From Desulfosoma sp. (lineage in GTDB: Bacteria; Desulfobacterota; Syntrophobacteria; Syntrophobacterales; DSM-9756), in contig JBBFKW010000005.1 of assembly GCA_037481835.1 (NCBI GenBank), positions 32,001 through 96,000 of the forward strand: a stretch of DNA of 64,000 bases, read 5' to 3'. Position numbers and translations under genes: made by a program. Within the stretch, counting starts at the first letter, position 1. The number at the start of each line of letters is the position of its first letter. Of this stretch, positions 1-64,000 are shown piece after piece. The notes below the pieces were generated by a model that saw only the letters and a program-made list of their open reading frames with translations, was not told the origin of the DNA and did no database searches.

Positions 1-92
1 AGATCGGTTATAAAGAAATCAAAGTCTCACCGCCCCCATTGGTGGGGACGTCTCTGCGTCGGCGCATTCATGGGCGGAAAGGAGGGGTCTTC

Positions 93-1064
93 ATGGCGCA
101 CCACGATCAAAAATGCTTCTTGTTGGCCGTGGACGGGTCGGAGCGCTGCCTGGCGGCGGTCAAGCGCTTCGGACAGTTTTTCAAGGACCGGACGGATTGT
201 CATTGGACAATCCTCCACTGCGTCCAGCAGCACCTCATGCTGTACCCGGGGGAACTGTGGGATGCGGACACCTCCCTTCGAGTGGCCAAGAGCACCCAGG
301 AAAAGATCTGCCAAAGCATTACCGGTCGATGCCGCGACGCGCTCTTGGAACTCGGCTTCGAAAGCGACCGGATCGAAACCTTGTGCCGTTTGGACAGCCT
401 GGACCCGGGCCAGGATGTCATCAAGGTGGCGGCGGAGAAAAAAATTCCATGCATCGCCGTGGGCCGTCGTGGCCTTTCGCCGGCGGAAAACATCCTCATC
501 GGCAGCGTCTCCACCCGCGTGGTCCAGTACGAAGAATATCGAACCGTGTGGATCATGGAGCCTGACGCCCCTTCCACCGGGAACGTGCTCATCGCGGTGG
601 AATCCCATCCCGAATGCCGCGCCTTGACCTATTACGTCCGCGAATGGATCGGCCCCACGCCGGGAAAGCATTACACGTTCCTGCACATTCTGCCGCCCGT
701 TCCACCGGCCTTGTGGGATGACGGCCATATCCTGGATGAACAGGAACGAGCCGCACGGCTTTCTTGGAAACGCCACTGGGAGGAAGAAAAACGCCGGCAG
801 GTGGACCAGTTCATGGACGAAGCCCGTGAAGTGCTGCGCACGCAAGGAATTCCCAATGAGGCCATTCAATGCCGGATCGTGCCGGTCCAAAAGGGAGTGG
901 CCCGGGATCTGCTCGCCCATATCGAAAGCGGGCAGTACGAGGCCGTGGTCATGGGCAAGCGGAGCCTTCGCGAGAAAAAGCCTTTCCTTGTGGGCAGCCA
1001 CGCCAACAAGGTCCTGCAGCACGCCCGGAAGGTGCATCTGTGCCTGGTGGGAAGAGCGTGTTGA
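93..1064 (+). CDS. Tandem-domain universal stress protein
   Basis: Two USP-like repeats (LLAVDGS...VGRRG...IGSVSTRVV; IAVES...MGKRS...VGSHANKVL); ATG at 93 after GGAGG. Confidence 0.85.
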   Translation: MAHHDQKCFLLAVDGSERCLAAVKRFGQFFKDRTDCHWTILHCVQQHLMLYPGELWDADTSLRVAKSTQEKICQSITGRCRDALLELGFESDRIETLCRLDSLDPGQDVIKVAAEKKIPCIAVGRRGLSPAENILIGSVSTRVVQYEEYRTVWIMEPDAPSTGNVLIAVESHPECRALTYYVREWIGPTPGKHYTFLHILPPVPPALWDDGHILDEQERAARLSWKRHWEEEKRRQVDQFMDEAREVLRTQGIPNEAIQCRIVPVQKGVARDLLAHIESGQYEAVVMGKRSLREKKPFLVGSHANKVLQHARKVHLCLVGRAC

Positions 1065-1162
1065 GAAGAGCGCGGATCCGACCTTGACAACAGGCGGGCG
1101 CCCTCCATAATGCTCGGCGGTTTGGTCCTGTGGCAACCGCCGGAGATGGAGGGACAACAATC

Positions 1163-1606
1163 GTGAACCATCGAGCGTTCCGCCTGCTGCTCAACCTTTA
1201 TCCCCCGTATCTGGGGGCGGGCGTGCGCGTGCGCCATGTGTCTCCCGATTTTCGGGAAATCGTGGTGGAAATGCCGCTCCGCTTCTTCAACCGCAACTAC
1301 GTGGGCACCCACTTCGGCGGCAGTCTTTACGCCATGGTCGATCCTTTTTACATGCTCATGCTCATCAAGAACCTGGGCCCCGATTACATCGTCTGGGACA
1401 AGGCCGCATCCATCGAGTTCGTCAAGCCCGGCAGGGGGACTGTGCGGGCCCACTTCCGCCTGGACGAAAAGGTCCTCGATGAGATCAAGGAAAAAGTCAA
1501 AGACGGGGGAAAGTGTCTCCCCACGTTCACGGTCCCCGTGGTGGACCGCCATGGGGACGTGGTCGCTCGAGTGGAAAAGGTTTTGTACGTGAGAAAGAAG
1601 CCCTGA
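1163..1606 (+). CDS. Hotdog-fold thioesterase-like protein (DUF4442/YiiD C-terminal type)
   Basis: [50 protein letters not shown] start after GGAGG. Confidence 0.8.
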
Positions 1607-1870
1607 AGTCGGGGACTTGGGCTTAGGGGATCGTGTCCGAAGGCGTCATGGCTCGGAAGAAAACATTGGCGCGCACGGTTGGAACGGTGCACCGCCGTGC
1701 GGATGCGATCCCAAGATCCGTCCCTTAAATGGAAAGAAAGGAGGCTCAATCCGAAAAATCCAAGAGACGCCCGCGATCGTTCTGTTTTTCCTCATGTGGT
1801 GACGGTTCCTTATCCCATTGTGCCATGCTGCGCGTGCGACAGCTCATGTGCCTACTGGAGTGGAGAAGCG

Positions 1871-2848
1871 ATGACGAGCAGATCCAAACGTATCAGCCTC
1901 AGCGAAGCGGCGGAAATCATCAAGGACGGGACGCTTTTAACCTTCTCCGGATTCACCATCTGGCGCCGTCCCTGCGCTCTGGTCTACGAACTCATTCGGC
2001 AGAAACGACGCCATCTTCATCTCATCGAAGTGAACAGCGGCCCCCATTCGGAATTCCTCATCGGTGCGGGCTGCGTGGACGTGTGGGAATCCTGCTGGAT
2101 CGGCCACGAACTTTACGGGAAGTATGGCGCCAACCTGGCGCGGCGAGTCCGCCAAAAAGAAATCATTTACGAAGACTACAGTCATGCCGAGATGGCGTTC
2201 CGGTTTCAGGCGGCTGCGGCCGGCATGCCCTTCATGGCCACCCAGACCTCTCTGGGAACCGATATCCACAATCCCGACTACGACATGCTGGGCCGAGCAG
2301 GACTGCGAAACGGCAAGAATCCCAAAATTCCCAGGAAAAAATATCACATCGTCGACGACCCCTTTTTCGGGGACGGCCGTCAGGTGTTGGTTCCCGCCGC
2401 CAAGGTGGACGTGGCCGTCCTGGCGGTGCAGCAGGTGGGCGACGAGGGGACGGTGCGCATTGCCGGCCAGTTTTTTACGGACCCTGAGGTCGCCCGGGCG
2501 GCGGACATCACCATCGTCATCGCCGAGGAGATCGTCCCCGAAGAGTATCTGCGCCACGAATCCCACCTGAACAAGATCCCCAGCTTCCAGGTGGACTACA
2601 TCGTGGAATGCCCGTGGTGCGCCCACCCCACGGGCATGTTCCGTTTCTACGACGTGGACGGCGAATTCCTGCGCAATTTCTACACCCAAACCCGAAGCCA
2701 GGAAGGGTTCAACGAATTCGCCAAGGAATGGATCTTCGGCCTGAATCATGACGGCTATCTCAACAAGCTGGGGGTGCCTCGGCTCGCTCGACTCAAGGCC
2801 AACACGGTATTGAACTACAGCACCCGCGTGGAACGGGGTCGCAAATAA
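1871..2848 (+). CDS. Family I CoA-transferase, alpha subunit (glutaconate CoA-transferase-like)
   Basis: SLSEAAEIIKDG, AAAGMPF, SLGTDI, VDYIVECPWCAHP; paired with the beta subunit. Confidence 0.85.
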   Translation: MTSRSKRISLSEAAEIIKDGTLLTFSGFTIWRRPCALVYELIRQKRRHLHLIEVNSGPHSEFLIGAGCVDVWESCWIGHELYGKYGANLARRVRQKEIIYEDYSHAEMAFRFQAAAAGMPFMATQTSLGTDIHNPDYDMLGRAGLRNGKNPKIPRKKYHIVDDPFFGDGRQVLVPAAKVDVAVLAVQQVGDEGTVRIAGQFFTDPEVARAADITIVIAEEIVPEEYLRHESHLNKIPSFQVDYIVECPWCAHPTGMFRFYDVDGEFLRNFYTQTRSQEGFNEFAKEWIFGLNHDGYLNKLGVPRLARLKANTVLNYSTRVERGRK

Positions 2849-2865
2849 GGAGAAGGGGATCGGCC

Positions 2866-3693
2866 ATGAAAGACATGAAACAACTCGCCCAGCCCGGAGA
2901 ATACACCCTGGGGGATCTCATGACCGTGGCGGCGGCCCGGGAAGTCCGTGACAACGAAGTGGTTTTCGCCGGCACCGGCATGCCCATGATCGCCATCATG
3001 CTGGCCCAAAGGACGCACGCGCCGCACCTCAAGCTCATTTTCGAAGCCGGCACATTGGACGGCCGCCCGAGAGAGTTGCCCACCTCGGTGGGGGATCCGC
3101 GCTGCGAAGTGGGGGCGTCGGTGGCTTCCGGCTTATACGAAGCCTTCAGCATCGCCCAGAGGGGTTACGTGGACCTGGGGTTTCTCGGGGGGGCGGAAGT
3201 GGATGAATACGGCAATGTGAATACCACCGCCATCGGCGATTACCTCAACCCCCTTCTTCGACTTACGGGAAGCGGAGGCAATCCCGATATCAATTCCTTC
3301 GCCAAGCGCACAGTCTACATCATGGTCCACGAAAAGCGGCGATTTCCCAAGAACGTCAGCTACATCACCAGCCCGGGGTGGCGCGTGAAAAACTGGCCCT
3401 CCGGAGAATGGGTCCACCGCCGGGAACTCTACGGAGCCGCCTTTCGCGGGGGGCCGAGCGCGGTCATCAGCACGGCGGGTGTTTTCCGCTTCGACGAAGA
3501 AACCGGCCGGATGTATCTGGACAGCTACCATCCGGGCATGAGCCCTGAAAGGATTCGGGAAATGTGCGAGTTCGATCTCGACATCTCCCGGGTGAGCGGG
3601 GAAACCGTACCCCCGACTTACGAAGAGATCCACCTGATCCATAATGTTTTGGATCCCGACGAGATCTTCCTCGCCAAGCCCCGTAAGGAATAA
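2866..3693 (+). CDS. Family I CoA-transferase, beta subunit
   Basis: VFAGTGMP, IFEAG (catalytic Glu region), GFLGGAEVDEYGNVNTT, LTGSGG. Confidence 0.85.
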   Translation: MKDMKQLAQPGEYTLGDLMTVAAAREVRDNEVVFAGTGMPMIAIMLAQRTHAPHLKLIFEAGTLDGRPRELPTSVGDPRCEVGASVASGLYEAFSIAQRGYVDLGFLGGAEVDEYGNVNTTAIGDYLNPLLRLTGSGGNPDINSFAKRTVYIMVHEKRRFPKNVSYITSPGWRVKNWPSGEWVHRRELYGAAFRGGPSAVISTAGVFRFDEETGRMYLDSYHPGMSPERIREMCEFDLDISRVSGETVPPTYEEIHLIHNVLDPDEIFLAKPRKE

Positions 3694-3848
3694 TCCCGGA
3701 AGACCTTCCGGGAGCTTTCCCGACTTTCCCGTCCCCCCCGGGGAGCGCCGGGATCCCGACCGGACCACGGCCGGCGCCGCCCCGCTCTCCGGGGCGCACC
3801 TTCCCTTTTCAAAAATCGGGTGTTGTCTCGATTCTTGACAACTCCGGG

Positions 3849-4356
3849 TTAGAAGAGCCGGTCGTAGAGGCCGGACGTTCGGGCCGTGGCCCGGGAGGCG
3901 GCCAGCCGAAGGATCCGCTCCGATCCCTATATCTCCACGGACCCTTTCGCCCTTGTGACGGCCGTTCTAAGGGATCTTATCATCGGGCGGGTCCGGTCCC
4001 AGAACGGACATCAGGTCCGTTTCGGTTTACACGGCCTCTGACAGGCGCCCGGTGCCGCTTTGGGCATCGAAACAGTAGCTCTTTTGCAAAAACACCGTGC
4101 AGGGGATTGTCGGGGTGGTGGCGGGGGAAGGCACGGCCTTCGCGGATGCCGATGAGCCGGTGGAGCGTCACCGCGGCCCTATGGAGTTCTTTTCCCGGCG
4201 GATCCCCGAAGAGGGGGCCTTTCGGCGTCTTGCGCAAGATCCACGCACACGTCGCCCTCCGGCACGCAGAGGCTCACCAGCGCCGCGGCCAGTAGCCCGA
4301 CCTCGCTTCGGTCTCACGATATCCGTCAAGAACGAGAAAAAGGGCGATCGAAACAT
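3849..4356 (-). pseudogene. recD: recD pseudogene reduced to three collinear fragments
   Basis: Minus-strand translations: LLAAALVSLCVPEGDVCVDLA (4295-4233; RecD N-terminus), AVTLHRLIGIREGRAFPRHHPDNPLH (~4174-4097; motif Ib region), TAVTRAKGSVEI*GSERILRLAASRATARTSGLYDRLF* (3965-3849; motif VI to C-terminus); frameshifts and an internal TAG. Confidence 0.8.
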
Positions 4357-4418
4357 CCTCATCACGCGAACGCAGGCCGGAACGTTTGGCTCCACATTCC
4401 GGGACCATCCAGACCCTC

Positions 4419-4695
4419 ATGGTGATCACCTCAAGGATTGAGGGTCCCAAAGGCGCTGAATTTAAGTTCAAAAATGCCATCATGACTCTGGCAGCGGAAG
4501 CCGCCGTCCTCGTTCCTGAAGATCCCAACAAGGCGGTCGAGATATTTACAGAGATCCTTTATGCCATCTCTCGCGTAAAATACTACCGGTCCAAATCCGC
4601 CAGATCGCCTCAGTCCCGCGTCATTAAAAGGCCCCCCAACAAATGGTGCTTAGCAAAGAGGGAAAAGCTTAAAAATGCTTAAGTCAACAGCATTG
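4419..4695 (+). mobile_element. IS4-family transposase C-terminal remnant with right terminal inverted repeat
   Basis: AT-richer ORF ending ...YYRSKSARSPQSRVIKRPPNKW...KNA*, running into CTTAAGTCAACAGCATTG (4678-4695), which resembles IS4-family ends; no left end or DDE core seen. Confidence 0.6.
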
Positions 4696-4866
4696 GGGGC
4701 TTACCCCGGCCCGCTGCATGCCGGATCCTCTCCGTTCCTCGTCGCACCTGGGCATCAGGGGTCCACTGGGAGCGCTGGCATCCGAGGCCCGCGTCCCATC
4801 GGGCAACAACTCGAACGGCTCTCCGGCGCATTGGTCCGCCCCCATTGAAGCGGCGATTACGCCCGG

Positions 4867-5127
4867 CTATTCATAATGAGTCCACATTCTGATGACTTTG
4901 ACCACTTTTTGCTCATCCAGGACCTGATAGACCAGCCGGTGCTGTATGTTTATTCGCCGGGGAAGAGCACCGGCCAAATCGCCCAAGAGTTTTTCATAGG
5001 GGGGCGGCGTTTGGTAAGGGTTCTCGCGAAGGATCTCAATCAATTTCTCGGCTTTCGGGCGAAGGCCTGCAGCGGATAACTTTTTGGCGTCCTTTTGAGC
5101 TTGTTTCGTAAAGACCACGTTCCACAT
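4867..5127 (-). CDS. yoeB: Txe/YoeB family toxin
   Basis: MWNVVFTKQAQKD...PYEKLLGDL...RRINIQHRLVYQV...IRMWTHYE; TAATG overlap with the antitoxin stop. Confidence 0.92.
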   Translation of the reverse strand: MWNVVFTKQAQKDAKKLSAAGLRPKAEKLIEILRENPYQTPPPYEKLLGDLAGALPRRINIQHRLVYQVLDEQKVVKVIRMWTHYE

Positions 5128-5369
5128 TACCATTCAAGCTCCCGGTCACACTCCTCAATCGGGGTGGCCAATCCCTCCCGAATGGATTCCCTCATGCCCG
5201 GGATGCTAAGTAGGTACATGGTTTCCTGGATGGCGCGCCAGTCCTCCTCCGCCACAAGCACCGCGCTGGCACGCTTACCCTTTATGACAACCGGTTCGTG
5301 GGAAGACGCAATTTCATCTATGAGCCGATACAGTTTGGATCGTGCTTCACTGACCGTGAGAGTCGTCAT
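5127..5369 (-). CDS. yefM: Phd/YefM family antitoxin
   Basis: MTTLTVSEARSKLYRLIDE...EPVVI...AVLVAEEDWRAIQETMYLLSIPGM. Confidence 0.92.
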   Translation of the reverse strand: MTTLTVSEARSKLYRLIDEIASSHEPVVIKGKRASAVLVAEEDWRAIQETMYLLSIPGMRESIREGLATPIEECDRELEW

Positions 5370-5411
5370 GATTTGCCTCCAATGCCATCGATGCATCATC
5401 TTACTCAGCTG

Positions 5412-5437
5412 GTACGCAATGGCGTACGTCTTGTCAA
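5412..5437 (-). promoter_or_regulatory. Candidate yefM-yoeB promoter and autoregulatory operator
   Basis: Minus-strand TTGACA (5437-5432) followed by the inverted repeat GTACGC-N4-GCGTAC (5412-5427); GTAC-core palindromes are typical YefM operators. Confidence 0.55.
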
Positions 5438-5513
5438 CTCGTTTTGATCGCGCAATGATCGTCCCGAATGGACCGATTCTCTTACTGTATCTTCTTATCT
5501 TCGCGCGATCCGC

Positions 5514-5584
5514 GGGCGGGGATAAACCCCGCCCCTACCCAACAGGTCCATCTGCCTTCGATGGGGCGGGCTTTACGGCCACCC
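5514..5584. repeat. GTAG-type REP-like palindrome with a degenerate inverted partner
   Basis: GGGCGGGGATAAACCCCGCCCCTAC (5514-5538; reverse complement GTAGGGGCGGGGTTTATCCCCGCCC); decayed copy at 5561-5584. Confidence 0.6.
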
Positions 5585-5682
5585 GGCATGACCGCAGGTC
5601 TCCACTTCCGTCTTCACGAACATTCAACTTTACCAGCCCTTTATATGAAACGCGACCTTGCTCCATTCGTGCGCGCGGCCTG

Positions 5683-5812
5683 ATAGGGGTAGGAAGGGCT
5701 CGTTGCCGAGTCCCTCCCCTCCGAACCGTACGTGCGGAATTCCCGCATACGGCTCTCCGGTTGGTGGTTTTACCCCGTTAAGGAAAGACGGAATCGTCCC
5801 TGGGCTTGCGCC
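5683..5812 (-). mobile_element. Group II intron 3' remnant (domains V and VI, possibly the last codons of the intron-encoded protein)
   Basis: Minus strand GAGCCGTATGCGGGAATTCCGCACGTACGGTTC (DV, AGC triad, 5755-5723), then GGAGGGGAGGGACTCGGCAACGAGCCCTTCCTACCCCTAT (DVI, ends AY at 5683); no RT ORF or GUGYG 5' end found. Confidence 0.85.
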
Positions 5813-5995
5813 CGAACGCTCACTTTCGTATTCAGCCGAGCCGCTTTTTCCTGTAGGGTGGCGGAAGGGGTCCTTCGGCCCGGGCAGGTCGGCGGGGACG
5901 ACTCAGGACCCGCCCCTGCAGTCCCCCAGCTTCCGAAGGACATGTCGTACCGCCCTTGTCTCGGACTTCCGCAACCGAAGAGAAGGAGATGGCCC

Positions 5996-7153
5996 ATGGG
6001 AAACTACCCGACGCTTTTTTCGCCCTTTCGCCTGAACGGCCTCGAGCTTTCCAACCGGATCACCATGGCGCCGTTCTATGCCGGCTACGCCCACGGAGAC
6101 GGCACAGTGAGCCCGCTTCTGCTGGATCACTACCGGGAGATGGCCCGGTCCGGGGCCGCCATGATCGTGGTGGAAAACATCGGGGTCCATGAAACGGGGC
6201 TGGGAAGCCCGTTCATGCTGCGGGCCGACCACGACCGATACCTGCCGGGCCTGGAGCGGCTGGCTCGGACCATCCAAGACGAAGGGGCCGTGGCCGCGGC
6301 CCAGATCAACCACGCGGGCCGATTCGCCTACACGCCGGAGCGCCTGGCGCCGTCCCCGTTCCAGACGGGCGAGGTGGTGCCCAAGGAGATGGACAAGGGG
6401 GATCTGGAAACCGTCCGCCGAGCCTACGCCGATGCGGCGCGAAGGATCCGGGACGCCGGATTCGACCTGGTGGAGATCCACGGCGGGACGGGATACCTGC
6501 TGGTGCAGTTTCTTTCGGCCCGAACCAACCGGCGCCGGGACGCGTACGGAGGATCCCTGGAAAACCGCATGCGCTTTCCCCTGGAGGTGGTGGAAGCGGT
6601 CCGAGAGGCCGTTGGGCCGGGATACCCGGTGGGCTACCGGTTCCTGGCCGACGAATGCCTTCCCGATGGGCTCGGAGTGGAGGAAACGGCCGTTTACGCC
6701 GTAGAACTGGAAAAGCGGCGGGTGGCCTACCTTTCCGTGATGGCCGGAACCTACGACTCCTTCTTCCTGCCGGACTATCTCGCCAGGGAAAAGCAGCAGG
6801 GGTACATGGCGGATTTCGCCGCCCGGATCAAGAAGGCCGCGACCGGAACGCCCGTCATCGCCGCCGGGCGGATCCAGGATCCGGAAACGGCCGAGGCCAT
6901 CCTTACCCAAGGCAAGGCGGATCTCATCGGCCTGGCGCGGGTGCTCTTCGCCGATCCGCTCTGGCCGCGGAAAGCCAGAGGAGAGTCGGCCGAACCCATC
7001 GTGCGCTGCGAACCCGCCTGCTCCCTATGCATGAAGCGGGTCATGAAGGGAAAGCCCGCCTTCTGCTCCCAATGGCCCAAGGAAAGGCGCGAGGCGTTCC
7101 TCGCCCGCTGCAACGAATCCCCGGCCGAAGCCCAAAAGGACCTTGTCGAATAA
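5996..7153 (+). CDS. NADH:flavin oxidoreductase (Old Yellow Enzyme family)
   Basis: LFSPFRL...LSNRITMAP, QINHAGR, GFDLVEIHGGTGYLLVQFLS, NRRRDAYGGSLENRMRF; C-terminal CxxxCxxC cluster. Confidence 0.9.
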   Translation: MGNYPTLFSPFRLNGLELSNRITMAPFYAGYAHGDGTVSPLLLDHYREMARSGAAMIVVENIGVHETGLGSPFMLRADHDRYLPGLERLARTIQDEGAVAAAQINHAGRFAYTPERLAPSPFQTGEVVPKEMDKGDLETVRRAYADAARRIRDAGFDLVEIHGGTGYLLVQFLSARTNRRRDAYGGSLENRMRFPLEVVEAVREAVGPGYPVGYRFLADECLPDGLGVEETAVYAVELEKRRVAYLSVMAGTYDSFFLPDYLAREKQQGYMADFAARIKKAATGTPVIAAGRIQDPETAEAILTQGKADLIGLARVLFADPLWPRKARGESAEPIVRCEPACSLCMKRVMKGKPAFCSQWPKERREAFLARCNESPAEAQKDLVE

Positions 7154-7174
7154 CCCGGGCAAAGGAGGAACGGC

Positions 7175-8071
7175 ATGGACGAAGCCTTCTACAAGAGCCT
7201 TTTGGACAGTATGGCCGACGGCGTTTATTTCGTGGACACGGACCGGAGGATCACCTTCTGGAACAAGGCGGCGGAGCGCATCACCGGCTACACGGCCCGG
7301 GAGGTGCTGGGAAGGTCCTGCGCCGACAACGTCCTGAGGCACGTGGACGAGTCGGGACGGGAGCTCTGCGTGGCGGGGTGCCCGCTGGCGGCCGTGGTTC
7401 AGGACGGCCGAATGCGCGAGGCCCGGGTGTACCTACACCACAAGCTGGGCCATCGGACGCCGGTGGACGTCCGGGCCACGGCCATGAGAGACGCCGCCGG
7501 GAAGATCATGGGCGCGGTGGAGATTTTCCATGCCGCATCAGAAAGGCTCAACATCCTGGAAGAGATCGAAAAGCTCCGAAAGGAAGTGCTCACAGACCCC
7601 CTCACCGGCGTGGGCAACCGCCGCTACGCCGAGATGCGCCTTGAAGAATGCGAAAAGGACGAGAGGCAATACGGCGTTCCCTACGGTGTCCTTTTCGTGG
7701 ACATCGACCACTTCAAGGCGGTAAACGACACGTGGGGGCACGGGGTGGGCGACAAGGTGCTGCGGATGGTGGCGGGAGTGCTCAATGGAGCCGTCCGAAG
7801 CCTGGACTCCGCCTGCCGGTGGGGCGGCGAAGAGTTCGTGGTCCTGTGCCGGAACATCTCCGAAGAGGGCTTGCGCGCTCTGGGGGAACGCCTGCGGATG
7901 CTCATCGAAAAGAGCTGGATGGATCACCAGGGAGCGCGCATCGCGGTGACCGCCTCCATCGGAGGCGCCATGTCCAAGCCGGGAGAAACCGCCGCCGAGG
8001 TGGTGGACCGAGCCGACGGGCAGCTCTACCGAAGCAAGGCCGAGGGGCGAAACCGGCTGAGCCTGGGATAG
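7175..8071 (+). CDS. PAS-GGDEF diguanylate cyclase
   Basis: N-terminal PAS (WNKAAERITGY); DPLTGVGNRR, DIDHFKAVNDTWGH, RWGGEEF. Confidence 0.92.
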   Translation: MDEAFYKSLLDSMADGVYFVDTDRRITFWNKAAERITGYTAREVLGRSCADNVLRHVDESGRELCVAGCPLAAVVQDGRMREARVYLHHKLGHRTPVDVRATAMRDAAGKIMGAVEIFHAASERLNILEEIEKLRKEVLTDPLTGVGNRRYAEMRLEECEKDERQYGVPYGVLFVDIDHFKAVNDTWGHGVGDKVLRMVAGVLNGAVRSLDSACRWGGEEFVVLCRNISEEGLRALGERLRMLIEKSWMDHQGARIAVTASIGGAMSKPGETAAEVVDRADGQLYRSKAEGRNRLSLG

Positions 8072-8251
8072 TGATGAGTGATGGGTGACGGGTCATGGGC
8101 GCTTCGAACGTGGGCCTCCAGCCAGGCCCGATCGCCCTCCGTCCTGAAATGCCCCATAAGGCGCACCAGAGGCCCCTGCGGCATCAGCTCTTCTTCCATG
8201 TCCTCGAGCATGCGGACGAACTCGGCCGGAACCTGAGGAAGGAGCATACTC

Positions 8252-9157
8252 ATGAAAATCGCCTACTTAATCGTAGCGTACAACAACGTGCGCCACTTTC
8301 CCCGCCTTATCCGGGCCCTCAACACGCCCCGGTGCGGCTTTTTCGTCCACATCGACAAGAAATACGACATCACCCCGTACACGGCGGTGCGCGGGGACAA
8401 CATCGTCTTTTCCCGAAAGCGGGTTCCCGTTTATTGGGGAGATTTCAGCACCGTGGAGGCAATCCTCATCGTGCTTCGCGAAGCCATGGAATCCGCAGAG
8501 GGCTTCCAACGGTTCGTCCTGCTGAGCGGCTCCGATTATCCCGTGCGTTCGGCCGAGTCCATAGAAAGATTCTTCGAAACCCATGGGGACACCGAATACA
8601 TGAACCTGGTGCCCATGCCGTCCAAAACCCTGGGAAAGCCGCTCAGCCGTCTGAGCTATTACCGACCCGGCCCCCTAACCCCCCCATGGCTGCTCTTTGC
8701 GGCCAAGGCTCTCATGAAACTCCATCTGTGGCCTCATCGGAACTACCGGAAAGTGCTCGGAAACATGAAACCTTATGGGGGGTCCATGTTTTGGGCGCTG
8801 ACGCGGGAAGCCGCCCAGTATCTGTTGGACTTTGTGGATCGAAGGCCGGATTTTCTCCGGTTTTACAGGAACACGTATTGCCCGGACGAGATGATGCTGC
8901 AAACCATCTTGGCCAATTCGCCGTTTGCTCCAAAAATCCGGCGAAACCTCACCTATGCCGATTGGAGCGCCCGGGGCCGAAGCCCGGAATGGATCAACCG
9001 GAAACATCTCGAATTCTTCAAGACGTCGATCTGGTTTCCTCCGGATGATCCCTACGGCCCCGGAGACATGCTCTTCGCCCGCAAGTTTTCCGAAGACGCC
9101 GATGACCTGGTCGAAGAGCTCAACCGGATCATCGCCGAACGGGAAGCGGGAGGATAA
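8252..9157 (+). CDS. Core-2/I-branching beta-1,6-GlcNAc transferase-like glycosyltransferase (GT14)
   Basis: MKIAYLIVAY, FFVHIDKK, VYWGDFS, LLSGSDYP, GSMFWALT, PDE, LFARKF. Confidence 0.85.
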   Translation: MKIAYLIVAYNNVRHFPRLIRALNTPRCGFFVHIDKKYDITPYTAVRGDNIVFSRKRVPVYWGDFSTVEAILIVLREAMESAEGFQRFVLLSGSDYPVRSAESIERFFETHGDTEYMNLVPMPSKTLGKPLSRLSYYRPGPLTPPWLLFAAKALMKLHLWPHRNYRKVLGNMKPYGGSMFWALTREAAQYLLDFVDRRPDFLRFYRNTYCPDEMMLQTILANSPFAPKIRRNLTYADWSARGRSPEWINRKHLEFFKTSIWFPPDDPYGPGDMLFARKFSEDADDLVEELNRIIAEREAGG

Positions 9158-9160
9158 GGA

Positions 9161-9655
9161 TTATTCCACCTTCAAGAAATTCTGCTTTTTGGCGCCGCAG
9201 ACGGGACAGCGTTCGGGCGGCTCATCGGCGATGGTGTACCCGCAAATACGGCAGATAAACCAATCCTTGACCGGAAAGTTTTCGGGATCCTTCAAGGCCT
9301 CTTCGTAAAGGCCCGCATGGATCTTTTCCACTTCGTTGGCGTAGGTGAAGCTGATCTCGGCCTGCCGATGCCCCTCCGCCTTGGCGTCTTCGATCATCTG
9401 CGGATACATGCTTTTGAATTCGTGGGTTTCTCCGGCAATGGCTTCCTGGAGGTTTTCCCGGGTGCTGCGGATGCCTTTGAGAACCCTAAGGTGCTTGTGG
9501 GCATGAATGGTTTCGGCCGCCGCCGCCGCTTCAAAGAGCTTGGCCACCCCGGGATAGCCTTCCTCCCGGGCTTTTTCGGCAAAAGCCAGGTACTTGCGGT
9601 TGGCTTGGGACTCACCGGCGAAGGCTTCCTTGAGATGCTTTTCCGTCTTGGACAT
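9161..9655 (-). CDS. rbr: Rubrerythrin
   Basis: AFAGESQANRKY, ETIHA, GETHE, EKIH; C-terminal CRICG...CPVCG. Confidence 0.92.
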   Translation of the reverse strand: MSKTEKHLKEAFAGESQANRKYLAFAEKAREEGYPGVAKLFEAAAAAETIHAHKHLRVLKGIRSTRENLQEAIAGETHEFKSMYPQMIEDAKAEGHRQAEISFTYANEVEKIHAGLYEEALKDPENFPVKDWFICRICGYTIADEPPERCPVCGAKKQNFLKVE

Positions 9656-9986
9656 CGTGCCCTCCTCCATCAAGGTTTCCACGCTTTACCATGCACCATG
9701 CAGACTCTGTTTGAGGGAAATCCCATGAAACACCTTAAACCCTAAGAACCACGGCGGGCTCTGTCAATGCACGTCGAGCTTTCTTGACACAACCCCGTAG
9801 ATCTGGAAGGATGAGCGCGGCTCTCGTTCCAGCGCCCATGCGCCGCCGATCCGGATCATCGATATCATCCCACGCTCACGGTTTTTCTTTTCCGTCGGTT
9901 ACGGACATCACGGCAGGATGGCGCAGCGTTGCCCCAAAAAACGCTGCTTGGGACACACCTGACATGTTTCATAGGAGGATGGGGTC

Positions 9987-10397
9987 ATGAGCACCGAGCT
10001 GACCGTCGGCATGAAAAGGGAACTGACGTTGAAAACCCGCCCCGAACATTCCGCCAAGCGCTTCTTCCACAACTTACCGGACGTTTTCGCCACCCCCTTT
10101 CTCGGGGGACTGATGGAACAGGTCTGCGCTGAACTGATCGACGAACACTTGGAGCCGGGCATGCAGTCCGTGGGCATGGCCATGAACCTTAAACATCTCG
10201 CCCCCACCCCTTTGGGCATGGAAGTCAAGGTCGTCGCCGAAGTGACGGCCGTGGAAGGTCGAAAACTGACCTTCGCCTTGGAAGCTTACGATGAAGTGGA
10301 AAAGATCGGGGAAGCCACCCACGAGCGGTTCATCATCAAAGCGGATAAGTTCAACACCCGGGTTTTGGAAAAAGCGCAGAAAATCTCCCCTTCATAA
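9987..10397 (+). CDS. Hotdog-fold thioesterase (FlK-like)
   Basis: VFATPFLGGLME, SVG...HLAPTPLG, IGEATHERFII. Confidence 0.85.
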   Translation: MSTELTVGMKRELTLKTRPEHSAKRFFHNLPDVFATPFLGGLMEQVCAELIDEHLEPGMQSVGMAMNLKHLAPTPLGMEVKVVAEVTAVEGRKLTFALEAYDEVEKIGEATHERFIIKADKFNTRVLEKAQKISPS

Positions 10398-10415
10398 CAG
10401 AGGACGGAGGGCGCC

Positions 10416-12431
10416 ATGGCCGCACAGCATCTGGACGCTTTTTTCCGGCCGCGCAGCGTGGCCGTGATCGGAGCCTCGGAAAGCCCGGAAAAGTACGGGA
10501 ACATCATCCTCAGAAACATTCTGGACGGGGGATTCCGAGGGGCCGTGTATCCCATCAACCCCAAGAGCGAATCCATCCTGGGGCTCCAGTGCTTTCGGAA
10601 CGTCAAGGACATCCCCGATACGGTGGATTTGGCCGTGGTGATCATCCCGGCTCGGCTGGTACCCCAGGCTGTCGCCGAATGCGGAGAAAAGGCCGTGAAG
10701 GCGGCGATAATCATCACGGGGGGATTCAGCGAAGCGGGCGCCGAAGGCGAGGCCCTCCAGCGCCAGGTGGCGGACATCGCCCGCAAGGCGGGCGTGCGCC
10801 TCATCGGCCCTAACTGCCAAGGGGTGAACAACCCCTATCATCCCCTGTGCGCGTCGTGGCCGCTTTTGCAGAAGCAGGGGCACGTGGCGGTGATCAGCCA
10901 AAGCGGCACGGTGGGCGCGGCCATGATGGATTGGTTTTCCGACGAAGATCTGGGCGTATCCTGTTTCGTGAGCCTCGGGAATCGAGCCGACGTGGATGAA
11001 ACGGACCTCATCGAGTATTTCAATGACGATCCCAACACCCGGGTCATCGCCCTTTATGTGGAAGGGATCAAGAGACCCGATGCCTTTCGACAGGCTTTGC
11101 ACCAGGCCGTGAAACCCATTGTGGTCCTCAAGGCGGGGCGCACCCCCAAAGGAAGAGTGGCCGCCGAATCGCACACCAAATCCTTGGCCGGAGCGGACGG
11201 GGTCTACGGGGCGCTTTTCAAAAGCCACGGGATCGTCCGCGCGGAAAACATCCAGGAATTTTTCGACTTTGCCAAGGCCTACGCTTACATGAAACAGCCC
11301 CCGGGAAACCGCATCCTGTTCATCACCACATCAGGCGGGGCGGGCATTTTGGCCACCGACGCCGCCGAAAAGGAAGGGCTCGACGTGGCGCCCCTGCCGT
11401 CCGAGCTGGCTGAAGCGCTGGAGGGCGTCATCCCCGCCCATGCCATTCGAGCGAATCCCCTGGACCTTACGGGCGACGCCAACGCGGCCATGTACCAGGC
11501 GGTCATGGAACGGGCGCGGCCTTATTACGATGTCTTGGGGGTAATCTTCGGCGATCCGGTGGAAAAAGCCGCCGACGTGGTCACTGCCGGAGCCGACGAA
11601 CTGGTCATTTTCCTCGGCGGCGCGGCCGTGGAAAAAGTGGAACGCAAGCGGATGCATCTCAAAGGCGTTCCGGTCTTTCCGACGCCGGAAAGGGGCGTGC
11701 GCGCCCTCGCCCAGCTCCTTCCCAAGGAAAAGCGCATCAAGCCGGCTCGGACCACGTTCGTGGAAGGCCACGTCCAAGGGCGGGCTTCAAGCCTCAGCGA
11801 ATGCCTCGCTTTTCTGGAAAAGCACGGCTTCGAGTGCATCTGCCATCGATTCGCGGAAAGCCCGGGCAAAGCCGTCCACGTGGCTCACCAGTTGGGGTTT
11901 CCCGTGGCTCTCAAGATCGACTCGCCGGACATTCTCCACAAGTCCGATGTGGGCGGCGTGCGCCTGAACCTTCGATCCGGCCAAGAAGTGCGGAAAGCCT
12001 ACGAAGACATGATGGCCAGTGCCCGCCGGGCGATGCCGCACGCCTCCATCCGCGGGGCCGTGGTCACCAGCATGGCCGCTTCGGGCGTGGAAGTCATCTT
12101 GGGCATGAACCGGGACCCGCAATTCGGCCCCGTTCTCCTTTTCGGCCTGGGCGGCGTGAGCGTGGAATTGTTCCGCGATGTGACCCTCAAGATTCTGCCC
12201 ATCACCCGGGACGACGCCTTCGCCATGCTGGAGGAAATCCAGGGAGCCCCGCTTCTTTCGGGTTATCGCGGATCCCGCCCCGTGGACAAGAACGCCTTGG
12301 CGGAAGCCATTCTCAAACTGGCCCAACTGGCCGAAAGCAACGACGATCTTTTGGAGGTCGACCTGAACCCCGTGTTTGCCTATTCGGAAGGGGTTCTCGT
12401 GGCCGATGCACGCCTTATCTGGAAGTCATGA
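10416..12431 (+). CDS. ADP-forming acetate/acyl-CoA ligase (fused alpha/beta)
   Basis: PRSVAVIGAS, GPNCQG, SQSG, AAESHTKSLAG (phospho-His), NPLDLTGD, C-terminal ATP-grasp HKSDVGGV. Confidence 0.9.
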   Translation: MAAQHLDAFFRPRSVAVIGASESPEKYGNIILRNILDGGFRGAVYPINPKSESILGLQCFRNVKDIPDTVDLAVVIIPARLVPQAVAECGEKAVKAAIIITGGFSEAGAEGEALQRQVADIARKAGVRLIGPNCQGVNNPYHPLCASWPLLQKQGHVAVISQSGTVGAAMMDWFSDEDLGVSCFVSLGNRADVDETDLIEYFNDDPNTRVIALYVEGIKRPDAFRQALHQAVKPIVVLKAGRTPKGRVAAESHTKSLAGADGVYGALFKSHGIVRAENIQEFFDFAKAYAYMKQPPGNRILFITTSGGAGILATDAAEKEGLDVAPLPSELAEALEGVIPAHAIRANPLDLTGDANAAMYQAVMERARPYYDVLGVIFGDPVEKAADVVTAGADELVIFLGGAAVEKVERKRMHLKGVPVFPTPERGVRALAQLLPKEKRIKPARTTFVEGHVQGRASSLSECLAFLEKHGFECICHRFAESPGKAVHVAHQLGFPVALKIDSPDILHKSDVGGVRLNLRSGQEVRKAYEDMMASARRAMPHASIRGAVVTSMAASGVEVILGMNRDPQFGPVLLFGLGGVSVELFRDVTLKILPITRDDAFAMLEEIQGAPLLSGYRGSRPVDKNALAEAILKLAQLAESNDDLLEVDLNPVFAYSEGVLVADARLIWKS

Positions 12432-13064
12432 GAAAGCCCGGCGGAGCCGTTCCAGTTCCTCCGAAGACAAAGGATCGGGCAGCCGGCCGCCCATAACCTG
12501 CGCCGCCAGGAGGCTCTTGGCGGCGTGTTCCATTTTTTCCAGGCGGTAGTAAGCCTGGCGCACATCACATCCCAGGGTCAGGGACCCATGGCGGGCGAGG
12601 AGCACGGCATTGTGCCCGATGACATAGGGCTCGACGGACCGGGGCACTTCGTCCGTCGACGGTGTGGCGTAGGGGGCTGTCGGCACGGGACCGACGGTCA
12701 GCCACACTTCCGGAAACACATCGGCCGGGAAAGGCACGCGGGCGAGGGTCATGGCGGTGAGCAAGGGCGGGTGGGCGTGCACCACGGCGTGAACATCCGG
12801 CCTTTTTTGGTAAACGAGCAGGTGCAGTCGGAACTCGCTGGAGGGTTTTCCCGATCCAAAAACCACGGCCCCCGTGTCGTTGACCACGATCAGCTCATGG
12901 ACCTCGATTTCCGCTTTCGCCCGGCCGCTCGGCGTGATGAGGTAGAGCCCTTCGGCCAGCCGGCAGCTCACATTGCCGTCGCTTGCCGCGATGAGCCCCG
13001 CCGCTGCAAGCTTTCGGCATGCCCAAATTATTTCCTCCCGAGCCTTTGACTCCGTTGATTCCAC
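12426..13064 (-). CDS. Class II aldolase/adducin family protein
   Basis: GNVS, ITPSG, PSSEFRLH, VVHAHP, LARHG; GTG start after AGGAGG. Confidence 0.88.
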   Translation of the reverse strand: MESTESKAREEIIWACRKLAAAGLIAASDGNVSCRLAEGLYLITPSGRAKAEIEVHELIVVNDTGAVVFGSGKPSSEFRLHLLVYQKRPDVHAVVHAHPPLLTAMTLARVPFPADVFPEVWLTVGPVPTAPYATPSTDEVPRSVEPYVIGHNAVLLARHGSLTLGCDVRQAYYRLEKMEHAAKSLLAAQVMGGRLPDPLSSEELERLRRAFS

Positions 13065-13241
13065 CTCATCCCTCCTGAGAGACCTCGTCTGCCCATTCTT
13101 CAATTTTCCCGGCGGCTATGCTAGGCTCCTTGGGCACGCTTTGCAACAGTGACCCGGAAGGGTCTTCGGACCGGGCCCGACGGGACCGTGGCGAAAAAGC
13201 GATGCCATTCCAGGGCGCTTCAAGGAGGAAAAAGGGACGGT

Positions 13242-14300
13242 ATGCTCAAATGGTTTCGGAAGAAAACCGAGGAGCCTGTGCCGGACGGACCCGAAACGGG
13301 GGGCGTCGAGGCGGAAGCCTCGCTCCCCGATAAGGACGTTTCGGGCGAACCCGACAAGGACACTCCGGGCGACGAGGTTCGAGAGGCCCAGGGCGGTTTT
13401 TGGGCCGGTCTCAGGGACCGGCTGGCCAAAAGCCGAGAGCGCTTGGCCGACCGGGTAGATCGCCTGGTTCTGGGCAAGAAGCACATCGATGCCGGCCTGT
13501 TGGACGAACTGGAAGAAGTGCTCATCACGGCCGACCTCGGCGTGCAGACAACCCGGATCCTTTTGGATCGCGTCCATGAGAGGGTCAAGAGGAACGAGCT
13601 GCACGACCCGGCAAAGCTTCGAGAAGCGCTCAGAGAGGAAATCCAGGCCATCCTTTCCGTGGACGCCCCGCCGTTCGATCCTACGCGAGCGAAACCTTTC
13701 GTCATGATGATCATCGGGGTCAACGGAGTGGGCAAGACGACCACCATCGGCAAACTGGCGCATGGATTTCGCCGAAGCGGTCTGGCGCCCATGCTCGTGG
13801 CCGCAGATACGTTTCGCGCGGCCGCCGTCGAGCAGTTGGAACGGTGGGCGGAGCGCATCGGCGTCCCCATCATCAGACAGCAAAGCGGCGCAGATCCCAG
13901 CGCCGTCGTCTTCGACGCTTTGGATGCGGCCCTGGCCCGCCAAGTGGATGTGGTCCTGATCGATACGGCCGGGCGCATGCACACCAAAGTGAACCTCATG
14001 GAAGAACTGAAAAAGGTTCATCGGGTCATTCAAAGGAAGATCCCCGAGGCCCCCCAGGAAATCCTACTCGTTTTGGACGCCACCACCGGCCAAAACGCCA
14101 TGAGCCAAGCCCGTCTTTTTCAGGAAGCCCTGGGGATCACGGGCCTCATTCTCACCAAACTGGATGGGACCGCCAAAGGCGGAGTCATCGTCCCCATCTG
14201 CCATGAACTCAAGCTCCCCGTGCGATACATCGGCGTCGGCGAAGGCGTGGATGACCTGCGACCTTTCGATGCCGCCGAATTCGCTCGGGCCGTGCTTTAG
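13242..14300 (+). CDS. ftsY: Signal recognition particle receptor FtsY
   Basis: [42 protein letters not shown]. Confidence 0.96.
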
Positions 14301-14380
14301 GAATCTGCAGCCCCTTCGAACCAGCCCCCTTGGGGGACGGCTCCAAAACGCTTTCTTGCCGGTTTGAAAAGGAGAAGACC

Positions 14381-15559
14381 ATGGCGGGTCCTTTTGCAGG
14401 TGTTCGGGTTTTGGATCTTTCCCGGCTTCTTCCGGGGCCTTTCTGCTCCATGCTCTTGGCGGATCTGGGAGCCGACGTCATCAAGATCGAAGATCCCAAA
14501 ATCGGCGACTACATTCGATGGTGGCCCCCCAAAATCGGGAAAAACAGCGGCTTCCATGTGGTCCTCAACCGCAACAAACGCTCCGTCACCCTCAATCTCA
14601 AGGACCCGAAAGGGCAGGACATTTTCCGAAAGTTGGTGGGCACGGCGGACGTGGTTCTGGAAGGCTTCCGTCCTGGGGTCATGGGCCGGTTCGGGTTGGA
14701 CTATGAAAGCCTCCGGAGCCTTCACCCGAAAATCATTTATTGCGCCATCACGGGCTACGGGCAAGAAGGCGAACGCGCCATGCGCGCAGGGCATGACATC
14801 AATTACCTGGCCCTGAGCGGTGTCTTGTCTTATTGCGGTCCTGGGCCGGCTCCCGCTTTACCCGGCGTTCAGATCGGCGATCTGGGCGGGGGCGCGCTCA
14901 TGGCGGCCTTCAGCATCGCCGCCGCTCTCTTCGCCCGAGAACGCACGGGTGAAGGGCAAATGATCGACATCTCCATGACCGACGGCGCCGCCATGTGGAA
15001 CTGCCTGCGATGGGGAAAAATGCTCGCCGACGGCAAGATCCCCGCTCCCGGCGACGATCTGCTGAACCACGGCCTGGCCTGCTACAATCTTTACCGCACC
15101 AAAGACGGCCGCTACATGAGCCTTGGAGCTCTGGAACCCCAGTTTTGGAAGGCGTTTTGCCGTGTGATGAAGCGGCCGGAGTGGGATCGGGAGGACTATT
15201 TCGATCCGGGCCCTCATCAAAAAGCCCTGGCCGAAGAGATTTCGGCGGCGTTTTTGGAAAAAACCCAAGGAGAATGGATCGAAGTCTTTCAAGGGATGGA
15301 TTGCTGCTGTGAGCCGGTTCTGAACCTGGATGAGGTGATGGCCGACCCGGCAATGAGGGCGCGTCGCATGGTGGTGGAGCTGACCCACGAACTTTGGGGG
15401 ACGTATCGGCAGATGGGCTGCGCGCCCAAATTTTCGGCGCATCCCGCCGAACTGCGCTCCCACGCCCCGGAGTTGGGGGAACACACCCAGGAAGTGCTCG
15501 AGCATATTGGGGTTGCCCCCGATGAACTCAAGGCGCTGCGTTCGCAAGGCGTGGTCTGA
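14381..15559 (+). CDS. CaiB/BaiF family III CoA-transferase
   Basis: VLDLSRLLPGPF, NRNKRS, EGFRPGV, AGHDINY, APELGEHT. Confidence 0.92.
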   Translation: MAGPFAGVRVLDLSRLLPGPFCSMLLADLGADVIKIEDPKIGDYIRWWPPKIGKNSGFHVVLNRNKRSVTLNLKDPKGQDIFRKLVGTADVVLEGFRPGVMGRFGLDYESLRSLHPKIIYCAITGYGQEGERAMRAGHDINYLALSGVLSYCGPGPAPALPGVQIGDLGGGALMAAFSIAAALFARERTGEGQMIDISMTDGAAMWNCLRWGKMLADGKIPAPGDDLLNHGLACYNLYRTKDGRYMSLGALEPQFWKAFCRVMKRPEWDREDYFDPGPHQKALAEEISAAFLEKTQGEWIEVFQGMDCCCEPVLNLDEVMADPAMRARRMVVELTHELWGTYRQMGCAPKFSAHPAELRSHAPELGEHTQEVLEHIGVAPDELKALRSQGVV

Positions 15560-15706
15560 ACCCTAAAAGGGCTTCGGGCCGGCACGCGGCCGATGGGATC
15601 ACGTCGGCGCCCGTTGTCCTTTACGGCGCCGCATCATGTGACGGGTGGGGTGAGCGCCTTTCGCCTTCCGTAATGCGCAACACTTTAAGGGTGAAGGAAA
15701 TAGCGC

Positions 15707-15752
15707 CTTGGCGGCTTGGCACGAGAAAAAAGCCTCGCGCAAAGACGCAAAG
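15707..15752. repeat. Short imperfect palindromic intergenic element
   Basis: CTTGGCGGCTTGGCACGAG-AAAAAAGC-CTCGCGCAAAGACGCAAAG between convergent genes. Confidence 0.4.
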
Positions 15753-15868
15753 AAAGCCTCGTGCGCGGTAACGGGGGAGTGGGACACCTTACGCCGCACG
15801 AGAGCGCTTTAGCACCCCAGGGGCGGAGTTTCACCGTTTTCCCAAGGCGGCTGCAACGCTATGAGCGT

Positions 15869-16120
15869 CTAACGGGAATGGCCCGGCAACTCAAGGGTGG
15901 TGCAGCTGTTTCCAGGCGAACAGCTTTTGGTGGTCAGGCGAGGGGAATCCGCTCCGGACGATGAAGAACGGCCCATGACATAACTCACCCGGCTCAACAC
16001 GCGTTCCATTTCTTCGCCGCGGCATTGTTCGCACACAACGCTCACCGAGCCTTGCGAACCGGTTGTGAGAATTTCCTGGATATGACCGCATCGGGTGCAA
16101 CGGAATTCGTAAATGGGCAT
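15869..16120 (-). CDS. FmdB-family zinc-ribbon protein
   Basis: MPIYEFRCTRCG...CEQC...ERVLS. Confidence 0.85.
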   Translation of the reverse strand: MPIYEFRCTRCGHIQEILTTGSQGSVSVVCEQCRGEEMERVLSRVSYVMGRSSSSGADSPRLTTKSCSPGNSCTTLELPGHSR

Positions 16121-16198
16121 TGTTTTCCCTCGACAGTGAAAGTGAGATCCTGAAAATCAAATGCACAAATACGCTAGCAAAGCCCGACCCGCAAGTCA

Positions 16199-17125
16199 AT
16201 GAACGACGGCGCACATCAAGACACCGACGCCACGGCAAACGCGATAACCTTTGCAGACCACGGGGCGATGCGGAAAGGGGAAGGCCGCTCCCTCTGCGCC
16301 CCCGACCCGTGGCGCAGCTGTTTTGGGTGCTGTCCCCCAATCCGGCCGGCCCATTACGACCCATTGGATTGGGTATCGTCCTTGAAACGCGAATTTCGCG
16401 AAAACCGCGAACTTTTTTCCATGAATCGACGGTTCGGCAGGCCTATCATCGGGTTTTCGTGTTGGGCTTTGGGATACCTCGACCCGGACGGGCGGCACAT
16501 CGGCTGCCTCCTCCACCCGGCGCGGCATGGAGGACGCGACCTTCGGCATCTTACGGGCTACCGCGAAAAATGCGCCAGGGAATTCTGCATGCAGGCCAAG
16601 CACTTCGAGCGACTCAGCCCCCATGCCCAATCCTTTTGGCTCGGCCTTACCAAAGGGTTGGGATCTTTTTACTATTCCAGCCGCAGGGCCAATCCCCTTT
16701 TTCATCTGCTCTTGTGGGGTCCGACCGTCCTTGAAAAAATGGCCGCCCGAGGCCGAATGCAATCACTTTCTGTAACAGAGCTGGTCCATCGGTACCCCTT
16801 CTTGGTCCATGAGAGGTGGAACCCTCGAGGGCACCGCTTTCTGATGGAAAGGGTTCTTCAAACGTCTCGCGAGCCCGTTGTTTCGGACAACCAAGAAATA
16901 GAAGCTGCGGCTCAAAGTATTCACGAGGCCGTGTGCCGCGAACTCGTGCGGCTTGGTGAGGCCTTGTTCCGCCCCCCGCTTCTCTATGTGCACCGGGCCT
17001 GCTCAAGCGATGCCTTTGCGGATTATCTGCGCAAGATTCACGGAATCTTCAAGGCCAACGACCGGGCGCTGGCTCACATCGAGGAGCGAACCAGGCGGTG
17101 GGTTCGGCGACTCTCGGCGTCATAG
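16199..17125 (+). CDS. Cys-rich hypothetical protein (possible Fe-S/Zn binding)
   Basis: 308-aa ORF with SCFGCCP, CWALGYLD, IGCLLHP, CAREFC; start uncertain. Confidence 0.65.
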   Translation: MNDGAHQDTDATANAITFADHGAMRKGEGRSLCAPDPWRSCFGCCPPIRPAHYDPLDWVSSLKREFRENRELFSMNRRFGRPIIGFSCWALGYLDPDGRHIGCLLHPARHGGRDLRHLTGYREKCAREFCMQAKHFERLSPHAQSFWLGLTKGLGSFYYSSRRANPLFHLLLWGPTVLEKMAARGRMQSLSVTELVHRYPFLVHERWNPRGHRFLMERVLQTSREPVVSDNQEIEAAAQSIHEAVCRELVRLGEALFRPPLLYVHRACSSDAFADYLRKIHGIFKANDRALAHIEERTRRWVRRLSAS

Positions 17126-17205
17126 CTCAGAGAAAGCCCGGGCGGTGAGCGCAGCGCATCGCAAGAAAAATCGCCGAGGCCGCCGCGCGAGACGACATCA
17201 GGCCG

Positions 17206-17594
17206 CGGCGAGACAACCAAGGATGAAAGTGGCATTTGCGAAGGAGGGTTATATGAAAATCGCGGCCGGAATCCGGGAGGGCAGGATGTTGGCGGGCGAA
17301 TGTAGGTTGGGGTGAGCAAAGCGAACCCCAACAAAAATCGAGGATACGCTCGCACGTCGCAGTGTCGCAACGAAGGATGAAACTCGACCCCCGGAAGCTT
17401 CTCCGAAAATCTTACACGAAAGTCTTCGTAACACACCGTAACCATGAAACTTTCATTCTTCTTCGTCACGGGCTGCCCGTGATGGGGGGTATATGAAAGT
17501 CGCGGCCGGAATCCGGGAGGGCAGAACCTTCAGGGTTTGTTGTCTCGCCGGATCCAGGTCTGGGTTGGGGTTCGCTGCGCTCACCCCAACCTAC
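17206..17594. repeat. Mosaic of REP-like inverted pair and direct repeats
   Basis: GTAGGTTGGGGTGAGC..GCGAACCCCAAC at 17302-17332, inverted at 17564-17594; 35-bp direct repeat at 17250-17284 and 17490-17524; 12-bp inverted repeat at 17206-17217 and 17539-17550. Confidence 0.75.
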
Positions 17595-17666
17595 GAGTTT
17601 ATTCAAGGATGTTGAAGGATGCCGGCTGAGACGAGAAAAATCGAGCCTTCTCCTCCCTTCATCTCC

Positions 17667-18557
17667 CTAGGAGTGGCTCGGTGGGGGCGGGTCACCGGGC
17701 GGGTTGAGCCGTTTTTCGCTTTCCAAAAGTCTTTCGGTGATCTGCTCACACGCAAAGAGCAGCGATTCCAGATCGAGGGTTTCCAGAACTCGAGCGTCGA
17801 AAAGGAACTTGACCCGGGCCGGAAATCCTTCTTCGGCGTCTTCCGCCCACCACAGCAACCGCAGGCGCACTTTGGGCAGGAGCGCGCATTCGCCGATCCA
17901 GTCGGCCTGGCCCTCTCCGCCTTGAACCTCTTGGCAAAGGCTCGAGGCGGCCCGGCGAAGGGCGCCATCATCGTCGGCGAAGGCTCTTGCCAACGGCTCC
18001 TCGCAATGGGCTCTGAGGCTTTTGATCTTGGAGACGGAGTTGGGAAGGCTTTCCATCCCGACCCACCGTCCGGACGGCTCCACCGCCCCCCCGATCACGT
18101 AATTATAGAGGAAAATCTTCTCCCATGGACTCAAGGCGCGCCCCCCGAGGGAAACGACGTCCTCGGCGGTTACAAGGACGACGTCGTCCAAGTAGGGCAG
18201 ACGCAGCCCCGGAACGGCTCCCTCGAGAAGAGAAAAGTCCGCACCCACTGCGGAGGCGTTCCTCGGGGTCAGCCACGGGGTGACTTCCGATCGGAGAAAT
18301 TCCAGGGTTTTCTCGAAACTTTCCCGTTTCTTGCCAACGCCATGACCCAGTTGCCGCTCAAGGCGTTCTCGAAGGGGCTGGAGTGCAGCCGCATCCAAGT
18401 GCGGACACGCATCGAGGGGGCTTTCTCCGACGACAGCCTGCGTGGCGAAAGCCAAACACGTGGGATGCCCGCACTCCCCGCAGTTGGTCCTAAGGGTGAT
18501 CCGGTACAGATCCAAAGGAACGACCCGGTTCTTCAAAAGATCCCTCTTGTTATCCAC
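17667..18557 (-). CDS. Fe-S domain + DUF3786 protein
   Basis: N-terminal TNCGECGHPTCLAFA...CP; C-terminal LPKV...EEGFPARVKFLFD. Confidence 0.8.
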   Translation of the reverse strand: MDNKRDLLKNRVVPLDLYRITLRTNCGECGHPTCLAFATQAVVGESPLDACPHLDAAALQPLRERLERQLGHGVGKKRESFEKTLEFLRSEVTPWLTPRNASAVGADFSLLEGAVPGLRLPYLDDVVLVTAEDVVSLGGRALSPWEKIFLYNYVIGGAVEPSGRWVGMESLPNSVSKIKSLRAHCEEPLARAFADDDGALRRAASSLCQEVQGGEGQADWIGECALLPKVRLRLLWWAEDAEEGFPARVKFLFDARVLETLDLESLLFACEQITERLLESEKRLNPPGDPPPPSHS

Positions 18558-18800
18558 GGTTCTCCCATCCCTTCATTTTCCAACGGTTGTTTCCCCTACG
18601 GGCGAGGCGCCCTGAACACGTTCTACTTATAATCATTGGTCGAAGAACCGTTGAGACCACCGGTAAAAAACTTTCCGTCCGCCTTATCTTGACGATCGTC
18701 GAAGGGTCCTTTAATTTTCTCAGCGGATACAAACCAAAGATCGAAGACTCCGCCGATTATGAGCGCATCCGGCGCACGGCCTTTTAGGAGGTGGCACGAG

Positions 18801-19253
18801 GTGAACGCCTGCCATGGGACATTGATGAGCGAAATCTTAAGCATGAAAGACCGCATGGACTTTCTCTATCGCGAAACGGTCCGGGAGGTCCGATCAGACC
18901 CCGAGTCGGCCCACGATGGGGACCGAAAGTGGGAACCCCTGGCCGACACCTTTGAAGACGACCAAGAATGGATCGCGGTGGTGGATCTTCCCGGCGTTTC
19001 GGAAAGCGACTTGACCGTGGAAATGCGCTCCAACATCTTGACCTTGACGGGCAAGAGATCGCACCGTCCCCATGGCGGGAAAGAGGCTTTGGAATGCCAA
19101 AGGCCTCAGGGACCGTTCAAGAAGGAATGGGTACTTCCGGAAAATATCGAGCCGGATCAGGTGTCCGCGGATTACCGTAACGGCGTGCTGACCATCGTGG
19201 TCCCCAAAAGGCCTGTGCCGGCCCGAAAGGTGCCCGTGCGTTCGGAAATCTGA
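18801..19253 (+). CDS. Small heat shock protein (Hsp20)
   Basis: WEPLADTFE, VDLPGV, LTLTG, ADYRNGVLTIVVPK; GTG start after AGGAGG (alternative ATG at 18825). Confidence 0.88.
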   Translation: MNACHGTLMSEILSMKDRMDFLYRETVREVRSDPESAHDGDRKWEPLADTFEDDQEWIAVVDLPGVSESDLTVEMRSNILTLTGKRSHRPHGGKEALECQRPQGPFKKEWVLPENIEPDQVSADYRNGVLTIVVPKRPVPARKVPVRSEI

Positions 19254-19277
19254 TCGAAGGCTCGAGGAGGTTAAGCC

Positions 19278-20135
19278 ATGGCAAACCGTTTTCGCACAAT
19301 GATTCTCCTGACGGCCCTGACGATGCTCATCGTCTTTTTGGGCAAGCTCCTGGGCGGAAGCCAAGGCATGCTCATCGCCCTGGTCCTCGCCCTGGTCATG
19401 AATTTCGGGAGCTACTGGTTTTCCGACAAAATCGTCCTGGCCATGTATCGCGCCCGGACGGTCGCCGAGGACGAAGCCCCGGAACTGTACCGCATGGTGC
19501 GCGAGCTGGCCGTGAGCGCCGGGCTTCCCATGCCGAAAGTGGCCATCATCCCGTCGGAGACGCCCAACGCGTTCGCAACGGGCCGAAATCCCGAGAAGGC
19601 CGTGGTGGCCGTAACCGAGGGGATTCTGCGGCTGCTCAGCGCCGATGAACTGCGCGGCGTGTTGGCCCATGAACTGGCGCATGTGAAAAACCGGGACATT
19701 TTGGTGGGAACCATTGCCGCGGCCCTCGCCGGGGCCATCATGTTCATCGCCGACATGGTGCGCTGGAGCGCCATTTTCGGCGGCTTTCGCGGAAGCGATG
19801 ACGATGAGGGCGGGGGATTGGGCATCGTCGGCGCCATGGCCGTCGCCATTGTGGCGCCCTTGGCGGCCATGATCATTCAGATGGCCATTTCCCGGTCCCG
19901 GGAGTACTTGGCCGACGAGACCGGGGCGATGATTGCCCAAAACCCCCTGGGACTCGCCAAGGCTCTGGAAAAACTGGCCATCGCCTCCCAAAGGATCCCC
20001 ATGGTGGAGGCCAAACCCTCTACCGCCCACCTGTTCATCGTCAACCCGCTCTCCGGCGGCGCCTTGCTGAACTTGTTCAGCACCCATCCTCCCATTGAAG
20101 AGCGGATCCGAAGGCTTCGGGCCATGGCTCGATAG
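19278..20135 (+). CDS. htpX: Zinc metalloprotease HtpX
   Basis: [36 protein letters not shown]. Confidence 0.95.
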
Positions 20136-20140
20136 AGGGG

Positions 20141-20206
20141 CCGCGGCCGGACGGTGTGGAGGCGAATGCGCCGTGCCGCCTCCACGCCATTCGGGCGCGG
20201 TTTTTT
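20141..20206 (+). terminator. Probable intrinsic terminator after htpX
   Basis: Long GC stem (GGTGTGGAGGCG/CGCCTCCACGCC) followed by a T-run. Confidence 0.5.
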
Positions 20207-20300
20207 CATTTTGACACCGCCCGCCTTTTTCACTAAAGCTCCCCAATGGTGTGTGCGTTCCAAGTTTCACATCCTCAATGCTCATCGCGGCGCGTCATGA

Positions 20301-21623
<1,323 letters not shown>

Positions 21624-21725
21624 GCTTAAGGCTCGCTTCCAAGACCACCCTCCCCAACAACAGACCCCGTAATATTATCGGCTCAAGCCCGGGTCCGCCC
21701 GGGCTTGGGCCTGTTATTGTTGGGG

Positions 21726-21769
21726 TTGACAGAATTTTCCCCAGAGGGATATAGTGAATTTGATCACGA
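21726..21769 (+). promoter_or_regulatory. Candidate sigma70 promoter for fdh with an overlapping Rex-like box
   Basis: TTGACA (21726) -18 nt- TATAGT (21750); TAGTGAA-TTTG-ATCACGA (21752-21769) resembles the Rex consensus TTGTGAA-N4-TTCACAA. Confidence 0.55.
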
Positions 21770-22145
21770 CATCCATCCCCATCGTGCGCCTATGATGACC
21801 GCAATTCAGCAGGGGAGGGTCCCCATGGACGATTCCGGAAGGGGGATTCATGGCCTTTCCTGAAAGTTCCTCCTTTGACGCACGCCATGACGCCCTCCCC
21901 GCCGAGTCTTGTTCGCACTCGATTCTACCGGGTTTTCTCCTCCAATTCCATTGATGCGGTTTGTTGGGCCGACGGGCCCGCGGAGGCTTTTTTTCGCCTA
22001 GAACCACAAAAGCCGGAAGGGAGGTGAAACAGTCAATGCACATCTGAGGGGGTTCTGGGACACCGCCGAAGTCGGTGTGTCGCGTGATACCGCGACGATG
22101 TCAGGACATCCGTTTTTGTAGGTCATGTTGGACAGGAGGCCGGGA

Positions 22146-25100
22146 ATGAAGCTGTCGCGTCGAGACTTTCTCAAGATTTCCGGGGCGGCGACGGCGGGTT
22201 TGGCTCTGAGCGGCTGCACGACCATGGGGTTCGAAAAAAAACCCGTGGAAGAAAAGGCGTGGAAGCTCAGAACCAAGGACGCCAAAGAAACGCCCACCAT
22301 ATGCTGTTACTGCGGGGTCGGGTGCGGCATCATTTGCCACACCGACCGACAGACGGGCAAGGTCATCTACACGGAAGGGGACGCCGATCACCCCATCAAC
22401 CAGGGTTCTTTGTGCGCCAAGGGGGCATCGTCCTACCAGCTGGCCGTCAACGACAAGAGGGTGACCAAGGTTCTTTACCGGGCACCCTACAGCGATAAGT
22501 GGGAAGAAAAGTCTTGGGATTGGGCGCTCAAGGAAATCGCCGCCCGCGTCAAAGCGAGCCGAGACAAGAGCTTTACGGAAAAGAACGCCAAAGGCGAAGT
22601 GGTCAATCGGTGTGATGGGATCGCCTCGGTGGGCAGCGCCGCCTTGGACAACGAAGAATGCTGGATCTACCAGGCCATGCTCCGCGCCCTGGGACTGGTC
22701 TACATCGAACACCAGGCCCGCATTTGACACAGCGCCACGGTAGCGGCTCTGGCAGAGTCGTTCGGACGCGGCGCCATGACGAATCATTGGATCGACCTCA
22801 AGAACAGCGACTGCATCCTCATCATGGGGAGCAACGCTGCGGAAAACCATCCCATCTCCTTCCGCTGGATCATGAAGGCCAAGGATCGAGGAGCCACCCT
22901 CATCCATGTGGATCCCCGTTTCACACGCACGTCTTCCAAAGCGGACTTTTACACCGCTTTACGGTCCGGGACGGACATCGCCTTCTTGGGAGGCATGATC
23001 AACTATATCCTCTCCAACAATCTTTACTTCAAAGACTACGTGGTCCACTACTCCAACGCGAGTTTTATCGTCGGAGAGAAATACAGTTTTAAGGACGGAT
23101 TGTTTTCGGGGTTCGACCCGGCGACACGAAAGTATGACAAGAGTACTTGGGCTTATGAACTGGATGAAAACGGAGTCCCCAAGAAAGATTACACCTTAAA
23201 GCATCCCCGCTGCGTCTTCCAGCTGTTGAAGAAACATTATTCGCGATACACTCTGGACAAGGTATCCAAAGTCACCGGAACGCCTAAGGACGATCTTAAG
23301 AAGGTCTACGAACTGTACAGCGCCACGGGAAAGCCGGACAAAGCGGGGACCATCCTTTATGCCATGGGTTGGACGCAGCATACCGTGGGCGTGCAGAACA
23401 TCCGGGCCATGTCCATCATCCAGATTCTTTTGGGCAACATGGGAATTGCCGGAGGCGGGGTGAACGCCCTGCGCGGGGAATCCAACGTGCAAGGGTCCAC
23501 AGACCACGGGCTTCTCTATCACATTTGGCCCGGATACAATCCGGTCCCCACGGGGTCGGTGCCGACCTTGGCCGACTATGTGAAGAAGTACACCCCGGTG
23601 TCGAAAGACCCTATGAGCGCCAACTGGTGGCAGAACCGGCCGAAGTACGTGGTGAGCTTCCTCAAGGCCATGTTTGGTGATGCCGCGGACGCTTCCAACG
23701 ATTTCGGCTATGCGTGGATGCCCAAGCTGGACGACGGCAAGGCCTATAGCTGGTTGGATCTCTTCGATGCCATGTACCGGGGGCAATTCACCGGCTTTTT
23801 CGCCTGGGGTCAAAATCCGGCGTGCAGCGGCGCCAATTCCACCAAAACGCGGGACGCATTGGCCAAACTGGACTGGATGGTCAACGTCAATCTTTTCCAG
23901 AACGAGACGGCCTCCTTCTGGCAAGGGCCCGGCGTGGACCCGAAGAAAATCAAGACGGAAGTGTTTTTCTTGCCGTGCGCCGCCTTTATGGAAAAGGAAG
24001 GGTCCATCACCAACTCGGGCCGTTGGGCCCAGTGGCGCTACAAGGCCCAGGATCCCCCCGGGGACGCCAAACCCGATGGGGACATCATCGTGGAACTCTT
24101 CGAAGAAATCCGGAAACTCTACGCCAAGGGCGGTGGAGCGTTCCCCGATCCCATCTTGAAGCTCAGATGGGACTACGCGACCAACGGCCGTTTCGATCCC
24201 CACAAAGTCGCCCGAATGATCAACGGCGAATACACCAAGGATGTGACGATCCAGGACAAGGCTTACAAGAAAGGACAGCCGGTCACCTCTTTCGCGGCCT
24301 TAAGAGACGACGGGTCCACTTCCAGCGGAAACTGGCTCTACTGCCAGAGCTACAACGAAGCTGGAAACAACATGGCGAAACGCGACACCAAGGACGCCAG
24401 CGGGATCGGTCTCTATGCCAACTGGGCGTGGGCCTGGCCGCTAAACCGACGCATCCTCTACAACCGCGCCTCCGTAGACCTCATGGGACGGCCGTGGAAC
24501 CCTCAACGCCCCGTGATCACTTTTGCCGGGGAAGTGAAGGAAGGCAAGTATGTGTCGTCCAAGTGGGTGGGCGACGTGCCCGACGGCGGCTGGTATCCCA
24601 TGATGAACCCGGACGGCACGCCGCGCACGGACAGCAAGTACCCCTTCATCATGAAGCCCCACGGATTCGCCGACATTTTCGGCCCGGGTCTGGCGGACGG
24701 TCCTTTTCCGGAACATTATGAGCCCATTGAATGTCCCGTGGAAAAGAATCTGTTCAGTTCCCAGTTCACCAATCCCGTGGCTGCGAAGTACGGCACTGAA
24801 AAGGACATCTATAAGACCTGCGATCCCCGGTATCCTTTTGTCGGCACCACGTATCGGGTGACTGAACACTGGCAGACGGGGGTGCTCACGCGCTGGCTGC
24901 CATGGCTGCTTGAAGCGGAACCACAGATCTTCGTGGAAATGAGCGAGCAGCTGGCCAAGCTGCGGGGCATCAAGAACGGAGAAACGGTGGTCGTGGAATC
25001 CGCCCGAGGTTCCGTGGAAGCCGTAGCCATCGTGACCAAGCGCTTCCGGCCTTTCCTCGTCCACGGTCAGGAAATCCACCAGGTGGGGCTGCCATGGCAT

Positions 25101-25229
25101 TACGGATGGGTGTGGCCGCCGCAAGGGGGTGAGAGTGCCAACCTGCTCACGCCGTCCACGGGAGACCCCAACACCCGCATTCCGGAAACCAAGGCTTTTA
25201 TGGTCAACGTGCGAAAGAAGGGAGCCTAG
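22146..25229 (+). CDS. fdhA: Formate dehydrogenase alpha subunit, selenocysteine-containing (Mo/W-bisPGD, Tat-exported)
   Basis: The two ORF-track pieces are in frame across TGA 22725-22727 in context EHQARI-U-HSATVAALAESFGRGAMTNHW; SRRDFLK Tat motif; CCYCGVGC cluster motif. Confidence 0.95.
22743..22761 (+). promoter_or_regulatory. SECIS element of fdhA
   Basis: Hairpin GCGGCTCT-GGC-AGAGTCGT; loop starts after a 23-nt spacer from the UGA. Confidence 0.75.
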
Positions 25230-25232
25230 GCC

Positions 25233-25964
25233 ATGGCAGGAATGAGCTTTTTCATCGACACGACCCGATGTACGGCCTGCCGTGGGTGCCAGATCGCATG
25301 CAAGAACTGGAACCAAAACGGCGCCAGTATGACCAAGAACACGGGAAGCCACCAGAACCCGCCGGATCTGGACGGCAATACGTTCAAGCTGGTGCGCTTC
25401 AGTGAATCGGAAGCGGCCGGCAAGCCGGTTTGGTACTTCTTTGCGGACCAATGCCGCCATTGCCTGGAGCCTCCGTGCAAGGACGCCATCGCCGGCTACA
25501 CGGACGGCGCGGTGATTCACGACGAGGAAACGGGCGCGGTGGTTTATAACGAAAAGACTAAAGGGGTGCCCATCGACGACGTGCGGGGAGCCTGCCCGTA
25601 CGACATTCCCCGGGCTCGCGAGGACGGCCGGATCGTCAAGTGCACCATGTGCATCGACCGGGTGAAAAACGGCCTGATTCCCGCCTGCGTCAAGGTGTGC
25701 CCTACGGGCGCCATGAACTTCGGCGTCCGTGAAACCATGTTGGAAATGGCCAAGAAGCGCCTGGCGGACCTCAAAGAAAAATACCCCAAGGCGCAGCTCC
25801 TCAATCCGGACGAGGTCCGGGTCATCTACCTCGTCGTGGACGATCCGGCAAAGTACCACAGCCATGCCGTGGCCAGTCTGAGCTCGGGCATCGACCGCAA
25901 GTTGGCCTTGCGAAGGCTGTTCCGGCCGGCGAAGACCTTGGTCCAGGGGTTGCCCATAGCGTAG
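25233..25964 (+). CDS. fdhB: Formate dehydrogenase iron-sulfur (beta) subunit
   Basis: CTACRGCQIACK, QCRHCLEPPC, ACPYDIP, KCTMCIDR...ACVKVCPTGA. Confidence 0.93.
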   Translation: MAGMSFFIDTTRCTACRGCQIACKNWNQNGASMTKNTGSHQNPPDLDGNTFKLVRFSESEAAGKPVWYFFADQCRHCLEPPCKDAIAGYTDGAVIHDEETGAVVYNEKTKGVPIDDVRGACPYDIPRAREDGRIVKCTMCIDRVKNGLIPACVKVCPTGAMNFGVRETMLEMAKKRLADLKEKYPKAQLLNPDEVRVIYLVVDDPAKYHSHAVASLSSGIDRKLALRRLFRPAKTLVQGLPIA

Positions 25965-26015
25965 CGGACACGGGCACAGGCCATCTGGTGCGCTGCGTTC
26001 GCCTTGTATGACGAC

Positions 26016-26047
26016 AAGAGGGACGGCTCGGTCCGTCCCTCTTTTTT
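26016..26047 (+). terminator. Intrinsic terminator between fdhB and fdhE
   Basis: AAGAGGGACGG-CTCGGT-CCGTCCCTCTT followed by TTTT. Confidence 0.7.
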
Positions 26048-26065
26048 CGACAAGAGGATGTTTCG

Positions 26066-26971
26066 ATGCTTTTGGATCCTGAAGCGAGAATGCGAAAGGC
26101 TGTGGCGTTCGCCCGCACGGCGAAGCCCGCCTACCAGGAACTCTACGATTTCCTCGAAAAACTGTTTTCGGCCCAACTGGCGGCGAAAAAACATCTTACC
26201 GTCCCCCCTACGCCCATGGATGCTTCGTTCATTCAAGCTCAGTGGCGTTCAGGGCGACCGTTGATGCGCCGCTGGGACTTTCCCCTGGATATTCATGCTG
26301 CGGAAGCGGTCCTTAAAGCCGTTACCGAGGCTGTACCGGCCGACAACCGGGAACTTTCCGGAGCCTGTTCGGCTTTGGCCCAAGCCCTGGCCAGCAATCC
26401 ATCGGCCAAAGACGCTGTCTGGGAAAGCTTTTTGCACCACGAATGGAACCCTTGGGAAGAATGGGTGGAGACGGCCGGGGTGGATCTGCCGTCGCTGCTC
26501 TATGTGGCCCGAAGCTGCCTTCGCCCCAGCGTGGAATGGACGGCGGAAGAACTCGTAAAAAACGCATCCCCTGACGAAACCTGGAAGGAAGGCCATTGCC
26601 CCATCTGCGGGTCTCTGCCCGCCCTCATTACCTTGGAAGGCCAAGGAGAGCGGCGGGCTCACTGTTCGTGGTGCGGCACGCCGTACCGCTTGGCCCGATT
26701 TCAGTGCCCGGTGTGCAACAATCGTCGTCACGATTCCCTCGGTTACCTCTATGCGGAAGAAGAGCCGCGGTACCGGATCGACTATTGCACGGAATGCCGC
26801 CACTACTTCAAAACCGTGGACACCCGTGAACTTTTGTGGCCGATCTGGACTCCGTTGGAAGAATGGACGACCCTCCACCTGGACCTGGTGGCCCAGCGGG
26901 CTCAATGGAAAACGCCTCCGTCGCCGGCTCCGGCCGTCTACGAAGCCGATACGCCCGCCGTTCCGTCTTGA
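26066..26971 (+). CDS. fdhE: Formate dehydrogenase accessory protein FdhE
   Basis: CPICGS, CSWCG, CPVC, CTECRHYFK, TLHLD; follows fdhAB. Confidence 0.88.
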   Translation: MLLDPEARMRKAVAFARTAKPAYQELYDFLEKLFSAQLAAKKHLTVPPTPMDASFIQAQWRSGRPLMRRWDFPLDIHAAEAVLKAVTEAVPADNRELSGACSALAQALASNPSAKDAVWESFLHHEWNPWEEWVETAGVDLPSLLYVARSCLRPSVEWTAEELVKNASPDETWKEGHCPICGSLPALITLEGQGERRAHCSWCGTPYRLARFQCPVCNNRRHDSLGYLYAEEEPRYRIDYCTECRHYFKTVDTRELLWPIWTPLEEWTTLHLDLVAQRAQWKTPPSPAPAVYEADTPAVPS

Positions 26972-27059
26972 CTCCCCGGGACCTTGCCGTCATTATGCCC
27001 AGAAGGGGTTGTTTGAACCCCGAGGGAGTCAAGAACGCGCCAACAGTTCAAGGACGACG

Positions 27060-28997
27060 ATGGTCATGGCCTTTATGCGACAGTGGCCGAGCCTTTACCG
27101 GGAGCGCTCGGGGAACGCGTCGGAGGTTCTCGCCAAGGTTTTACAAGACGGATGCCGGGTCTTCGTGGGATCGGCGGCGGCCGAACCTCAGCATCTAGTC
27201 CGGACCCTGGTGGAACTGCTTCCTCGGTATCGCGATGTGGAGATCTTCCAGGCCTTGTCCATGGGGGCCCTGCCCGAGGACTGGTCCGGGCTGGCCCCGC
27301 ACGCCCGGTTGCGGACGTTTTTTCTCGGGCCGAAGAGCCGCAAAGCGGCCAACTCGGGACTGGCGGACTACATTCCCCTCTATTTCAGCCAGGTGCCCAA
27401 GCTCCTTCGGGAAGAAAGTCCCTTGAGCCGTGATGTGTGCCTCGTCCAAGTCTGCCCGCCCGACGCCCACGGGTTCTGTTCTTTGGGCATCGGGGTGGAC
27501 ATCGCAAAGATCGCCGCGGAACATTCCCAAGTGGTGATCGCGCAGGTCAACCCCCGCATGCCCCGAACCCTGGGAGACACCTTTGTGCATGTGAGCCGGA
27601 TTCATCACTTTGTGGAGTATGAGGAGCCTTTGCTGGAGATGACCTACGGGGAAAAGAGCGCCATGGCCGAACGCATGGCCCGCTACGTCTCCAGCCTGGT
27701 CGATGACGGCGCCACGATCCAAGTGGGTTTGGGGCGGATCACCAATGCGGTCCTCAGGCACCTTGCCGACAAGAACGATTTGGGCGTCCACTCGGAAATG
27801 ATCACTGACGTCCACCTGGAACTCATTCACAAAGGGGTCATCACGGGCCGCCGCAAATCCCTGCACCGGGGCAAGGTGATCACGAGCTTCTGCATCGGAT
27901 CGCGGGACCTTTACGACTTCGTCCACAACAACCCTCAGGTGGAATTCCACCCCATCGACTACGTGAACAACAGCCGCATCATCAGCCAAAACGATCAGAT
28001 GACGGCCATCAATTCCGCCCTGGAAATCGATCTGACGGGGCAAGTGTGCGCCGATTCCATCGGCCATAGGATCTACAGCGGCATCGGCGGGTATGTGGAT
28101 TTCATGCTGGGCGCTTCGGGAGCCCATCGCGGCAAGACGATCATCGTGTTGCCGTCCACGAGTCCGGACGGGAGAAAGTCGCGGATCGTGAGCCGATTGA
28201 CGGACGGCGCGGGGGTGGTCAGTTCCCGCAGCGTGGTCCAATACGTGGTCACAGAATTCGGCATCGCTTACCTGCACGGCAAGACGATTCGCGAAAGGGC
28301 TTTGGCGCTCATCAACATCGCCCATCCCAAGTTCCGCGAAAAACTCCTGGAAGAGGCCAAGAGCCTGCGCTATGTCTACCAGGATCAGATTCTCCCGCCC
28401 GTTTTCGAACCGCTCTATCCGGGCCAATGGGAAACCCACCAGATTTTCCCGGAAAACGAGAAGGTTTTCTTCCGCCCCATCAAGCCGACGGACGAGCGGG
28501 CCCTGCAGGAATTCTTTTACTCCCTTCCCGATCAGGACATTTATTACCGTTTCCTTTCGGCCATGCGCGTCTTTCCCCATCGCGACACTCAGGCCATGTG
28601 CAATATCGACTACGAACAGGAAATGGCCATCGTGGGCGTCATCGGAGAAATCGGCTCGGAAACCATCATCGGGTTGGGGCGCTACATATTGGATCAGAAG
28701 ACCAACATGGCCGAAGTGGATTTCGCCGTGCGCGCGGAATGGCAGCGCAAGGGCATCGGAACCTTTTTGCTCCACTACCTGTGCGAAATCGCCAAGGCCA
28801 AAGGCATTACGGGCTTTACGGCCTACGTGCTGGCGTCCAACCGAAAGATGCTTTCGGTTTTCCATAAAGTCGGCTATGTGATTCACAGCACCCTGGAAGA
28901 TGGGATTTACGAAATCGCTTTTCGCTTCGACGAGCCCGCCCGGGTGTGCTTGACGGAACCTTCGGAATGTTCCTCTGAGGAGTCCCGCGCCCCATGA
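27060..28997 (+). CDS. Acetyl-CoA hydrolase/transferase fused to a C-terminal GNAT acetyltransferase
   Basis: AEPQHL, QVNPRMPRTLG, LGVHSEM, INSALEIDLTGQV, SGIGG, VVTEFG; then RPIKPTD...WQRKGIGT. Confidence 0.88.
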   Translation: MVMAFMRQWPSLYRERSGNASEVLAKVLQDGCRVFVGSAAAEPQHLVRTLVELLPRYRDVEIFQALSMGALPEDWSGLAPHARLRTFFLGPKSRKAANSGLADYIPLYFSQVPKLLREESPLSRDVCLVQVCPPDAHGFCSLGIGVDIAKIAAEHSQVVIAQVNPRMPRTLGDTFVHVSRIHHFVEYEEPLLEMTYGEKSAMAERMARYVSSLVDDGATIQVGLGRITNAVLRHLADKNDLGVHSEMITDVHLELIHKGVITGRRKSLHRGKVITSFCIGSRDLYDFVHNNPQVEFHPIDYVNNSRIISQNDQMTAINSALEIDLTGQVCADSIGHRIYSGIGGYVDFMLGASGAHRGKTIIVLPSTSPDGRKSRIVSRLTDGAGVVSSRSVVQYVVTEFGIAYLHGKTIRERALALINIAHPKFREKLLEEAKSLRYVYQDQILPPVFEPLYPGQWETHQIFPENEKVFFRPIKPTDERALQEFFYSLPDQDIYYRFLSAMRVFPHRDTQAMCNIDYEQEMAIVGVIGEIGSETIIGLGRYILDQKTNMAEVDFAVRAEWQRKGIGTFLLHYLCEIAKAKGITGFTAYVLASNRKMLSVFHKVGYVIHSTLEDGIYEIAFRFDEPARVCLTEPSECSSEESRAP

Positions 28998-29689
28998 GTT
29001 GGTTGAGCCCTGCATCGGGAACGCCCCAATTTTTGCCCGAAACTTCACCCTCCTCTTTGACCGGATCCATCGACCCCAAGCACCTCGCCTTCGACATCGA
29101 CGGTGTGGTGGCGGACACCATGAAGGTTTTTGTGGACTTGGCGCGAGAGCGCTACGGGCTCCGTTATCTCACCAAAGAGCACCTGACGTGCTACGACCTG
29201 CGCCGTTGCGTGGCTGCTCCCACCCATGTGATCGACGAACTCATCTGCCTGACCCTCGACGACGAGCACACCGCCAGGATCCCGGCCATGGAAGGCGCCG
29301 CCCATGTTCTCGAGCAGCTGGCTGAGAGAGGCCCCCTGCGCTTCGTCACAGCTCGGGTATGGCCGGAATCCATTGAAAGGTGGTTGCACGCGCTTCTGCC
29401 CCGGATCGATCGCCGAGCCATCACGGTCATCGCGACGGGGGATCCTGAACGCAAACACGCCATCCTCCATGCCATGGAGGTGCGTCATTTTGTGGAAGAC
29501 CGTTTGGAAACCTGCCATCTCTTGGCTCGAAACGGCATTCAACCCATCCTTTTTGATCAGCCTTGGAATCGGGAACCGGCGCCTTTCCCAAGGGTTTCCA
29601 CATGGTATGAGCTTGCAGAGATTCTCAAACTCGGCCGGCCCCCGGAATCGACGTCGGAGACGACCGTCGAACGCACGCCCGAAGGGTAA
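28994..29689 (+). CDS. HAD-superfamily hydrolase (5'-nucleotidase-like)
   Basis: FDIDGVVADT, FVTAR, FVEDR, FDQPWN. Confidence 0.8.
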   Translation: MSWLSPASGTPQFLPETSPSSLTGSIDPKHLAFDIDGVVADTMKVFVDLARERYGLRYLTKEHLTCYDLRRCVAAPTHVIDELICLTLDDEHTARIPAMEGAAHVLEQLAERGPLRFVTARVWPESIERWLHALLPRIDRRAITVIATGDPERKHAILHAMEVRHFVEDRLETCHLLARNGIQPILFDQPWNREPAPFPRVSTWYELAEILKLGRPPESTSETTVERTPEG

Positions 29690-29694
29690 CGACG

Positions 29695-30417
29695 ATGCTC
29701 AAACGCGTGCCAAACCAGCCGACTTTTCAAATCAAAGCGGACCGAGACGGTTTTCTTCTGATTTTGAACGGAGGCTTTCCGCTGGATGACATCCTGGATG
29801 ATCTGCGCAAGAAGGTCATCGAGTCCCGCGGATTTTTTCAAAAGGCCCGCATGATCCTGGATCTGAGGGAAAGGGTTTTTAGCGCAGACGAAGTGCAGGT
29901 CATCCGCACCCTTCTGGAAGATGTGGGCGGCATTGAACTCCATGAAATCCGTCTGGGCGAAAATCTCCAATCGTTCTTGAGATGGGCTTCCGGTCTGCTT
30001 GGGATCACTGTGTCGGTGCCCGCTTTGAACCACGCGACGTCGGCTTCCTGTGGAGAGGACGATCCCGGTCCCATGGGGGATAAGGACCTTCAGAGCGCCC
30101 CGCTGGTCGTGCGCCAAACCTGCCGGTCCGGCACGCGCATCGAATCCCCCGCGGAACTCATCATCCTCGGGGATGTGAATCCCGGGGCGGAGATCCTGGC
30201 TGCGCGGGACATTATCGTTTTTGGAACCTTGCGGGGCATCGCCCATGCCGGCGTTTACGGCGACCGATCCGCCAAGATCTGGGGCCTGCACATCGAACCG
30301 CAACAGCTGCGCATCGCCGATGTGGTGGCGGTTCCCCCCCGGGAACGGACAGCCAAACCCAAACGCTACGAAGTCGCCGAAGTGCAAGGGGACCGCATTC
30401 AGGTGACCCGTTTCTGA
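29695..30417 (+). CDS. minC: Septum site-determining protein MinC
   Basis: RSGTRI...GDVNPGAEI...GTLRGIAHAG...QLRIA. Confidence 0.9.
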   Translation: MLKRVPNQPTFQIKADRDGFLLILNGGFPLDDILDDLRKKVIESRGFFQKARMILDLRERVFSADEVQVIRTLLEDVGGIELHEIRLGENLQSFLRWASGLLGITVSVPALNHATSASCGEDDPGPMGDKDLQSAPLVVRQTCRSGTRIESPAELIILGDVNPGAEILAARDIIVFGTLRGIAHAGVYGDRSAKIWGLHIEPQQLRIADVVAVPPRERTAKPKRYEVAEVQGDRIQVTRF

Positions 30418-30532
30418 AGCCATTTGTCAGATTGACAATCTGCCGGGAGCTTGAAAAACGCCTTACGGACATACCGCCCCGAAGCCGAATCGGCTTTGAG
30501 GAACCCAAAGCAGAGGCAAGGAAGGACGCACC

Positions 30533-31327
30533 ATGGCAGGACAAACACTCGTTGTCACCTCAGGGAAAGGGGGCGTCGGCAAGACCACGACCGTCGCCAA
30601 TCTGGGGACGGCCCTGGCCAAGAAGGGCTACAAAGTCGTCCTCATCGACGCGGACATCGGCCTTCGCAATCTGGATGTGGTCATGGGGTTGGAAAACCGC
30701 ATCGTCTACAACCTTGTGGACATCGTGGAGGGCAAGTGCCGCATCGAACAGGCCATGATTCGAGACCGGAAGCTAAAGACCCTGCACATCATTCCCGCGG
30801 CCCAAACCCGCGAAAAGGATGCGGTCACGCCCGAACAGATGAAAACCCTGTGCGAAGAATTGGCCGCGGAAAACGACTATGTCATCGTCGACTGCCCGGC
30901 GGGCATTGAACGGGGCTTCAAGAACGCCATCGCCGGGGCCCAAAGGGCCCTCGTGGTCACCACCCCGGAAGTCTCCGCCATTCGAGATGCGGACCGGGTC
31001 ATCGGTCTTCTGGAAGCCAACATGCTCAAGGATATCCACCTGATCATCAACCGGCTGAACGTCAAGATGGTGAAAAAAGGGGACATGATGTCCACAGCGG
31101 ACATCGTCTCTTTGCTGTCCATTCCCCTGATCGGCGTCATTCCGGAAAGCAGCGAGGTGGTTGTGTCCACCAACCGCGGCGTGCCTCTGGTTCATGAGCG
31201 AGGAAGCCGTGTCGGCCAGGCTTTCCAAAAGATCGCCGCCCGTCTGAACGGCGAAAACATCCCCTTGGACGACGACGATGATGACAGCGGGTTCTTGAGC
31301 CGATTCAAGCGGATTTTCGGGGGCTGA
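30533..31327 (+). CDS. minD: Septum site-determining ATPase MinD
   Basis: TSGKGGVGKTT, DIGLRNLD, DCPAGIE, PEVSAIRDADR; C-terminal amphipathic helix FLSRFKRIFGG. Confidence 0.96.
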   Translation: MAGQTLVVTSGKGGVGKTTTVANLGTALAKKGYKVVLIDADIGLRNLDVVMGLENRIVYNLVDIVEGKCRIEQAMIRDRKLKTLHIIPAAQTREKDAVTPEQMKTLCEELAAENDYVIVDCPAGIERGFKNAIAGAQRALVVTTPEVSAIRDADRVIGLLEANMLKDIHLIINRLNVKMVKKGDMMSTADIVSLLSIPLIGVIPESSEVVVSTNRGVPLVHERGSRVGQAFQKIAARLNGENIPLDDDDDDSGFLSRFKRIFGG

Positions 31328-31341
31328 AAGGAGACGTCGTC

Positions 31342-31611
31342 ATGCTGAAAGCCATTCAGAAATTTTTCAGGGACAGAGGCAGCGCCGATACCGCCAAGAA
31401 ACGCCTGGGTGTCGTCCTCATGCACGACAGGCTCGACATCTCTCCCCAGTTGCTCGAAGCCCTCAAGAACGACATCATCGACGTGCTGTCTCGATACATG
31501 GAAATCGATCGCGGATCCATCAAGGTGGACTTTGAGAAGGGCAAGGATTACACCGCCCTTGTTTCCAACGTGCACGTAAAGCGGGTGTACCGCAACGCCG
31601 CCGCCACATGA
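31342..31611 (+). CDS. minE: Cell division topological specificity factor MinE
   Basis: SADTAKKRL...HDR...LKNDIIDVLSRY; follows minD. Confidence 0.92.
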   Translation: MLKAIQKFFRDRGSADTAKKRLGVVLMHDRLDISPQLLEALKNDIIDVLSRYMEIDRGSIKVDFEKGKDYTALVSNVHVKRVYRNAAAT

Positions 31612-31678
31612 TTCGCCTGTGCCCGAAAGGGCGCCGAAGTTCCTTTCGGCGGCGCGGGTGAGCCCTCGGATGATCGCC

Positions 31679-31918
31679 ATGGCGCTTCAGGTGCTTCTTG
31701 CCGCAACATTGAGACGCTTCGTTCCCGACTACGATCCTCTGACGGGCCTGGAGGTCACCGTCCCTTCGGCAATGACTGTCAAGGATTTGGTGGAGCGTTT
31801 GGGCCTGCCCACTGAAGAAATTAAGCTCATCATGGTCAACGGTGTCGCCTCGTCGTGGGAAACCGTCCTGCATGGCGATGAGCGGGTGGCATTCTTTCCG
31901 CCTGTGGGGGGAGGCTAA
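31679..31918 (+). CDS. MoaD/ThiS-family sulfur carrier
   Basis: Small beta-grasp ORF, IMVNG...GDERVAFFPPVGGG C-terminus. Confidence 0.85.
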   Translation: MALQVLLAATLRRFVPDYDPLTGLEVTVPSAMTVKDLVERLGLPTEEIKLIMVNGVASSWETVLHGDERVAFFPPVGGG

Positions 31919-32751
31919 CCGAGGCAAAGGCCCAGACCTTTGAGCCACGCGGAAACTTCGCGCCGCAGCAGGGCGTAGAATCGTTCGCTGCCTCCAAGCC
32001 CTTTGCGGCCGAAGTAGTAATTGATTTCCAGGAACAGAGGAGGCCCGGGTTTTCCGCCTTGAACTACGGGGAAGAGCAGGTCCATGCCCGCCAGGTTGAT
32101 CCCGGTGTCCCGGCACAGGGTTCGAACCCACCTTCGCCCCTCGGTCTGAAGGTCCGGATCGCTTTCGTGATCGATCACCGCCCCTTGAGCGGCGTTATGG
32201 AGAAACTGGGTGGAATCTTTCTGCACCCTCCAGTAGCTGAGCATCGTCTGCCCCACAACAACCACGCGAAGATCCCGGCCGTCGTTTTCCACAAACGGCT
32301 GGACCACGAACCCCCCGAAGCCGCTTCGCTCCATGCCTTCAAGAATCTTCAGGCACTCCAGGGCTTCTTCCGGCCTCTCGACCTTGAACACCAAATTTCC
32401 TTCTCCGCCGTGTGAACTCTTGAGCACGACGGGGTACTGGAGATCCTTCCAGAGGGACGCCGGGCAATGCTTGACGGACGAGAAAAGGCGGCTGGGGGGA
32501 TGGGGGAGCCCCAAGGCGCGGAAAAGGCGGATGTCCCCGATTTTTCCGGGATACAGGAATCGGGTGCGAAAATCGGGAAAAACGTGGCGGCAGTGGGCTG
32601 CAGCCATGCGATACAAGGGCTCAGGGCATCCTTGAGGAAGAATGACCGCGCGCGCTCGGCGCATCCATTGCCGATCTTCTTCGTCGGGTATGCGCCCGGC
32701 GCACAAGCGGTTCACATCCCCTTGGATCACCGGATGATAGGACACCACCAT
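31915..32751 (-). CDS. RimK/GshB-like ATP-grasp ligase
   Basis: PVVLKSSHGGEG, VQPF...DLRVVVVG, N..QG, GMDLL, FLEIN. Confidence 0.8.
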   Translation of the reverse strand: MVVSYHPVIQGDVNRLCAGRIPDEEDRQWMRRARAVILPQGCPEPLYRMAAAHCRHVFPDFRTRFLYPGKIGDIRLFRALGLPHPPSRLFSSVKHCPASLWKDLQYPVVLKSSHGGEGNLVFKVERPEEALECLKILEGMERSGFGGFVVQPFVENDGRDLRVVVVGQTMLSYWRVQKDSTQFLHNAAQGAVIDHESDPDLQTEGRRWVRTLCRDTGINLAGMDLLFPVVQGGKPGPPLFLEINYYFGRKGLGGSERFYALLRREVSAWLKGLGLCLG

Positions 32752-32763
32752 AAGATCCTCGTC

Positions 32764-35700
32764 TCACCCGGCGGGTTCGGCCTTCTTCCGGCCAAAGCCC
32801 ATGTGGCGGCGCAGGGCCTCCGCGGTGGCCGAGCCGCGTCCGCCTTGGACCATGGCCTCAGGCGTTCCGCAAAACACCACACGGCCTCCACGATCCCCGC
32901 TGCCGGGTCCCAGATCCACCACGTAGTCGCATGCCCCCACCACGTCCAGGTTGTGTTCGATGACCACGATGGTATGCCCTTGGCCGGTGAGCGCACGAAG
33001 CACCTTCAGGAGTTTGCCGATGTCCGCCCGATGCAATCCCGTGGTCGGCTCGTCCAAGAGGTAAAGAGTCGGAGCCCGATGGTTGGTGAGTTCCGCGGCG
33101 AGCTTGAGGCGCTGCGCTTCGCCGCCGGAAAGGGTGGGGCTCGGCTGCCCCAGAGTCAAGTAGCCCAGGCCCAGATCGTCCAAGACGACCAGAGGGCGAA
33201 CTACGGAGGGAACGGAAGCAAAGAACCGGCGCGCTTCGGCGATGGTCATCTGGAGCACATCGGCGATGGTCGCTCCGCGATAGGTGATGCCCAAAGTTTC
33301 CCGGTTGAACCGCCGTCCCGAACAGGCTTCGCACGGCACCGTCACATCGGGAAGAAAACTCATGGCCACCCGGATCCGCCCCTGGCCTTGGCAGGTCTCG
33401 CACCGCCCCCCCTTGACATTGAAAGAAAAGCGGCCGGCTCGGAAGCCCCGCGTTCGACTTTCGGGCACGGCGGCAAACAGCTTTCGGATCTCATCCCAAA
33501 TCCCCACGTACGTCGCAGGGGTCGAACGCGGGGTTCTCCCGATGGGCGTATGGTCCACTTCCACAATGCGGCGCAGGGCTTCATGCCCTTCAACGTCGTC
33601 CACAGGGATCGCGGGGTCGAGCCGCCCCTGGTGCTTTAGGGCGATCAAGGCTTCTTTGAGCACGTCGTAGACGAGGGAACTCTTGCCCGATCCCGAAACC
33701 CCCGTGACACAAACGAATGCGCCCAAGGGGAGGCGCACGTCGATCTGCTTGAGATTGTTGGCCCGAGCGCCTCGAACGACGAGCCATCCTTGGGGCTCGG
33801 GCCTTTCGGCCTTTGATGAACGGCCTTCGAAAAAATCCGTCCTGCCGAACCATTTTCCGGTCAAGGTGTCCGAGCGGTGCACCAAAACGTCAAACGGCCC
33901 TTCGGCCACGATGCGACCGCCTCCGCTGCCGGCCTCGGGGCCTAGTTCCACCACATGGTCGGCTTCCCTCATGGTGTCCACATCGTGCTCCACCACAAGA
34001 ACCGTGTTGCCTCGATCCGCGAGGGTCCGCAAATTTTTTAACAGCTTGGCATTATCTGCGGGATGGAGTCCGATGGTGGGCTCATCGAGAATGTAGCAGA
34101 CACCGCGAAGGTTTGAACCGAGCTGGGCGGCCAAGCGGATCCTCTGGGCTTCGCCGCCGGAAAGTGTGTCGCCGGAACGGCTGAGCGTCAAGTAATCCAA
34201 GCCCACGTTCATGAGGAAGGCCACCCTTTCCGCCATTTCGCGCGAGACCGGTTCCGCCACGGCCTGCTCGGCCCCTTGGAAGCGCAGCCCTTTCCAAGCG
34301 ATGTGAAAGTCCGTCAGAGGCAGATCCACCAGGTCCATGATGGAAAGGCCCTTGAGGCGGACTGCGCGGGCTTGGGCGTTCAGCCGGGCCCCTCGGCATT
34401 CCGGGCATGGGGCCTCGCCTTCCAGCCCGGTGCCCTGGCACCGCTGGCACATGCCGTGACGACTGTTGAAGGAAAACAGTCGGGGATCCAGGGGAGCATA
34501 GCTTTTTTCACACTCGGGACACATCAAATGACGGCTGAAGAAATGCTCCTCACCGCCGGAAACCATCACGGTCCCCCCGCCCAGTCGAAGGGCTTCCAGG
34601 ATGCGCCTTTGCAAGGCGCCGTCGCTCAGCCCCTCCACGGCCGGGCCATCCAGGACGACGAGCTCGATGTCGTGTTCCCGATGCCGGGCGATGGAAGGCG
34701 TCGGAGCAAGGGGAAGGATAACGCCGTCGATCCGCACCCGCTCAAAACCCATGCGGGACAGCCGCAAGAAAAGGTCTTTGTAAATCCCCTTGCGACCCCG
34801 CACGAGAGGGGCGAGGAGCATGCCGCGCCCGTAGCGCAGTTCGGCTTCCACCAGCCGCACGATAGCGTCGGGGTTCATGGCTTCCAGAAGCTTTCCGCAG
34901 GAAGGGCAGTGCTGTCGACCCAGCCGGGCGAAGGCCAAGCGCAGGAAATGATAGATCTCGGTAATGGTTCCCACGGTGGACTTTCGGCCCAACTGGGATG
35001 TTCTCTGTTCGATGGCCACGGTGGGGGGAAGCCCGAGAATCTGATCCACGTCGGGCTTTTCCAAGATCTTGAAATACTGGCGCACAAAGGCGGAAAGGCA
35101 TTCCAGGTAACGCCTCTGGCCTTCGGCGAAAAGGATGTCGAAAGCCAAGGACGATTTTCCCGACCCACTGAGTCCCGTGAAAACCGTCATGCCGTGGAGG
35201 GGCAATTTGAGTTCGTCCACCTTGAGGTTGTGTTCCCGAGCGCCGCGAACGATGATGTGAGAAGGCTTTTCGAACGGCTCCCGTTTTCGCGACCCGCTTT
35301 TTCTATCCGGATCTTCCAGGGGGTGAGTCGCCACCTGGGGCCCCAAGAGGCCGCGTTTTCTGAGATAGCGCCCCGTGTGGCTGTTTTCCACGGCCGCCAC
35401 CACGTCCGGAGGACCGGCCGCCACCACGTGTCCTCCCCGGTCGCCGCCTTCGGGACCCAAGTCGATGATCCAATCGCACGCGCTCAGCAGTTCCAGGTTG
35501 TGTTCGACGACCAAGACGGTGTGGCCCTCATCCACCAGCCGCTGCAGGATGGCGATGAGTTTCCGGAGGTCGTGGGGATGGAGCCCCACGGTGGGCTCGT
35601 CCAGGATAAAAAAGATGCCCTTGCCCGGCGGGCCCGATGGAGTCGTGCCCAGGTAGCGCAAAAGCTTCACTCTTTGGGCTTCGCCGCCGGAAAGCATGGT

Positions 35701-38136
35701 CAGCGGCTGACCGAGGCGGATATAATCCAGCCCGATGGCCGCCACCGGTTCCAGCGCCTTTCGAATGAGCCCGTGATCGGAAAAGATCTCCAGGATTTCC
35801 TGCGCCGTCTTTTCCAAAAGATCGGCAATGGACAGGCCGCGCACCCGGATGTCCAGGACTTCGTCGCGAAAGCGCCGCCCGTCACAGACCGGACAGCGCA
35901 CATAGGCATCGGCCAGGAACTGCATCTCGATCTTAAGAAAGCCTTCGCCCTTGCAATGATCGCATCGTCCCCCCGGGACGTTGAAGGAAAAATGCCCTTC
36001 CCCGTAGCCTCTGAGCCGGGCCTCGGCAGTGGCGGCGAAGAGCTTTCTCAGGGGGTCCATGACCTTGGTGTAGGTGAGCAGGTTCGCCCGAGGGGACCGA
36101 CCCACGGGCCTTTGGTCCACCAGGACCATGTCGGCGACGGCGTCGGCCCCTTGCAAAGAGCGGTGTCGGCCCGGCGTTTCTCCGGGTAGCCCTCGAAGAC
36201 GGCGCCAGCCGTGATAAAGGGTCGTCTCCACGAGCGTGCTTTTGCCGGATCCGGACACCCCGCTGACCCCGATGAGACAGCCGAGGGGGAAGGAGACCGT
36301 GATGTCCTTGAGATTGTTCTCCGATGCCCCTGTGATGGTGATGGCCTCCGAAGAGACCCTACGGGAGCGACCTTTGGCGATGGTCGCCAGCCGGGCTCCG
36401 GGCTGAGGATAGAGGTACCGTCCCGTCAGGCTTTCCGGCACGGACGGCAAGCCTTCCGGAGGGCCCTGATAGAGAATCCTTCCGCCCTTTTCCCCGCCGG
36501 ACGGCCCCATGTCGATGAGCTCGTCGGCCATGCGGACCATATCGGGATCGTGTTCCACGAGGAGCACGGTGTTTCCCAAAGAAACGAGCCGGCGCAAAGG
36601 GCCCATGAGCCGCTCCTGATCTCTCGCGTGCAGCCCCACACTGGGTTCGTCCAGCACATACAGCACGTGGGTAAGCGCGGAACCCAGGGCTCGGGTCAAG
36701 TGGACCCTCTGCACCTCGCCTCCTGAAAGGGTTCGGGATTGGCGATCGAGAGTGAGGTAATCCAGGCCAACGTCCGAAAGGAACTGGAGGCGGCTGCGGA
36801 TTTCGGTGGTGAGCAGCGCTGCGGCGGGGTCCTGCCGGCATCGCTCCCACAACCCATCGAAAAACGCCAAGGAGCGTTTCACAGACCAGGCGCACAACTC
36901 ATCGATGGCCACCCCGTCGAGGCGATAGACTCGGGCGGCGTCCCGATATCGGCTGCCGCCGCACTCCTGGCACGGCACGTAGGCTCGATATCGTGACAGG
37001 AAAACCCGCACGTGCATTTTGTAGGTCTTGGATTCCAGCCATTGAAAGAATCCGCGCACACCGTAGAAGCCGCCGTGGCCGTCAAGGATTTTACGGCGAT
37101 CTTCATCCGAAAGATCCCGGAAAGGGACGTCCACGGGGATGTGTTCGCGCCGGCAAAAATCCAACAGCTCCTCGTATTCCATGCGGTCCGGGGTCCAGGG
37201 GCGGATGGCCCCCTGACGCAGGGACAGTTTGGGGTCGGGGACGACCAGGTCCATATCCACATCGATGACCCGGCCGAATCCCCGACAATGCGGGCACGCG
37301 CCCAAGGGGCTGTTAAAGGAAAAGAGGTTGGGCGATGGCGGCTCGATGCTTACGCCGCACCGGGCGCATTTCAGGTCCTGGGAAAACCGTAGAAGCTCCC
37401 CGTCCACAACGGCGACCGCCGCTTCGCCGGTCCCCATGGCGAAAGCCGTGCGCAAAGAATCGAGCACCCGGGCCGGTTCGGCCTTGGCCCACAGAAGACG
37501 ATCCACCACGACAAGGAGATTCTCCGGGGACGGTTTCTTGAGTTCTTCCCGAGGCAAGGTCTCGAGGTCCACAACTTTTCCCGAGACATAGAGGCGCAAA
37601 AAACCCTGGGTCACGAGCTCCTGAGCCCATTTCTTTCCCGAGGGACGATAAGGAAAGCCGATGACGAGGCGGGACTCGGGGGGCAGATTCCGAAGGCTCT
37701 CGAGGACGGACTCGGGGTCTTCCTTGCGGACGACAGCGCCGCAGCGCGGGCAGTGAGGCACCGCCATGCGGGCGTAAAGGTATTTCAAATGGTCATTGAT
37801 TTCCGTCATGGTCCCGACGGTGGACCGGGAGCTGCGCACCGTGGTGGCCGATTCGATGGCAATGGCCGGAGGGATCCCCTCGATGACGTCGGCGTCGGGG
37901 CGGTCCATTCTTTCCAGAAACTGGCGGGCGTACGGGGAAAAGGTTTCCACGTACCGGCGCTGGCCTTCGGCGTACAGGGTATGGATGGCGAGACTGGATT
38001 TGCCGGACCCACTGACGCCGCTGACGGCGATGAGGCGATACAGGGGAAGATCCAGATCCAGGTTCTTGAGGTTGTGCTGGCGCACGCCGCGCAGTCGGAT
38101 TTGTGCGCCGTCTTCGGGACTGTGTTTCGAAACCAT
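32764..38136 (-). CDS. uvrA: Double-length excinuclease ABC subunit A (two tandem UvrA modules)
   Basis: Four Walker A motifs (GVSGSGKS three times, GLSGSGKS once), four LSGGE signatures, AEGQRRY and FSFN repeated. Confidence 0.93.
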   Translation of the reverse strand: MVSKHSPEDGAQIRLRGVRQHNLKNLDLDLPLYRLIAVSGVSGSGKSSLAIHTLYAEGQRRYVETFSPYARQFLERMDRPDADVIEGIPPAIAIESATTVRSSRSTVGTMTEINDHLKYLYARMAVPHCPRCGAVVRKEDPESVLESLRNLPPESRLVIGFPYRPSGKKWAQELVTQGFLRLYVSGKVVDLETLPREELKKPSPENLLVVVDRLLWAKAEPARVLDSLRTAFAMGTGEAAVAVVDGELLRFSQDLKCARCGVSIEPPSPNLFSFNSPLGACPHCRGFGRVIDVDMDLVVPDPKLSLRQGAIRPWTPDRMEYEELLDFCRREHIPVDVPFRDLSDEDRRKILDGHGGFYGVRGFFQWLESKTYKMHVRVFLSRYRAYVPCQECGGSRYRDAARVYRLDGVAIDELCAWSVKRSLAFFDGLWERCRQDPAAALLTTEIRSRLQFLSDVGLDYLTLDRQSRTLSGGEVQRVHLTRALGSALTHVLYVLDEPSVGLHARDQERLMGPLRRLVSLGNTVLLVEHDPDMVRMADELIDMGPSGGEKGGRILYQGPPEGLPSVPESLTGRYLYPQPGARLATIAKGRSRRVSSEAITITGASENNLKDITVSFPLGCLIGVSGVSGSGKSTLVETTLYHGWRRLRGLPGETPGRHRSLQGADAVADMVLVDQRPVGRSPRANLLTYTKVMDPLRKLFAATAEARLRGYGEGHFSFNVPGGRCDHCKGEGFLKIEMQFLADAYVRCPVCDGRRFRDEVLDIRVRGLSIADLLEKTAQEILEIFSDHGLIRKALEPVAAIGLDYIRLGQPLTMLSGGEAQRVKLLRYLGTTPSGPPGKGIFFILDEPTVGLHPHDLRKLIAILQRLVDEGHTVLVVEHNLELLSACDWIIDLGPEGGDRGGHVVAAGPPDVVAAVENSHTGRYLRKRGLLGPQVATHPLEDPDRKSGSRKREPFEKPSHIIVRGAREHNLKVDELKLPLHGMTVFTGLSGSGKSSLAFDILFAEGQRRYLECLSAFVRQYFKILEKPDVDQILGLPPTVAIEQRTSQLGRKSTVGTITEIYHFLRLAFARLGRQHCPSCGKLLEAMNPDAIVRLVEAELRYGRGMLLAPLVRGRKGIYKDLFLRLSRMGFERVRIDGVILPLAPTPSIARHREHDIELVVLDGPAVEGLSDGALQRRILEALRLGGGTVMVSGGEEHFFSRHLMCPECEKSYAPLDPRLFSFNSRHGMCQRCQGTGLEGEAPCPECRGARLNAQARAVRLKGLSIMDLVDLPLTDFHIAWKGLRFQGAEQAVAEPVSREMAERVAFLMNVGLDYLTLSRSGDTLSGGEAQRIRLAAQLGSNLRGVCYILDEPTIGLHPADNAKLLKNLRTLADRGNTVLVVEHDVDTMREADHVVELGPEAGSGGGRIVAEGPFDVLVHRSDTLTGKWFGRTDFFEGRSSKAERPEPQGWLVVRGARANNLKQIDVRLPLGAFVCVTGVSGSGKSSLVYDVLKEALIALKHQGRLDPAIPVDDVEGHEALRRIVEVDHTPIGRTPRSTPATYVGIWDEIRKLFAAVPESRTRGFRAGRFSFNVKGGRCETCQGQGRIRVAMSFLPDVTVPCEACSGRRFNRETLGITYRGATIADVLQMTIAEARRFFASVPSVVRPLVVLDDLGLGYLTLGQPSPTLSGGEAQRLKLAAELTNHRAPTLYLLDEPTTGLHRADIGKLLKVLRALTGQGHTIVVIEHNLDVVGACDYVVDLGPGSGDRGGRVVFCGTPEAMVQGGRGSATAEALRRHMGFGRKKAEPAG

Positions 38137-38201
38137 GGCACCCTTTCCACGCCCGTGTGTCGGACCGCCACACATCGCGCGTGGGCCAATTTCGGCAGTC
38201 G

Positions 38202-39599
38202 CTAGGCTTTCGTGAGCGTGATGAAGACCATCTCACCCTCGGTCCGGAAGCGCACGGGAGATCCGGAAACTCCGACACCGGCACTCGTATAACCGATCAT
38301 GTCCTTGTGTTTCCAGAGCCCCTGGACGAGGGAGCGAGGCGATCGGGTATGGGTGAACACCGGGCCGATGCGGGGCACTTGAATTTGACCGGCATGGGTG
38401 TGTCCGCACAGATACAGCGGCACGCCGTAACGAGCGGCTTCTTCGGCGATTTCCGGAGAGTGGACGAGCAAAATGACGAAGGCGCCTGGAGGAACCTGTG
38501 CCAAGGCGGCAGGGAGGTCGTCGGCGCGGAAGTAGTGGGGATCATCCACCCCGACGACGCAGAGGCAATCGGTGCCTCGCTGAAAACAGTGGGCTTCGTT
38601 GACGAGGAATCGGATGCCGTCGTCTTTCAAGGCGGCGACCATTTCCGGGCAGTCGTGATTGCCCAAAACCGCCAAAACCCCGTCTCGCGCCTTGATGTGG
38701 GGCACCAGGAGACGCAGCCGCCGGATGGCTTCGTCGCTGGGTCCGTAGTTTTCCATGCGGTAATCCCCGCCGAGAAGGCAGAGATCCACGGGCTCATCGG
38801 CGAGCCATTCCTGGAGGCGCTCCACCAAGCCGTCCAGACCGTCGAGGTGCAAGTCCGTCAAGAGCAGCAGGGTATAACCGTCGAAAGCAGGCGGGAGGTT
38901 GGGAAAAGCGAGACTCAGGCGCCGCTTCGTCACGTTGAGCGCATTGGCCTTGCCGGCGTCGATCAGCCGCAGCCATCGAAACACCGTGTTCATCACCACG
39001 CGATACAGCACGACGTCTTCAAAATGAAACATGTGGGCCCAAGGCGCCGTGCGGATCTGGCAGCTGGTCAATTCCCGAAAGCGCACCCGGGTGTTGACCG
39101 GCCTCGGATATCCTTCAAAAGGTTGCTGGGAGAGAATCTTTTTGAAAAAATGCGACCCCACGTAGGCCCCCACACAAAAGAGTAGGATCAGGGAGCCGAT
39201 CACCGCCGGATGGGTGCCCACGTAAGGAAAGAGCACGATGAAGGGGAACGCGCCCTCGAAAAGCTGGTCCAGGAGCGGCACCGTGCTGCCGCTGGTGAGA
39301 TTCAGTCGGCGCTTGACAAAGCTGGAAAGGAGATCCCCGGCCATGCTGAGCACGGCGGCCGCCCCGCCCGCAAACCATGGCAAACCAAGGATCGGGGCCG
39401 CCACCATCCCCGTGGCCACAGCGCCTGCCACCCCGCGAATCGTCTTGTTCGGCCCGAAAAGGGGCTTCCCATCCCAAAAAACACGGCCCCCGTCCACCGG
39501 GGCCGCCCAGCGCTTGTCAAAAAGAAACGCCAGCAGGGGAGGTGCGAAGTTGACAAGCCACAAGAGCACAAGAGCACTCAAAAAATTTTGCATACCCAT
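38202..39599 (-). CDS. CDP-archaeol synthase (CarS)-like membrane domain fused to a calcineurin-like metallophosphoesterase
   Basis: N-terminal N.APP...PVDGG...DGKPLFGPNKTIRG...GDLLSSFVKRR...LDQL; C-terminal DLH, GD, GNHD, H.P, GHTH. Confidence 0.85.
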   Translation of the reverse strand: MGMQNFLSALVLLWLVNFAPPLLAFLFDKRWAAPVDGGRVFWDGKPLFGPNKTIRGVAGAVATGMVAAPILGLPWFAGGAAAVLSMAGDLLSSFVKRRLNLTSGSTVPLLDQLFEGAFPFIVLFPYVGTHPAVIGSLILLFCVGAYVGSHFFKKILSQQPFEGYPRPVNTRVRFRELTSCQIRTAPWAHMFHFEDVVLYRVVMNTVFRWLRLIDAGKANALNVTKRRLSLAFPNLPPAFDGYTLLLLTDLHLDGLDGLVERLQEWLADEPVDLCLLGGDYRMENYGPSDEAIRRLRLLVPHIKARDGVLAVLGNHDCPEMVAALKDDGIRFLVNEAHCFQRGTDCLCVVGVDDPHYFRADDLPAALAQVPPGAFVILLVHSPEIAEEAARYGVPLYLCGHTHAGQIQVPRIGPVFTHTRSPRSLVQGLWKHKDMIGYTSAGVGVSGSPVRFRTEGEMVFITLTKA

Positions 39600-39664
39600 C
39601 CCATCGATCCCCCATCATCGTGCGCTATCACGGCGGCTCGGGCCACACCTCGGAGGATGTCACA

Positions 39665-40930
39665 GTGCGTAAGCCGGGCGCCGTGGTCTTTCGCTATCAT
39701 CCGTCGAACCGGTACAGCTTCCTGGCGCTTTTGGCCTCCTTGGAAGCCCGACAGGGCGGGGATGATACACCGATTCTTTGGCTGGATACCAGAACAAACG
39801 CCGAGACAGCCTCAACCCTCAGGCAATGGCTTGCGGCTTACGACCGACTGCTGGTCGCCTACTCCTTCATGACCTCCCAATGGGCCGAAACGGTCCGGGA
39901 AGTGCGCTTTTTGTCCCTTTTGCCGGAACGGAATGGATGCGTCCTTGCAGCGGGAGGGCCTCATCCGTCCGCCAGCCCACGATCGGTCCTTCAAGCCGGC
40001 TTCGATGTGGTGTGCCGGGGCGACGGCGAGCCCGTGTTTCCGGAATTGGTTCGTCGGTGGGCCGAGGGGGCGCCGCTGCATCCCATTCCGGGGCTTTACC
40101 TTCGCACCCCGGACGGTCCCATTTACACCGGGCCTCCTCGAAGGGCCAGCCTGGATCTCGTCCCGGCTCTTCCCCTCGCCCACGGGAAATACGGGCCCAT
40201 TGAAGTCACCCGGGGATGCCCCTACCGGTGCCGGTATTGCCAAACCCCGCGCCTCAAGGGCCGAAGGGTTCGCCACAGGAGCTTGGATGCAATTTTTCGG
40301 GCTGTGGAGACGATGATTCAAGCGGGTCGAAAAGATATTCGCTTTATTTCGCCTAACGCCTTCGCTTACGGGTCCCCCGACGGACGGCAGCTCAACCTGA
40401 CAGCGCTTCATGCCCTGTTGTCCGGCCTTCGGGACCGCCTATCCGTCACCGGCCGCATCTTCTTCGGCACCTTCCCTTCGGAGGTCCGCCCCGAATGGGT
40501 CCGGCCGGAAACGGTGGCTCTGGTGGCGCGCTACGCCGACAATCGTCAGCTTGTCATGGGGGCGCAAAGCGGAGATCCGCAAATGCTCGCCCGGATGGAG
40601 CGCGGCCATACCCCGGAAGATGTGCGCAGAGCATGCGCTGTCATGAAGACTTTCGGATTCCAGCCCATTGTCGACTTCATCCTCGGGCTGCCAGGGGAGA
40701 GGCGCGAGCAGATGGCACGTTCCGTGGATTTCATGGAAGAACTGGCCGAAGAAGGGGCTCGCATCCACGCCCACACCTTCATGCCCCTTGCCGGTACGCC
40801 CTGGGCCGCTCGGAAAGGCGAACCCATCCCGGATGACATCCGATCCCGCCTCGAACAGCTCATTTCCAGGGGCAAACTGTTCGGACAGTGGAAAGCCCAA
40901 GCCCGACTGGCCCGAAGTGCGATCCCATGA
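39665..40930 (+). CDS. B12-binding-domain radical SAM protein
   Basis: YSFMT, AGGPHPS, GDGE, EVTRGCPYRCRYC, GTFPSEVRPE, GAQSG, HTFMPL.GTP; GTG start after GGAGG. Confidence 0.88.
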   Translation: MRKPGAVVFRYHPSNRYSFLALLASLEARQGGDDTPILWLDTRTNAETASTLRQWLAAYDRLLVAYSFMTSQWAETVREVRFLSLLPERNGCVLAAGGPHPSASPRSVLQAGFDVVCRGDGEPVFPELVRRWAEGAPLHPIPGLYLRTPDGPIYTGPPRRASLDLVPALPLAHGKYGPIEVTRGCPYRCRYCQTPRLKGRRVRHRSLDAIFRAVETMIQAGRKDIRFISPNAFAYGSPDGRQLNLTALHALLSGLRDRLSVTGRIFFGTFPSEVRPEWVRPETVALVARYADNRQLVMGAQSGDPQMLARMERGHTPEDVRRACAVMKTFGFQPIVDFILGLPGERREQMARSVDFMEELAEEGARIHAHTFMPLAGTPWAARKGEPIPDDIRSRLEQLISRGKLFGQWKAQARLARSAIP

Positions 40931-41414
40931 GGCGACGCATTTTTCTGTGGTCGGACCGTCAACGTTTTGATATCAATTCGTTTGCCATTCCAATCCGCGA
41001 ACCTCCCCCGTTGGTTTTTTCTCTCGGCCTATGGAGGGTTCCGATGTCGCCTTGGACAGCCCCATTCTGCAAGCACCGGCTCCTCTTTTGCTCTACAACC
41101 TCGGTGTTTTTCAACCTTCTTCGCCCATCGACCCCATCGTGCAGGCTTTCTGAACCCCGTTGTTTTGATCCCTGGGCGTCTCGCAGCCTCGCGGCGTGCA
41201 CCCCTTTTGACCATAAAGTCCAACCCCGGCGCGACGAGGCAAAACAGGTGCCGGGTCGGGATCCCATGAGGATAAAGTGCGAGGGAAGGAGGTGGAAAAA
41301 ATCGGGCCAATGGGAAGACAGAAGGGCTGATTGTGCCTTCGGGCACGCTGTGTTCGGTCAGTTTTGTGTTTCGTTTCTAACCGATCCCCATCGCCTCGAC
41401 AAAGGAGCAGATCC

Positions 41415-42446
41415 ATGTGGAGAAAAAGATGCCTGCTGACCCTTACCCTGTGCATCGTCGGCGCGTTGTTTTACGGATGCGGCAGTATGCCCGTCCAAGT
41501 GGGAGACTCTTCGGCGAAAACGGTGGCCACGGGAAGCGCCGGGGGGGCCACGAGCCAGAATGTGAACGCCTCCCTGGAGCGTTGTGACAGGCCCTTGGGC
41601 ACCATCGCGGTCGAAGAAGACCAGAATTCCGACTGGTACCACTACATCACGGGACAGTACAAGCTGACCTCCACGGTCCCTGTTCTGCGGCTCTTAATCC
41701 AACAGTCCAACTGTTTTATCGTTGTCGACCGCGGTCGAGCCATGAGGACCATGATGGGAGAGCGGGCTCTGCAGCAAACGGGCGAGTTGCGCGCCGGCAG
41801 TAACTTCGGCAAGGGGCAGATGGTGAGCGCGGATTACACGCTGACCCCTGAAGTGATGATCAGCCAGAAGGGGACGGGAGGTGCGGCCGGGGCCTTGGGG
41901 GCCTTCGGCATCGGAGGGGCCGTCGCCGGCGCTGTTCTGGGCGGCGTAAAAGCCAATGAAGCCGCCGTGATGCTCATGCTCGTCGACAATCGTTCCGGGG
42001 TGCAGGTGGGCGTTGCGGAAGGCAGTTCCAAGAACTTCGATTGGGGCCTCGGGGGCGCCATTTTCGGCGGCAGTGGAGGCGGCGGGCTCGGAGGCTACAC
42101 CAACACGCCGCAAGGGAAGGTGATCGCCGGAGCCTTTCTTGACGCCTACAACCAGTTGGTGCGCGTGGCGAGAAACTATACCCCGCAGACCATGGGGGAT
42201 CGCCAGTTGGGAACGGGCGGCCGTCTCGGGGTTGAAGGGAGCAGCCAAAGCGGTGGATACCAGGGAGCGACCCTCTCTCTCAAAGAAGCCCAAAGAAAGT
42301 TGAATGCCCTGGGCTACGAGGCGGGAACGCCGGACGGCAAGATGGGCGAGGCGACACGCCAGGCTCTCATGAACTTCCAGTCGGATCGGGGACTGCCCGT
42401 CACCGGGCGCCTGGACGCCGCGACGGCGGCCGAACTTGCCAAGTAA
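41415..42446 (+). CDS. CsgG/HfaB-like lipoprotein with a C-terminal peptidoglycan-binding domain
   Basis: Signal peptide with Cys; IQQSNCFIVVDRG, GELR.GSNFGKGQM; C-terminal AQRKLNALGY..GTPDG.MG..T..AL..FQ...GL.VTG.LD. Confidence 0.8.
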   Translation: MWRKRCLLTLTLCIVGALFYGCGSMPVQVGDSSAKTVATGSAGGATSQNVNASLERCDRPLGTIAVEEDQNSDWYHYITGQYKLTSTVPVLRLLIQQSNCFIVVDRGRAMRTMMGERALQQTGELRAGSNFGKGQMVSADYTLTPEVMISQKGTGGAAGALGAFGIGGAVAGAVLGGVKANEAAVMLMLVDNRSGVQVGVAEGSSKNFDWGLGGAIFGGSGGGGLGGYTNTPQGKVIAGAFLDAYNQLVRVARNYTPQTMGDRQLGTGGRLGVEGSSQSGGYQGATLSLKEAQRKLNALGYEAGTPDGKMGEATRQALMNFQSDRGLPVTGRLDAATAAELAK

Positions 42447-42537
42447 AGACTTCGGCCGCGGAATCCCCTGAGGAAAAAATCCAGGGCCTTTCATCGAAAG
42501 AGGAAATGCTCGACCCATCACGGGAGGACGGCGGATC

Positions 42538-43323
42538 ATGGGGTTGAAGGAGCACGAGTATGTGCGCCAGACATTGGAGCGCTACACGAATTTCCCTTTG
42601 GATCGGATGAGCGAGCATTTTCTCATCACCAATTTTAAGAGATACGCGGATTGGTTTAAGGAAAAGACCGGCGGCGAAGAAAGCGAGGGCAACTTCCGGC
42701 TGGTCAACGCACCGGATCACAATTGCACCTTGATCGATTTCGGCATCGGGTCCCCACAGGCAGCTCTGCTCATTCACTGCCTGGCTTATCTGGATCGAAT
42801 CAAGTCGGTCATCATGCTGGGCATGTGCGGCGGCATCGACGACACCCTGGAAATCGGCCATTTCATCGTGCCTTCGGCGGCCATCCGCGGTGAAGGGACA
42901 AGCCGACATTACCTGCCGCCGGAATTTCCCGCCATCCCGGCGTCGTCCGTCAACCTTTATTGCATTGGCGCTGTAAAAAAGGTGGGCCTCCTGCCCAAGT
43001 GCGGCATCGTTTACACGACAGACAGGCGTTTGTGGGAATTCGACGACGATTTCGTCGAATACTTGCGAAAGCAGCGCATTCTGGCCATCGACATGGAACT
43101 GGCCACCTTGTTTTCCGTCTCCTATCACTACGAAGTGCCCATCGGCTCCATCATGCTCGTTTCCGACATGCCCTTGCAGCGCAAAGGGATCAAGAGCAAA
43201 GAACTGCACGAAAAAATCTACTCTGAATACATGCCCACCCATATGGAACTGGGATTGGAAGCCATCCGCTCGTTGGAAGCCAATTGGGCCGACGTGTCGC
43301 GGCGTCTGGCCAGCGAATGGTAA
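42538..43323 (+). CDS. AMP nucleosidase-like protein (PNP/UDP phosphorylase family)
   Basis: LITNF, FGIGSPQA, LGMCGG, AAIRGEGTS..YLP, TTDRRLWE, AIDMELAT. Confidence 0.8.
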   Translation: MGLKEHEYVRQTLERYTNFPLDRMSEHFLITNFKRYADWFKEKTGGEESEGNFRLVNAPDHNCTLIDFGIGSPQAALLIHCLAYLDRIKSVIMLGMCGGIDDTLEIGHFIVPSAAIRGEGTSRHYLPPEFPAIPASSVNLYCIGAVKKVGLLPKCGIVYTTDRRLWEFDDDFVEYLRKQRILAIDMELATLFSVSYHYEVPIGSIMLVSDMPLQRKGIKSKELHEKIYSEYMPTHMELGLEAIRSLEANWADVSRRLASEW

Positions 43324-43354
43324 ATCTCGAAAGGCATCAAGAGGAGCAAAGGCT

Positions 43355-43843
43355 ATGGACGTTCTTGTGCTTTATTACTCTCGAAGCGGCAACACGAAAA
43401 AACTTGCGGAACATGTGGCCGAAGGCGTCCGATCCGTGGACGGCGTCTCGGCCGTGGTGCGATCCACCCAGGAGGTGACCCGGGACGATTTCGTCAACGC
43501 GGCGGGCATCATCGCCGGCTCTCCGGTCTATTTCGGAGTCATGGCCACCGATCTCAAGCGGGTTTTCGACGATTTCGTGGGCGTTCGGAAAAAGATGGAA
43601 AACAAGGTCGGTGCGGCCTTTGCCACTTCGGGAGATCCCACCGGAGGCAAGGAAACCACCATGTTGTCCATCCTGCAGTGCTTCCTCATCTACGGCATGA
43701 TCGTCGTCGGAGATCCCCTTTCCGCAACGGGCCACTACGGGGTCGCCTGCGTGGGGGCTCCCGATGAAAAGACCGCGGAAAACGCGCGCAAATTGGGACG
43801 CCGCGTGGCCGGACTGTGCCTCAAACTCCACGCGGCTTCATGA
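43355..43843 (+). CDS. WrbA-like flavodoxin / NAD(P)H:quinone oxidoreductase
   Basis: YYSRSGNT, GSPVYFG, KVGAAF...GGKETT. Confidence 0.88.
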   Translation: MDVLVLYYSRSGNTKKLAEHVAEGVRSVDGVSAVVRSTQEVTRDDFVNAAGIIAGSPVYFGVMATDLKRVFDDFVGVRKKMENKVGAAFATSGDPTGGKETTMLSILQCFLIYGMIVVGDPLSATGHYGVACVGAPDEKTAENARKLGRRVAGLCLKLHAAS

Positions 43844-43926
43844 AACGTGCGCCGGACGCCCCCCGTTCCCGGCCCGCGCTTTTCGAAAGAAATCCTTCTT
43901 TTGGGCACAATACCCATGCCCACGGC

Positions 43927-44346
43927 TCACGAAGCGCTCGGCAAGGGGATCTTGGGGGCCCGGCCTTCTTCCAAGGCGCCGGCATCCGGAGCGCGGTAAA
44001 GGACCACCATGTGACCAACCAATTGCACGAAATGCGCCCCCACGGTGCGCGCCAAATCCCGGGCCTGCACCTTTTTCGGGCCGTCCTCTCCCGAAAGCCC
44101 CAGCCATTTCACCTTGATCAGCTCGTGGTTGAGGAGCTGCTTTCGGATTTCCGAAACCACCGCCGCCGTTACCCCTTCCTGCCCGATGTGCACCACGGGA
44201 TCCAATTTGTGGGCCAGAGCCTTGAGGTAGCCCCGCTGCTTGCCGGAAAGCTCCCCGGGCGGTCGAGGTTCCCACTCCAAAGCCGAAAGATCCACACCTT
44301 CCTGCCACCACGGCCCCTTGGGCCGGCTGTTCATCGCCTCCCCCAT
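43927..44346 (-). CDS. yhbY: YhbY-family RNA-binding protein
   Basis: LSGKQRGYLKALAHKLDPVVHIG...HELIKV...VQLVGHMVVLYR. Confidence 0.88.
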   Translation of the reverse strand: MGEAMNSRPKGPWWQEGVDLSALEWEPRPPGELSGKQRGYLKALAHKLDPVVHIGQEGVTAAVVSEIRKQLLNHELIKVKWLGLSGEDGPKKVQARDLARTVGAHFVQLVGHMVVLYRAPDAGALEEGRAPKIPLPSAS

Positions 44347-44428
44347 GCCTTTCCCCCTTTGAGACAAAAAAGATCCGGCCTCCCTTGAGGACGCCGGATC
44401 CACAGAGTTTATCCTTCCTGCGGACTTC

Positions 44429-45754
44429 TTAATCCAAGTAGGGTTTCAACAACTCCTGCTTGCTGGGATGTCGAAGTTTGCGCAAGGCCTTCTTTTCGAT
44501 CTGGCGGATCCTTTCCTTCGAAACCTTAAAACTTTTGCCGATCTTCTCCAAGGTCTCACCGGGCTGCCCGTCCAGGCCGAAGCGAAGCCGCAGGATTTTT
44601 TCCTCCCTCGGTTGCAGACTGGCCAGAATCTCCCTCGTGAGCTCACTGAGCTCGTTGGCCTCGCAGCCCTCCGCCGGAGACTCGCACTCCACGTCCTCGA
44701 TGAAGTCGCTCAGCCGCTGCTCGTCCTCCCCTACGGGCATCTCCAACGACAACGGCTGGCTCACCAGGCTGAGAACCATCTCGACCTTTTCCGGCGGGAT
44801 GTTGGCCCGAAGGCTGATTTCTTCGGCCGTGGGCTCGCGCCCCAACTCCTTCACGAGCTCGTGAAAGACCTTGAAAAAGAGGTTCTTCAGCTCGATGAAA
44901 TGGACCGGCAAGCGAATGGTGCGCGTCTTATCGTAAATCCCGCGGATAATGCTCTGGCGCACCCACCAAGTGGCGTACGTGCTGAATCGGTTGCCTTTCG
45001 TGTGGTCGTAGCGGCCTACGGCCTTGAGCAATCCCAAATTGCCTTCCTGAATCAGGTCGTCAAAACTCATGCCGCGGCCCCGATACCGCTTGGCAATACT
45101 CAAGACCAAGCGCAAATTGGCTTTGACCATCTGATGCTTGGCTTCGTCGATCTCGGCGATGATCCGGTCGCACTCCTCCCTCATCGACGCCAGCGTCGTA
45201 TTGTGGGGTTCCTCGGCCACGGCCTGCCGCAGTGTTCGGGTAATGACCTTGAGCACCTTGTCCCGAACTCCCGGAAAGGTCTTCGCTTGTCCCAAAAGGT
45301 TCCGCACCTTCCCATACAGGTCCTTGACCGTCGGATGATCGTCCCGGTGGGTTTCCACCAGTCGCACCAAGCGGTCCTGGCCGTCCCGGATCCTCTTGGC
45401 CAGCTCGATTTCCATTTCCGGCGTCAGCAGCGGAAAAGAAGACACCTCGCGCAAGTAGCAGGTGACGTGATCCTCTTCGAACTCAACCGTCGCCTCTTCG
45501 TCCACGTCCGTGTCATCAGGCGTCATGGCCGTTGTGAGCTGAAGCGCATCGGACCGAGAATCGTTACGGTCGTCTTGATTGAGCCCGTTGCGGTTGTGCT
45601 CCACGGATTCGTCCTCTTCCAGTTCTTCTGCAAACAGATCGTCATCGGATCCCAGGATTCCCATGTCCAGGAGGCGCTCAAAGTCTTCCTCCGCTTCGCC
45701 CTTGAGGCGAAAGCGGTACAGAGGATCCAACCGGTCTCCATGCATGCTCTTCAT
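44429..45754 (-). CDS. RpoD/SigA-family sigma-70 factor
   Basis: Region 1.2 YLREV..FPLLT, ANLRLVLSIAKRY, DLIQEGNLGL, FSTYATWWVRQ, TLEKIG...ERIRQIE. Confidence 0.92.
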   Translation of the reverse strand: MKSMHGDRLDPLYRFRLKGEAEEDFERLLDMGILGSDDDLFAEELEEDESVEHNRNGLNQDDRNDSRSDALQLTTAMTPDDTDVDEEATVEFEEDHVTCYLREVSSFPLLTPEMEIELAKRIRDGQDRLVRLVETHRDDHPTVKDLYGKVRNLLGQAKTFPGVRDKVLKVITRTLRQAVAEEPHNTTLASMREECDRIIAEIDEAKHQMVKANLRLVLSIAKRYRGRGMSFDDLIQEGNLGLLKAVGRYDHTKGNRFSTYATWWVRQSIIRGIYDKTRTIRLPVHFIELKNLFFKVFHELVKELGREPTAEEISLRANIPPEKVEMVLSLVSQPLSLEMPVGEDEQRLSDFIEDVECESPAEGCEANELSELTREILASLQPREEKILRLRFGLDGQPGETLEKIGKSFKVSKERIRQIEKKALRKLRHPSKQELLKPYLD

Positions 45755-46026
45755 GGTGATCCTCCTTCTGGGCACCCTAGGGTACAGCGCATTTCGTGAC
45801 TTTAAAAGGATTCCTCGCGACCCTCCTTTGTTTAAGGGTTCAGAGCGGTGACCGCGCGCATGCGGTCTACAGCACCTTACATACGCTAAGCTCGATTGGA
45901 TGCCGAGTCAATGGAATCCGAAAGGGACTTTTGGGCAGAGGGTTTCAGGGCGCTTTGGACTCGCAGGATGAATCCCACCCGTGCTGCGCGCCGCATAATC
46001 ACGCTGCACTGCACGGCTCCATCGCC

Positions 46027-47013
46027 TCAGATGCGAAATTCCACCACATCGCCGTCCTGGAGGACGTAGTCTTTTTGGACCATCTGGCCGTCGAAAACCG
46101 CTTTCCCCCAAATTCTAGCGAATTTCAGTTTTTCCACAAAGTCCTTGTGAATTTTTTCTGCAAGATCCTGGAGCGTGCTTTCCTTCGGCAGGACGAAGGG
46201 GGCCGATTTGTCCGGTTCCTTGCCCGGAGCCTTCGTATAGACTCGGATGATGTCCGAGAGCTGAAAAATCGTCTCCAGGAGCGCGTGGAGCCCTCGCCCC
46301 GAGGCCGTGGACACCCCGACACACGGCAGGCCGCACTGGCTCAATTCCACGAAGGCGAGAAAATCCTCCACATCCGAATCCGTGTCCACCTTGTTGACGA
46401 CGACGATCATTTTCTTGGGGAAAGGCTTCTTGTGGAGATCCGGGGGAAGCGGCTTCCCTTGCGGAAAGACGCGCAATTCGGCGAGGACGTCCAGGGTGTC
46501 TTCCAGCTGCTGGAGCGGATCGGCTTTGAGGTCCACCATGAGAATGACCAGGTCCGCTTTGCGGATGAGGTCCGCCATCCACGGGTCGATGAAGCTCTTG
46601 CTCACGGGCGGGGTATCGATGAGCTGGAACTGGATGTTTTCATAGGGCACCATGCCCGGAGTGGGTTTCCACGTCGTATGTGGAAATTCGGCCACTTCCG
46701 GTGACGCGTTGCTCAGCACTCCCACCAACGAAGACTTGCCCACATTGGGCGCCCCCACGACGACGACCTGGGCGGCCCCTTCCTTATCGATGGCGTAGGA
46801 CAGCCCTTTTCGGCCCGCGCCTTTTCGTTGCTGGGCCTCGGATTTGAACTTGGCGATCTTCCGGCGCAAGTCCGCGCGCAGCTTGTCCGTGCCCTTGTGT
46901 TTGGGCATGATGGTGAGCATCTCTTCAAGGGCTTCGATCTTGGCTTCCGGAGTCTTGGCTTCGCGATATCGCTTTTCGGCTTCGAAATAAGGCGGGGGGA
47001 GATTCGCCGGCAT
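46027..47013 (-). CDS. DRG/OBG-family GTPase with C-terminal TGS domain
   Basis: MPANLPP...PKHKGT; GAPNVGKS, FPHTT, DTP, NKVD; IRVYTK...IH.DF...ARIWG...LQDGDVVE. Confidence 0.9.
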   Translation of the reverse strand: MPANLPPPYFEAEKRYREAKTPEAKIEALEEMLTIMPKHKGTDKLRADLRRKIAKFKSEAQQRKGAGRKGLSYAIDKEGAAQVVVVGAPNVGKSSLVGVLSNASPEVAEFPHTTWKPTPGMVPYENIQFQLIDTPPVSKSFIDPWMADLIRKADLVILMVDLKADPLQQLEDTLDVLAELRVFPQGKPLPPDLHKKPFPKKMIVVVNKVDTDSDVEDFLAFVELSQCGLPCVGVSTASGRGLHALLETIFQLSDIIRVYTKAPGKEPDKSAPFVLPKESTLQDLAEKIHKDFVEKLKFARIWGKAVFDGQMVQKDYVLQDGDVVEFRI

Positions 47014-47081
47014 GGATCACACCTCCTCGCCGTCGCACGTGTGTCCGTTGGGATTTTCAACCTACAGAATGGGATCCGTTC

Positions 47082-47110
47082 TTGTCAATGACGTCTCGAG
47101 CGGGTATAGA
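47082..47110 (+). promoter_or_regulatory. Candidate sigma70 promoter of the small selenoprotein gene
   Basis: TTGTCA -17 nt- TATAGA; overlaps a minus-strand TTGACA (47088-47083) facing the GTPase gene. Confidence 0.5.
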
Positions 47111-47144
47111 CGGCGTGTCGACTTCCAACGAGAAAGGATCTTCC

Positions 47145-47315
47145 ATGTTGTCATGCCCGCAATGCGGCGGCCCTCTCCACTGGATTCGGCAATGAAGGCG
47201 CCAGCTGTGGCGCTGCACGGCGTGCCGCGTGGATTATACTTTGGAAAAACTTGCCGCCTTGCTAGATGAGGAGCTCGAAGAGCAGTTGGGCGGAATCCGT
47301 GTGGACAGGCTCTAG
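47145..47315 (+). CDS. Small dual-CXXC selenoprotein (UGA read-through; absent from the ORF track)
   Basis: MLSCPQCGGPLHWIRQ-U-RRQLWRCTACRVDYTLEKLAALLDEELEEQLGGIRVDRL*; SD AGAAAGGA; TGA at 47193-47195; hairpin GCGCTGCAC-GGC-GTGCCGCGT with the same loop and spacing as the fdhA SECIS. Confidence 0.82.
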
Positions 47316-47345
47316 CCGCAGGCCCGGCGCGGGCCCGCGGCTTTT
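47314..47345 (+). terminator. Probable intrinsic terminator after the small selenoprotein gene
   Basis: AGCCGCAGGCCC-GGCGC-GGGCCCGCGGCT followed by TTT. Confidence 0.55.
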
Positions 47346-47381
47346 GGCCCGAAAAGTCGAGACAGGTTTTTCTCTCGGCGT

Positions 47382-50045
47382 TTACGAAGCCAGTTTCGCC
47401 TCGAGGATTTCCTCAGCGCGCCTCAAAGCCTCCGGGAGTTTTTCCGGAAGGTTCCCCCCGGCCTGCGCCATGTCCGGTCGGCCTCCACCGCTTCCCCCCA
47501 CCACCCGGGCCACCTCTTTGATCACTTCACCGGCATGGATTTTCCCGGTCAAATCCTTGGTGACTCCCACCAGCAAGAACACCTTGCCGTCGTGATGGGC
47601 TCCCAGGACCATGACCCCGGAACCGATCCGCTCTTTGAATCGGTCGTTCATTTCCCGCAAGGCCTTGGGATCGGTGGCCTCCACCTGCCGCACCAAGACC
47701 TTGACTCCGGCCATCTCTTTCGCCTCATCCAACAGATCCAGGGATTTCTTAGCCGTCATGGAGCTCTGGACGGCCTCCAGCTGCTTTTCCAGTTCCTTGA
47801 TCTGTCCCAGGAGCTTTTCGAGGCGATCCGGCACTTCTTCCGGCTGCGCCTTCAGGCGCCGCGCGGCCGCCTCCAGCAGTCGGCGCTGTTCGTGCCAAAA
47901 GCGCAGGGCGTGACGGCCCGTGAGGGCTTCAATGCGGCGCACTCCCGCCGCCACGCTGGATTCCTGAACAATGACAAAAGAGCCGATATCTCCGCTGCGT
48001 TCGGTATGGGTGCCGCCGCACAGTTCCTTGCTGAAGTCGGCGATTTCCACAAGGCGGACCGTTTCTCCGTATTTTTCTTCGAAAAGGGCCATGGCTCCCG
48101 TGCGTATGGCTTCATCAAAAGCCATGACGTGCACCCGAAGCGGCCGATTTTCCCAAATGGCTTGGTTGACCCGCCATTCGATTTCGTGGAGTTCTTCCGG
48201 TGTCACGGCCGTAAAATGGGTGAAGTCGAATCGCAGCCTTTCGGGGGCCACCAAGGAACCCGCCTGCTTCACGTGATCCCCGAGCACGTCCCGGAGCACG
48301 CGATGGAGGATGTGGGTTGCCGTGTGGTTGAGCGCCGTGTCTTTGCGACTTTGGGCATCCACCTTCAGGGTTACCGTATCTCCCGGGCGAAGCTCCCCGT
48401 TTTCGATGCGCACCATGTGCACCCAAAGGTCACCGGGCAGGCGGTGGGTGTCTTCCACGACGGCCGAAACGCCGGGGCCTTCCATAGTCCCTTTATCCCC
48501 CACCTGACCTCCGGCTTCCCCGTAAAACGGCGTGCGCTCGACCACCACTTCCACTCGGCTTCCCGGCCCGGCCGCATCCACAAGCGTCCCGCCTTGGATG
48601 AGGGCCGCCACCCGGCTTTCCGTTTGCAGTTGGTCGTAGCCCACAAACTCGGTACGAACCCCTTCGGCGGAAAGTTTTCGGTACGCTTCGGAAATTTCCC
48701 GTTCCCCACTGCCTTTCCAATGGCGGCGGGACTGTTCCCGTTGGCGCTCCATGAGCCGGTCGAATTCGGCTTGATCCACCTGCAAGCCTAATTTTCGGGC
48801 CATGTCCGTCACGATGTCGATGGGAAAGCCGTAGGTGTCGTAGAGCTTGAACACGAGAGAGCCCGGGACCGTCCGAGCCCCTTCGTCTTGCAGGCGGGCC
48901 ATTTCGTTGTGCAGGAGTTTCAGGCCGTGGTCCAGGGTTTCGCTGAAGCGTTCCTCCTCATGGAGGATAACCCGGGAAATGTAGCTGCGGTTTTCCAGCA
49001 ATTCGGGATACACATCCGCCATGGCGTGCATGACGGCTTCCACCACGCTGTGCAGGAAAGGCCGATCCAGACCCAGGAATCTTCCGTGGCGCAACGCCCG
49101 CCGAATCACACGGCGCAGGACGTATCCGCGGCCTTCGTTGCTCGGCAGCACGCCGTCCCCGATGAGAAACGCCGCCGCCCGCCCATGATCCGCAATGACC
49201 TTGAAGGAGACGTCCTTTTCCGGATCATCGCCGTAGCGCAACCCCGCCTGGGCGCCGATGGCCTCCATCATGGGCGCAAAGAGATCCGTGTCGTAGTTGG
49301 AGGGCACCTTTTGGATGACGGCCGCAATCCGTTCCAACCCCATACCCGTGTCGATGCTCGGCTTGGGCAAAGGTTCCAAGGTGCCGTCTTCTTTCCGGTT
49401 AAACTGCATAAAAACCAGGTTCCAGAGCTCCAAAAAGCGGTCGCAATCGCATCCCGGTCGGCACTCGGGCCGGCCACACCCCATGGCCTCCCCTTGGTCG
49501 ATGAGGATTTCCGAACACGGGCCGCACGGACCGGTATCCCCCATGGCCCAAAAATTGTCCTTGGTGGAAAAGGTCAGGATCCGCTCCGGGGGAAGGTAGC
49601 GTTTCCAATAGTCCCGCGCTTCTTCATCGGGCCCCAGGCCCATGGCGGCGTCGCCCTCGTGGATCGTGGCGTAGAGCTTGTCCTTGGGCAGGCCCATTTC
49701 GGCGGTGAGGAATTCCCAGGCAAATTCCACGGCTTCCTTCTTGAAATAATCCCCGAAGGAGAAATTGCCCAGCATTTCGAAGAAGGTGTGATGGCGCGCC
49801 GTATATCCGACGTTTTCCAGGTCGTTGTGCTTTCCCCCCGCCCTCATGCACTTTTGGCTCGTGGTGGCTCGGCTGTATTCCCTCTTTTCCTCCCCCAGAA
49901 AACAGCGTTTGAATTGGTTCATGCCGGCGTTGGTGAACAGCAAAGTGGGGTCGTCATGGGGAATGAGCGACGAGCTCTTGACGATGGTGTGGCCTCGGTC
50001 ACGAAAGAATTCCAAGAATCTTCTGCGGATTTCACTGGCCTTCAT
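47382..50045 (-). CDS. alaS: Alanine--tRNA ligase
   Basis: DPTLLFTNAGMNQFK, HHTFFEMLGNFSFGDYFK, DTGMGLER, NHTATH, ELCGGTH, GGGRPDMAQAGG. Confidence 0.98.
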   Translation of the reverse strand: MKASEIRRRFLEFFRDRGHTIVKSSSLIPHDDPTLLFTNAGMNQFKRCFLGEEKREYSRATTSQKCMRAGGKHNDLENVGYTARHHTFFEMLGNFSFGDYFKKEAVEFAWEFLTAEMGLPKDKLYATIHEGDAAMGLGPDEEARDYWKRYLPPERILTFSTKDNFWAMGDTGPCGPCSEILIDQGEAMGCGRPECRPGCDCDRFLELWNLVFMQFNRKEDGTLEPLPKPSIDTGMGLERIAAVIQKVPSNYDTDLFAPMMEAIGAQAGLRYGDDPEKDVSFKVIADHGRAAAFLIGDGVLPSNEGRGYVLRRVIRRALRHGRFLGLDRPFLHSVVEAVMHAMADVYPELLENRSYISRVILHEEERFSETLDHGLKLLHNEMARLQDEGARTVPGSLVFKLYDTYGFPIDIVTDMARKLGLQVDQAEFDRLMERQREQSRRHWKGSGEREISEAYRKLSAEGVRTEFVGYDQLQTESRVAALIQGGTLVDAAGPGSRVEVVVERTPFYGEAGGQVGDKGTMEGPGVSAVVEDTHRLPGDLWVHMVRIENGELRPGDTVTLKVDAQSRKDTALNHTATHILHRVLRDVLGDHVKQAGSLVAPERLRFDFTHFTAVTPEELHEIEWRVNQAIWENRPLRVHVMAFDEAIRTGAMALFEEKYGETVRLVEIADFSKELCGGTHTERSGDIGSFVIVQESSVAAGVRRIEALTGRHALRFWHEQRRLLEAAARRLKAQPEEVPDRLEKLLGQIKELEKQLEAVQSSMTAKKSLDLLDEAKEMAGVKVLVRQVEATDPKALREMNDRFKERIGSGVMVLGAHHDGKVFLLVGVTKDLTGKIHAGEVIKEVARVVGGSGGGRPDMAQAGGNLPEKLPEALRRAEEILEAKLAS

Positions 50046-50131
50046 CAAAGGTTCTCCTGTTTTTCAAACCCTCGGCGACAATATCCCGTGCTGAGAACTA
50101 TCCGGGTGGGCGGTGTTCCAAGCTCCGGGCC

Positions 50132-51166
50132 TTACCCCTCCGCCTCTTCGGCCGGGGCGAGTGCCGGCAGCACATGGCGTTCCCGGACCTTATTTTCGAT
50201 GGCTAACAAAAGGTCGGGATTTTCCCTGAGAAAGTTTTTCACGTTTTCTCGGCCCTGACCGAGGCGTTCGCCGCCGTAGGAATACCACGTCCCGGACCGC
50301 TCCACGATATTGGCCGCCACGGCCAAATCCAGCACGTCCCCTTCCCGGGAAATGCCGCGTCCGTAGACGATGTCGAATTCCACTTCCTTGAAAGGCGGGG
50401 CGATCTTGTTCTTGACCACTTTAACCCGGGTGCGGTTGCCCACCACCTCTTGCCCTTCCTTGATGGGACCCACACGGCGGATGTCCAGGCGCATGGTGGC
50501 GTAGAACTTGAGAGCGTTGCCTCCCGTGGTCGTCTCCGGGGATCCGTACATGACCCCGATTTTCATCCGGATTTGGTTGATGAAGATGACCGACGTCTGA
50601 GACTTGCTGATGGCGGCCGTCAATTTCCGCAAGGCTTGGCTCATGAGCCGCGCTTGCAGCCCCACGTGGGGATCGCCCATTTCGCCGTCGATTTCCGCCT
50701 TGGGCACCAAGGCCGCCACGGAATCAATGACGATGACGTCGATGGCATTGCTGCGCACGAGGATTTCGGCGATTTCCAGAGCCTGTTCCCCGTAGTCGGG
50801 CTGGCTGATGAGCAGATCGTCCACCTTGACGCCCAATTTGCGCGCGTAATGGACATCCAAGGCATGTTCCGCGTCGATGAAGGCGGCCAGACCCCCCTTT
50901 TTCTGCGCTTCCGCGATGACATGCAAGGCCAAGGTCGTCTTTCCGGAAGATTCCGGGCCGAAAATTTCCACAATGCGGCCCCGGGGAATCCCGCCGATGC
51001 CCAAGGCCAAGTCCAGAGACAGGCACCCTGTGGAAATCACCGGAATCTCGACCGCCTGGGCCCCTTCTCCCAGGCGCATAATGGATCCCTTGCCGCATTG
51101 GCGCTCAATCTGCGCCACGGCCATGTCGATGGCCTTTTGGCGATCGTTGCCTCCCGGTGCCGTCAT
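50132..51166 (-). CDS. recA: Recombinase RecA
   Basis: [41 protein letters not shown]. Confidence 0.98.
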
Positions 51167-51190
51167 GGCACGGTCCTCCTCACGATGGGA

Positions 51191-51778
51191 TTAGAGTTCC
51201 CCTGAACGCTCCGGCCCGCCTCGAAAGGGCAATCTTTTCAAGGGGGTATATTGGGCTCCATCGGGCTTGAGATCGCTTTTATACAACACCACTTCGGAGA
51301 CGTCAAAAATAACCCCTTGATAAGAGTGCCGGGCCGTCAGCGCCTCCTGAAGGGCTTTCAGCTGGCGCCGTCCCTTGACTCTGCCGAGGGTCAGATGGGC
51401 CCGAAAGGGACGATTCTCCTTGGGAAATCCCAACCGTTCCAGAGCCTCTTCCACACGACGATGGAGCCCCTTGAGCGGCTCCAGGTCCCCCTGAACGCCC
51501 ACCCAGATCACGCGCATCTCGCGCAGGGAGGGGAAAGCGCCGCATCCCGCCGGACGCAGCGCGAACGGGCTCACCGACTCTACGGCGGATCTCAAGGCAT
51601 CGCCAATGGCCTCTACGGCCGATTCCTCCACGTTGCCGAGGAATTTCAGGGTGAGATGAATCCGATCGGGCCGGATCCAGCTTACGGCCGCATCCAGCTT
51701 TTGCAGCGGGGCACAAAAAGCGGCAAGGTCTCGTTGGACGTCGGCCGGCAGATCCAGAGCCACAAAAGCGCGTATCAT
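51191..51778 (-). CDS. thpR: RNA 2',3'-cyclic phosphodiesterase
   Basis: Two HxT motifs (HLTLKFLG, HLTLGR). Confidence 0.92.
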   Translation of the reverse strand: MIRAFVALDLPADVQRDLAAFCAPLQKLDAAVSWIRPDRIHLTLKFLGNVEESAVEAIGDALRSAVESVSPFALRPAGCGAFPSLREMRVIWVGVQGDLEPLKGLHRRVEEALERLGFPKENRPFRAHLTLGRVKGRRQLKALQEALTARHSYQGVIFDVSEVVLYKSDLKPDGAQYTPLKRLPFRGGPERSGEL

Positions 51779-53037
51779 GACCGCAGCATCCTCCACAAGA
51801 GGGCCAAGGCTTCCTGAACGGAGTGTTCTTGCACGAGTCGCCGGCTTCCGTAAAAATGGTGCCTTTCCACGATCACCTGCTCCTGCAGCGCGCAACCGAT
51901 AAAAACGGTTCCCACGGGTTTTTGAGCTGACCCGCCCGAGGGGCCCGCAATGCCCGTGACGGCCAAGGCGGCATCGGCGCGAGAACGGCGGAGGGCCCCG
52001 CGCGCCATGGCCTCGCAGACGGGGCGGCTCACCGCCCCATGTTCCCGCAGGAGATTTTCGGGTACTCCGAGAAGATCCTGCTTGGCCTGGTTGCTGTAGG
52101 TCACAAAGCCCCTGTCAAAATAATCGGAAGCCCCGGCAACGGAGGTAATCCGGGCAGCAAGGAGCCCCCCGGTGCAGGATTCCGCAACGGCCAGCTTCCA
52201 GCCTCGATCCCGCATCATGGCGCCGACGACCGATTCCAGAGTTTCCTCGTCCCGGCCGATGACATGCGCTGGGTCCAGGAGGGAGAGAAGCTTTTCTTCC
52301 GCCGCTTGCAAGATTTTTTCCGCATCGGCCTCGCAACACGCCGTCGCCAAGAGGGTCACCCAGTTTTCCCCGGTTTGAGGCAGATAGCCCAGTTTGATCC
52401 CATGTGATGCGGGATCAAAACCGCTCAGTCGCTCGTTGATTTCCGATTCCATCAAACCGTGGATGCGCAGGATGCGCTTTCGGCACACGGGCCTGTCGGG
52501 AAACCGGCGCACAAGGTCAGGCAGGACCACTTCAGCCAGCAAGGTTTCCATCTCGTGGGGAACACCGGGAAGGAAATAACAGGGCACTCCCCGGTGTTCG
52601 AGGAAAAATCCCGCCATGGGCCGTCCCGGCGCCATGCGCGTGGCCCCTTGCGGCAGCTCGGCAAGGCGGCCCAACCGGTCGCTCCACGTGCCGCCTCGAG
52701 CCTGAACCCTGGCCATCAAGTGTTTCAAATCCGTTTCGTCCACGGCCATGGGAAGGGCGAAAGCGCGAGCGACCGCCGACTTGGTCTGATCGTCGTCCGT
52801 AGGGCCGAGCCCGCCCGTTACGATGACGAATCGGCTTTCCGCCGTCAGCTGCTCCAGCTGAAAGGCGATGGCCTCTTCAGCGTCTTCCACGACGACCACC
52901 TTCCCCAGCCGAAACCCTTGCGCTCTCAATGCACCGGCAATGTGGTGGGCGTTGGTGTTAAGGATGTCTCCCAGAAGGATTTCGTCGCCTATGGTAAGCA
53001 ACGATCCGCGAACATCCTGAGGGGTTCCTCGATCCAT
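51775..53037 (-). CDS. cinA: CinA-like protein (MoCF domain + NMN deamidase)
   Basis: IGDEILLG..NTN, TGGLGPTDDD, LPGVP.EM, AESCTGG, GAVS, TGIAGPSGG. Confidence 0.92.
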   Translation of the reverse strand: MDRGTPQDVRGSLLTIGDEILLGDILNTNAHHIAGALRAQGFRLGKVVVVEDAEEAIAFQLEQLTAESRFVIVTGGLGPTDDDQTKSAVARAFALPMAVDETDLKHLMARVQARGGTWSDRLGRLAELPQGATRMAPGRPMAGFFLEHRGVPCYFLPGVPHEMETLLAEVVLPDLVRRFPDRPVCRKRILRIHGLMESEINERLSGFDPASHGIKLGYLPQTGENWVTLLATACCEADAEKILQAAEEKLLSLLDPAHVIGRDEETLESVVGAMMRDRGWKLAVAESCTGGLLAARITSVAGASDYFDRGFVTYSNQAKQDLLGVPENLLREHGAVSRPVCEAMARGALRRSRADAALAVTGIAGPSGGSAQKPVGTVFIGCALQEQVIVERHHFYGSRRLVQEHSVQEALALLWRMLRS

Positions 53038-54233
53038 CACGGCTCCGTCTCGGCTTTGGGAGCGTTTCTCTTTTCCAGGCAGATCCTTTTCACCTCGTCG
53101 TAGACGAGGGGCAACGGCGTTGCGGTGCGCCGTGCCGCCTCCCGGCACTCCTCATATTCGGGCTGATACCGCACCGTTCCGTCGGGGAGGGTGGCCGCTT
53201 TGACCCGCAGGGGCCCCCACGGTGTGGTCACTTCGCACGTCGTGCGCTGCAGCTCCAGACGATCCACCTCATGGAATCGAACCCCCAAGGTGGTGCTTTC
53301 CGAAAAGACGCGCGACGCCACGCGGTCCCTCAGGGACGGCTCCATGAGCACACGGACCAGGGTCGCCGGCCGGTTTTTCTTCATGATCCCTGGAACGAGC
53401 ACCACATCCAAGGCCCCTTCCGCAAAACAGGCTTCCATGAGGTGTTCGTAGAATTCGGGATTCATATCGTCAATGTGGGTTTCCATGAGGAGCAGCCGTC
53501 GGGACCTGACCGAGGGTTCCGATTCGCCCACCATGAGGCGCAGCACATTGGGCGGATCCGCCGCCGGGTGCGCCCCCACGCCGTATCCTACCGCACCGAG
53601 GACCATGGGGGGAAGAGGGCCGAAGGCACGGCACAGACCGCTCAAAATGGCGGCGCCGGTGGGTGTCACCAGTTCTCTTTCCACACCGCCGTCGCGCACG
53701 GGAACGCCTTCCAAGAGCGCCACGGTTGCCGGCGCCGGCACAGGGAGGACACCGTGGGCGCAGGAGACGCGGCCCCGTCCCAAAGGAAGCGGGGAAGCCT
53801 GGAGAGCTTCAATGCCCAGGGCGTCCAGCCCGATCACGGTTCCAACGATATCGATCACGGTATCTACCGCGCCGATTTCGTGAAAATGGACGTCCTCCAC
53901 ATGCATCCCGTGCACCCTGGCTTCCGCCTTGGCCAGTCGCTCCAGGATGTGCAATGATTTTCGCTGGATGCCCTCGGGTAACCGGGAAGTCGTGATCAGG
54001 GCTCGGATGTCTCGGTAATGCCTTAACGGCGCCGATCCGTCGTCGTGGACAATCACCCGCGTGCCGGTGATGGCCCCCCGGGATTCTTTTCTCACCTCGA
54101 GGCGCCACCCCGTGAGGGGAAGAGCCTGCAAAGCGTCCGTGAGAGCCTCAGGCGAAACGCCCGCATCGATGAGGGCGCCGAGCATCATGTCCCCGCTGGC
54201 GCCCGAAAAGGCGTCCACATAAGCCAACCGCAT
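53037..54233 (-). CDS. larC: LarC-family nickel-pincer cofactor biosynthesis protein
   Basis: GASGDM.LGAL, VHFHEIGAVD, HG.LPVPAPA, ELVTPTGAA, ET.IDD, MKKNRP, TTLGVR, PEYE. Confidence 0.9.
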   Translation of the reverse strand: MRLAYVDAFSGASGDMMLGALIDAGVSPEALTDALQALPLTGWRLEVRKESRGAITGTRVIVHDDGSAPLRHYRDIRALITTSRLPEGIQRKSLHILERLAKAEARVHGMHVEDVHFHEIGAVDTVIDIVGTVIGLDALGIEALQASPLPLGRGRVSCAHGVLPVPAPATVALLEGVPVRDGGVERELVTPTGAAILSGLCRAFGPLPPMVLGAVGYGVGAHPAADPPNVLRLMVGESEPSVRSRRLLLMETHIDDMNPEFYEHLMEACFAEGALDVVLVPGIMKKNRPATLVRVLMEPSLRDRVASRVFSESTTLGVRFHEVDRLELQRTTCEVTTPWGPLRVKAATLPDGTVRYQPEYEECREAARRTATPLPLVYDEVKRICLEKRNAPKAETEP

Positions 54234-54237
54234 TTCG

Positions 54238-56580
54238 TCATTCGCCTTTCGCGTCGAAAAGCCGTGCCAAAACTTGATCCATGTGGGTCATGGGGACAAA
54301 GGTCACGGATCGGGTGACATACTTGGGCAATTGCGCCGCCTCGGCTGTGTTGGCTTGAGGGATGAGCACGGAAGCGACCCCGAAGCGAGCCGCCGCCAGA
54401 GCCTTTTCCCGAAAGCCTCCCACGGGAAGAACGTCTCCCAAAAGAGAAATTTCTCCCGTCATGGCACAGAATTCTCGAATGGGCTTCTGCAGCACGGCGG
54501 AGACGAGAGCGGCACACAGGGCCATTCCGGCGGACGGCCCGTCCTTGGGCACCGCTCCGGCCGGCACGTGGATGTGGATGTCGGCCTTTTCGTGGAAATC
54601 CGCGGGCACACCCAGCCTGTGGGCTCGGGTCCGAATGAAGCTTATGGCCGCCTGAGCCGATTCCTTCATGACGGTCCCCAGGTGACCTGTGAGCACCACG
54701 GTGCCTTTGCCCGGCATGACGGCCGCTTCGATGCGCAGCACCTCCCCGCCGTGGGGCGTCCACGCCAGCGCCAAGGCCATTCCCGGAATGATCGGGACAT
54801 GTCGGCTGACAAGGTCCCGCTGGGGCGGCCCCAGATATCGCTCCAGGCACCCCCTGGTGATGCGCAACGGCGGGGGGCTCCCTTCGGCCGCCTTTCGCGC
54901 CGCCTTGCGGCAGAGGGTGCCGAGAGCCCTTTCCAACTGGCGAACGCCGGACTCCCGCGTGTACCGGTGCACGATTTCCATCAGGGCCGCTTCGCTGATG
55001 GCCACATCGCCGGAGCGCAGCCCATGTTCTTGGAGCTGGCGCGGCAGAAGGTAGTTTTTGGCGATAATCATCTTTTCCCGGTCCGTATATCCGGAAAGAT
55101 GGAGGACCTCCATGCGGTCAGCCAGAGCCGGCGGGACGTTTTCCAGGCTGTTGGCGGTGGCGATGAAAAGGACCTGGGAAAGATCGAACGCCACGTTCAA
55201 ATAATGATCGGAAAAAGCCCGGTTTTGCTCCGGATCCAGGACTTCCAGGAGCGCCGCGGCGGGATCGCCGCGGGCGTCGGAGCCGATTTTGTCGATTTCA
55301 TCGAGCATGAAGACCGGGTTCTTGGTTCCCGCATTGCGAAGCCCCTGGATGATGCGTCCAGGCAAAGCCCCGAGATACGTGCGCCGGTGTCCTCGGATTT
55401 CGGCCTCATCCCGAATGCCCCCCAAGGAGACGCGCACAAAGCGGCGGCCCATGGCTTTGGCGATGGAGCGCCCCAGAGATGTTTTGCCCACACCGGGCGG
55501 CCCGACCAGGCACAGGATGGAGCCTTTGAGTCCTCCCTTGAGGCTGCAAACGCCGAGAAAATCCAGGATACGCTCCTTCACCGCCTCCATGTCATGGTGG
55601 TCGGCGTCCAACACGCGGGCGGCTTCCGCAAGATCCAGCCGATCGACCGTGGTGCGCTGCCACGGCATTTCAATGAGCCAGTCCAGATAGGTGCGCACGA
55701 TGGAGGCTTCGGCGGCATCGCTTTGCATCATCATGAGGCGCTCGAGCTCGCGCATCGCCTCCCGATGGGCTTCGGGGCTCATCCCCGAAGCCTGGATCTT
55801 TTCCCGGTAGACGTTTTCTTCTTTGTCTTCGTCCCATTCGCCCAGTTCGCGGCGAATGGCCTTGAGCTGCTCTCTGAGATAACGCTCCCTTTGCCGCCGA
55901 AGAAGGGCGCTTTGGGCTTCGGATTCGATCTCCAGTTGGACCTCGGCTTTCTGAAGCTCCACGGCCAGAGCCTCGGCCACCCTTTCCAAACGTTCCCCAG
56001 GATCGGCGATGGCCATGAGGCGGCAACATTCGTGGGGATCCACGTGGAGGTTGAACGCCAGGAGATCGGCGAGTCGCCCTGGTGATGAGGCGCTTTGGAG
56101 CACGGCTTCCGCGTCGGCGGCGTGCATGCCGCGCAAGGTGAAAAGCTTCACCCCCATACGGCGCACCCGGGTGACGAGGGGAACGAGGTTTTCCGCGAAA
56201 GGCGAATCGGCTTCCACCAAGGGGTCGACGCGGACCCGGATTCCAGGGGTTCGGGCCGTCACGTGAGTGACCTTGGCCTTGGCAATGCCTTGAACGAGGA
56301 TCTTGTGCCGGCCGTCTTCCAATGCCGTGTTCTTGAGGACGAGAGCGACACAGCCCACGGCGCCGTCCCAGGCCGTCTCGGGATCGTCGTTCAGGCCGCA
56401 CGCGCCGTCTTGGGCACAGCACGCAGCCAAAAACACGTAGCGACCCGTTTTTTCCGCCTCGGCAAGAGCGGCCTTTTCGCCCGGATCCGAAAGGAACAAA
56501 GGGAGAATCATGGCGGGAAAGAGCATGGTGTGGCGCAAGGGCAATACCGGCAAGTCCGTGGGCCATGAGGGTGTGGTCAT
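54238..56580 (-). CDS. lon: ATP-dependent Lon protease
   Basis: LPVLPLR, GPPGVGKTS, IRGHRRTY, LDEIDK, PKDGPSAG, TGEI. Confidence 0.95.
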   Translation of the reverse strand: MTTPSWPTDLPVLPLRHTMLFPAMILPLFLSDPGEKAALAEAEKTGRYVFLAACCAQDGACGLNDDPETAWDGAVGCVALVLKNTALEDGRHKILVQGIAKAKVTHVTARTPGIRVRVDPLVEADSPFAENLVPLVTRVRRMGVKLFTLRGMHAADAEAVLQSASSPGRLADLLAFNLHVDPHECCRLMAIADPGERLERVAEALAVELQKAEVQLEIESEAQSALLRRQRERYLREQLKAIRRELGEWDEDKEENVYREKIQASGMSPEAHREAMRELERLMMMQSDAAEASIVRTYLDWLIEMPWQRTTVDRLDLAEAARVLDADHHDMEAVKERILDFLGVCSLKGGLKGSILCLVGPPGVGKTSLGRSIAKAMGRRFVRVSLGGIRDEAEIRGHRRTYLGALPGRIIQGLRNAGTKNPVFMLDEIDKIGSDARGDPAAALLEVLDPEQNRAFSDHYLNVAFDLSQVLFIATANSLENVPPALADRMEVLHLSGYTDREKMIIAKNYLLPRQLQEHGLRSGDVAISEAALMEIVHRYTRESGVRQLERALGTLCRKAARKAAEGSPPPLRITRGCLERYLGPPQRDLVSRHVPIIPGMALALAWTPHGGEVLRIEAAVMPGKGTVVLTGHLGTVMKESAQAAISFIRTRAHRLGVPADFHEKADIHIHVPAGAVPKDGPSAGMALCAALVSAVLQKPIREFCAMTGEISLLGDVLPVGGFREKALAAARFGVASVLIPQANTAEAAQLPKYVTRSVTFVPMTHMDQVLARLFDAKGE

Positions 56581-56710
56581 GGTGCGGCGTCGTCCTCCCG
56601 CATCCCCCTTAACAGCGCGCTCCCCCCTTGTCAACACGCGAGCACGGCCTTGCTTCTCTTGACAGGCGAGGGGTCGGATGATAGTTAGTCGGCACCCAGT
56701 TTCACCCTAT

Positions 56711-56803
56711 GGAGGGATGGCCGAGTGGTTTAAGGCGGCGGTCTTGAAAACCGTTGGTCGGTTCGCAGCCGGCCCGTGGGTTCGAATCCTACTCCCTCCG
56801 CCA
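56711..56803 (+). tRNA. tRNA-Ser (anticodon TGA)
   Basis: GGAGGGA/TCCCTCC acceptor stem, loop CT-TGA-AA, long variable arm, GTTCGAATC, encoded CCA. Confidence 0.95.
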
Positions 56804-56819
56804 CGACCATGCGTCGCTT

Positions 56820-56912
56820 GGAGAGATGGCCGAGTCGGCTGAAGGCGCTCGCCTGCTAAGCGAGTGTACTCCGAAAGGGGTACCGAGGGTTCGAATCCCT
56901 CTCTCTCCGCCA
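56820..56912 (+). tRNA. tRNA-Ser (anticodon GCT)
   Basis: GGAGAGA/TCTCTCC acceptor stem, loop CT-GCT-AA, long variable arm, GTTCGAATC, encoded CCA. Confidence 0.95.
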
Positions 56913-56982
56913 CCTTATCCAATCCGCCCGACCCACCCGGTCGGGCTTTCGTGTTTTGCAAGGGATTGTTTCGGGAGGGCCT

Positions 56983-57504
56983 ATGTCGGAAGAGACCAGG
57001 AATTGGACACATTTGGACCAACACGGTCGCGTCAAGATGGTGGATGTGAGCGACAAGCCGCCCACATGGCGTGAAGCTCGAGCTCGGGCCCGGGTGCGCA
57101 TGGCACCGGAAACCCTGAAACGCATCCTCGAGGGAACCGTCGCCAAAGGAAACGTTTTCGACACGGCCCGCCTTGCCGGCATCATGGCCGCCAAGAAAAC
57201 ATGGGAACTCATTCCCCTGTGCCACCCCCTGGCCCTCACAGCAGTGGACGTCTTCCTCGAACCCGATCCCGATTTGCCCGGGGTGCGCCTGGAGGCTCAC
57301 ACCAAGACCTGCGAGCGAACCGGCGTGGAAATGGAAGCCCTGGTAGCGGTCACCCACGCCGCCCTGACGCTCTATGACATGTGCAAAGCGCTGGATCGGA
57401 CGATGGTCCTGGAAGATATCCGACTGACCTACAAAAGCGGCGGCCGAAGCGGCACCTTCCACCTCCAGGAGCCCGCGCAAGATCTTGCAGGCCTAACCCC
57501 CTAG
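56983..57504 (+). CDS. moaC: Cyclic pyranopterin monophosphate synthase MoaC
   Basis: THLD..G.V.MVDVS.K, AGIMAAK.T.ELIPLCHP, TGVEMEAL, YDMCKA, KSGG. Confidence 0.96.
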   Translation: MSEETRNWTHLDQHGRVKMVDVSDKPPTWREARARARVRMAPETLKRILEGTVAKGNVFDTARLAGIMAAKKTWELIPLCHPLALTAVDVFLEPDPDLPGVRLEAHTKTCERTGVEMEALVAVTHAALTLYDMCKALDRTMVLEDIRLTYKSGGRSGTFHLQEPAQDLAGLTP

Positions 57505-57810
57505 ACGGAGCTCCAGCCCAAGTTTCAGGTATAAAGGATTATGAAGAAGGCAACCTCGAACATCCTCGGTCTTTCTCCGCCTACGGGCCATAGCGTGAAA
57601 ACCCCTTTAATCCCATAGGCAGCGGATAGCAGCCGCGGCATGACTTCACTCTCAAGTCTCCCTCCTTGCCCACTGACAGTTTTGGTCCCTTTGCGGGAAC
57701 ATGGCAGAAACGCGCCGCAGAGCGGGATTTCCGCCGCATTTTAGGCTTTACAACCCGGCATGCTCTATGCTAGCCAACATGCCTTCATCACAGCGCGCGG
57801 AGGACTCGCC

Positions 57811-58173
57811 ATGGACCAAGAGACACTGGCCTACTTCAAGGAAATTCTCGAACAGCGACTGCGCGAGCTTATCGAGGAAGCGGAAAAGACTGTAACGGGC
57901 ATGACCGACGAAGGGGAAACGTTCCCCGACCCCACCGACCGGGCCTCATTGGAGTCGGACCGGAACTTCATGCTGCGCATCCGCGACCGGGAGCGCAAAC
58001 TCATCACCAAGATCCGCGAAGCGCTCCAGCGGATCGAGGACGGGTCTTTCGGCATTTGCGAAGCCTGCGGGGACGACATCGGGATCGAGCGCTTGAAGGC
58101 TCGGCCCGTGACCACCCTGTGCATCGACTGCAAGCGCCGACAGGAAGCTTTGGAAAAGATCCGGGAAGCCTGA
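57811..58173 (+). CDS. dksA: RNA polymerase-binding protein DksA
   Basis: PDPTDRASLE, RDRERKLI.KI, C4 zinc finger CEAC...CIDC. Confidence 0.94.
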   Translation: MDQETLAYFKEILEQRLRELIEEAEKTVTGMTDEGETFPDPTDRASLESDRNFMLRIRDRERKLITKIREALQRIEDGSFGICEACGDDIGIERLKARPVTTLCIDCKRRQEALEKIREA

Positions 58174-58210
58174 GGGATGCGCTGCCAGGCGGCGTGGACT
58201 CCCAAGCGGC

Positions 58211-59236
58211 CTATGCATGGCGCAGGTGGAGGATGTCGCCGACCCACACGGTTTCGCGCCTCCCGTCCGGCGTTTCCACCACCAGGCCGCCCCGGTCCGT
58301 GAGATCCCGGGCGGTTCCTTCGAGCATCCGCTCCGCCACTCGGATGCACACCCATTTGCCGAGCACGGCCGAAAGGTTCTTCAAGTCGTCCCGAAGGGAT
58401 GCCAACCCTTTTTCCAGGTACTCTCCGTAGAGCTCTTCCATGGTGTTGAGAAAAGCCGCCAGGACCTGGGCGCGGCTGATACCCCACGGCTCGTCGCCTT
58501 CCCGGCGAACCCGTTCCCATTCCAAAGCCAGGGATGTGGCCGGATACAGGGCCTCCGCCGGAAGGTCCTCCTCGCGGTGCAACACATTGACCCCGACGCC
58601 CACCACCAGAAACTGGATCCGGTCCGGATCGGACTGCATTTCGGTTAGAATCCCGGCGACTTTCTTTCCCGCGATCAAGACATCGTTGGGCCACTTGATG
58701 CGGGCGTCCAGAGCCCATATGGTCCGAAGGCAGCGGGCCAACGCCAAGGCCGTCACCAAAGTCGATTCCGGCCCCTGCCGGGGCGGCACATCGGGGCGAA
58801 GAATCATGGAAAAATAAAGCCCCATGCCTTTGGGCGAATGCCACGGCCGGCGAAGCCTGCCGCGACCCGCCGTCTGCTCTTCCGCCACCACCGTCGTCCC
58901 GTGGGGCGCTCCGCGTCGCGCCAGATCCATGGCACGGTCGTTGGTCGATCCGATGGATTCGTGGTAGTCATACGTGCGGCCTAGGAAGCGGGTTTGCAAG
59001 AGCGGCAGGACCTCTTCCGGCCTGAGCGACCGGCTTAGAGCCGTAAGCCGGTATCCTCTCTTAGGGAGGCTTTCGATCAGGTAGCCCCGGGACCGAAGGG
59101 TGCGGATGTGTTTCCATACGGCCGTCCGCGATATCCCCAAGGACGCCGCAAGCTCTTTTCCCGAAACGGTCTCTCCCCGGCGCCTCTTGAGTTCCGCCAA
59201 GACCGAAAGCAGGGTTCCCGCTCGTTCCGGCATCAT
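58211..59236 (-). CDS. birA: Bifunctional biotin ligase/repressor BirA
   Basis: HTH SG..LA..LGISRTAVWKHI; STN, QTAGRGR, KWPND, KVAGILTE. Confidence 0.95.
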   Translation of the reverse strand: MMPERAGTLLSVLAELKRRRGETVSGKELAASLGISRTAVWKHIRTLRSRGYLIESLPKRGYRLTALSRSLRPEEVLPLLQTRFLGRTYDYHESIGSTNDRAMDLARRGAPHGTTVVAEEQTAGRGRLRRPWHSPKGMGLYFSMILRPDVPPRQGPESTLVTALALARCLRTIWALDARIKWPNDVLIAGKKVAGILTEMQSDPDRIQFLVVGVGVNVLHREEDLPAEALYPATSLALEWERVRREGDEPWGISRAQVLAAFLNTMEELYGEYLEKGLASLRDDLKNLSAVLGKWVCIRVAERMLEGTARDLTDRGGLVVETPDGRRETVWVGDILHLRHA

Positions 59237-59991
59237 CCCACCCCTACGATCAAACCCAGAGCCGCGTGATAGAGTGCAATTTCCGTCACTTCGTTCACGG
59301 CACCCAACATATCCCCCGTCATGCCGCCGATCCACCGTTTCGCCGCCCGCCGAAGCGGCACGGCCGCCGCCAGCGCCATTCCCGCCAAAAACACACCTGA
59401 CAGCCCCTCCAGGGCGACGGCGGCCGTCACAGCCCATACGGCGGCCCACACCAGTTCCCGGCGCCCCACATGGTCGAGGAAAGCCTTGCCCAAACCGCCT
59501 TCCGCCCGAGCGTAAGGGATCTTGTACGTGCAGAGGACCATGGTGCAGCGGCTGAGCGCCGGCACCAGGATGAGCGCCGACCACCGCTGGGCGGCGAGAA
59601 GTCCCGCGACGGAAAAAACCTTGAGACCGATATCGAAGATGAGCGCCAGGACTCCGAAAGTCCCCACACGGCTGTCCTTCATGATGGCCAGCCGCCGCGA
59701 GGGCTCGTAGGCGCCCCCCACACCGTCCGCCACATCGGCCAGACCGTCCAGATGCAGACCCCGGGTGAGCCATGTTCCCAAGGCCACCACCCACAGGGCA
59801 CTCAACTGCGCAGAAAAAGCAAAGCTCAGTCCCCAGCCCGCCGCGGCCTGGAGCGTGCCGAGGATAAGCCCGACGATGGGAAAGGCGGCAAGGGAGCGAG
59901 CCACTTCCTCCGGAGCGGCTATCGCTGTCCCCTGCCCGGGGAGGCGCAGTCGGCTGAGAAACCCCAAGGCCATGCCCATATCTTTCCACAT
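59233..59991 (-). CDS. cobS: Adenosylcobinamide-GDP ribazoletransferase
   Basis: TRGLHLDGLADVADG, IMKDSRVGTFG, GGMTGD.LGA..E. Confidence 0.94.
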   Translation of the reverse strand: MWKDMGMALGFLSRLRLPGQGTAIAAPEEVARSLAAFPIVGLILGTLQAAAGWGLSFAFSAQLSALWVVALGTWLTRGLHLDGLADVADGVGGAYEPSRRLAIMKDSRVGTFGVLALIFDIGLKVFSVAGLLAAQRWSALILVPALSRCTMVLCTYKIPYARAEGGLGKAFLDHVGRRELVWAAVWAVTAAVALEGLSGVFLAGMALAAAVPLRRAAKRWIGGMTGDMLGAVNEVTEIALYHAALGLIVGVG

Positions 59992-60028
59992 GGGGGTTTC
60001 GTCCTTTGCGGGCCGCTTAACCGGCTTT

Positions 60029-60559
60029 TCAGCGAGGTTTCAAGGCGACGGGAATGCCGGCGATGACGTAAGTGACGGCCCGGCACGCCTTGGCCACCTG
60101 TTGGTTGGCCCACCCCGCCAGGTCCCGATAGGTTCGGGCCAAAGCGTTTTCCGGGACGATGCCGCAGCCCACCTCGTTGGACACAAGAAGCACTGGAGAG
60201 CGTACCGAGGAAAGGGCGTCACAAAGGGCGCCCACGGAAGCTCGGAGCGCGTTTTCGCCCGAACGGAGCAACAGGTTGGAATACCACAGAGTCAGGCAGT
60301 CCACCAAGACGGGGCCCGGTTCGGCATCCAACCGCACGAGGGTTTCCGGAAGGGCCACAGGACATTCCACCGTTCGCCACGATTCGCCGCGGCGGCTCCG
60401 GTGCTCCGTAACACGCCGGGCCATTTCTTCGTCGAGGATTTCTGCCGTCGCTACGTATCGGTACGGAGGCTGAAAGGCGCTCATGAGGGCTTCGGCTTGA
60501 GTGCTTTTGCCGCTTCGCGCCCCTCCCAAAATGAGATGCGGGCTCAGGGGGAGATTCAT
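60029..60559 (-). CDS. cobU: Adenosylcobinamide kinase/guanylyltransferase
   Basis: GGARSGKS, EM..RV..H..RR, LVDCLTLW, SNEVG.GIVP. Confidence 0.94.
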   Translation of the reverse strand: MNLPLSPHLILGGARSGKSTQAEALMSAFQPPYRYVATAEILDEEMARRVTEHRSRRGESWRTVECPVALPETLVRLDAEPGPVLVDCLTLWYSNLLLRSGENALRASVGALCDALSSVRSPVLLVSNEVGCGIVPENALARTYRDLAGWANQQVAKACRAVTYVIAGIPVALKPR

Positions 60560-61443
60560 GGGATGGGATCGTCCTCGGCCGAGTTCGGATCAATACCCAG
60601 TTGGCGAAGCAACTTTTCCAACTGTCCGGGATCCCGAAACCCGATGGTCACCGTCCCCCGGTCCCCCCGCCTTCTCACGGTGACGGGAAGATCCAGCCTT
60701 CGGCGCAACTTCTTTTCCAGTTCGGGCCATCGGGTCCGCGCCGGGGCCGCCTCGGGCTCGGCTTTGGCTTGGAGCACGGCGCTGATGCGTCTTTCCGTCT
60801 GGCGCACCGACAAGTCCCCGCGCAGGATGGCGTCGCGCATGGCCATCCGGGAAGCCTCGTCGGGCAGGGCCAACAGAGCCCTCGCGTGTCCCATGGAAAG
60901 GCGCCCGTCCAAAATGTCCTGTTGGATCGGGAGGGGCAGCTGCACCAACCGCATGATGTTGGCCACGGTGGACCGGTCCTTGCCCACACGCTGGGCGATT
61001 TCGGCCTGGGTCAGGCCGAACTCATCATGCAGTCTCCGGTAGGCCGCCGCCTGTTCGATGCAGTTGAGGTCCTGGCGCTGCAGGTTTTCCACCAAGGCCA
61101 TTTCCAGGGCTTGGCGCGGCGTGGCTTCCCGGACCACGACGGGCACTTCGCTCAGCCCGGCCGCCTTGGCCGCCTGCCATCGCCTTTCTCCCGCAAGGAT
61201 CTGGTAGGTTCCCTGTTCAGCGGCGCGGGTCACCAAAATGGGCTGCAGGATCCCGTTTTCCCGGACGGATTGGACGAGTTCCTGAAGGCTTTCGTCTTCC
61301 ACCTTCTGGCGGGGCTGAAAGGGATTGGGCACCAGGCGGTCCACCGGACAATAGAAGACCTGCACCTCCTCGCTCTTCAACCAGTCGGTGGAAGGCAGCA
61401 GGTCGTGAAGTCCGCGGCCCAAGCCTTTTTTCTTTTCACTCAC
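60556..61443 (-). CDS. parB: ParB/Spo0J partition protein
   Basis: GLGRGL, NPFQPR, GILQP, AGERRW, ALVENLQRQDL, HTH TQAEIA.RVGKDRSTVAN. Confidence 0.93.
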   Translation of the reverse strand: MSEKKKGLGRGLHDLLPSTDWLKSEEVQVFYCPVDRLVPNPFQPRQKVEDESLQELVQSVRENGILQPILVTRAAEQGTYQILAGERRWQAAKAAGLSEVPVVVREATPRQALEMALVENLQRQDLNCIEQAAAYRRLHDEFGLTQAEIAQRVGKDRSTVANIMRLVQLPLPIQQDILDGRLSMGHARALLALPDEASRMAMRDAILRGDLSVRQTERRISAVLQAKAEPEAAPARTRWPELEKKLRRRLDLPVTVRRRGDRGTVTIGFRDPGQLEKLLRQLGIDPNSAEDDPIP

Positions 61444-62206
61444 CGAAACCTTCCGTCCCCAACAGTTCATCGGCCAAGGCCAGATAAGCCCGTGCCCCGG
61501 CCGAGTTGCGATCATAGAGGGTCACAGGGAGCCCGTGACTCGGGCATTCGCTCAAGCGCACGTTGCGCGGAATCAAGGTCTTGAGGACGCGACCGCCCAA
61601 GTGGTTTCGCACCTCCGTGGCCACCTGGTGGCACAGGTTGTTGCGCCGATCGAACATGGTGAGCACAATGCCCCGAATGCGCAAGGCCGGATTCCACCGC
61701 ATCTTGATCTTGCGGATGGTTTCCAGCAGGAGAGTCAGTCCTTCCATGGCGAAGTATTCGCACTGGAGCGGGATGAGGACGCTGTGGGCGGCGCACAGGC
61801 TGTTGACGGTCAAAAGCCCCAAGGACGGAGGGCAATCCAGGAGGACGACATGGAAATCTCGGCCGAGCGTCTCCATCTTTCGGGCTAAAACCGTCTCCCC
61901 GCCTCCTTGGGCTGCCAGTTCCCATTCGGCCGCCGCCAGAGTGGGGTTGGCCGGCAGAAGCCACAGGGGCAGGTTTTCAAAAGGCCGATGCAGCGGAGGC
62001 TTCACATCGCGCTGCAAAAAGCCGTAGAGGCTCGCGTCCGCGTCGGGGACGCGCACACCCAGCCCGCTGGAAGCGTTCCCCTGAGCGTCGCAATCCACGA
62101 GGAGGACTCTTTTTCCCCGAGCCGCCAGGGCCGCGCCCAGGTTGATCGCCGTGGTGGTCTTGCCCACGCCGCCTTTTTGGTTGGCGACGGCCACGACGGA
62201 GGTCAT
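61436..62206 (-). CDS. parA: ParA/Soj ATPase
   Basis: ANQKGGVGKTTT, D.QGNAS, DCPPSLG, QCEYFAMEG, IPRNVRLSECPSHG. Confidence 0.95.
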   Translation of the reverse strand: MTSVVAVANQKGGVGKTTTAINLGAALAARGKRVLLVDCDAQGNASSGLGVRVPDADASLYGFLQRDVKPPLHRPFENLPLWLLPANPTLAAAEWELAAQGGGETVLARKMETLGRDFHVVLLDCPPSLGLLTVNSLCAAHSVLIPLQCEYFAMEGLTLLLETIRKIKMRWNPALRIRGIVLTMFDRRNNLCHQVATEVRNHLGGRVLKTLIPRNVRLSECPSHGLPVTLYDRNSAGARAYLALADELLGTEGFGE

Positions 62207-62466
62207 GACGAAGCCCCTTCACGCCCTGGGACCACAAGGCTCCAGGCATCGAAAAGTTCGTGGTAGCGCACCAAGAATCGTTCCCCTGTATCCACAAGCA
62301 CGCGGAAATAGCGCATGGGCACGCGATGAGAGGCCACGAAGCCTTCGTACCATCGATCTTCCACCGCGACAACCCGGTAGCGGCGCCCGCGCCATTCCAA
62401 CGCCGTCGGTTCCTGGGCTCCGCAATACGCATCCCGGGTTGTCACCGTGACGCGTTCCAATCGCAT
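62203..62466 (-). CDS. Small hypothetical protein (DUF6504-like)
   Basis: EP...WRGRRY.V..V.DRW...YFRV....GERFL; ATGA overlap with parA. Confidence 0.65.
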   Translation of the reverse strand: MRLERVTVTTRDAYCGAQEPTALEWRGRRYRVVAVEDRWYEGFVASHRVPMRYFRVLVDTGERFLVRYHELFDAWSLVVPGREGASS

Positions 62467-62572
62467 AACGCAACCTCGCCGCTCACCCCGTTCGGCAAAG
62501 AGTGACTAATATACTGGTGGGCGCTTATGATACAATGTTTTTTCAATTGTGATCGGCAAGGAGGTGCACGCC

Positions 62573-63094
62573 ATGACACGCAAAGCGCTCTTGGTCATCG
62601 ACATGCTCAACGATTTCCTCGATCCCCGCGGAGCTCTCTACTGCGGGGAGTCGGCCCGATCGATCATTCCCGCCGTTCGTCGCCTCATGGAGGACTTTTC
62701 TCGACAGGGCCATCTCATCGTCGTGGTCAAGGACGCCCATCGAAGCGACGATCCGGAATTCCGCATGTTCCCTCCGCATGCCGTGCGCGGGACGTGGGGC
62801 GGAGCCGTCATTCCGGAACTGCCCGTCCCGCAGGACGCGGCGGTTGTGGAAAAAACGCGCTACAGCGCCTTCTTCGGCACCCCCTTGGAAGACATCCTCA
62901 AGGACTACGCTCCCGACGAGGTGTGGGTCGTGGGGGTGTGCACGTCCATTTGCGTCATGGATACGGTAGGGGATCTTCGCAACCGGGACTACACCGTGGT
63001 GGTCCCGTCGGAGGCTGTCGCCGATTTCGACCCTGAATTTCATGCTTTTGCCCTTAAGCGCATGGAACGCGTTTACGGCGCCGCCGTTCGCTGA
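62573..63094 (+). CDS. pncA: Nicotinamidase / isochorismatase-family cysteine hydrolase
   Basis: LLVIDMLNDF, D.H, FPPHAV.GT.G, K.RYSAF, GVCTSICV; upstream of pncB. Confidence 0.85.
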   Translation: MTRKALLVIDMLNDFLDPRGALYCGESARSIIPAVRRLMEDFSRQGHLIVVVKDAHRSDDPEFRMFPPHAVRGTWGGAVIPELPVPQDAAVVEKTRYSAFFGTPLEDILKDYAPDEVWVVGVCTSICVMDTVGDLRNRDYTVVVPSEAVADFDPEFHAFALKRMERVYGAAVR

Positions 63095-63128
63095 TATCCG
63101 AGGAAAACGGAAAAGGGAGGCCGAGACT

Positions 63129-64000
63129 ATGGCGCTGTGGCACGGCTACCGCCCGGAACTTCTCACCGATCTTTATCAGTTCACCATGGCGGCGAGCTAC
63201 TGGAAGGAAGGCATGCACGGCCGGGCCGCCTTCAGCCTTTTTGTCCGTGATTTGCCTCCCAACCGCGCCTACTTCGTCTCGGCCGGCCTCCAACACGTTC
63301 TCGCTCTCATCGACGATTTCCACTTCGATCCCGCCTCCATCGATTATCTTCACTCCCTCGGCCGTTTTCCCCAAGGCTTCCTGGATTATCTCAAAACGGT
63401 GCGGTTTACGGGCACGGTTCGGGCCATCCCCGAAGGGCGGATCTTCTTTCCCAACGAACCGCTCATCGAGGTGACCGCCCCGATCGTGGAAGCCCAACTG
63501 CTGGAAACGGTCATTCTCAACACCCTGCACCTGGAAACTTTGGTCGCCACCAAGGCCGCCCGGTGCATCGCCGCCGCCCGCGGCCGCCCCCTCATCGACT
63601 TCTCCCCTCGACGCACCCACGGGGTCGACGCCGCGCTGAAGACCGCTCGATCCAGTTACATCACCGGCTTTATCGGCACGAGCAACGTTCTGGCCGGCCA
63701 ATTTTACGGCATCCCCGTTTTCGGGACCATGGCCCATTCCTACATCACGAGCTTTCTCCATGAAATGGACGCCTTTCGAGCCTACGCCGCGGCCTTTCCA
63801 GACAATACCGTGCTGCTCCTCGACACCTACGACACCTTGAGGGCCGCTGAGAAAGCCGTCATCATCGCCCGGGAACTTCAGGCCCAAGGGAAAAAACTGC
63901 GCGGCGTGCGCCTCGACAGCGGAGACCTCAAGCGCTTGAGCCGTCAAGTCCATGAGCTTTTCCGCCAGCACGGCTTCCCCGACGTGTCCATCATGGCCAG
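63129..64000 (+). CDS. pncB: Nicotinate phosphoribosyltransferase (runs off the window end; absent from the ORF track)
   Basis: ATG at 63129 after GGAGG; LLTDLYQFTM, F.LFVR.LP, AQLLET, DFSPRR, GTSNV, GTMAHS, LLDTYD, VRLDSGD. Confidence 0.93.
   Translation, partial: MALWHGYRPELLTDLYQFTMAASYWKEGMHGRAAFSLFVRDLPPNRAYFVSAGLQHVLALIDDFHFDPASIDYLHSLGRFPQGFLDYLKTVRFTGTVRAIPEGRIFFPNEPLIEVTAPIVEAQLLETVILNTLHLETLVATKAARCIAAARGRPLIDFSPRRTHGVDAALKTARSSYITGFIGTSNVLAGQFYGIPVFGTMAHSYITSFLHEMDAFRAYAAAFPDNTVLLLDTYDTLRAAEKAVIIARELQAQGKKLRGVRLDSGDLKRLSRQVHELFRQHGFPDVSIMA

Follow-up and report, generated by a model that had tools for sequence, protein, structure and literature searches.

Is the apparently empty gap between a GTPase gene and alaS in the window (the whole 64,000-nucleotide stretch of DNA analysed here) occupied by a gene and, if so, how is the TGA codon that interrupts its reading frame decoded? 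A frame that opens at the ATG of 47145 and closes at the TAG of 47313-47315 is interrupted solely by the TGA at 47193-47195. This small gene lies on the plus strand between two minus-strand genes, divergent from the GTPase gene and convergent with alaS:

46027-47013, minus strand: TGS-domain GTPase of 328 residues (ORF cluster with MMR_HSR1 and a C-terminal TGS domain)
47145-47315, plus strand: predicted small selenoprotein coding sequence, 56 residues, TAG stop included (match to NCBIfam NF041197, 59.9 bits; aligned loci)
47193-47195, plus strand: predicted selenocysteine (Sec) codon of residue 17, an in-frame TGA (Sec/Cys column of the alignment; other metagenome contigs)
47382-50048, minus strand: alaS (ORF cluster with class II alanyl-tRNA synthetase domains)

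With TGA read as Sec (U) the translation is MLSCPQCGG..RQ-U17-RRQLWRCTAC..VDRL. Within its 56 residues are the motifs of a dual-CxxC small protein, C4-x2-C7, R15-Q-U17 and C24-x2-C27, and its tail is an acidic helix ending in IRVDRL. We conclude that 47145-47315 is a real gene of 56 codons in the GTPase-alaS gap that encodes a zinc-ribbon-like protein, and that its internal TGA is almost certainly read as Sec. The full reading is of a stand-alone plus-strand gene of the NF041197 family, the UGA17 codon of which would be decoded as Sec by means of SelB and an RNA hairpin to give a zinc-ribbon-like protein with a presumed selenolate chemistry. Taken as a whole, we regard this reading as highly probable.

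The most direct objection is that the TGA is a genuine stop codon, the locus then being explained by pseudogene decay, by misassembly or by a pair of unrelated micro-ORFs (16 and 28 codons). Translation table 11 indeed splits the frame into two ORFs, 47082-47195 (37 codons) and 47229-47315 (28 codons). However, termination at the TGA would give a 16-residue product having one knuckle only, the half-domain foreseen in a preliminary description of the locus made from the sequence. The promoter hexamers, ribosome-binding site, ATG, TGA and TAG claimed in that description were all present in the sequence where it had put them. The codon itself recurs in contigs assembled from other sequencing runs. 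Contigs of two runs of one study (X3 and X4) span 47050-47400 with 1 and 3 differences from the window, none of them at the TGA, and a 186-nt contig found in two further runs (X5 and X6, possibly one data set filed twice) is identical to the window. Within the gene the contigs of the other runs differ from the window at one place, 47264, where the third position of a codon has changed without altering the residue. Across contigs from other studies the TGA is thus identical.

Relatives of the gene speak to the same objection. A six-frame search of 41 related genomes, a set that includes the window's own genome, found 35 with a match over the full length and a single in-frame TGA, and these positives span three taxonomic families of the order. 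When the search was extended to a sample of the phylum, 53 of 301 genomes had a match at E <= 0.001, with one TGA in 37 and no stop codon in 16. Alignment of 53 extracted loci showed both flanks of the TGA to be conserved and the Sec column to be occupied by TGA in 46 loci and by a Cys codon (TGC or TGT) in 7, the pattern of two-sided conservation with Sec or Cys at the column that the preliminary description had proposed to look for. Five positions of the protein alignment are invariant (C4, C7, U/C17, C24 and C27) and an Arg two residues from the carboxy terminus is nearly so. The small gene is more than a chance frame because the TGA falls at one invariant aligned column in 46 of the 53 loci. 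As a separate observation, 21 of the 46 UGA forms also terminate with TGA (L010, L012, L017, L018, L020-L022, L024, L026, L029 and L030 among them); in such a short gene TGA would act first as a Sec codon and then, about 38-39 codons further on, as the terminator.

Searching 1.84 billion database representatives with a profile gave 274 relatives at E <= 0.001. The best 150 were examined, with the exclusion of 12 longer than 130 residues. Among these best 150, 100 fit the full-length pattern and have at the Sec column Cys (91), Trp (6), Arg (1), Asn (1) or Phe (1). The Asn case is a one-residue indel with Cys adjacent and the Phe case is an unrelated double ribbon. A further 38 were off-pattern, and 30 of those are fragments of <=45 residues that begin after the Sec column. 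Such post-column fragments, many of 35-37 residues, could be taken to favor a genuine stop, but they are the signature of truncated calls on Sec forms. The 6 Trp entries are presumably cases in which gene callers translated the TGA as Trp, since two of the 6 also run through a terminal TGA. Homologs with Trp or Arg at this position had been named in advance as evidence against Sec; given 91 Cys among the 100 representatives against 6 Trp that are likely misread TGA codons and 1 Arg, that evidence did not materialize. The family is mis-called widely in public databases, for example in P0096-P0152, P0011 and P0048 among the best 150 representatives. Together, the column and the independent contigs indicate that the TGA is due neither to error nor to gene decay. 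With the conserved flanks, the Cys codons in 7 loci and the 91 Cys representatives all standing against it, we consider a genuine stop exceedingly improbable.

The protein proved to belong to a known family. Its match to the NCBIfam equivalog model NF041197, "dual CXXC motif small (seleno)protein", reaches 59.9 bits, where the cut-off is 40 (E 1.9e-16), and aligns residues 4-56 to model positions 1-53 of 53. All 12 of the diverse homologs tested, among them some with Cys and some with Trp at the Sec column, also passed this model. NCBI applies the family name to a Desulfobulbus oralis protein; for a fragment of 35 residues from a Syntrophobacteraceae MAG the label there is 'hypothetical protein'. 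A literature search for 'NF041197' gave a 2026 review as its sole match, and a table of that review equates NF041197 with 'hypothetical protein OS_HP3', motif RxU, citing Zhang & Gladyshev 2007 (PMC13188914). Hence, the suggestion in the preliminary description that the family might already be catalogued was correct: judged by its sequence, the window protein is a member of NF041197, which is the known selenoprotein family OS_HP3.

OS_HP3 is described as one of six new selenoprotein families of the Olavius symbionts in the 2007 paper, which counts 2 selenoprotein genes and 0 Cys homologs for it and shows a SECIS prediction in Figure 5E (PMC1976440). It is also listed in a table of a 2022 review (PMC9312934), and a report on the deep-Sep program names OS_HP3 as the one known selenoprotein missed in Desulfosarcina widdelii (PMC12013277). 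The passages on OS_HP3 in these four sources (PMC1976440, PMC13188914, PMC9312934 and PMC12013277) give it no function. The window protein shares with the family its length, its two CxxC motifs, the R-x-U motif, a predicted SECIS directly downstream of the UGA and the occurrence of both Sec and Cys forms, and has no essential differences from it. The 0 Cys homologs entered for OS_HP3 in the 2007 account (PMC1976440) contrast with the many seen today (91 with Cys among the best 150 representatives). The gene call is therefore correct but concerns an already known family, predicted in 2007 and curated by NCBI, and not a new kind of thing.

Given a conserved UGA, we turn to how it would be read. 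The genome contains selA (537.6 bits), selB (411.3 bits), selD (377 bits) and a canonical tRNA-SeC with anticodon TCA, which reads UGA as tRNA-Sec(UCA); each of the four genes that the preliminary description wished to see confirmed is there, its selC being this tRNA. As the match to selD (contig C9:80257-81183, plus strand) includes one in-frame TGA, the selenophosphate synthetase is probably itself a selenoprotein. The window also carries a second gene with an internal TGA, for which we keep the name fdhA given in the preliminary description. It lies at 22125-25229 on the plus strand with its TGA at 22725-22727, and its product, 1034 residues long with Sec at position 201 (U201), resembles the alpha subunit of formate dehydrogenases.

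The genome has in addition a second SelB-like gene (277.5 bits, cut-off 242), which lies about 1.1 kb from a 92-nt tRNA on contig C21:4209-7326. Positions in the extracted locus, L056, are:

1650-3614, minus strand: second SelB-like gene (profile scores)
4736-4827, minus strand: 92-nt tRNA (Rfam, ARAGORN)

Rfam scores this tRNA as tRNA-Sec at 53.1 bits (cut-off 47) and ARAGORN calls it tRNA-Cys with anticodon GCA. Pairs of selC* and selB* genes with GCA or UCA anticodons are described for Syntrophobacterales and Desulfobacterales in PMC5389517, and the two genes match the pair as it is presented there. A SelB-like gene beside a tRNA-Sec-like tRNA raises the alternative that UGA17 is recoded to cysteine, or passed by near-cognate read-through, instead of being read as Sec. 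However, the GCA anticodon reported by ARAGORN pairs with UGC and UGU, not with UGA, and the second tRNA should thus leave Sec reading unchanged. The canonical tRNA-SeC(TCA) with selA, selB and selD is present, and UGA has been kept over three taxonomic families though a single base change would give a Cys codon. We rate cysteine recoding or read-through as very improbable and take the UGA to be decoded as Sec by the ordinary bacterial route.

That route would require an RNA signal close behind the UGA. A well known bacterial example of a SelB-dependent SECIS is that of E. coli fdhF. The candidate in the small gene is the following:

47207-47228, plus strand: SECIS-like hairpin over codons W22-R23-C24-T25-A26-C27-R28 (fold, covariation)

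The preliminary description had likened this stem-loop to that of fdhA in both loop and spacing. The fdhA hairpin has a clean 9-bp stem and a GGC loop that follows the UGA after 23 nt and sits at nt 27-29 from the UGA. In one register the small-gene hairpin folds as CGC-U-GCAC[GGC]GUGC-C-GCG, with its GGC loop (47219-47221) likewise at nt 27-29 from the U of UGA. The likeness thus stands for the position of the hairpin directly 3' of the UGA, the G in the apical loop and the loop coordinates, but the hairpin of the small gene is shorter, and the GGC-loop register is not its minimum-energy fold: the local minimum uses a second register, in which a U is bulged and the loop is ACG (47217-47219). 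The hairpin of the small gene also has a U.C mismatch where most members of NF041197 show U.G.

An ungapped alignment of 45 distinct UGA forms likewise forms a hairpin 3' of the UGA. The Arg and Cys codons at the start of the second knuckle (CGC UGC) make up its 5' arm and the second Cys codon plus the next Gly codon (UGC GGC) its 3' arm, and the 7-nt loop comprises the two inner CxxC codons and the first letter, U, of the second Cys codon. Pairing holds in 82.2% of the cells of the 7-pair stem, and the covariation score of 0.161 was reached by none of 500 shuffles (0.118 +/- 0.012), with slid controls giving at most 0.086. Only 3 pairs changed on both sides, and 107 of the 500 shuffles do as well. 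The folding check suggested for the region downstream of the UGA therefore gave a divided answer: the hairpin is kept across the UGA forms, but RNAalifold alone gives 4 pairs at -1.85 kcal/mol and single-sequence fold z-scores are unremarkable (0.45, 0.22 and -0.39). Rfam at gathering thresholds gave no SECIS match over the whole window. Elsewhere in the window (5683-5757, minus strand) Rfam places a group II catalytic intron domain (RF00029, 56.1 bits, cut-off 40).

Synonymous recoding of the UGA forms gave a mean z of -1.27 (n=45), with negative values in 42 of the 45, and the window gene had a z of -1.34, with 10% of its recodes folding equally well. The Cys forms gave a mean z of -1.09 (n=7), and the similarity of these values means that the recoding null does not separate UGA from Cys forms. 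The presence of GG in the loop fails to discriminate as well, since all 7 of the 7 Cys forms have it along with 35 of 44 UGA forms. The residue just after the first Cys of the second CxxC behaves differently: Arg or Lys occupies this position in 44 of 52 UGA forms (codons CGG, AGG, AAG and CGU) versus 7 of 98 Cys forms, in which Pro is commonest (34/98). Statistical support for a SECIS-like hairpin is modest, and this residue bias appears to be the clearest sign of coupling between RNA and protein. As the hairpin consists of codons of a functional CxxC, the RNA and protein constraints overlap. In the proposed mechanism SelB would bring Sec-tRNA(UCA) to the hairpin that begins about 14 nt after the UGA. 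The second-knuckle codons would double as the stem, with Arg-Cys in one arm and Cys plus the codon after it in the opposite arm, and the inner pair of codons would provide a G-containing apical loop.

The small gene also seems equipped with expression signals of its own:

47082-47110, plus strand: putative promoter, TTGTCA (47082-47087), 17 nt, TATAGA (47105-47110) (sequence, genus conservation)
47131-47138, plus strand: Shine-Dalgarno-like AGAAAGGA, 6 nt upstream of the ATG (sequence, genus conservation)
47314-47345, plus strand: terminator-like GC hairpin (47314-47342) followed by TTTT (fold, genus conservation)

Within four genomes of the genus CTTGTCAATG of the putative promoter is invariant and the second hexamer retains TAT at equal spacing. 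The AAGGA upstream of the ATG is likewise invariant in the four genus members. The terminator-like hairpin folds at -24.4 kcal/mol (z -1.66) with four T after it on the plus strand only. It is found in all four genus members with altered stem letters, and a T-run follows it in 3 of the 4. A generic consensus scan of 46900-47500 for sigma-70 promoters and terminators gave 0 promoter-like and 0 terminator-like sites, because TATAGA does not end in T and the rules of the scan ask for a longer T-run. Thus, the claim of a promoter and a terminator belonging to the gene survives in part: hexamers and spacing are present and partly kept in the genus, as is the GC hairpin, but neither element is called by the generic scan and the T-run has just 4 T. 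Taken together, the predicted signals fit an independent plus-strand transcription unit for the small selenoprotein gene.

The neighborhood of the gene varies over the phylum. Among the 53 loci the GTPase cluster is found at 21 and the alaS cluster at 20, all in part of the order, and 7 syntenic loci have no GTPase gene and are adjoined instead by a sigma-70 gene. In one genus (g39) Fur, FeoB and solute-binding-protein genes are neighbors in 5 of 5 loci scanned (the genus has 7 loci). An HI0933-type flavoprotein and FtsZ adjoin Cys forms, and many other unrelated neighbors occur elsewhere in the phylum. No gene neighbor is conserved across the phylum in the 53 loci. Of 158 candidate ORFs in these neighborhoods, 146 entered the domain search; L049 and L051 contributed none of their 12, these being near-duplicates. 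We take the neighboring GTPase to resemble the DRG type of archaea and eukaryotes. We do not claim it as a functional partner, and read the synteny as inherited order, the neighbors being different across the phylum.

What might the protein do? An AlphaFold2 model made with 53 sequences (pLDDT 85, pTM 0.62) has strands at residues 10-15, 20-24 and 30-32 and helices at 33-39 and 42-48, and residue 17 falls in the turn between the first two strands. Foldseek against the PDB gave no match at E <= 0.001. Its best hit was ZifS (8yoz_B, E 0.098) followed by Rpb9/C11-type ribbons, and the RNA polymerase ribbon matches (Pol III subunit chains) covered 31-32 aligned columns with an rmsd of about 2 Å. 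VIA-align over 48,161 chains had a best Z of 3.6, with none reaching Z 5, and the matches of both programs are generic zinc-ribbon or rubredoxin-knuckle matches only. All Pfam zinc-ribbon families scored below their cut-offs (the best, Zn_ribbon_recom, had 19 bits versus 25.3), and a profile run against PDB sequences found HypA (E 3e-4, a partial match of 32 positions), YfgJ (E 3.6e-4) and nothing else. A literature search that followed up ZifS returned nothing on TTHA0897 and 'ZifS' only as materials chemistry. The fold would thus be zinc-ribbon-like in a generic sense only. Like the ribbons of ZifS, Rpb9/C11 and archaeal TFS, the model has two CxxC knuckles flanking a β-hairpin plus a third strand, but there is no sequence-level relationship and the hairpin tip of those proteins has no Sec or Cys. 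TFS-type ribbons carry acidic residues with a catalytic role at this tip.

On this fold the two CxxC knuckles probably hold one metal ion, presumably zinc, by their four Cys residues and so stabilize a three-stranded ribbon, which would be followed by the acidic helical tail with the R-x-D-R-L carboxy terminus conserved in the family. Sec17 would lie in the basic turn (R-Q-U-R-R) of the β-hairpin, and the basic flanks are a family trait, with R/K at position -2 in 45 of 46 UGA forms and at +1 in 44 of 46. The placement of Sec between the two knuckles in the preliminary description is true of the sequence, but the model puts Sec17 in the hairpin turn, from which we infer that it stands apart from the metal-binding knuckles and is likely to be exposed and reactive. 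An exposed selenolate on a metal-stabilized scaffold might then perform thiol/selenol redox or transfer chemistry with a partner. This is our best guess for the function, although we place it somewhat below an even chance. A Cys within the last seven residues is found in 35 of 46 UGA forms of NF041197 and in 43 of 98 Cys forms. The taxonomic family f1, to which the window protein belongs, departs from these UGA forms, as the carboxy-terminal Cys is absent from the window protein and from 8 examined members of f1. A fixed Sec-Cys (selenenylsulfide) pair therefore cannot be the general mechanism.

A different view of the same residues makes Sec17 one of the metal ligands: the five invariant Cys/Sec positions, joined in many lineages by a sixth, carboxy-terminal Cys, would make up a five-ligand or two-metal site. 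The protein would then serve as a chaperone or sensor for a metal or metalloid instead of in redox chemistry. That the invariant positions number five, not four, agrees with this view, as do the weak profile match to HypA, a nickel-insertion protein with a structural zinc site, the weak match to YfgJ, a two-zinc protein with a Cys aligned to the Sec column, and the Fur-family, FeoB and solute-binding-protein genes that adjoin the gene in genus g39. However, residue 17 of the model is in a turn between strands of 5-6 residues, which suggests a distance from the knuckles, the PDB matches are partial ones such as any CxxC-rich query yields, and the Fur/FeoB neighborhood is limited to that one genus. 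We consider a metal-ligand role for Sec17, the main rival, unlikely and retain selenol-based chemistry as the working view of function.

A more speculative extension of selenol chemistry, which we think improbable, is a 'selenol finger' in which the ribbon scaffold presents the selenolate at a basic β-hairpin tip for docking with a nucleic-acid complex or a partner enzyme, while the RNA signal and the metal site co-evolve. If this were true, the conserved R-x-D-R-L carboxy terminus would be a docking handle. Since the SECIS would be written in second-knuckle codons, gain or loss of Sec would force a change of knuckle residue, with Arg/Lys typical where UGA is used and Pro where Cys is. The family would then illustrate how a metal site and an RNA signal can co-evolve in nature within the same 20 nucleotides.

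The discovery value of the finding is small, in that the family was predicted in 2007, has a curated NCBI model and gives its name to RefSeq proteins. The practical value is that ordinary gene callers miss or truncate NF041197 genes, and hence annotation of the genome from which the window comes should add the small gene. The predicted mini-protein with its five invariant Cys/Sec positions is widespread. The coupling of the SECIS loop to second-knuckle residues (Arg/Lys in 44/52 versus 7/98) could aid the design of experiments, and the many Cys forms are natural U-to-C variants for comparison.
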